Below are positions 1 to 32,000 of a stretch of 32,000 nucleotides of DNA, in pieces (positions within the stretch are counted from its first letter, which is position 1; each line of letters begins with the position of its first letter). A program made the translations under genes and the position numbers. A model generated the notes under the pieces. That model searched no databases and had not been told where the DNA came from. It worked only from the letters and a program-made list of their open reading frames with translations. This DNA comes from Wallemia ichthyophaga EXF-994 (taxonomy: Eukaryota > Fungi > Basidiomycota), in contig NW_008806278.1 of assembly GCF_000400465.1 (NCBI RefSeq), positions 30,001 through 62,000 of the forward strand, read 5' to 3'.

Positions 1-939
1 TGAGAGGTATGGATTGTGGTAATCGAGGCCAATCACGAGACCAATTGATACGAGATTGTCTTCCATATGGTAGCACCAGCTACCGGCGTAAGTTTCGTTG
101 TCGATTGGCCATCCAACCGTGTGGGTGATGTTGCCTGCTTGGTGTTTCGATGGGTCCACACGCCATACCTCCTTAATACCAATACCGTAAGTTTGTTCAT
201 CCTTACCTTCTCTCAGCTTAAAGTGGTTAATTACTTTCTGGGAGATAGAGCCATGCGCGCCTTCGGACAAGAGAGTAGCTTTGGCGTTGAAGACCATACC
301 AGGCTCAAAGTGTTCAGTGGGTTCACCACCCTTCCCGACTCCGATCTCGTTAGTAACAACGCCGCCAACTTTTCCATCCACCCAGTTCAAACCAGCTGCC
401 GCGAAGCCCGGGTAAATCTCAACGCCCAGCTCCTCGGCCTTCTCAGCGAGCCAGGCAGTTAATCTGGAGAGACTAATGATGTAGTTGCCGTGGTTAGACA
501 TCTGCGGCGGGTGTGGTATAGGCAGAGCGTAGTTTTTAGTGAGAAATTTCATGCTGTCGTTTGTAGCAGGTTGGTTGAGTGGAGCGCCGAGTTGTTTCCA
601 ATTTGGGAGTAGCTCGTCTAGCGCTTTTGGCTCGATAACGGCACCAGAGAGAATATGTGATCCAACTTCTGCACCTTTCTCCAAAATCACAACTCTGAGA
701 TTCTCGTTGAGCTGCTTGAGCTTGATCGCAGCGCTGAGGCCAGCAGGACCAGCGCCGACGATGCATACATCGCACTCGTCCTGTGCCCTGTCTGCGTCCT
801 TAACAAAGTTGAATGGCGACGTGCTGTGGCCATCGACGCCGCTCGAAGAGAGAGATGAAGGCGTGGTGGAGAATTTAGGCAATAGCCGCGGCGTATAGCA
901 GCCAGATCTCCTGAGTCTGGTGAGCCCACGCAGAATCAT
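1..939 (-). CDS. ETFDH: Mitochondrial electron transfer flavoprotein-ubiquinone oxidoreductase (ETF-QO), 5' part; runs off the left edge
   Basis: Manual minus-strand translation from ATG 939, open to base 1, absent from the ORF track: MILRGLTRLRRSGC (Arg-rich presequence)...DVCIVGAGPAGLSAAIKLKQLNENLRVVILEKGAEVGSHILSGAVIEPKALDELLPNW...GNYIISLSRLTAWLAEKAEELGVEIYPGFAA...QTYGIGIKEVW...VSIGLVIGLDYHNPYLS. FAD-binding GxGxxG plus ETF-QO family motifs. Confidence 0.95.
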   Translation of the reverse strand, partial: MILRGLTRLRRSGCYTPRLLPKFSTTPSSLSSSGVDGHSTSPFNFVKDADRAQDECDVCIVGAGPAGLSAAIKLKQLNENLRVVILEKGAEVGSHILSGAVIEPKALDELLPNWKQLGAPLNQPATNDSMKFLTKNYALPIPHPPQMSNHGNYIISLSRLTAWLAEKAEELGVEIYPGFAAAGLNWVDGKVGGVVTNEIGVGKGGEPTEHFEPGMVFNAKATLLSEGAHGSISQKVINHFKLREGKDEQTYGIGIKEVWRVDPSKHQAGNITHTVGWPIDNETYAGSWCYHMEDNLVSIGLVIGLDYHNPYLS

Positions 940-980
940 CGTCGTTTGAGATGAGATGTGTAGAGGTTGAGATCGAGTGC

Positions 981-1002
981 CCAATGAGAAAGCAGCCAAT
1001 CA
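981..1002. promoter_or_regulatory. Pair of CCAAT boxes upstream of ETF-QO (candidate Hap2/3/5 CBC sites)
   Basis: CCAAT at 981-985 and CCAATCA at 996-1002, about 40-60 bp upstream of ATG 939 of a respiratory gene. Motif match only. Confidence 0.35.
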
Positions 1003-1048
1003 GCTTCATTGTATTTCTAAAGAGTAAAAATGAATTTTCTACAATAAT

Positions 1049-1747
1049 TCAAGGCGCAGGGCTGCCGTCGAAACCAGGACCAGCTGCACCGGCGTTAGAG
1101 CGTGGGTAGGTGAGATAAGCGCTGCCCAATTTTGGTGGATCGCTGAGCTTTACGAATTCAGTCTTGACAGGAATCTTAGCCTGTGCTAGACGAAGGGCTG
1201 GAGGGTATTAGCAGGAGGTTTTATGTGCTAAGTGGTATATCAATACACACCCTCTTGAGCCACTTCAGAACGCATTCCACCGCCGCCAACTTCAAATATA
1301 ACTTTGCCTGGCTGGGCTCTACACGCCCAGTATTCAAATGTACCCTTGCCCTTACCCATTCTGGTCTCGTTGCCCTTTACGCAGACAGGAATATCGGGGA
1401 ATACTCGCATAAAGCACTGGCTGCCTTTGAGTGGCTTTATCTTGCGCTTGATAGACTCCTCGCAGCTCTGGAGCGTCTTGGCTGAGAGCCTGGTGCCTTG
1501 CTTGACCCTCAGGCCAAATTCACCGAATGCAAGGGTAGTACCAGCAGTGCTGCCACCAGTTGGACATCCCACTCTACCCTTGTGGCTTTTGCGGTACTAT
1601 TCGAGACGTGCGTTAGACTATGGCTTCTGTTGGAGTACAACGCACTTTTGTCCGCCTAGGCGCAAGCTGGCCTCTGAATCTCAGCTGCTGGGACGACTTG
1701 TTGAATGTAAGCGAGGATCTGAATGCGGATATAAGCTGGTTGAGCAT
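1049..1747 (-). CDS. MRPL16: Mitochondrial ribosomal protein L16 (uL16m), 3 exons
   Basis: Exons 1747-1646, 1596-1251, 1197-1049; GT-AG introns 1597-1645 and 1198-1250. Spliced protein MLNQLISAF...[25 protein letters not shown]...[30 protein letters not shown]...[21 protein letters not shown] carries the uL16 signature RMGKGKG. Confidence 0.95.
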
Positions 1748-1872
1748 TGGTGGTGGGAGTGTGCAATGAAAGCTATCCAGTAGACCTAAACAGGAATCAA
1801 AGAATAAAAAGAAATACATATTGATAGGAACATAGAAACATAGAATAGATTTATGCTTTATACTGTACAACT

Positions 1873-2276
1873 TTACTTGGTCTTGGCCTTGGATAGGTGA
1901 TAATTTATGCTATTCGCCTTTTTAGGTGCAGAGCGGCCCTATAAGCAGCAGCATCAGTATGTTCAACGGCTCATTAGAATATACACACCTTGGTCGACAT
2001 GCAATTCGCAAGCGATGTACTGTACTGTGCACATTGCCCAACTCCAAGGAAATCACCGCTACTAGCAAAGCAATTGAGCAGCCCACTCAGCTCTGTCCCG
2101 CATGGTGGTGGATTTATATCTATTCGGTTAGGATATCCACTGGAACTCACTCCACCCGCACTCACTCTTCCTCGCTCTAACCTTGAGCTTATCCACTTTC
2201 ACTGGAGGTTGATTATTACTAGGCTGCTTCTCTCCTTAATTATTCACCCACTCGCTGTGGTCCTCGTCGGATGCAT
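1873..2276 (-). CDS. MRP10: Mitochondrial small-subunit ribosomal protein mS37/Mrp10 (twin-CX9C CHCH type), 4 exons; missed by the ORF track
   Basis: Exons 2276-2252, 2201-2166, 2119-1989, 1938-1873; introns of 50, 46 and 50 bp. Spliced protein MHPTRTTAMKVDKLKVRARKNINPPPCGTELSGLLNCFASSGDFLGVGQCAQYSTSLANCMSTKGRSAPKKANSINYHLSKAKTK shows CX9C...CX9C, an N-terminal KLKV motif and a C-terminal INYH, as in yeast Mrp10. Confidence 0.85.
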
Positions 2277-2386
2277 CTTCCAAGTCGTTTGATTGCACAC
2301 TCTGAGAAACGATGACACAAAATTTAAACCAAATTATACATTTCGTCCTTTACATCTTCTGTTGTTACACATTTCCTCCTCTATCC

Positions 2387-3595
2387 TCACGCCCAATATG
2401 CTAGTACTGCCATCAATAGCGACCCAAGCAGCAACATCGAAATACCGATAAATGTTTTAAACCTCCCTGCGTATTGCATTTCAGGACTTCTGAACCAATC
2501 ATTCGCCACCAATTCCACTAGCGATCCGTACAACAGTATCCCTGCTGACAACGCTGTAATCGTTCCAATAGCTATCAGTGCTGACTTTGACCTAGGAGAG
2601 TATGTCTCTTTAATGCCAATCCCTATTATTATTCCCAGTGACGTGTCAATACTGAAGGCAAAACTCATAATGAAAATCTTCAGCTTGTGCCATCTCTCGA
2701 AACTCAATTGGGATATACGCGACCCTAATCCCATACCCTCAAACATCTGATGAAATACCAAGGCGATCAGGTAAGGTTTAAAGCTCTCCCCCGTTGAAAC
2801 TGACAGCGCCACTCCTATAATTATTGAATGAAACAGAATGCCGCCCTCTAACAGCAAGACTTCCCATTTGAGTTGTTTCATTGCAGCTTCTGAGTTTGTG
2901 CGGGTAGACTCGGCGTCATACTGGATCTTTTTAACTGAGTCACTGACAGATATCATGTCACAGTTGCAGTTGGCGTCATTTTGTGATTCTTTTCTAAGTG
3001 CTTCATCGTGCGCTTGTTTTCGAGAATTAAAGCGACCACCCAGGTAATCAAACAGAAATACTATGTAAACGCCAGCTAAAACTATTGCTGCCGGTGTTTG
3101 TTTATACGCCAGTCCATCCAAACAATCATCGTCGAATTTGTGAATCGCGCTGAAAATTAAATGCACAATTGCTGTACACAGTATAACACCAGTACCAAAG
3201 TGCTGCACTATGAATAGCGCCCATTTAAAAGCTTTTTGTTCTTTGAATGCGTGAAGAGCAATTGGAAGATTAATACCAAGCGCACTTGCGACGAGCAAGA
3301 TAAAAACAGCGGCAATATGTAGTGGCATGTTGTATTCTTCCGTACTGACGCTATTGCACTGATCAGAATTTTTTGAGGATTCAAGTATGTTGGGTATATG
3401 ATTACATTGAAATGAAGAGATTGTGTCATCAAACACGCAACTCAAGCCTGTTGAGCAACTATAAATACTCCCCGATACGAAACATTCACCTTGCCCGATC
3501 GGTCCACTTCCTAATTCTCCGCGAATTGCTACCGCTGCTGATGCCGATATAATGGCTGCCGTGGATAGCAATGTAAGGAAAAACTGCATGCCCAT
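2387..3595 (-). CDS. ZIP-family (Zrt/Irt) zinc transporter, intronless paralog with a short Cys-only ectodomain
   Basis: 402-aa single ORF: signal peptide, one 4-Cys module, then the ZIP core (LHIAAVFILLVASALG, HFGTGVILCTAIVHL, LEGGILFHSIIIG, FHQMFEGMGLG, SAGILLYGSLVELVANDW, LMAVLAYWA). Confidence 0.93.
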   Translation of the reverse strand: MGMQFFLTLLSTAAIISASAAVAIRGELGSGPIGQGECFVSGSIYSCSTGLSCVFDDTISSFQCNHIPNILESSKNSDQCNSVSTEEYNMPLHIAAVFILLVASALGINLPIALHAFKEQKAFKWALFIVQHFGTGVILCTAIVHLIFSAIHKFDDDCLDGLAYKQTPAAIVLAGVYIVFLFDYLGGRFNSRKQAHDEALRKESQNDANCNCDMISVSDSVKKIQYDAESTRTNSEAAMKQLKWEVLLLEGGILFHSIIIGVALSVSTGESFKPYLIALVFHQMFEGMGLGSRISQLSFERWHKLKIFIMSFAFSIDTSLGIIIGIGIKETYSPRSKSALIAIGTITALSAGILLYGSLVELVANDWFRSPEMQYAGRFKTFIGISMLLLGSLLMAVLAYWA

Positions 3596-3866
3596 TTTTC
3601 TATTTATGCAAGTGAGCTATTGAGAATCATCCGAAATGCTTGAAAAATAGGTTACTGATGACCGAAACGGTGCAATGACAGGGCGATCGTCTCAGGAACG
3701 ACTATCTTTGCAACCTTGCAAGTCATTTTTAGTTTAATTTCACTAAAGTGATATTGAATTTGAGATGCATAATTCGTCTGTATCTCAATATGCGGCAAAC
3801 TACTGCCCGTCAATCCAGGCAAAGTAGTAAATCAAGGAACCTCTAAATTGAAAATATAGTTACAAA

Positions 3867-5397
3867 TCAAGCCCATTTACCGCTGTCGACGTTATTAGTA
3901 TGGAACGACGCATCTTGAGACACTCACAGCACCGCCATCAAGAGTGACCCAAGTAGCAACATTGTAATACCCAGACATGTCTTAAAGACACCACTGCTTC
4001 TCATCTCAGGACTCTTGAACCAGTCATTTGCAATTAGCTCCACAAGTGCTGCATAGATCAGCACACCAGCAGATAGTCCATTGAGAATGCCAAGTGCGAG
4101 GAGAGCTGATTTAGAGTTTGGAGAGTAGCTTTCATGCACTCCAATGCCAATAGCTATACCAATTGGAGTGATCAAACTGAAGCATACCGCCATTATAAAC
4201 ACCTTCATTTTGTGCCAGGTTTTGAAAATCAAAAAACACACCCGCGAACCTAGAGCTAAACCCTCAAACAACTTCATCTTGTTAAAAATGTTTCTCAAGC
4301 TAAGTAAACAACCCACTTGGTGAAACACAATTGCAATCAGAAATGGTACGAACTGGTCTCCTCCTGTTGCCCCAAGAGAAACGCCAATCATCACACTGTG
4401 GAACACAATTCCTATTTCAAGCAGCGAGACTTCCCATTTAAGCTGACTCATTGCAATTTCTGGCGATATTTGAGCTGAGTCAACACTAGTAATGTCAGTT
4501 TTGGCAATGCATCAGGCTGAACCTACTCAGATATGTCATCTTTGCCATCATTTGACCTGTTTTCAGTCCTAGTCGCTTCCGCTAGTTGTCTTGTTTTTCT
4601 TGCAAAGAATCTCATTCCAATATAGTCGAATAAGAAGACGACATACACAGCGGCCAGCGCGATAGCTGCTGCTGCAGGCCCATACGCCAACTCGCCTATA
4701 CAGTCGTTGTTAAACATCACAAACGCGTGGAATAGAAGATGAATGACTGTTTTGTGATTAGTGTATGCTATTTCAGTAATGGCCACTTACGAGCAGTGCA
4801 GAGTATAACCCCGGTACCGAAATGTTTCACCACGAACAAACCCCAGCTGAAAAATGAACGCATTTTGAAGCCAGAAAAAGCTATTGGAAGGCCCACTCCC
4901 AATGCACTGCTGACTAGCAGGATAAATATTGCACCGATGTGCAGCGGTTGATCGTACTCTCCTATATCGATTGATCCACACTGATCTGAGCAGTCACCGT
5001 GCGTATGTCCACCATGTACTACACAAGTGCCTCCTTCAGAGCTATTCGTCTCGCAAAGCCACACGCCGTTGTCAAATTCGCAGAAAGAGCCGTCGTCGCA
5101 GTGCCAATGCATCTCATGCTGATGACACGAACGTCCAGGGGGGCCTTGCATCTCTTTGCCTCCTGTGTCGCTGTCGCTCCCGTCTGTTATCCCACCAGTG
5201 GGCGAGCCTGAGTCACCTTCGCAGCGAAATGCAGAAATACTCGTGTCGAAAGTGCACTCAGCCCCACTCGAGCAGGTAAAAGTGCCGTTTGAGAGTGAGC
5301 AGTTACCTTGCCCTCTCGGACCAGAAGTCTCATTCCCATTTACTATCGCTGCTGAAGCAGCTCCCGCTGCAGCCAATAGGGAGAATATATAGCGCAT
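3867..5397 (-). CDS. ZRT1: ZIP-family zinc transporter of Zrt1(Candida)/ZrfC type with a His/Cys-rich ectodomain, 5 exons
   Basis: Start 5397 (MRYIFSLL); an in-frame ATG also lies at 5412. Introns 4747-4790, 4486-4526, 4272-4316, 3883-3927. Splicing restores CTALIHL, FHQLFEG and AVLGKWA*. The ectodomain contains CHQHEMHWHCDDGSFCE, matching the CHXHX5CX6[E/D] motif described for A. fumigatus ZrfC, plus CVVHGGHTHGDC. Confidence 0.9.
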
Positions 5398-5642
5398 ATT
5401 CTGAAAATGCAATTGGAAGGTATAGAAGTGAGTTTCTGCTCTTTTTTTGCTCTCTGTATGAGATAACTGCGAAGGTCATTTCTTGGTATGGCTCGTCAGG
5501 CACCATGTGAGGGCGGCTTCCATAGGAAAATCGAGCACGAGACCAAGCTCACTGTGGCAGTACGCAGCTTGGCAGGCTTTGATTTGTATAAAGCAGAAAA
5601 AAATCTAGTTGATCTTCCACATTGAACGGAGAGAAAAAAGCG
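5398..5642. promoter_or_regulatory. Shared divergent promoter of the ZIP transporter and the Pra1-like zincophore
   Basis: 245 bp between head-to-head start codons. TATAAAG at 5587-5593 lies about 50 bp before the Pra1 ATG. Confidence 0.6.
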
Positions 5643-6543
5643 ATGAAAACTTTTACCACACTGGCTACACTGGTAATTTCGTCGGCTTTCACACGCGCAG
5701 CACCATTCGACCACGCTGAATGGGTCAATCCTGACTACATTGCTCGAATGTCTATTCATGAATCCTGCAACGCAACTCAGACCATTCAGCTCGAGAAAGC
5801 ACTCGATGATTTTGAAAGATTTTCACACAATGCTCAATCATACCTCCAGAGAGCAGGAACAGAAGATGAGTTGATTGACAAATACTTCGGCTCCTCCTCA
5901 AATCCAGAGAATCAACCCGTTGCAGCTGGGATATTTGCCAGTCTTTCCGATGGAGATAAAGCTGGTGCTTCGCTTCGATGCGACGATCCCGATGGACTTT
6001 GCGCCCTGTACGACGGCTACTATGCAGGTCTGTTATAAAAAAAGGGCTGTTCTAGACTAAAAAAAACCAACAGGACATCACAGAGGTACCAATGGCACTC
6101 TTGAAACTGTCATTTGCGATCTAAGCTACGAGACCCGCAAACCAATAGAGCAAGTTTGTGCTTTAGGTCACCTCGTTCCAGATGATCAAGCCGGTAAATT
6201 CTGGGGCATTGACCTTATACATCGCTTTTCACACTTGCCGATAGTTGCTGGTGGATCTGTTGGCCATGCAGCAGATGAATATGAGACACTGATCGATTTA
6301 GCAAAGAATAATGCAAGTGAAGCTGCTTGGAATATGAAGACGCTGCAGTATTTCGCTTTAGATGCGTGGGCTCACACCTTCGCTGTCCCGGGTGTTGGGT
6401 GCGACGAGTACGCAGATTCAGCTGATCAGTCTAAGTCTACACCAACACCGACACCAGAACCCGAGCCATCGCCTACCGATGACGCTCCGTTGCTCTGTCA
6501 TACCCACGCTAATGGAGAAGAACACTGCACCACCGCCGAGTAG
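5643..6543 (+). CDS. PRA1: Secreted Pra1/Aspf2/Zps1-family zinc-binding protein (zincophore, HRXXH family), 2 exons
   Basis: Intron 6028-6073 joins YYAG|HHRG. Protein: signal peptide MKTFTTLATLVISSAFTRA, IHESCNATQ, LRCDDPDGLC, ETVICDLSY, DLIHRFSHLP (HRxxH), LQYFALDAWA, a PT/PE-rich linker and C-terminal CHTHANGEEHC (compare Candida Pra1 CHTHADGEVHC). Confidence 0.92.
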
Positions 6544-6668
6544 GAAATTGTAAAGTAATTCTGAATAAAATTTAACTGGCTTGTTATCTAAAGACTTATG
6601 GTTTATTATACAAGTTAACAGCATTATAATTATCTCATGCGTTAATTAGTCGTGAATAGGCGGGGTAA

Positions 6669-6684
6669 GTGTGTGTGTGTGTGT
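6669..6684. repeat. (GT)8 microsatellite between convergent Pra1 and flippase 3' ends
   Basis: gtgtgtgtgtgtgtgt read directly from the sequence. Confidence 0.8.
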
Positions 6685-6737
6685 AGAAAAGTTAAACAAT
6701 TGTCCATGTTGATTTCACGTTTCAGTATGCAAGGTGA

Positions 6738-9700
6738 TTAAGAATTTTTGGTTTTACGCATTGTTGGCATCGCAGTTTTGAATGAGTCGACCGTTCGGGA
6801 TGTCCAGTTTTTGCTCTTGCGCTTCAACTTACGTTTCCGAGCTTGGGCGTCGTGCGTCGAAGGTCTGCGGTGGAATTGAGAGGACGTCTCGCTGAGGTGG
6901 GATTGCAATCTTTGCAATGCATATCCATTCTCTTCTTGATCAAAGTTGAATGTCGCATTCCGTCCGCTTGATCTCTCTCCCGTCCTCATGTCTATCCTCT
7001 GCCCCGATCTGGCTGAAGAGGGTCTGTTTGGTGGGTACTCCGAATCTTCGTAGTACGCATTCTGCAAATGAGACTGCATCAATGGGTCGTTCTCAAAGTC
7101 ATGATTATCGTCCTTCTTTTGTACGTATTGCATAATCTATGGGAGTTGTGAGATTTCGCCAACAATGGAATAGCTACCTACGTGAATATCATCTGGGTGA
7201 AATTGAAACTTGTACGCTTTGAAAAGATATCTCGGTATCAACGAGAAAATGACTGTGAATATCACGCAGAACCAGAACAAGGGGGAGTGGAAGACGAAAT
7301 AATCGTTACCCCATACGTTCGTCCATACCAGCTGAGGTGACAAAGCGCTATAGACTCCCTATAAGACGTTAGATTGAGTGTAGAGTCTCAAGCCCACTCA
7401 CAGTAAAAGCCCAAACCAAAACAATACCAAAAAACATGCCGAATGCAATCCACCAATTCCACGACCGAGCGTTCAAACTGATTAAAAGATTTGTTCCTGT
7501 GACGATCGAAACAATCATGGTTGTCGACATTTCGTAAATGTACACGTCAAACCCATCGCTGCGAGCAGTTGGTGATTGATAAGCGTAATATGTGAAGAAA
7601 AACACTATTGTTGATTGGACGATGGCCTCAAATACGTAAAGGAAGAAAAGCCGATGATTGAAATACTGTGCTGTTCTACCATACTTGTACAACTCAGGAA
7701 TAGCCATGAGAACTCTGTCGCTCAGCACAGAATCAAATAGTCCGAGACCGATAGGAGGGCATATTGTCCACAGCACGTTCCACAATAAAAGATAGATGTA
7801 CGCGTAAACGTACGACGTCGAAAAGGCACAATAGAACTGATACCAGAAGAGAACCGCGGCGCCGTTAATATTCTTAATCCAGAAGCTAAGGATGGCGTTG
7901 CTGTTTCGGTAGTAATACCAATGACCATGAACGAGAAGAAGTTTTTTCAGGTAGCGGAATTGAGCGATAGCATAATCGGACGAGTTGACTGCTTGAAGAC
8001 CCTCCTCGCCCGCTATACCTATACCTACGTGCGCCGCCTGGATCATTGAGACATCGTTAGCGCCGTCGCCGATCGCAAGTGTCATAGTATCGAGGTTATC
8101 TTTGATGAGACGAACTACGAGGGCTTTCTGTAGCGGTGAAACTCTGCAGCATACGACTGACTGGCATTTGAGCGCTAGATTGAGCAACAAATCTTTGCTC
8201 CATGGTTCAGAGAGGGCGTGCGTCAGTGCCGTGCCATCGATGACCAGTGCATATCCACCGTCTCGCTGGCCGTTGTCTGCGCCAACTAGCGACTCCATGT
8301 CTGACATTGCATGTGATTGAGTCGATGATCGCTTCGATCCGCCATCATAGTGATTATCTGGCGGCTGGTTCCTCAAACGTGATGGGATATTCTCGCCGGG
8401 GAAGAACTGCTCCATTGCTCTGCGCATCTGAGAATAAGCAGAGTTCCGGTCGCCGTACTCTCCACCTCTAACTATTATTAGATTGTTGTCATCTGTCAGC
8501 AACTGTGTGGAATAGCCAATAGCTATCGCTGTTTCCAGCTTGTCACCAGTTGCTACCCAGACCTTAATACCTGCTCTCTTTAAATCACGGATAGTTTCTG
8601 GAACACCATCTTGCAGCTTGTCTTCGATCGCTGTCGCACCGAGCAAAGTCAAGTTTGTCTCAAACTTGCTGGCTACAGCTTCGATGAGGTTCTCACGGTC
8701 CTCCAATGACACTGTTGCGTCGTTGTATTCCTTACTGAACTCTTCATAGACTTCTGTAGGAACAACGCGGTAGCCGAGACAGAGTGTACGAAGACCTTCA
8801 CTGGCGAACAGACTGAGGTCCTTGTCAGTGGCATCTAAGAGTAGTATTAGAACGTGTCAATAGAAAGCACTACAACTACCTTTCATACCCTGATTGTGAA
8901 CGTTCGCCTCACACCTCTCGAAAATTATGTTATCGGCACCTTTAGTGAGAAGAATGATTTCACTTTCCTCCTCATCGTCGTCATCTAGGGCGATCTTCGG
9001 GTTGCGTTCACCCCTGGCAACATTGTTGGCCATGTCTATCTTCATTTGAGCTCTTTTAGGAGACAGCTTTCTGATTACCACACTCATTCTCTTCCTCGCT
9101 GATGAGAATTCAAGGACGTTGAGAAGCTCATAGTGATCCATGCCGTCTCCCGTGAATGGAGTCTGCAGCTTGAGGATGTTTCTGTCTCTACCCTTGAATA
9201 CGTAGCCGATATCAGCAGCACCCTGAACCAAAGCAGACTCATCAGGAGATTGTGCTTTGTATTCAAGTGTACCGTCTTCCTTTTCAGCAGCTAATGCTGT
9301 ATGGCAGAGAGATAAACAAGTGAGGAATGCGTCTGTATCTTGGCTTTTCTTTTCAGCTTCTTCATTCACACCACCTCTGATATCCTCTTGAAGCACAGAA
9401 GAGAAAAACTTGGGTACTTCTTCAGTTTCTTGGGGATTCTCCCCCCTAGTGGTGGTGTGTTTATTTACGTGTGGCTCGTGACCATCTGAGGAGTTGAATT
9501 CTGATCCCGCCTTAGTCTGATTCAATGGCGTGACGCTGTCGACTATCGATGCTGGAATGTCTGGGGAGTGTCCTATAGACAATTTGCTTTCAACGACTGT
9601 ATTTTCATCTGCCTTGTAAACTTTTCCGGCGATCGAGCACTGTCTAAAGATCATGGCATTTTGAGTTAAAGTACCAGTTTTGTCAGAAAAAATGTACTGA

Positions 9701-11499
9701 ATTTGACCAAGCTCATCAGACAGATTCCACGATCTTGCTACAGTCCTATAACCGTTCTTTTTATATCTCATTTCTTTATCGAGATATATCCAGCCTGCCT
9801 GACACGTCCGCACAAACTCCATCGAAATGTAAAGCGAGATTGGCACAATGTTCTGGAAAGTAATGAGACCGTTAAAGAAGGTGAAAACACCATTGGTAGA
9901 TGGGTTATCATCTGGTCTGTCATCGTTGTACGTCCAGTACGCTCCATTCCGCTGATCGTCTACTTCGATGGTGTAGGCGACGATGGCGCAAATTGCGCTA
10001 ATAATCGCAAGCAACGCCAGGTTAAATCCTACCTGCGGATCCATGAGACGTTCAGTCTTGGCACGCTTTGACGGAGTAATACCAGAGTTTGCTATGATTT
10101 TGGTGTCTGAGCCGGTAAAGAGAACAACACCGATGACCCATTTGGTGTTGCGTAGAACAGTACCTCTAAGCAGCATAGTTGACATATCGACGGGGCATTT
10201 GACTGGTTGTTGGTCCTCCTTGACGACGGCTGCATTAAGCCTGAACATGTTCACATCCGCTGGCTCACTGTCGATTCTGTATCCGTGGCACTCTCTAGCA
10301 ATCGCAGCTGGGCTGGTGAGGTGAGATAGTTGAGGAATAGCGTGTCTAGATTTGAGGTTGGTTTCACCATCCAAGTTCTTGGTCTCAACGAAACAGACAT
10401 CTTCTTCTTCCGAGGTCGAGCATACGACAATGTCTAGAACTCTTATTAGTAAAGTGGAAATAGATTCTTGCACCCTGCGCTCACCTGCTGGAAATGGCTC
10501 GTTGTTGTGAATCTTGACAAAATCACCAACTTTAACATCTTCCCATAGCATAGTCCTCCAACTATTTCCCGCATCATCTTGACCATCGTCTTCTTCACCC
10601 TCCTCCACCTCCTCTGCGTCATTTTCAGGGATGGGGCCTGCGGGCAACTGCGCCGGAGGCGGTGGCGGAGTGTACGTGCGAGGGTTTTCAAGGTCATCAA
10701 CGAGACCGACCTGCCTACCATTGAATTCGCCGGTGTCATTTAACTCGGGAGGGTTGCCTACGCTGTGCCTTCCCATCTGATCGCTCTCGAACTTAAGTTC
10801 GTCGTCGAGAGAGGTAACAGCATCAGGGAGGTTTGGGGGAGGAACATGGTCTCTGTTCTTAGATTTCTTCTTAAGCCTAAGTTTACCAAGCATAGCGCCC
10901 TTTGGAAGACCACCTGTAAACGTCTTTGATTTTGCTTCTATGTGATTGAAGTTGTGATAGTGGTAATCGCTATGGCGGCTCTCGCCGTACTTGCCTTTGA
11001 GAACCTTAACCTTTGAGTGGTTCACCTTTCTATCTGATTGGTGCCTCTTGATATCTTCATAGCCATCCTTACACGCAGTAATGAAGACGATGATGATAAG
11101 CGGGAGGATAACGACACCGGCGTTTATTGTAGAGAACTTGGGAAAGAACTGGAGAATCGCGATTCCGAGGAAGAACAGGTTGGCCACACGCCTAAATTGC
11201 TCCAAGATGTTTCGAGGCACGAAAGTGAGAATTGTGTATTTCGAGGATATTATTTGATTCGTCGTGTAGACCCAACCAGGGCCGACGTGATGCGTTGATC
11301 GCGGATGTAGCAGCTTCTCTGTCCACGTCTTTTTCCCCAGCGTGGACTCGTGCGGCAGCGGGCTGTTGAGATACACGGACCGTGGCAATGGCTTGCGCTT
11401 CTTTGACGCAAACATTTTCTCAATACTGAATTCATCCCATTTCTGAAAAATGCCGGGCTTCGTCGGCGTCGACGTCGGCAGCCTCTCAGACGGCTTCAT
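6738..11499 (-). CDS. DNF1: P4-ATPase phospholipid flippase, Dnf1/Dnf2/Apt1 clade, 5 exons
   Basis: Introns 10434-10484 (in-frame; removal restores FPAD), 8835-8879, 7359-7401, 7137-7181. Motifs NLDGETNLK (P4 DGET), FQNIVPISLYISME, FSDKTGTLT, FSSARKRMSV, TKGAD, LGATAIEDKLQ, TGDKLETA, GDGANDVSMIQ. Confidence 0.93.
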
Positions 11500-11621
11500 C
11501 GTTGTGAGTAAACAAGGTGATTGTCGTTATTAGACGGGTATCAATGCTTAATTACAGATCTTGTTAATTTAAAGCCTCTATGTTAAATACATGTTTCCTT
11601 TTCATCCTTATCGCCTATCGC

Positions 11622-14610
11622 CTATTTATCCAGGTGGACCATTGCGGGATCGACATCGCTGTCCTCAAACGTCATTTTGTTATCTTGTTTGCTGCTGCTG
11701 TTCCTGTCATTATTCATTTCATGTGCATCTGTTTTCTCTTGTCAGTTTTTATCAAAATCCTCCTGCGCTTGCTAAAGCCTCACGGATATTCTTCGGCCGT
11801 AGCCCTAATATTGAATCAATATCTACATCCTCATACAGCGCTGAGTTTCTGTTCTTTCTTCTATGTCTCGATGGTCGAGCCGGTGTCGTTGGTGTCGTTA
11901 TTGGCGGCGAAAATGTTCGATTGAGTGGTGCACTAATCGGTGCATTCAGTGGTGGTATTTTCAGCGGTGCTGGTGGCCTCTTTCTTTCAGTGTTGACCTT
12001 AGGTGCTGGCATGACCACATCCACCGTCTCATCTTCCATGATTTCTGTCGGTGTAGTTTCGAATGATGGTTTAGCAGTTGAAACGAATGATTCTGCAAGT
12101 GATTCTGCTATCGAATCCACGTTATCGACATGGTCATTGTCGTCGTCATTATCATTATCATTATCCTCTTCTTCGGTAGACTGATCCTCCAAAGGCACTG
12201 GTTTGCCGCCATCTCCAACGTTGAAGACGTACTTAAACTCAGTCAATAACAAACCAAACAGTGGAGCTGGTATACCCAAAGTCGGACTGAATACGATACT
12301 AACGTTTCTCAGTGACATTCTGTTGATCTCCTCACTCGACACAACATCAGTAAGATGCGAAACCAATGCCCTAAGGAGTGCGTAATTGGCAATCGGGAGA
12401 AGCGACACCAATCTGCCTAGCTCTCTCACCCTCTTTTTTGGGTCTGGTATGTCTGCCACTTGTAAAAATTGAAAGTGTAGTTCTCTCGTCAGAAGACTAA
12501 CTGGCAACTCTCTAAAGTACAACTTGAGTAAACCCGTGATAGCATGTGGATCGAAAACGTCGTCACTTTCAATCAAGTCTATATCTCCTTCACTATTGTA
12601 GCGCTCTTTGAGCCCCTTCACCTGGGTACTCGAACCTGACAGCCTATATATGCCCTCCTCCTCTTCAGCTTTAACGTGTTGAAGGTATCGAATGCACCTA
12701 AACACCACAGCAGGCAAGCCAGCGATCTGGGCTTGTTGGAGTGAATCATCAACTGGTACACCGAAAACAGGCAGCTTTGGTGCTGATTTGTCTGATATGC
12801 GAGTTAGCTAAAGTCTTATCAAACCTTGAAACTCACCTTTGGAACTCCCACTACTACTCCCACTAAAGGCACCCCAGAACCCACGACTTTTCCCTTTATG
12901 ATCACGCTCATGCTGCTTCTCAGACTTGTCTATGCTTTCGCACGATTCATTGAGCTTAGCGCCGACAGCCTTATACTGCCCACTCAAGGAATGTATGCTA
13001 CCTTGGCGTTGTGGGAGTAAATTTGCACTTTCGCCATGTTGAGATATGCCAAGAGCGTCGACTTTCCCAGTATTTCGGGCGTCAGCGAGTACCTTCGGTA
13101 TGGAGAATTTGGAGGAGACTTCAGGCGGCAGCGAGGTGAGACTGACTGAGTTCGACGGCTGGATTTCCTCTTTCGATATGGGTTTGCTGTCGGAAGTGCG
13201 TGGACGCTCCACATCTTTCAATTTGTGTGTTTCTAATGAACGCGTTTTCAACGACGTCGCCCGACGTTTCAACCCGTTGTTGGCAGAATTCGGAGTGCTA
13301 TCTTCTGCTATATTTGTTCTCTCATGCAAAACGGGCGAAGAGGCACCACCAACATTGCTATGTGTCCTTTGATGCCATAGTAGAGTGTTGATCCAGTTAT
13401 CCCTCTCCAAGTCATTCTCAGCACATAGTATATGTCTATCTTTTTCATTCTGCGTGGCCTGGTGTCTTTCTAGAATAAGAAAAGCATGCTTGAATGCGCT
13501 GTCTCGTTCATTTGCTGAGCTGGAATCAGACGATGCCCGAGATGGATGCTGCCTGCCGATAGATGCGTCGTGTATTCTTATACTACCAATTTGGCTACCG
13601 CCTCGTTGCTCGTAGTAATCGAGTATACCCTCCCTCCCTATGGTAAAATACCTCGTCTTCCAGCCACCCAAGTTCTTGCCCTTCTTGGTGAGGTAGCCAT
13701 CTTTGGTGCCGTTGATTTGGGATGCTTGGTTTGGTCTGACAAAGTCTGAAGAGAGGAAGGCAGCTAGTTCCATATGTGGAGTAGCGCTATTCTTGGGAAT
13801 GATAGTGTAGGTATGTGGAATTGATATTATCGAGTGAAAATAGTTTTCTAACTGTGTTTTCTGCTGCAAAACTTTACTAGGGGATCTGTCCTTGAAAATG
13901 CTTTTATCAGGCAAGGACACCAGTCTACCCTTAGTATGCTTGAAGTAAGGTTTTTTGATAATCTCCCTAACTTTGATATCAAGTGCGTGTATCGAATCGT
14001 ATGATTTGTCGACTTTCCACTCAGCATTCGATGGCTCATACTTGACGGTAATAGTAAAGCTATACACGCTCTTGTTGTCTTTGTTAGGTTTCACTGATGA
14101 AGACAGCACGGCAAGTTGGAGAGCAGGAACGAGAGTTGGAGTGAGCTTGAAGACAGGTACTGGGGGAGCAGCAGTCTTGACAGAAGGCGTGATGGCGGGC
14201 TGTTTTGGAGAAAGATGCTGGTAGTGACTGCGTGCTTGAGGGAGCGTGTTAAATGAGTGGCTGGCGTGTTGCATGTATGGGCTAGACTTGGACTTGTGCT
14301 GCTGCGAAAGCTGAGCTTTCTCCATAGCAGAGAGCATTGCAGGCTTGATGGGAAGATTGATCGCGTCGTCGTGCGAGTGTGATTTTTTCGACAGTGCAAG
14401 GTGGTGTGTGGGTTGAGAGTGCTGCTGCTGCTCGTGTGGCAGCGTATCCAACTCAACATTGAGCTTATTTATCGTCGACTTCTGCCTGTCTATCAGATTC
14501 CACAGCTGGTTGTTCTGCGACGCGAGAGTGTTGCGCTCGTTCAACAGAAATAGCAGCGGATCTTCCCCCTTCAAGTCGAGGATATCCTGGAGCGTCAACG
14601 GGCTGGCCAT
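11622..14610 (-). CDS. BEM3: Bem3-like Rho/Cdc42 GTPase-activating protein (coiled coil, PX, PH, RhoGAP)
   Basis: Likely start MASPLTLQ at 14610. Intron 12792-12836 joins the PX/PH part (KDGYLTKKGKNLGGWKTRYF) to VFGVP...GIYRLSGS...N-M RhoGAP (NRMSLRNVSIVFSPTL). A probable last intron 11738-11783 (GTGAGG..CTGAC.AAG) gives the tail QKTDAHE...VHLDK* ending at 11622; without it the ORF ends at 11752. Confidence 0.85.
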
Positions 14611-14802
14611 ATCATTGGAAGAGAGGAAGAGAGATGGATTGAAATCATAAATTGCAAATATTAAAGTACAAATAGCTATAGATGCACCAGATATTCCTAC
14701 TCGGAAGGCTTCACCCACACTCCCCGCACTTGCTTAAGGTGATTTCCGCCAGATTAGCTTTCACGGAGAGATATGAAGCGGGGTTGCTAGATGGCGGGAG
14801 AT

Positions 14803-14820
14803 GACGCGAGATGCCGCGTC
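14803..14820. promoter_or_regulatory. Inverted pair of MCB-like ACGCG cores (GACGCG-N6-CGCGTC) in the BEM3/HSK3 divergent promoter
   Basis: Perfect 6-bp inverted repeat read from the sequence. ACGCG is the core of the fungal MBF site. Confidence 0.35.
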
Positions 14821-14896
14821 ATGTAGGTCCGAGCGTGTGTTGTGCATGGCGTGCAGGAGCACCCCGCACATCAAACATCCTCACATTCAAACGATC

Positions 14897-15133
14897 ATGG
14901 ACGTTAAGACGCGCCACTACCAGCAACTAAGCCACCAGCTCGGGAAGCTCCAGGAGAATATCAGCCAGTCGAATCAGCAGTTCAAGATTGCCGCCGAACA
15001 GCTCCAGCAGATGCAGAAGCTGTCCATTTCGCATGCTTCTCAGTGAGTGGTGTGTTGTAACCACGCGTCGCTCACACTGTACAGATTCATGGCCGTGTCC
15101 AAGATAATTGACAAGCAAGAGACGGAAATGTGA
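14897..15133 (+). CDS. HSK3: DASH/Dam1 kinetochore complex subunit Hsk3, 2 exons
   Basis: Intron 15043-15084. 64-aa spliced protein MDVKTRHYQQLSHQLGKLQENISQSNQQFKIAAEQLQQMQKLSISHASQFMAVSKIIDKQETEM resembles the Hsk3 pattern KxRxYxxL..L..LQxN...H...FMA. Confidence 0.75.
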
Positions 15134-15142
15134 TTATCTCGT

Positions 15143-15166
15143 GTATCCTGTATCCTGTATCCTGTA
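15143..15166 (+). repeat. (GTATCCT)3-GTA tandem repeat filling most of the 38-bp HSK3-polymerase gap
   Basis: gtatcct gtatcct gtatcct gta read directly from the sequence. Confidence 0.85.
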
Positions 15167-15171
15167 CTTAT

Positions 15172-16787
15172 ATGACCATCATCTCCATCGACTTTGACGC
15201 CTTCTACGTGAGCTGTCATAGATCAATAGATCCCAGCCTGCGTGGCATTCCGTTCGCCGTGCAGCAGAAGCACATCTTGTGTACTGGTGAGCGCACTGGC
15301 TATCACCGAGTGAGTTACTTACGCCGTAATCTCAGTTAGCTACGAAGCCAGAGCGAGGGGCGTGAGTGTGCTGAGAGCTTTGCAGTGATCCCCTCACCAC
15401 TCACTCCACCCAGGTGAAGAAACTCGGCAGCCTGAGTGAGGCACGCAAGATATGTCCCGAAATACAGACGGTCAACGGCGAAGACCTTACGCTCTACCGC
15501 GCCATCTCTAGAAACGTATTCGCCTTCTTATCGGACTATCTCGGCACAGATACGCCCATCCAGAAGCTCGGTCTGGATGAATACTTCATAGACATCACGC
15601 GCGTCGCTGCGCAGCCGCGCGAGCAATGCGATAAGCAAGCGCAATCGCAATCTCATACACAAACTCACCTTGTCTGCGCTGAGAATCGCTTAACAGACAG
15701 CGAGGAGATATACGTGAGCATAACAGCGGACATACGCAGGCAGATCTATACACACTTCCAGCTCACCTGCTCAGCGGGTATCAGCAACTCCGTCATGCTC
15801 AGCAAGCTCGTCGGCAACCTCCATAAGCCAGATAATCAGACGCTGTTGAATGTGAGGAGCGACGCGGAGTTGCAGGCATTCCTCGATCCCTTCCCGCTGC
15901 GAAAACTACACGGTGGGTGGTACGCTCAGACCACACCCGCACCAAGCTGACTGCGTGCAGGTTTCGGTCGTGTGGTCGTCGACAGGCTCGCGAGTCTTTT
16001 GGGGTGCGAGAATGAGGATGATCTGACAGTGCACAGCGCCCGCACGCGTCTCTCGCTGCTAGACTTAGAAGAGGAGTTTGGCAGCAGATTAGGCGCGCGT
16101 CTATACCACAACTTGCGCGGTATAGACGAAACCGTTGTGAAACAGTCCGATATACGCCCACAGCAGATCAGCATCGAGGATTCCTCGGGAAAGATCGATA
16201 GTGCTGCAGACGCATGGGCGATGCTGGAGAGCGTGACAGAGAGACTGGTGCGCCGCTTGGACGAAGAGTACGCCACTGTCGATGGTGGTAGCGGTAGCAA
16301 TGGTAGATCTAGGAGTGTGTTCGAACTGCATCCGTCCCGCGTGAGGGTCAGCACACGCAGAACATCCACTATACCCAATACACGAGTCGCTGCTCATGTA
16401 CCTGAGTCGCTCAGCAGCGCTGTCGGTGTCTCGCTGTTTGATATCGACAGGTATACCATAGAAGAGCGTGCGAGGAGGTTGTGCAGAGAGTGTTTGTATA
16501 GCTTGACGAAGAAGCTGTACGACGCAGGTGTGGCACATGGCGCTAATAAACTGCGCGTGATTAATGTCGCTTTCACCGATTTCGTTAATGGTCCGCCACC
16601 TGCGCCGATCGACAAGATTATTAGGAGCAAGAAGAAGACGGAAGTAGTGCACTTGAGCAGCAGTGATGATGAGTCAGTTGAAGGAAGCGAGCAGGAAGAA
16701 GACGCGATAATTTGCCCTTTATGCCATGCTCAGCTGATGTCATTCACGGTAGAGTCACATATGCGATTCCACGAGCTGGGAGATTAG
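15172..16787 (+). CDS. POLI: Y-family translesion DNA polymerase, Pol iota-like, with C-terminal C2H2 UBZ finger, 4 exons
   Basis: Introns 15287-15335, 15362-15413, 15913-15960. Spliced IDFDAFY...AVQQKHILCTVSYEARARGVKKL...CPEIQTVNGEDLTLYR...KLGLDEYFID...CSAGISNSVMLSKLVGNLHKPDNQT. The VQQK, VNGEDLTxYR and LGxDE segments match Pol iota rather than eta or kappa. Ends CPLCHAQLMSFTVESHMRFH. Confidence 0.88.
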
Positions 16788-17081
16788 AAGAGGCAGAGCA
16801 CAGAGCACAGAGTCAGAACACAGAAAACAGAGAACACGCCACCTTCCATATCGGAATCAATTTACAAATTCGGTTACAGACTTGGGACAAGCGAGAGCAG
16901 GAGACGATATTAAAACAGCATTTGCGCATTAATACAGTACTCAAAGCACTCCAATCCACAGCTCCGAATTGAATAAATTTTTAAAGTTGTGCCAAATTGT
17001 GGGCTGATCTGATCTTCTCGGTTAGAAAATACCTTTAAAATCGTTAAACATAAACACCCAGGACGGAATAATAAATAAGTA

Positions 17082-18053
17082 ATGGACGTAGCATTAGAGC
17101 TCTGCGACCACTTCTTCCTCGACTACACATACGCCAAGGTATTCCCAAAGACGCCGCTACCGACTTGTGCATACACGCCACTCGATGCACCCAATTGCAT
17201 CAGCGGTGTAAATGGGACAGTATCAGCGGCGGTAGATGGAGCACTACACTATGACCAGCTATCTCAATTCGGACGCGACTCAATCATTCGCCAAACGCTC
17301 TCACTTACCTTGCTCACATACGTCGGTATACATTTCCTCTATTTCCTCGCAGCAGGTCTGTCCTATCACTTTATATACGATAAGCGCGTAATGCGCCACC
17401 CTCGCTTCCTACCAAACCAACTCCGGATGGAGATAGACAGTAGTATGGCAGCTTTCGGTCCGCTCACACTAATGACGGTGCCGTGGTTCATTGCCGATGT
17501 GCGCGGTTGGTCGAAGCTATACGAAAACGTCAATGACCACTCGTGGTTTTATTTCGGTTTCTCTATTCTTTGGTTTTTGCTTTTTACCGATTTCTGCATC
17601 TATTGGGTGCACCGTATAGAGCATCATCCGATGTTTTACAAGTGGCTTCACAAGCCTCATCACAAGTGGCTGATTCCTACACCATTCGCAAGCCACGCGT
17701 TTCATCCACTTGATGGTTACTTGCAGTCGGTGCCGTACCATCTTTTCATATTCCTCTTCCCTCTACATAAGCTCCTATATCTCGGTTTGTTTGGGTTTGT
17801 GAATGTATGGAGCATACTCATTCACGATGGCGATATGCGTTGCGGCGGGTTTATGGAGAAGATTATTAATGGACCTTCTCACCACACTCTTCATCATCTC
17901 TACTTTACTGTCAACTACGGTCAATACTTTACTTTCTCAGATAGGGCATTCAAGAGCCATCGTGAACCACGTCCTGAACTCGACCCACTCAACCAAGTGC
18001 TCGAAAACGACGCGAAAGAAAAGGAGGAGAAGCAAGGCAAGAAGAGTATTTGA
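17082..18053 (+). CDS. ERG3: C-5 sterol desaturase
   Basis: 323-aa intronless ORF with three His boxes (HRIEH, HKPHH, HHTLHH), the TPFASHAFHPLDG motif and a C-terminal KKSI dilysine ER signal. Confidence 0.95.
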   Translation: MDVALELCDHFFLDYTYAKVFPKTPLPTCAYTPLDAPNCISGVNGTVSAAVDGALHYDQLSQFGRDSIIRQTLSLTLLTYVGIHFLYFLAAGLSYHFIYDKRVMRHPRFLPNQLRMEIDSSMAAFGPLTLMTVPWFIADVRGWSKLYENVNDHSWFYFGFSILWFLLFTDFCIYWVHRIEHHPMFYKWLHKPHHKWLIPTPFASHAFHPLDGYLQSVPYHLFIFLFPLHKLLYLGLFGFVNVWSILIHDGDMRCGGFMEKIINGPSHHTLHHLYFTVNYGQYFTFSDRAFKSHREPRPELDPLNQVLENDAKEKEEKQGKKSI

Positions 18054-18235
18054 AGGAGAAGTTAGCACACTGCATATTTTCTATATTATTCCACGTTATC
18101 ACACCATCACGCTATCTATTTAGAAGACTGTTTATACCCAAAAGTAATATACATTTCATTTTTCGGTTTATGGTATATAAACTTGTGCGCGTGTGTTTTT
18201 GTGTGTTTGTGTGTTTATATAGGTTTGTGTTCCGC

Positions 18236-19629
18236 CTACTGCTGTCTGCTGAACACAGTGTATGCAGCTAACCCGAGCATAAAGATGCTAAGCAAGCCAA
18301 CGAATTTGTATGTTTTGCCCTGTAACAGAGGTTAGCTGAATGAGTCAAAAGAAACAAATTACTCACACCACTATCACTAGCACTCTTCTTCTCTTTAAGT
18401 TGGTATTTGGAGAGGACATGTGTCTGTTTTCTGTCGTATTCAGAGAGTATTTTACTGAGTTCTTCTGTGTGGGTGGAGCGCTGAGCGTTTAATGCATTTT
18501 CCCAACGAGAACGCCAATTAAGTGTACCACGCGCACTCTCCTCGAGTGCAGACAAACGCGAATCGTATTTATCCACCCTCGACGACATGTTTAGTTGGAG
18601 GTCGTGCATTGTCGACATTTCATCAGATAGTGTGCTCAACCGCGTGGCTAGAGAGGAGTTTTGTGAGACAAGTTCGGTGTATGAAGGGAGTTCGGTGTCA
18701 TTCGAGTGGTTTGAGTGGTTTACTTGGTTCGAAATTTCACTGTAATTATTCTGCTCACTCTGTTCAGGCGATGCACTAGGTTCGGGAGTCTTGGGTCTCT
18801 GAGTTGCGATGCTGTTGTCGTCGGAGGAGTCGAAGCTGTCATCGTTGTGATGCTGCTGATCCTTTTCCTTCTCACTCACATTGTCACTTCTCAACCTTCC
18901 ATCAAAGTTCTCGAATTTAGATCTAAGCGTGCTGTGCTCAGACTGAAGGAGCTCGTAATTCTTTTGCTGAGACTGAAGTTGCTGGCTGAAATGAGATATT
19001 TGCTGCTGTATAGAAGACACATCGATTGGGTTGTTAGCGAGACTGGCAGATGGTTGGTAATTAGTCGGCAGTTGCCCTCGAAGGGAGGAATTGATAGAGT
19101 TGAAGTCAGTGGAAATGTTTTGGAGGTTAGAGGAGATCTCTTTCGAAGATTTAATCTCCTGTTCGAGTTTATCAAAGCATTTATGAATACTAACTGAAGA
19201 TTGAGGTTGTTGGGATATTTGCTGTTGACACTCCAGATACTCATGCTCATTTGAAGCAATTAATATTTTAGAGGAAACCTTTCGATGAATAATTGTTTTG
19301 TTGTCGTCGCCGATGATATCAATACCAAATTCCAGTAAATTTCCCGGATTCAGCTGCACGGCAGAAGACTCAACACCTTCCAGACTTAGACGCTCATTGT
19401 TGAGGAAAGTGCCATTTGAAGATTTTAAATCGCGTATATAGACAACGGAAGCCTCTGACCATATTTCGGCGTGCTGGCGGGATAAAACTTTGGAATCAAA
19501 GTAACCATTGCCTTGGTTGGGTATTGTGCGTGCATTTGTCTGTCTACCAATTTTAATTTTATCATTTAAATGGATAATCTTCAATTCAAATGAATTATTC
19601 AAAGGAATTAAGAATATGTAATTTGACAT
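18236..19629 (-). CDS. FHA-domain, coiled-coil, tail-anchored protein (Far9/Vps64/Far10/SLMAP STRIPAK subunit), 2 exons
   Basis: N-terminal FHA (IGRQTN...GYFDSKVLSRQHAEIW...DLKSSNGTFLN...LEFGIDI...IHRKV), then coiled coils. Intron 18320-18366 adds a C-terminal TM, GKTYKFVGLLSIFMLGLAAYTVFSRQQ*. Confidence 0.85.
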
Positions 19630-19776
19630 GGTGTTTGACTTGGTGGGTCGGAGTGGGAGTTGAGTGTATGCGTAAATGAATGAAAAGCGTGTTTTATATT
19701 TAATTTGAATGATTTTATATCTTTGCCGGTAGCGACCACACGAATAATACAGTCACCCTCTTGAATTGATACTATT

Positions 19777-20771
19777 ATGACGCAGCGCAGACCTTCTCTA
19801 GACTCAACTGCGACTCACGAATCGTTCGCTGCTCGTCTTGGTGGGAAATTCAGAGATGCAATCACGCCGCATCTCCACCACGACGACGACGGCGAACAGC
19901 GCGGCAGATCATTCCTCACTAAGGGCAAGCAGGGTAATCCAGGTGAGTCTATTTCTTAATTTTAAACTCTGTGGCCCCGTTTCTCTACCTATCTTATCTT
20001 TCTCTGCCTATCTTTTTCTTTCTTATCAACCAATGATAAGATAGTAGATAACCACTCATTCTACTCCCACTCTCTCCCTCACACACACACTCATGCCCTT
20101 CTCAGAAAGATCAGATTCTCGCGGCAGAGATCCTATCGTTAGCACCGGTCGCGGCGGCGCTGGCAACCTCAGGGCTAGCTCCAGGACCAGATCCGCATAC
20201 GACAACGACGACGACGACAGAGGGCGTTCAACTCGCTCCGCCCATCCGCCTCCACCCAAGGCTGTCCACGCAGGCCGAGGCGGCGTCGGCAACGTCCGCT
20301 CTCCCTCCCGAGACCCTGCCGACCTGCGCAACCAGCAAGCTGAGCAGCAGCTCGAAGCCAAGCTCCAGCGCGAGGCGCACGAGAAAGCTGAACGTGACGG
20401 CATGTTACCAACCGGGTGGGTCTGCTTCTTTTGTGAGGTGTGTATAAAGCTGACTTTATATTTCCTCATTTAGTCGCGGCGGCGCTGGTAATATTAGAGC
20501 GGGCGGTGATCAACCCCCTACTAGCTCTGCCACCTCTTCCACCCCCTCCAGATCTAGGTCTCGCTCTAGGACTCGCGATCTCCTCCAGCGCGCTACCTCG
20601 AGGGACAGATCGACGTCGAGAGACGTGGCTTACAATCACAGCAGTAGCCATGTTAATGTCGGTGGCGGGGGAAACAGCTTTGGCAACGTCGCAAGCTCCC
20701 CTGCTCACCCGAATACTCACTCACCTCACGATATAGACGGCGATACCTCCCTGGCTGCTGTGAGAGAGTAG
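19777..20771 (+). CDS. GRGGAGN-repeat disordered protein (DUF3602 / Par32-Amu1-like), 3 exons
   Basis: Introns 19943-20105 and 20416-20473 give one frame with GRGGAGNL, GRGGVGNV and GRGGAGNI among RS-rich segments, ending LAAVRE* at 20771. Confidence 0.75.
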
Positions 20772-21048
20772 ATATACGTGATTCACGTGATTTGCTTATT
20801 TAATGTATCTTTTATATTACAACGCTGCGTTATTATTTTCTCATTTATCTTTGTGTTCAAGTTGAGTAAGTGTGGTGCTATTTGCCATGTGCTGCCGCTA
20901 CTCCAGCTACTCAATTATGCCAATCGGTATGCTAGCCCACGTTCTCATCTCATCACCGATTGGCATGACACAATTCCCAATCCAATTTCAAATTTCCAGC
21001 AGACGGGAAATGTGCGACAGGGTGGATTGCAGCTGACATGAGCAAGAG

Positions 21049-21056
21049 TATAAAAG
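21049..21056 (+). promoter_or_regulatory. TATA box of the CFEM gene
   Basis: TATAAAAG about 52 bp upstream of ATG 21108. Confidence 0.5.
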
Positions 21057-21107
21057 ACGGGCTGGGCATCGTCTCTTAGATTATAACATCGAAACGTCCA
21101 CCACGCA

Positions 21108-21978
21108 ATGCTCTCTATCAAATTCGCTGCCATCGCCGCACTGATTGCCTTGGCCCAAGCATCGCCACTGAGGCGCCACGACGACGGGCAAGGCCATCAA
21201 CAGGCGCAACAGGCGCTCGCATCCGGCGACCAGTGCTTGCAGAACTGCTTCCTTACCGCAATCGTCAGTGTTGGCGCTACAGCTGGCTGCAACAATGGGA
21301 ATGGTGGGTAATTGGTGAAAATTATCACTCACACACAACTCACACAATTCACGCACTCCAGACTACGCCTCTCAAGCCATCTGCTACTGCCGTACACCAG
21401 GGCTGGGCGACGCCTACTCGCGCTGTTTGGAGAGATGCCCCGCGGGCGACTTCGACCAGGGACAGCAGCTGCGCGATAAGGTGTGTGCTGCCGCGAATGG
21501 AGGCGGAAATCATGCGCACGAGAAAGAGGGGCACGACAAAGAGGGTCACCAGCATGAGCATGAGCATGAGCACGGTCATGAGCACAACCAGAAACCAGGT
21601 GTGCAAGTCGCCGGTATTATCGCCAGCTCTGTCCCGCAAGCTCAGGGAAATCTGGGGCAGTATGCGAGTGTCGCAAGTGCTGCTGGTGCTGCCAGTGCTA
21701 GTGCACCTACCCAAGCCACCCAAGCAACTCAACCTGAGACAGTAGCCGCTTCGACTACCTACACGTCCTCACAGACGGATTCGTACTCGCACGCTTCCTC
21801 CTCAGCCTCCTCAACCTCGTCGCAAACGTTCCTCACGCCGACTAAATCTTACTCTTCAACGGCCAGCCCTTCCAGTACGGTGAACGACCTCGATGATTTG
21901 GATAGCGGCGCTGTTTCGAGTCAAGTGAGCTGGAGTATCGCTATTGCGTCTACCCTTGTGCTCTGCTTTGTGGTGTAG
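21108..21978 (+). CDS. GPI-anchored CFEM-domain cell-surface protein with a His-rich tract, 2 exons
   Basis: Intron 21304-21361 assembles CLQNCFLTAIVSVGATAGCNNGNDYASQAICYCRTPGLGDAYSRCLERCPAGDFDQGQQLRDKVC. This has 8 Cys in CFEM spacing with an Asp before CxC. Signal peptide, His tract, Ser/Thr stalk and a DSG + hydrophobic C-terminus (GPI signal). Confidence 0.8.
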
Positions 21979-22214
21979 GAGGTGTAGCGGTGTCTCACTG
22001 ACTAATTTCACTCAACGCGATCACTTTCACTCTTACTCACTCTTACTCAATTCCCCGTCAACGGAATCGGATGGATCAACTGACGGCCTCTCTACTCTAC
22101 CACTCTACTAATAGCAAGACAAAATTCAAGTAAAAATTTAAAAGATGAAACAAAAAACGATATAATGATACAACATGATTCCTTTGTAGTACCTTAATAT
22201 GTTTAGTAATCAAT

Positions 22215-23339
22215 TCATTTAAGCGCATAAGTGAGGAGCTCGTTATATATCGGTTCGTTATGCTGGATAGCGTCCTCGACCTCTTTAGGCAACTCAATAG
22301 AATCACGCTTAACGGGTTTAAAACCGGTGCTATTCTGCGCGTCCTCGTGAAAACCTTTCCACTTATCGAACTCTCCAATACGCTGTGCCTTCCAATGGAG
22401 CATGTTCTCCTCGAACGGTATGCCGAGGGAGGTACAAAACGCTCTGAGAGTGTCCTCAGGAGCGTTGACCAAGTCGTCGCTATCAATCAGCGCGATCTGA
22501 CAATCATTGTAGAGATGCTTGATGTATTTCTGTGGTGCACCCGCGCATTCTTTGTCAGCACTCCCCCCACATATATACACACACACTCCCACTCACAACC
22601 ATCGCCAACAGCTCCGCAAAACCCGCCTCGTCTGGGTCAAAATCGCCAAAATCGCCGCAGTCGTTGTCGAGTATAGCACGGTAGTACGACGTAATCGCTT
22701 TGCGCGGCGAGCGGACCAAGAAGGCGTATCTGAATTCGCCAAGCTGCTCATCGGATAGGACAGTCGGGTTGATGCCTGCAAATGCCATCATCTCTGGCTT
22801 GACGAGGTCTACGAGGATGTCAGATGACACGAGTAGCCACCAAAGCCACAGTAGCCACAAATTCAACTCACAGCTAGCCATGTCCTTGATGAAGACCAGT
22901 CGCGTAGGGTCCTCAGCAGCCTTCCCTTTGATCTCATCGATGCGATTCTGGTACGTCGTGTGTGCATGGCCTGATTGCTCTCGCTGTGCGTCCGTGTAGC
23001 GCGTAGACAAACGCTCAGGACCGTAGTAGTATGGCTATGAAAGTATTTAGAGTTTGTTTGTTCAGTTTATCCCACCTACCTCCCCGAATGGCTTTGGAAA
23101 CGTAAATTAGTATGTCTCTAGATAACCTCCTACTCCTAACTCACCTCATGAAAACAGACGCAATTGGTACGCTGTATAAACGCCCTCTCGAGCGCTGTTG
23201 ATGTCGATCTGATTGATAGTTGTGAGATTGATTGTTCCTTGGATTTGTGGAGCGTAGCTTTCTGCGCCACAACGCTACAGCGCTACAAAGGTGCTCACCT
23301 CGGTACAGATAGTGTGAGGATTGGTTTATTGATTGTCAT
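22215..23339 (-). CDS. Sulfotransferase-like P-loop protein of unknown function (family also found at the N-terminus of plant BCAT-like proteins), 6 exons
   Basis: Introns 23209-23298, 23092-23144, 23035-23079, 22809-22871, 22530-22596; 12-nt micro-exon 23080-23091. Spliced MTINKPILTLSVPRSTSTALERAFIQR...HEPFGEPYYYGPERLSTRY...FIKDMASYL...FLVRSPRKAITSYYR...FDPDEAGF...LIDSDDLVNAPE...FCTSLGIPFEENMLHW...KWKGFHEDAQNSTGF. Confidence 0.8.
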
Positions 23340-23704
23340 TGTAGATGTTGGTGTTAGCGCTGACGCTCAAACATTATTTTGCAGCTGACAAGTTTTATTA
23401 ATATTGCCCTGATGACCTCAGTATCTAGGCATCTTTAATCTTTGTGTGTGCCGCAGTGTGATTATCGTGGACTTTAGAGTATACACCGTATACGATTCGT
23501 TGGCACATTTGCACATTGCCTGCCAAAATTTTCACGCACCCCAATTCCTCAAAAGTGTAAGAATTAATCATCGTAATGCTACAAAGTATCCGTTTATTTG
23601 CGTTTTGGCAGCACAGGTTGTGCATTTTGTCTGTTTTCTATTTTTGTACATTTTGAAGTCAAAGAGTGCGCGAGTGGAGTGAGAGAATGGTATACGAGTG
23701 GCTT

Positions 23705-25189
23705 CTACGTTGCGGCAGAATTATCCGCACAAGAGAACGGAGAGCCAACGGTACCGTCATCGAACGACTGCTTGATCCCGACAATTGTACCGTACGCGCC
23801 AGATACACAGAGGAATGCGCCTAATGTGATGAGGAAGATGGCCCAAGCTAACTTACATCTGAAGAAGAGCGAGGTGTTTGTTTTGATATTGTGGCGATTT
23901 ATATCGAGCCACATCATCGCGGGCAGACCGATGCAGAAAAGTGAAGCGAACAGGCTACCGACGAGTCCGAGAAGGGAGTCAAAGAAGGGAATTGCGTTTG
24001 CGACGACGAAGCAAAACACCACCACACAAGCTACCGTGCCGAGCCACACTCCCCAGTGGATCATAGTGGGCTCGACGAGATGCTTGGTACCTCTCATCAT
24101 CCTCACGAAGACCTGCTTGCTGGCGAAATGTGCGTAAAGAAGTCCAGAAACGAGAAGAGCGGGGATGGAAATACCGTAAGAGATCTTCTGGAATATCTCA
24201 CCAGCCGTACCGAGGGCGGGAGAGGTGATGTATTGTCCGCCGTAGTACCAGAGGATGATACTGGTGATAAAGTAGAATGCGACACTAAAAACCTGCTGCG
24301 AATGAACAGCCTTATAATAGTCACGTTCAGGGTCACGCATTTCCGAGTAAATGGCTGGGTAAGAAGGAGTGCCTGCGTAAGCAAAGAGAATATTGACTAC
24401 TGCGTTCATAGAGCTTGCAAATCCGGCGGAAGGCCCTGCAGACAGCTTCTTGTCGAATACAGCAGCCTCGTTGCCTTTAGCGGGACCAGCTTGAGCGGTT
24501 GCAATAACAACTATCATTACAGACACGACAATGCAGAACATGGCCACCCAGCCTGCCCAAGATATGTGGTCGAGCTTGCGCATTGTTGCAACGATAAAGA
24601 CAGCAACAGCCGCTATGCCGACGTACCCCACAGTACAAATACGCATACCCTCGCCAAGCGTGTTGAAGGCGATGGAGAGTGAGAGCATCGAGGAGGCCGA
24701 AATAAGCGTCATGAAGAGAAAGTAGCAAATGGAGATAATTGTGAAAGCGATGTTACCAACGACGCCTTTTCCAAATAATACGTGCGATGTGTCTGGCGTC
24801 GAATGCACCGATGGATGGGCTTGTTTAAATTTACCAGACGTATGATTCGACCACGCCGTGATCAAACCGAGGCCAAAGAGGACAACAAGGCCAACAGCCG
24901 CACCAAGCGTCTGCAGGGCAGCTGGAATAGACAGCACACCTAATCCGATTTGGGTCTGTGTGATGTTAGCGGGTGCTAAAAACACAGACTAATACGATAG
25001 ACTGACCTTGGTCATTACAACACTCGCTCTAATCCAACCAGTGGTTCTAAAGTTGGTGACATTCTCTGAGGATCCATTCACTGCGAAGACATCCTTCTCG
25101 CCGCTATCCTCGACATCGCGCACGACGGTGGAAGACACTGGCTCCTCTGCCTTGTAATCATTGCTTTTGTCTGAAACGTTTGTGGACAT
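23705..25189 (-). CDS. AAAP (Aa_trans) family neutral amino-acid permease, Mtr-like, 2 exons
   Basis: Intron 24956-25006 joins GWIRASVVMTK|TQIGLGVLSIP. About 11 hydrophobic segments, FAYAGTPSYPAIYSEMRDP, and C-terminal GSPFSCADNS. Confidence 0.9.
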
Positions 25190-25191
25190 GT

Positions 25192-25481
25192 TGATAGTTG
25201 TAAGATAACCCCGCACTCGATTTACTCACAAGCGATTCACTCGCTCGCTAAGAGACACAATCACTGATAACATGACCCGCGTTTACGCGAGGAGATATCT
25301 GCTGTTTTATTTGGTGATTTGCAGACCCAGGAATGCTTATGTAGTCTATCAAGCTCTTAGTCTCATTTCAATCCCATAACTCTGCCTTCTTCGTCCGGGA
25401 CTTCGGAGACATAAGACATCAGGAACTCCACTCTATAAATCTCTCGTTTCCATCTTATCAGCTGATATAGTGTGCTTATCA
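25192..25481. promoter_or_regulatory. Cluster of six HGATAR sites upstream of the amino-acid permease (candidate AreA/Gat1 nitrogen regulation)
   Basis: Sites at 25192, 25203, 25265, 25346, 25455 and 25476 on either strand. Roughly one is expected by chance in 290 bp; the two nearest the ATG may be in the 5' UTR. Confidence 0.4.
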
Positions 25482-25820
25482 TCACCAGATACCGCCACCT
25501 CACTTGACTGAATCACGCCTCTACTCCTGTGCCAAAAGCTAAGTCTGTGATTGTACACGGGTAATATACGCACATATCTCTGTAGTATGTGCAGCCTTTT
25601 CAAACCTCAATTCCTTCCATTTCCGGTAATACTACAAGTGCCACAGCTGGTGAAATCTTTCCGCGATTATATCGGAAATTTTATTTCCCAGGGACACCTT
25701 GCACTCTATTCAGCACTGAATTTAAGCGTAAGTAGCAGTGGATCCGATGCACTTCACCTCCGCACACACCCGCAAAAGACGGGAAAGATAAATAAATGAT
25801 GTAAATACATATTCACAAGG

Positions 25821-26544
25821 CTAGCTACCCAGGTTATTAAGGCCACCTTGAGTGCCAGCTATTTTCTTATGGTCGGAGGGGTTGGCTGGGTTAATGGGTG
25901 GTGAGTGATATTCAAAGCCCTCAAAATACACCTACCAAATGCCTCATAAGTCGTTATGACAGGCTCACTCTTAAGCTCCGTCCAGCTCCCTTTGAAGCCA
26001 ACAAAGAAAATTTGAGTGACGTCGGCGCCAAAATTATCAGCGAAAAAGAGAGTGAGATGGGTAGATGAGTTAAATTTGGCTATTCTACGGAGTAATTACT
26101 GGGTCAGTCGTGATATTCTACTGAAATCACTACCCACTTCACTGGATACTCGATACACTCGGAGCTCTCGACTAACTCGATGGTCTGCGTGGGTGCTGGC
26201 TCATTATCGAGGTCGCCGAAATCAAGAAATTGATTAGCGTAGATTTTCAGCGTCCGCGGCGCCTTCTCTCCAAGACCACCCTTCACCAGGACCGACTTGA
26301 GCTTGACGGAGGCTGTGAAGGGCACCCTCAGTACCAGCTGTTCATCTGCATCGCTGTGGAGTGATACGTCCATGTCATCGCGCTGATCCCACTCCTTTAT
26401 CACGTCACGCGGTGGCACGCTCTCGTCAGTGTTGAGGGACGTCACATTAGGCCGGTCGACGACGCCAAAGAGATTCTCGTGGTCTACGCCGCTGCTAGGA
26501 TGTGGGTCGTGTGTGTGGTTGGAATCGTTGCAACTGCAGCTCAT
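25821..26544 (-). CDS. PITHD1: PITH domain-containing protein, 3 exons
   Basis: Introns 26085-26137 and 25886-25935. Protein: SDADEQLVLRVPFTASVKLKSVLV...P..LKIYAN..LDF...EYPVKIAKFNSSTHLTLFFADNFGADVTQIFFVGFKGSWT...YEAFANPSDHKKI. Confidence 0.9.
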
Positions 26545-26582
26545 CGTTGTGGCAAGTCACGACAGCTACCACGATCACCACC

Positions 26583-27458
26583 ATGTCATCATCATTGGAT
26601 ATAGCTTCCACCTACACTCTCCCAGCCGGGAACAATATCCCTGTACTCCAATTGGGCGTGTACAAGTCCCCAGCAGACGTTACGCACAGGAGTGTTCAGT
26701 CAGCCATCCAACTCGGTTACAGAGGCGTGGACACAGCGCAGTACTATGCAAATGAGTCTGAAGCCGGTTCTGCCATTAGAGAATCAGGCAAAAACATATT
26801 CATCACGTCGAAAATCATGGATTCAGCTGGCGATGTTGATGCCAATTACGCCAAATGCCTCGAGTCCGTAAACAAGATCAACGTCGGCGCTGTGGATCTC
26901 TTTCTCATCCACTCCCCACGCTACCCCAACGGCGCACAAGACCGCAAGGCTGTGTGGTTGGCGTTGGAGCGATTGGCCAAGGAGGGACGCGTCAAAGCGA
27001 TTGGCGTATCAAATTACGGCGTCAAGCATCTTAAAGAGCTAGAGGAGTATGCATCCCTTCCAATCAGCGTCAACCAGATTGAGCTCCATCCATGGAATCA
27101 AATGAACGATATCGTCACCTACTGCAAGCAAAAGGGGATAGTCGTTGAGGCTTACTGCCCTCTCGTGCGCGGCAGGAAGGCTGACGATGCGCATCTTGTG
27201 AAGATCGCTGAGCAGACTGGCAAATCTTGGGCTCAGGTGTTGGTGAGATGGTCACTTCAGAGAGGATTCGTTGTGCTGCCAAAGTGGGTGAATTAAATTC
27301 CAAGAGGCTTATTGACGTATTACAGGTCAGACAACGCAGATCGCCAGAAGCTCAACGCTGACGTCTTTGATTTCGAGTTGAGTGATGATCAAATGACGCT
27401 GCTTAATGGTTTAGATGCGGGTGAACACATTGCGCCATGTCCAATTGATTGTGATTAA
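26583..27458 (+). CDS. Aldo-keto reductase (AKR5 / 2,5-DKG reductase-like), 2 exons
   Basis: LGVY, catalytic DTAQYY, FITSK, DLFLIHSP, IGVSNY, NQIELHPW. Intron 27284-27325 restores VLPK|S; ends ADVFDFELS...PIDCD*. Confidence 0.92.
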
Positions 27459-27519
27459 ATTACCTGCCTGATGAATTCTGTATCTCTCCATTTCTCCATC
27501 TTCCATACCACCACCACCG

Positions 27520-30500
27520 ATGATCTCAATCGAAGACGATCTCGACGAGCGGCAAGGCAGGCAGTCCAATCCACAGCTGGAGCCATTCGACACGTTCCTC
27601 GATTTCGACTACACAGACGACGACACGCTGCCGAATGAGCTAAACGAATTCTACTCGTATGTCGACGTGCGCAGTGTGCTCGACAACAAGCACGAGTGGC
27701 AGGTTGGGGAGTGTGGCAGCTGGCGTGACAAGCCGCTTGACCACCGCCAATCACTCATAAAGGACCTTCTAAGCGCCATCAACGCCGATAAGCTGTCAGA
27801 GCGCTTGAGAGCATCGCGCAAGCTGCTTTATTTATTCCAAGGCACCTTTAGCGAAGCCCGTAACTCCAGGCATCAGCTAGAGTGCATTATTGATAACGTG
27901 CACCTGATTAGACTGTGCGGTGGTCTTCAGAGCGTTACTCAGGCACTGCAGGCCGCTGTCTCGTTCCATGCCGTCGTGCACTCCGAATACGCTCACCTCG
28001 CTGAACCTGATTTTGTCGAGCAGCTCAATATCGAACTTGGCGGTTACATGGAGATGCTTTACTACATGGTGCAGATACTGCGCGACGACAACTCGTTTGC
28101 TGAGGATCTGAGTGGGTGAGCGTGCTCATGTACACCTTTTCTAATTCCTCTCAAGTGCACCTCGATCCTTCTCTGCCCACTTATCTATTCAGCCTTCTGT
28201 CTGGCCTGCGCGATAAGACGGCCAAGGGCTATCCCGTGAAGAAGGTGCGTAGATGTGATATTCTTCAGTCACTTAATTACACACTAACACACAATAGCTC
28301 CTTTTGCTGCTCTGGAAGACACTCCTCGTCGTCCTCGGCGGCTGGAAAGATATCGACCGAATCAAAGAGCTCTCATACGACCTCTTTAGCTGCAGCCTTG
28401 CCACCAAAGACGACAACACGATCGTTAAGAGCAATCCAGTCGACCTGCAGCAGTTTTTCACACAGACTTCTCTCAAATACCCCACCTACAAGCCCAATGC
28501 GCAGCCACTACCACTCAACGGTCTCGCTCTAGCATCTGCACCAGCTCCGCTGAAAACGAGTGCTCCGAAACAAGATCTCCCTAGTGCGTTCGCCGTCGGT
28601 CCCACAGTTTCAGGTGGGAACTCTTCCAATATAAACACAGCAGCACCAGAAGCAATGCCAGGGACTCCCCTTCCCACTCCTCCACCGTCACCGGCGCCAG
28701 GCTCTAAACTTAAAAAGACACAGTTCCAAACTGATCAGACAAAGCCATTCATATTCCCCTTCTCAGAGAATACCTCATCGGTACCGACATCCATCGACGA
28801 AGCAGGACGACTGTATGCTGCGCATATGCACGTCCCCATATCACTCTGGCAGACGCATCAAATTCGCAAAGACTTTGTGCGCAGTCTGGGCTATACCAAC
28901 CGCTATGCTGAGATCGCTGAGGCGGAGGGGGAAAAAGGGAGTGAGAGCAATACGGGAGAGGATATAGGAGCACCTGTTGATGAATTTGACGCGTCATCCA
29001 TAGCCTCCCAACTACACCCCTACCTCCACGCCGACAACAGAGTGTACATGGCCAAACTGATGCGTATCGAAATGCTCTACCGCGAAATACTCCCCTACCT
29101 TCACAACTGCGTAATAGTACTGCTCAAGCTGCTCTTAGCCACGCTCAATTCGCAGAACACAACGCTGCACCACGATGGCGAGCACCCCTCCCTATCCCTC
29201 GACGAGATGGATGTTGCGCGCCATCGCGAGATAACGAGCAAGGCTGTGAGTGCTATTGTACTCCTTCTCCTCAAATGGTTCAAGGTGTCGCATGTGATGA
29301 AGTTCCAGTGGCTGTCTACACTCCTCGTAGACAGTAATTGCATCCTCCTCATGTTGAAAATGTATGGCTTCCAGGATGTCTTGAGTATGATGCGCACGCA
29401 ACATGAGGTGGAGGATCTCAATTTCTTCAACTATTGTGCGGCGAACGGCAAAAACAACGATAATGGGGCTATCAATAGCAACACTAACACCAGCATCCAT
29501 CCACCTCATCGCAAAGTGCCCTCCATCAATAGCAACGATGGTATACCAGATTTCGAAACTTTCGAGAAACCCGATACACGCAGCTATAGTTGGCGTAATC
29601 TGTTTGCGACTATCAACTTTATGCGCATTGTGCAGAAACTCAGCAAGAAGCGGACTCACAGGTTGTTGTTGCTGGTGCAGTACAAGAGTAGTGTAAGAGA
29701 TGGTATAATGAGACGGCTGTGTGGTTTTACTGACAATATGACCAACAGGCCATGCTGAAGCGGCTGTTACGCATCTCTGAGCCGCGCTTGCAGCTGTATG
29801 TGCTCAAAATTATTAAGGGACAGGTGCCATACTACGGACGTAAATGGAGACAGTGTGCGTGAAGTTGTTTTTTTTTTGCGGTGGCGTACAAACAAAACTA
29901 ACGTGCACACCGCCAGCTAATATGAAAGTCATTACCGCTATCTATCTCAATTGCAGACCTGAATTGAGAGACGAGTGGTTGGCTAGTGCGGATGTCGATC
30001 AGGAGATTGAGGATTCGCTGGTGGGTTGTGTTTAAATTGATGAGTCAAGCTGACACTAGTGCAAGCCCCAAGAGCAATCTTTGCGAGCATTTGTGAAATT
30101 CTGTGGGTGTAGCTAATGATAGGAGCTCAAAAACGTCTAACCACACATCAAGACAACGAGAAGTATTACAAGTAAGTATACATGACTTCTTACAATCACT
30201 ATCCTCAACTCACAATCCACACAAGCACACCCGGTGGACAGACACAGCACGTCGACGTAGATGCTGCACCAGCGAAGGAGAGGCGCTCGCATTCGCAATC
30301 GCAATCGCAGTCACACTCACACGAGAAAGCACACGAGGAATCGCCGTCACACCCGCACTCAGATGACGCCAAGGCAGATGATATCTACGACATGCACGAG
30401 TACGACGACATCATGGAGGATATATTGGGAGGAGTTGAGGGTGACTCGTTCGATGCGCAAGGTCTCGACCATGTGCTGAAGGAGCTCAACCTGCACCATC

Positions 30501-30981
30501 TCGAAAAAGGCTCGGATGCATGGCACAAGCTCAACACCTTCCTCGGGGTGGATCAGACTTACGAGGATGTGAGCGATAGCGAGAGGTGAGTGGAGAGTTG
30601 ATTTGGTTCTTATGTGCTGCAGCTATGCTAACGTGCCTTTACAGCGTTGTGTCAGTTGGTGATCTGGGATATAGGCGTGGTGGAGAAGAACAAGACGAGA
30701 ACGGTAAACACGGTGAGCGTGGAGAGCCTGGTGGAGAGGATGAAAGCGGTTCACAGAGGGGCTTGAACGACTGGGAACATATCAGCGCTCAAACCCTCTC
30801 TCAACTCCCTCCGTCGCCTAATCGAGCACTCAAGTCGCCGCAGAATGAATCCTCTCACCTCAATGAACACCCCGGCGAACAGGATCTCTCACCGCCGCCA
30901 GGTAGTCCGAAGCCATTGCCTTTTGCAGGCGGTGCCAATGGCATTGGGGTCGATGAGGTTGAGTTTTTGTATGGAGAGTGA
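27520..30981 (+). CDS. FAR11: Far11/STRIP1 (HAM-2/PRO22) STRIPAK scaffold, 9 exons
   Basis: Introns 28112-28155, 28245-28297, 29693-29748, 29855-29916, 30021-30065, 30103-30152, 30172-30225, 30586-30644 give one frame. Motifs FDYTDDDT..NELNEFYSY, GYPVKKLLLLLWK, PFIFPFS..VPTSIDEAG, DVARHREITSKAVSAI.LLLLKWFKVSHVMKF, SWRNLFATINF, YKSSAMLKR.L, WRQSNMKVITAIYLNCRPELRDEWL. Confidence 0.92.
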
Positions 30982-31171
30982 AAGAAAAAGCGGGAGTGAT
31001 ATTTGAATGAGAATGAGAATGCCAGTGTGTACTTGTACAATTTCGAGTGATACTAAAGGTAACATCAAAATTTTGAGTGCCCGTCATTGTTCATGTGATT
31101 GTGTATTTGCGTAAAGGGTATATGTCAAGCTTAGTGTGTTATTTGTGTATTGTTTCCATTCTAGCCTTCTT

Positions 31172-31667
31172 CTATCCGAGATAAAACTCAATAAAAAGCA
31201 TGACGACAAAGAGAAGAAAGACAGTAGTGATCTTGGGACGTAGAAGCTCCTCGCCGGATTCTAGCTGGCGATTTACGGATACACTCCTTGTGTCTCCTAG
31301 TTGGTTCTCGCTGGGTTCCTCGCTACGTTCGACACACTCGTCGATAAGAAGATTGATATCCTTATTTGCATCAACCACCCACGCCTTATTACCATAGTCG
31401 TATGCCTTGCAACCATCATCGCACTCGATCAAGTCACTTGTGTTGTGCGCCACCAGACGCGAATTGTTAACGTAGAGCCCAGAAACTGGCACTGTGCGGT
31501 TGAAGCAGACTTGGTGTAATAGTTGCGTGCGCATTTCTCCGCAGTGCTTGATGACGTGATTTGATGATGGTTGATCGAATCGGCTTTATATGCACAATTT
31601 TAATTTCCTCAGGAACGCACAGTGTCAACAAGAAATGGATTCCCAGACGGTGTCTAGAGTGTGTCAT
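31172..31667 (-). CDS. Hypothetical tail-anchored membrane protein
   Basis: ORF 31172-31534 ends in a hydrophobic tail (ITTVFLLFVVMLFIEFYLG*). It can be extended in frame to ATG 31667 through a putative 37-bp intron 31584-31620 (GTGCGT..AAAG, weak branch site). No family recognised. Confidence 0.45.
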
Positions 31668-31690
31668 GAGTGCATGGTATGGAATTCGAT

Positions 31691-31722
31691 AATGCAACAA
31701 TGCAACAATGCAACAATGCGAC
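31691..31722 (+). repeat. 8-bp tandem repeat (AATGCAAC)3 plus one degenerate copy
   Basis: aatgcaac aatgcaac aatgcaac aatgcgac read directly from the sequence. Confidence 0.8.
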
Positions 31723-31793
31723 ATTGCCAGTGCAAATTTCCGCGATAACTTTAGAATTTTGCATGAGATTTGTACAGGGATAAATTACTAACA

Positions 31794-32000
31794 TTACTGC
31801 GATTCCGTTTGAGTCTGTGTATCAGATGGTGCTTTTTTGCTGTGATTGTATTAACAACGTACCAAAGCATCCAAACGACACTCACATATCGCCCTCCAAG
31901 AACTTATCCAATTCATCTTTTGTATGTTCGAAAGGACGTGGCCCAAGCAGATCAATCATGTCTTGTCTCGAAAGCACCTCCTTTATCAACAGCTTCTGTG
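31794..32000 (-). CDS. AFG3: C-terminus of a mitochondrial m-AAA protease (Afg3/Yta10/Yta12, peptidase M41); runs off the right edge
   Basis: [37 protein letters not shown]|[15 protein letters not shown], with intron 31840-31885. The LL.KEV..R.DM..LLG.RPF tail is characteristic; the paralog cannot be resolved from this fragment. Confidence 0.8.

Follow-up and report, generated by a model that had tools for sequence, protein, structure and literature searches.

Among fungal protein "zincophore" systems, Pra1-Zrt1 is the best known, and studies of it have been confined to ascomycete pathogens. The roles of the Pra1 ligands H178, H182 and H193 and of the C-terminal motif are established (PMC12663325), and this motif is the highest-affinity zinc site in peptides of both Pra1 and Aspf2 (PMC9175090, PMC9780748). 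In the aspf2-zrfC system of Aspergillus fumigatus, zinc uptake at alkaline pH is underlain by the long N-terminus of ZrfC, which carries four zinc-binding motifs (PMC9785309). The CHTHXXGXXHC motif is kept in basidiomycete Pra1 proteins (PMC12663325), and the synteny of PRA1 and ZRT1 in the Basidiomycota was published in 2012, 2017 and 2024, in reports covering Ustilago and Sporisorium (PMC3386192), numerous basidiomycetes (PMC5751234 Table S1) and the genera Cryptococcus and Kwoniella (PMC11185503). Overall, the Pra1/ZIP pairing is found in 61 of 87 Pra1-positive species (PMC5751234).

The window, that is, the whole stretch of 32,000 nucleotides analysed here, comes from Wallemia ichthyophaga, a salt-loving member of the Basidiomycota (Wallemiomycetes), and contains a zinc-scavenging locus of three genes: a Pra1-like gene and two ZIP transporter genes, ZIP-B and ZIP-C. 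We consider this locus probably orthologous to the zincophore locus of other fungi (PRA1-ZRT1 of Candida albicans, aspf2-zrfC of A. fumigatus) and enlarged by a tandem transporter duplicate. Its main features, in window positions, are as follows.

2387-3595, minus strand: ZIP-C, an intronless tandem paralogue of ZIP-B in a single open reading frame of 402 aa (PF02535, homology to ZIP-B)
3596-3866, no strand: spacer of 271 bp between the ZIP-B stop and the ZIP-C start
3867-5397, minus strand: ZIP-B, a Zrt1/ZrfC-type "receptor" ZIP of 451 aa in five exons (gene model, PF02535, clade placement)
5398-5642, no strand: bidirectional promoter of ZIP-B and PRA1, 245 bp
5643-6543, plus strand: PRA1/aspf2-type zincophore gene, 284 aa (gene model, PF13933, homology)

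A sequence-only reading had described the locus as Pra1, a receptor-type ZIP and a second ZIP, and this description is supported by each computational test. The genome, which it took to be of basidiomycete type, is indeed so, the Pra1-like protein being 99% identical to a W. ichthyophaga protein of basidiomycete lineage. The 245 bp given for the divergent transcription match exactly the gap between the two start codons, and the homologous ZIP said to follow directly downstream is ZIP-C, which begins 271 bp past the ZIP-B stop and shares 52% identity with ZIP-B (E=2e-119). The profile searches that it had proposed returned PF13933 (HRXXH) for the Pra1-like protein (E=4.4e-68, 230 bits vs a cut-off of 27, profile positions 35-242 of 245; Pfam) and PF02535 for both ZIP-B (E=1.3e-48) and ZIP-C (E=4.9e-50). 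An ectodomain motif CHXHX5CX6E was also confirmed in ZIP-B by the literal string CHQHEMHWHCDDGSFCE. The HRxxH protein was said to end in CHTHANGEEHC; both HRFSH and CHTHANGEEHC are present, but the latter is not terminal and is followed by TTAE.

The Pra1-like gene is organised as follows.

5643-6027 and 6074-6543, plus strand: exons 1 and 2, with the ATG at 5643 and a GT..AG intron of 46 nt at 6028-6073
6220-6267, plus strand: codons of the zinc-binding histidine triad, HRFSH (residues 178-182) at 6220-6234 and His193 at 6265-6267
6496-6528, plus strand: codons of the C-terminal CHTHANGEEHC (residues 270-280), before those of TTAE and the stop

The protein matches the C. albicans Pra1 structures 9n47 and 9n4d over residues 15-280 (E=2e-42). 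HRFSH and H193 within GHAAD align to His178/182/193 of 9n47, so that the two PF13933 proteins carry the HRXXH+H triad at the same residue numbers, 178, 182 and 193. They also share six core cysteines, those of the Wallemia protein (C42, C113, C120, C143, C157 and C238) aligning with cysteines of 9n47 and probably forming disulfides, of which C. albicans Pra1 has three. The tail CHTHANGEEHC, whose motif W. mellicola also has, conforms to the CHTHXXGXXHC pattern that C. albicans Pra1 shares and that is a feature of the Dikarya. Three N-glycosylation sequons are conserved as well (N43, N135 and N208, coinciding with the glycosylated N48, N135 and N208 of C. albicans Pra1), and together with the hydrophobic N-terminus MKTFTTLATLVISSAFTRA they mark the protein as putatively secreted. 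As in C. albicans PRA1-ZRT1 (Zrt101), the divergent partner of the gene is a Zrt1-clade ZIP with a long ectodomain rich in His and Cys. However, the Wallemia proteins are only ~35-40% identical to their C. albicans counterparts, and the Pra1-like protein lacks the ascomycete HAXXH, an absence typical of basidiomycetes, and has four extra residues past the tail motif. Moreover, the Wallemia locus adds a third gene, the tandem ZIP paralogue without His modules, and its organism is a non-pathogenic obligate halophile.

The transporter expected to receive zinc, ZIP-B, has the following exons and ectodomain modules.

5397-4791, 4746-4527, 4485-4317, 4271-3928 and 3882-3867, minus strand: the five ZIP-B exons, with introns of 44, 41, 45 and 45 nt
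4990-5127, minus strand: ectodomain His-triad modules, CHQHEMHWHC at 5127-5098 and CVVHGGHTHGDC at 5025-4990

Its TM4 and TM5 read FHSVMIG and FHQLFEG and, like those of ZIP-C, retain the metal-site residues HS and HQxxE. In the AF2 model the transmembrane core is predicted with a pLDDT of ~90, the top PDB matches being BbZIP. The N-terminus of 151 residues contains 11 Cys, 7 His and two C..H..H.H..C modules; the ectodomain proper (~130 residues) is composed of two HxxHxH/CHxHx5Cx6E modules and one His-free Cys module. The His-triad region is predicted to form beta-hairpin modules, and the columns equivalent to it are at least 90% conserved among 25 Zrt1/ZrfC-clade proteins. The CHxHx5Cx6E motif is also present in Paramarasmius and in the orthologues of W. 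mellicola and W. hederae, and a Blastomyces ZrfC-type ZIP has it four times, but it was not found in the Zrt2-type ZIPs compared; this marks it as a genuine motif of the family and not as a string arising by chance. Among the ZIPs compared, both this motif and HxxHxH are confined to ZIP-B-type proteins. All nine variable sites of ZIP-B in five strains are synonymous, and with no non-synonymous site among them the gene is, as judged from its polymorphism, under purifying selection. A bidirectional promoter and a transporter whose long N-terminus repeats zinc-binding motifs of the CHxHx5Cx6E type are shared with aspf2-zrfC of A. fumigatus, although ZIP-B has two His-triad modules and one His-free module instead of four motifs.

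Two blocks stand out in the shared promoter.

5469-5476: conserved block GCGAAGGT
5568-5573: conserved block CTTGGC, the reverse complement of GCCAAG

Across five strains, the 245 bp contain no variable site, compared with 26 per kb in introns and the other spacer, and neither block varies among W. ichthyophaga, W. mellicola and W. hederae. The PacC/Rim101 consensus is GCCARG. The core of the Zap1/ZafA half-site is CARGGT (PMC6070888). By their letters, GCGAAGGT resembles the Zap1/ZafA half-site and GCCAAG the PacC/Rim101 consensus, which likens the promoter to that of aspf2-zrfC with its ZafA-type and PacC-type sites; the Wallemia block, however, reads GAAGGT and not CARGGT, a core that is A. 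fumigatus's and may not be Wallemia's. By analogy with the described systems, the PRA1/ZIP-B pair would be co-induced when zinc is limiting and the pH is neutral to alkaline, and the secreted Pra1-like protein would capture Zn2+ and pass it to the ZIP-B ectodomain for import.

ZIP-C keeps the N-terminal signal-like segment, the juxtamembrane Cys, the first, His-free Cys module and the full transporter core, with TM4 (FHSIIIG) and TM5 (FHQMFEG) intact, and both His-triad modules are missing. Its N-terminus consists of 91 residues with one His and no motif, and that of its W. hederae counterpart, ZIP2, of 42 residues; neither is a long His/Cys-rich N-terminus. The first Cys module is 48% identical to that of ZIP-B and is kept, so docking of Pra1 by ZIP-C might persist. 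The reading frame is intact in five strains, with 10 variable sites, 8 synonymous and 2 non-synonymous (conservative); on this pattern of substitution, ZIP-C is under purifying selection and is not a pseudogene. The 271-bp spacer upstream must accommodate the 3' end of ZIP-B and ZIP-C's own promoter, and it is polymorphic (8 sites in five strains, 29.5 per kb). Because this spacer is separate and unconstrained, ZIP-C is probably regulated on its own. One CAAGGT lies in the spacer (3718-3713, minus strand); the chance expectation of one such hexamer match is ~0.26, and so it is a weak lead only.

In a neighbour-joining tree (309 columns, 500 bootstraps), the five Wallemia ZIPs are monophyletic (100%) inside the Zrt1/ZrfC clade, which includes the Zrt1/ZrfC-type proteins of Cryptococcus, Testicularia, Blastomyces and Peziza, and the Zrt2-type ZIPs form a separate clade. 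The assignment of ZIP-C to the Zrt2/ZrfA/ZrfB type was rejected, as it groups at 100% with the ZIP-B-type Wallemia proteins and not with the Zrt2-type ZIPs of Ustilago, Vanrija, Kwoniella and Tilletia. Its sole likeness to Zrt2-type ZIPs is that it has no His-rich ectodomain. The locus also differs in this respect from A. fumigatus, where the acid-pH transporters ZrfA and ZrfB belong to another ZIP clade; ZIP-C, by contrast, branched off recently from within the ZrfC-type clade.

W. mellicola, W. hederae, Collybia, Violaceomyces and Penicillium likewise have Pra1 divergently paired with a Zrt1-clade ZIP. The W. mellicola locus (L16 - twin-Cx9C gene - ZIP <-> Pra1 - flippase) shares flanking genes, orientation and promoter blocks with that of W. 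ichthyophaga, with 70% identity of Pra1 overall and ~72% of ZIP-B in the core, but it has one ZIP only; no trace of a second copy was found in W. mellicola by tblastn, and at most one ZIP is present at the locus in this species and at six other fungal loci sampled. The three-gene unit recurs in W. hederae, with its gene block in inverted orientation and with a still shorter ectodomain in ZIP2. This counterpart is retained and groups with ZIP-C at 87% bootstrap, and therefore the copy is older than the W. ichthyophaga/W. hederae split. ZIP-C would thus have originated by duplication in the ancestor of these two species, followed by purifying selection. However, the position of the W. mellicola ZIP has only 56% support, and therefore the duplication could predate this ancestor, W. 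mellicola having lost the copy later. The known basidiomycete clusters (Ustilago maydis, Sporisorium, non-pathogenic Cryptococcus and Kwoniella) have in common with Wallemia the phylum, the divergent two-gene cluster (PMC3386192, PMC11185503) and a Pra1 with the C-terminal motif and without HAXXH (PMC12663325). In Cryptococcus and Kwoniella, in contrast, ZIP2, the Zrt1-family paralogue, is encoded at another place in the genome (PMC11185503), whereas in W. ichthyophaga and W. hederae the paralogue is in tandem at the locus. The sequence-only reading had called the system uncharacterised in its lineage; this does not hold for the two-gene unit, already published for the Basidiomycota, but it does for the Wallemia locus with its tandem ectodomain-less paralogue, which is new and, judging from the literature that could be searched, has not been described before.

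ZIP-C and its W. hederae counterpart have lost precisely the His-triad modules, which would fit a locus with one zincophore-dependent and one zincophore-independent route, ZIP-C importing zinc directly, without a His-triad hand-off. As a tentative proposal, the receptor ZIP was duplicated in place in the W. ichthyophaga/W. hederae lineage, and one copy, shedding exactly the His-triad modules, became a zincophore-independent importer that is separately regulated, is perhaps active at acid pH or high chloride, and might replace a Zrt2-type ZIP in the very small genomes of these fungi. Alternatively, ZIP-C may have changed its job, serving another metal (Fe, Mn or Cd), an internal membrane or a receptor-modulating heteromer with ZIP-B. 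ZIPs commonly function as dimers, and many of them transport several metals. ZIP-C and W. hederae ZIP2 also evolve faster, with ~57% core identity to every other Wallemia ZIP vs ~70% among ZIP-B-type orthologues, and the cytoplasmic TM3-TM4 loop of ZIP-C differs and includes a CNC string. Nevertheless, its TM4/TM5 metal-site residues are of the same type as those of ZIP-B and the clade consensus, the signal-like segment and the juxtamembrane Cys are retained and nothing indicates a new specificity; a change of job thus appears unlikely. That ZIP-C is a decaying or redundant duplicate without a distinct role, leaving a functionally ordinary two-gene unit, seems quite improbable: ~75 ectodomain residues and all introns have been lost, the upstream spacer is as polymorphic as introns and one ZIP at the locus suffices for W. 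mellicola, but the intact frame with its 8 synonymous vs 2 conservative changes, every invariant residue of the ZIP core and the retained W. hederae counterpart speak against decay. Finally, the reading of the HRXXH protein as a secreted metalloprotease of M35/deuterolysin type or as an adhesin/antigen, with incidental linkage to the ZIP, can hardly be maintained, since the resemblance of the Pra1 fold to deuterolysin (PMC12663325) and a sub-threshold match to PF14521 (Aspzincin_M35, 23 bits vs a cut-off of 30) are opposed by the replacement of the HEXXH catalytic Glu with Arg and a third ligand that is His, exactly as in Pra1, by the lack of proteolytic activity shown by Pra1 (PMC3386192, supplementary Fig. 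S1 legend) and by a pairing with a Zrt1-type ZIP that recurs in five other taxa and 61 of the 87 species (PMC5751234).

The tandem ectodomain-less transporter adds a modest, lineage-specific variation to a known system, and the gain is incremental because earlier publications cover the system itself, its synteny in the Basidiomycota and the importance of the ZrfC N-terminus. Nevertheless, a natural contrast to the ascomycete pathogens is offered by a halophile that is non-pathogenic and genetically compact, in which the canonical pair lies beside a sister transporter distinguished mainly by having lost the zinc-binding ectodomain. If the proposed zincophore-independent role is true, ZIP-C is a natural "N-terminal deletion" experiment on a receptor-type transporter. 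The ZIP-B/ZIP-C pair could reveal what the ectodomain and the zincophore hand-off contribute to uptake, and could help to explain zinc acquisition in brines that are rich in chloride and neutral to alkaline.

A three-gene zincophore locus, made up of a Pra1-like protein, a receptor-type ZIP and a second ZIP in a basidiomycete-type genome, had been proposed from the sequence alone. The gene models bear out the coordinates and anatomy of all three genes, and the reading is supported by homology and architecture. The DNA is eukaryotic, its introns being short and of the GT..AG type, and the Pra1-like protein is 99% identical to a W. ichthyophaga protein, Wallemia belonging to the Wallemiomycetes within the Basidiomycota. 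Scanning the window for tRNA genes and Rfam families gave no hits. The locus is organized as follows.

Gene models and intervals in the window
5643-6543, + strand: PRA1-like gene; exon 1 5643-6027, 46-nt intron, exon 2 6074-6543; 284 aa
Between the start codons at 5397 and 5643: divergent promoter, exactly 245 bp
5397-3867, - strand: ZIP-B; exons 5397-4791, 4746-4527, 4485-4317, 4271-3928 and 3882-3867; introns of 41-45 nt; 451 aa
ZIP-B stop to ZIP-C start: spacer, 271 bp
3595-2387, - strand: ZIP-C; single uninterrupted ORF; 402 aa

The divergent pair thus has the spacing first reported for it, and the second ZIP, described as homologous and directly downstream, is 52% identical to ZIP-B (E=2e-119).

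The public ZIP-B model (P0067, 447 aa) ends at an in-frame TGA (3927-3925), but if a GTGAGT...CAG intron is placed at 3927-3883, with a 16-nt mini-exon behind it, the family C-terminus ...LGKWA is recovered. W. mellicola and the clade consensus share this ending, so the last exon is probably missing from the deposited model. The public ZIP-C models (window 2387-3595; L004, the locus of another strain, 5062-6267) conflict with each other: in P0066 (388 aa), 14 codons (ECFVSGSIYSCSTG) with conserved cysteines are spliced out, and for one other strain the annotation has just a 170-aa product, though its 402-aa ORF is intact and 99.5% identical. The W. mellicola ZIP model P0068 carries 11 extra residues (...VFHQ DTTLSILRHYQ LFEG...) at the position of ZIP-B intron 3, which interrupts the conserved HQLFEG motif, and appears to keep part of an intron. 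In the flanks, a short (TG)n microsatellite lies 3′ of the PRA1-like gene (about 6669-6685), and a small - strand ORF (1974-2165) with two Cx9C motifs (CGTELSGLLNC, CAQYSTSLANC) is probably an exon of a gene for a twin-Cx9C (CHCH) mitochondrial protein. In W. ichthyophaga annotations, a single 2497-aa product (window about 7369-14718, - strand; L004 9415-17287) comprises a P4-type flippase and a PH/RhoGAP protein, which are two genes of 1519 and 1010 aa in W. mellicola (locus L001, 11027-19032); the fusion is possibly an annotation merge.

The + strand protein matches the HRXXH profile PF13933 at E=4.4e-68 (Pfam search), is 70% identical to a W. mellicola 'major allergen Asp f 2-like protein' and aligns from residue 15 to residue 280 with the Candida albicans Pra1 structures 9n47/9n4d (E=2e-42). 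All the zincophore-core features as defined for C. albicans Pra1 (PMC12663325) are found in it. The zinc triad consists of HRFSH at 178-182 and His193, the protease Glu is replaced by Arg, and six core cysteines align with those of C. albicans Pra1. The sequence-only reading had the secreted protein ending in CHTHANGEEHC; this motif is present and fits CHTHXXGXXHC, but it is not the strict C-terminus, as the four residues TTAE follow. The triad histidines bear the same residue numbers (178, 182 and 193) in C. albicans Pra1, three of whose four glycosylation sequons are kept in place (N43, N135 and N208), two of them coinciding exactly (N135 and N208); this numbering matches although the two proteins are about 35-40% identical and their N-termini are unequal in length. 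The ascomycete HAXXH motif is absent from the Wallemia protein, as reported for basidiomycete Pra1 (PMC3386192, PMC12663325). The best non-Wallemia matches are from Penicillium (43-44%, versus 35-40% for other basidiomycetes), and horizontal transfer from Eurotiomycetes was considered and rejected: identities over 270 aligned columns are nearly equal (about 40-43%), and there is no sign of transfer in a neighbour-joining tree of 20 Pra1 homologues because Wallemia is not nested inside the Ascomycota.

Both - strand proteins match the Zip profile PF02535 at about 1e-49 (Pfam search). In a neighbour-joining tree (309 well-aligned columns, 500 bootstraps), the five Wallemia ZIPs, namely ZIP-B, ZIP-C, the W. 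mellicola ZIP and the two W. hederae ZIPs, form one group with 100% bootstrap, which sits within the clade of PRA1-linked Zrt1/ZrfC-type transporters and apart from the Zrt2-type ZIPs of Ustilago, Vanrija, Kwoniella and Tilletia. As regards a Zrt2-type ZIP elsewhere in Wallemia, the ZIP-C search gave no other Wallemia ZIPs at E<=1e-20, which is a hint only since a word pre-filter was applied.

Two C..HxxHxH..C modules, CHQHEMHWHC and CVVHGGHTHGDC, lie in the N-terminus of ZIP-B (151 residues, 11 Cys, 7 His). The ectodomain motif CHxHx5Cx6E, attributed to the divergent ZIP at the outset, occurs literally as CHQHEMHWHCDDGSFCE; the orthologues from W. mellicola and W. hederae carry it too, as does Paramarasmius, a ZrfC-type protein of Blastomyces has it four times, and none of the Zrt2-type proteins compared contains it. 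Across a clade alignment of 25 proteins, its columns show at least 90% conservation. In the AlphaFold2 model of ZIP-B (mean pLDDT 77; about 90 in the TM core), an eight-helix core, whose top PDB matches are BbZIP structures, is preceded by two predicted beta modules of four strands each (residues 33-60 and 91-116) and by an additional predicted hairpin (126-133). A Pfam profile search of the ectodomain gave no match with a profile set that excludes PF28209 ('His-triad_hairpin'), a precomputed Pfam annotation on related ZIPs. ZIP-C retains a signal-like N-terminus, the juxtamembrane Cys, the first Cys module, which has no His and shares 48% identity with its ZIP-B counterpart, and a complete transport core with FHSIIIG (TM4) and FHQMFEG (TM5); it lacks the ~75 residues bearing both His-triad modules. 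The Marasmius model P0070, a candidate for another ectodomain-less ZIP of the Zrt1 clade, was rejected as an annotation truncation; tblastn found the ectodomain-coding sequence upstream of its annotated start.

The synteny of the locus was compared among three Wallemia species.

Gene order (<-> marks the divergent promoter)
W. mellicola: L16 - small twin-Cx9C gene - one ZIP <-> Pra1 - flippase
W. ichthyophaga: L16 - twin-Cx9C gene - ZIP-C - ZIP-B <-> Pra1 - flippase
W. hederae: L16 - Pra1 <-> ZIP1 - ZIP2 - twin-Cx9C gene - flippase

The three-gene unit is found again in W. hederae, and in W. mellicola Pra1 is paired with a single ZIP, with no second ZIP detected by tblastn. Relative to W. ichthyophaga (window about 1970-6543) and W. 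mellicola, the four-gene block of W. hederae (Pra1, ZIP1, ZIP2 and twin-Cx9C; locus L005, 8909-14666) lies in inverse orientation, with the L16/ETF-QO genes on one side and the flippase on the other; the twin-Cx9C gene adjoins a ZIP in all three species and was carried along in this inversion. Wider sampling of seven loci from six further species revealed no tandem ZIP: one ZIP is paired with Pra1 in Collybia, Violaceomyces and Penicillium, Marasmius and Paramarasmius have one ZIP each, and in Auricularia and Vanrija no ZIP lies within 8 kb of Pra1.

In W. hederae ZIP2, a signal-like start and TM1 are separated by just ~25 Ser-rich residues that lack any His/Cys motif. Because ZIP-B has four introns, W. 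hederae ZIP2 (L005 12821-14030) only the terminal one, at the ZIP-B position, and ZIP-C none, a stepwise intron loss in the duplicated copy is suggested. ZIP-C and W. hederae ZIP2 group together with 87% bootstrap and the ZIP-B-type orthologues with 56% (neighbour-joining). The most economical explanation is a single tandem duplication before the split of W. ichthyophaga and W. hederae, after which the copy lost introns and part of its ectodomain. An older duplication is a less economical possibility that would additionally require loss of the copy in W. mellicola, where one ZIP is found. Independent duplications in the two species are rejected by the bootstrap values for pairing Wh_ZIP1 with Wh_ZIP2, the two W. 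hederae ZIPs (3.8%), and ZIP-B with ZIP-C (0%).

Five W. ichthyophaga strains (the window and loci L004 and L006-L008), which are 99.2-99.6% identical over the locus, were used to examine selection.

Variable sites among five strains
ZIP-B: 9, 0 non-synonymous
ZIP-C: 10, 2 non-synonymous (V22I, E229D)
PRA1: 5, 3 non-synonymous
245-bp divergent promoter: 0
ZIP-B/ZIP-C spacer: 8 (29.5 per kb)
Introns: 5 (22.6 per kb)

The ZIP-C reading frame is intact in all five strains. Judging from the polymorphism, ZIP-C is under purifying selection, because only two of its ten changes are non-synonymous, as against ~3/4 expected of random coding changes (P about 4e-4, our own estimate). This pattern, together with conservation in W. 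hederae, rejects the idea that ZIP-C is a pseudogene. By the same kind of evidence the shared promoter is constrained, because it has no variable site where about 6.5 are expected at the spacer/intron rate (Poisson P of none about 0.0015, our own estimate).

GCGAAGGT (window 5469-5476) and CTTGGC (5568-5573) are invariant in the divergent promoters of the three Wallemia species, which also have an ACyAAGC..ACyGTG..AGT stretch in common. GAAGGT resembles the Zap1 half-site, NAAGGT of ACCTTNAAGGT, and CTTGGC, the reverse complement of GCCAAG, fits the PacC/Rim101 consensus GCCARG. The full Zap1 ZRE (ACCTTNAAGGT) is absent from all promoters examined. The ZafA core 5'-CARGGT-3', which drives aspf2-zrfC in Aspergillus fumigatus (PMC6070888), is similar to the Wallemia GAAGGT but differs at the first base. 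[quoted passage not shown] The spacer upstream of ZIP-C contains one CAAGGT (3718-3713; about 0.26 such hexamers expected by chance) and no GCCARG, and nothing similar to this CAAGGT is conserved upstream of W. hederae ZIP2.

The synteny of PRA1 and ZRT1 was described in 2012 as predating the Ascomycota/Basidiomycota split, with Ustilago and Sporisorium as basidiomycete examples (PMC3386192). In 2017, it was found in 61 of 87 Pra1-positive species, many basidiomycetes among them (PMC5751234), and in 2024 it was re-analysed in Cryptococcus and Kwoniella, whose Zrt1-family paralogue ZIP2 is, in contrast to the Wallemia copy, unlinked (PMC11185503). Wallemia is missing from the 2017 synteny table (PMC5751234), the W. 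ichthyophaga genome paper does not mention zinc or ZIPs, and no paper linking Wallemia to the zincophore system was found in the searchable literature. The claim of an expanded locus in an uncharacterised lineage therefore stands as regards Wallemia itself, but not as regards the basidiomycete pair, which was already published. As the Wallemia core pair belongs to this known system, what is new is small and confined to the tandem ectodomain-less paralogue in two species, and the overall novelty of the locus is modest.

We infer a zinc-scavenging function by analogy. PRA1 and ZIP-B would be induced together when zinc is limiting and the pH neutral to alkaline (PMC3386192, PMC12663325, PMC9785309). 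As in the characterised systems, secreted Pra1 would capture zinc through its His triad and Cys/His tail and return it to the His-rich ectodomain of ZIP-B for import. Pra1 may retain some residual docking on ZIP-C because the first Cys module is kept there, and docking on W. hederae ZIP2 is less likely. Beside the Pra1-dependent route through ZIP-B, ZIP-C would be regulated separately and may take up free zinc without a hand-off from Pra1.
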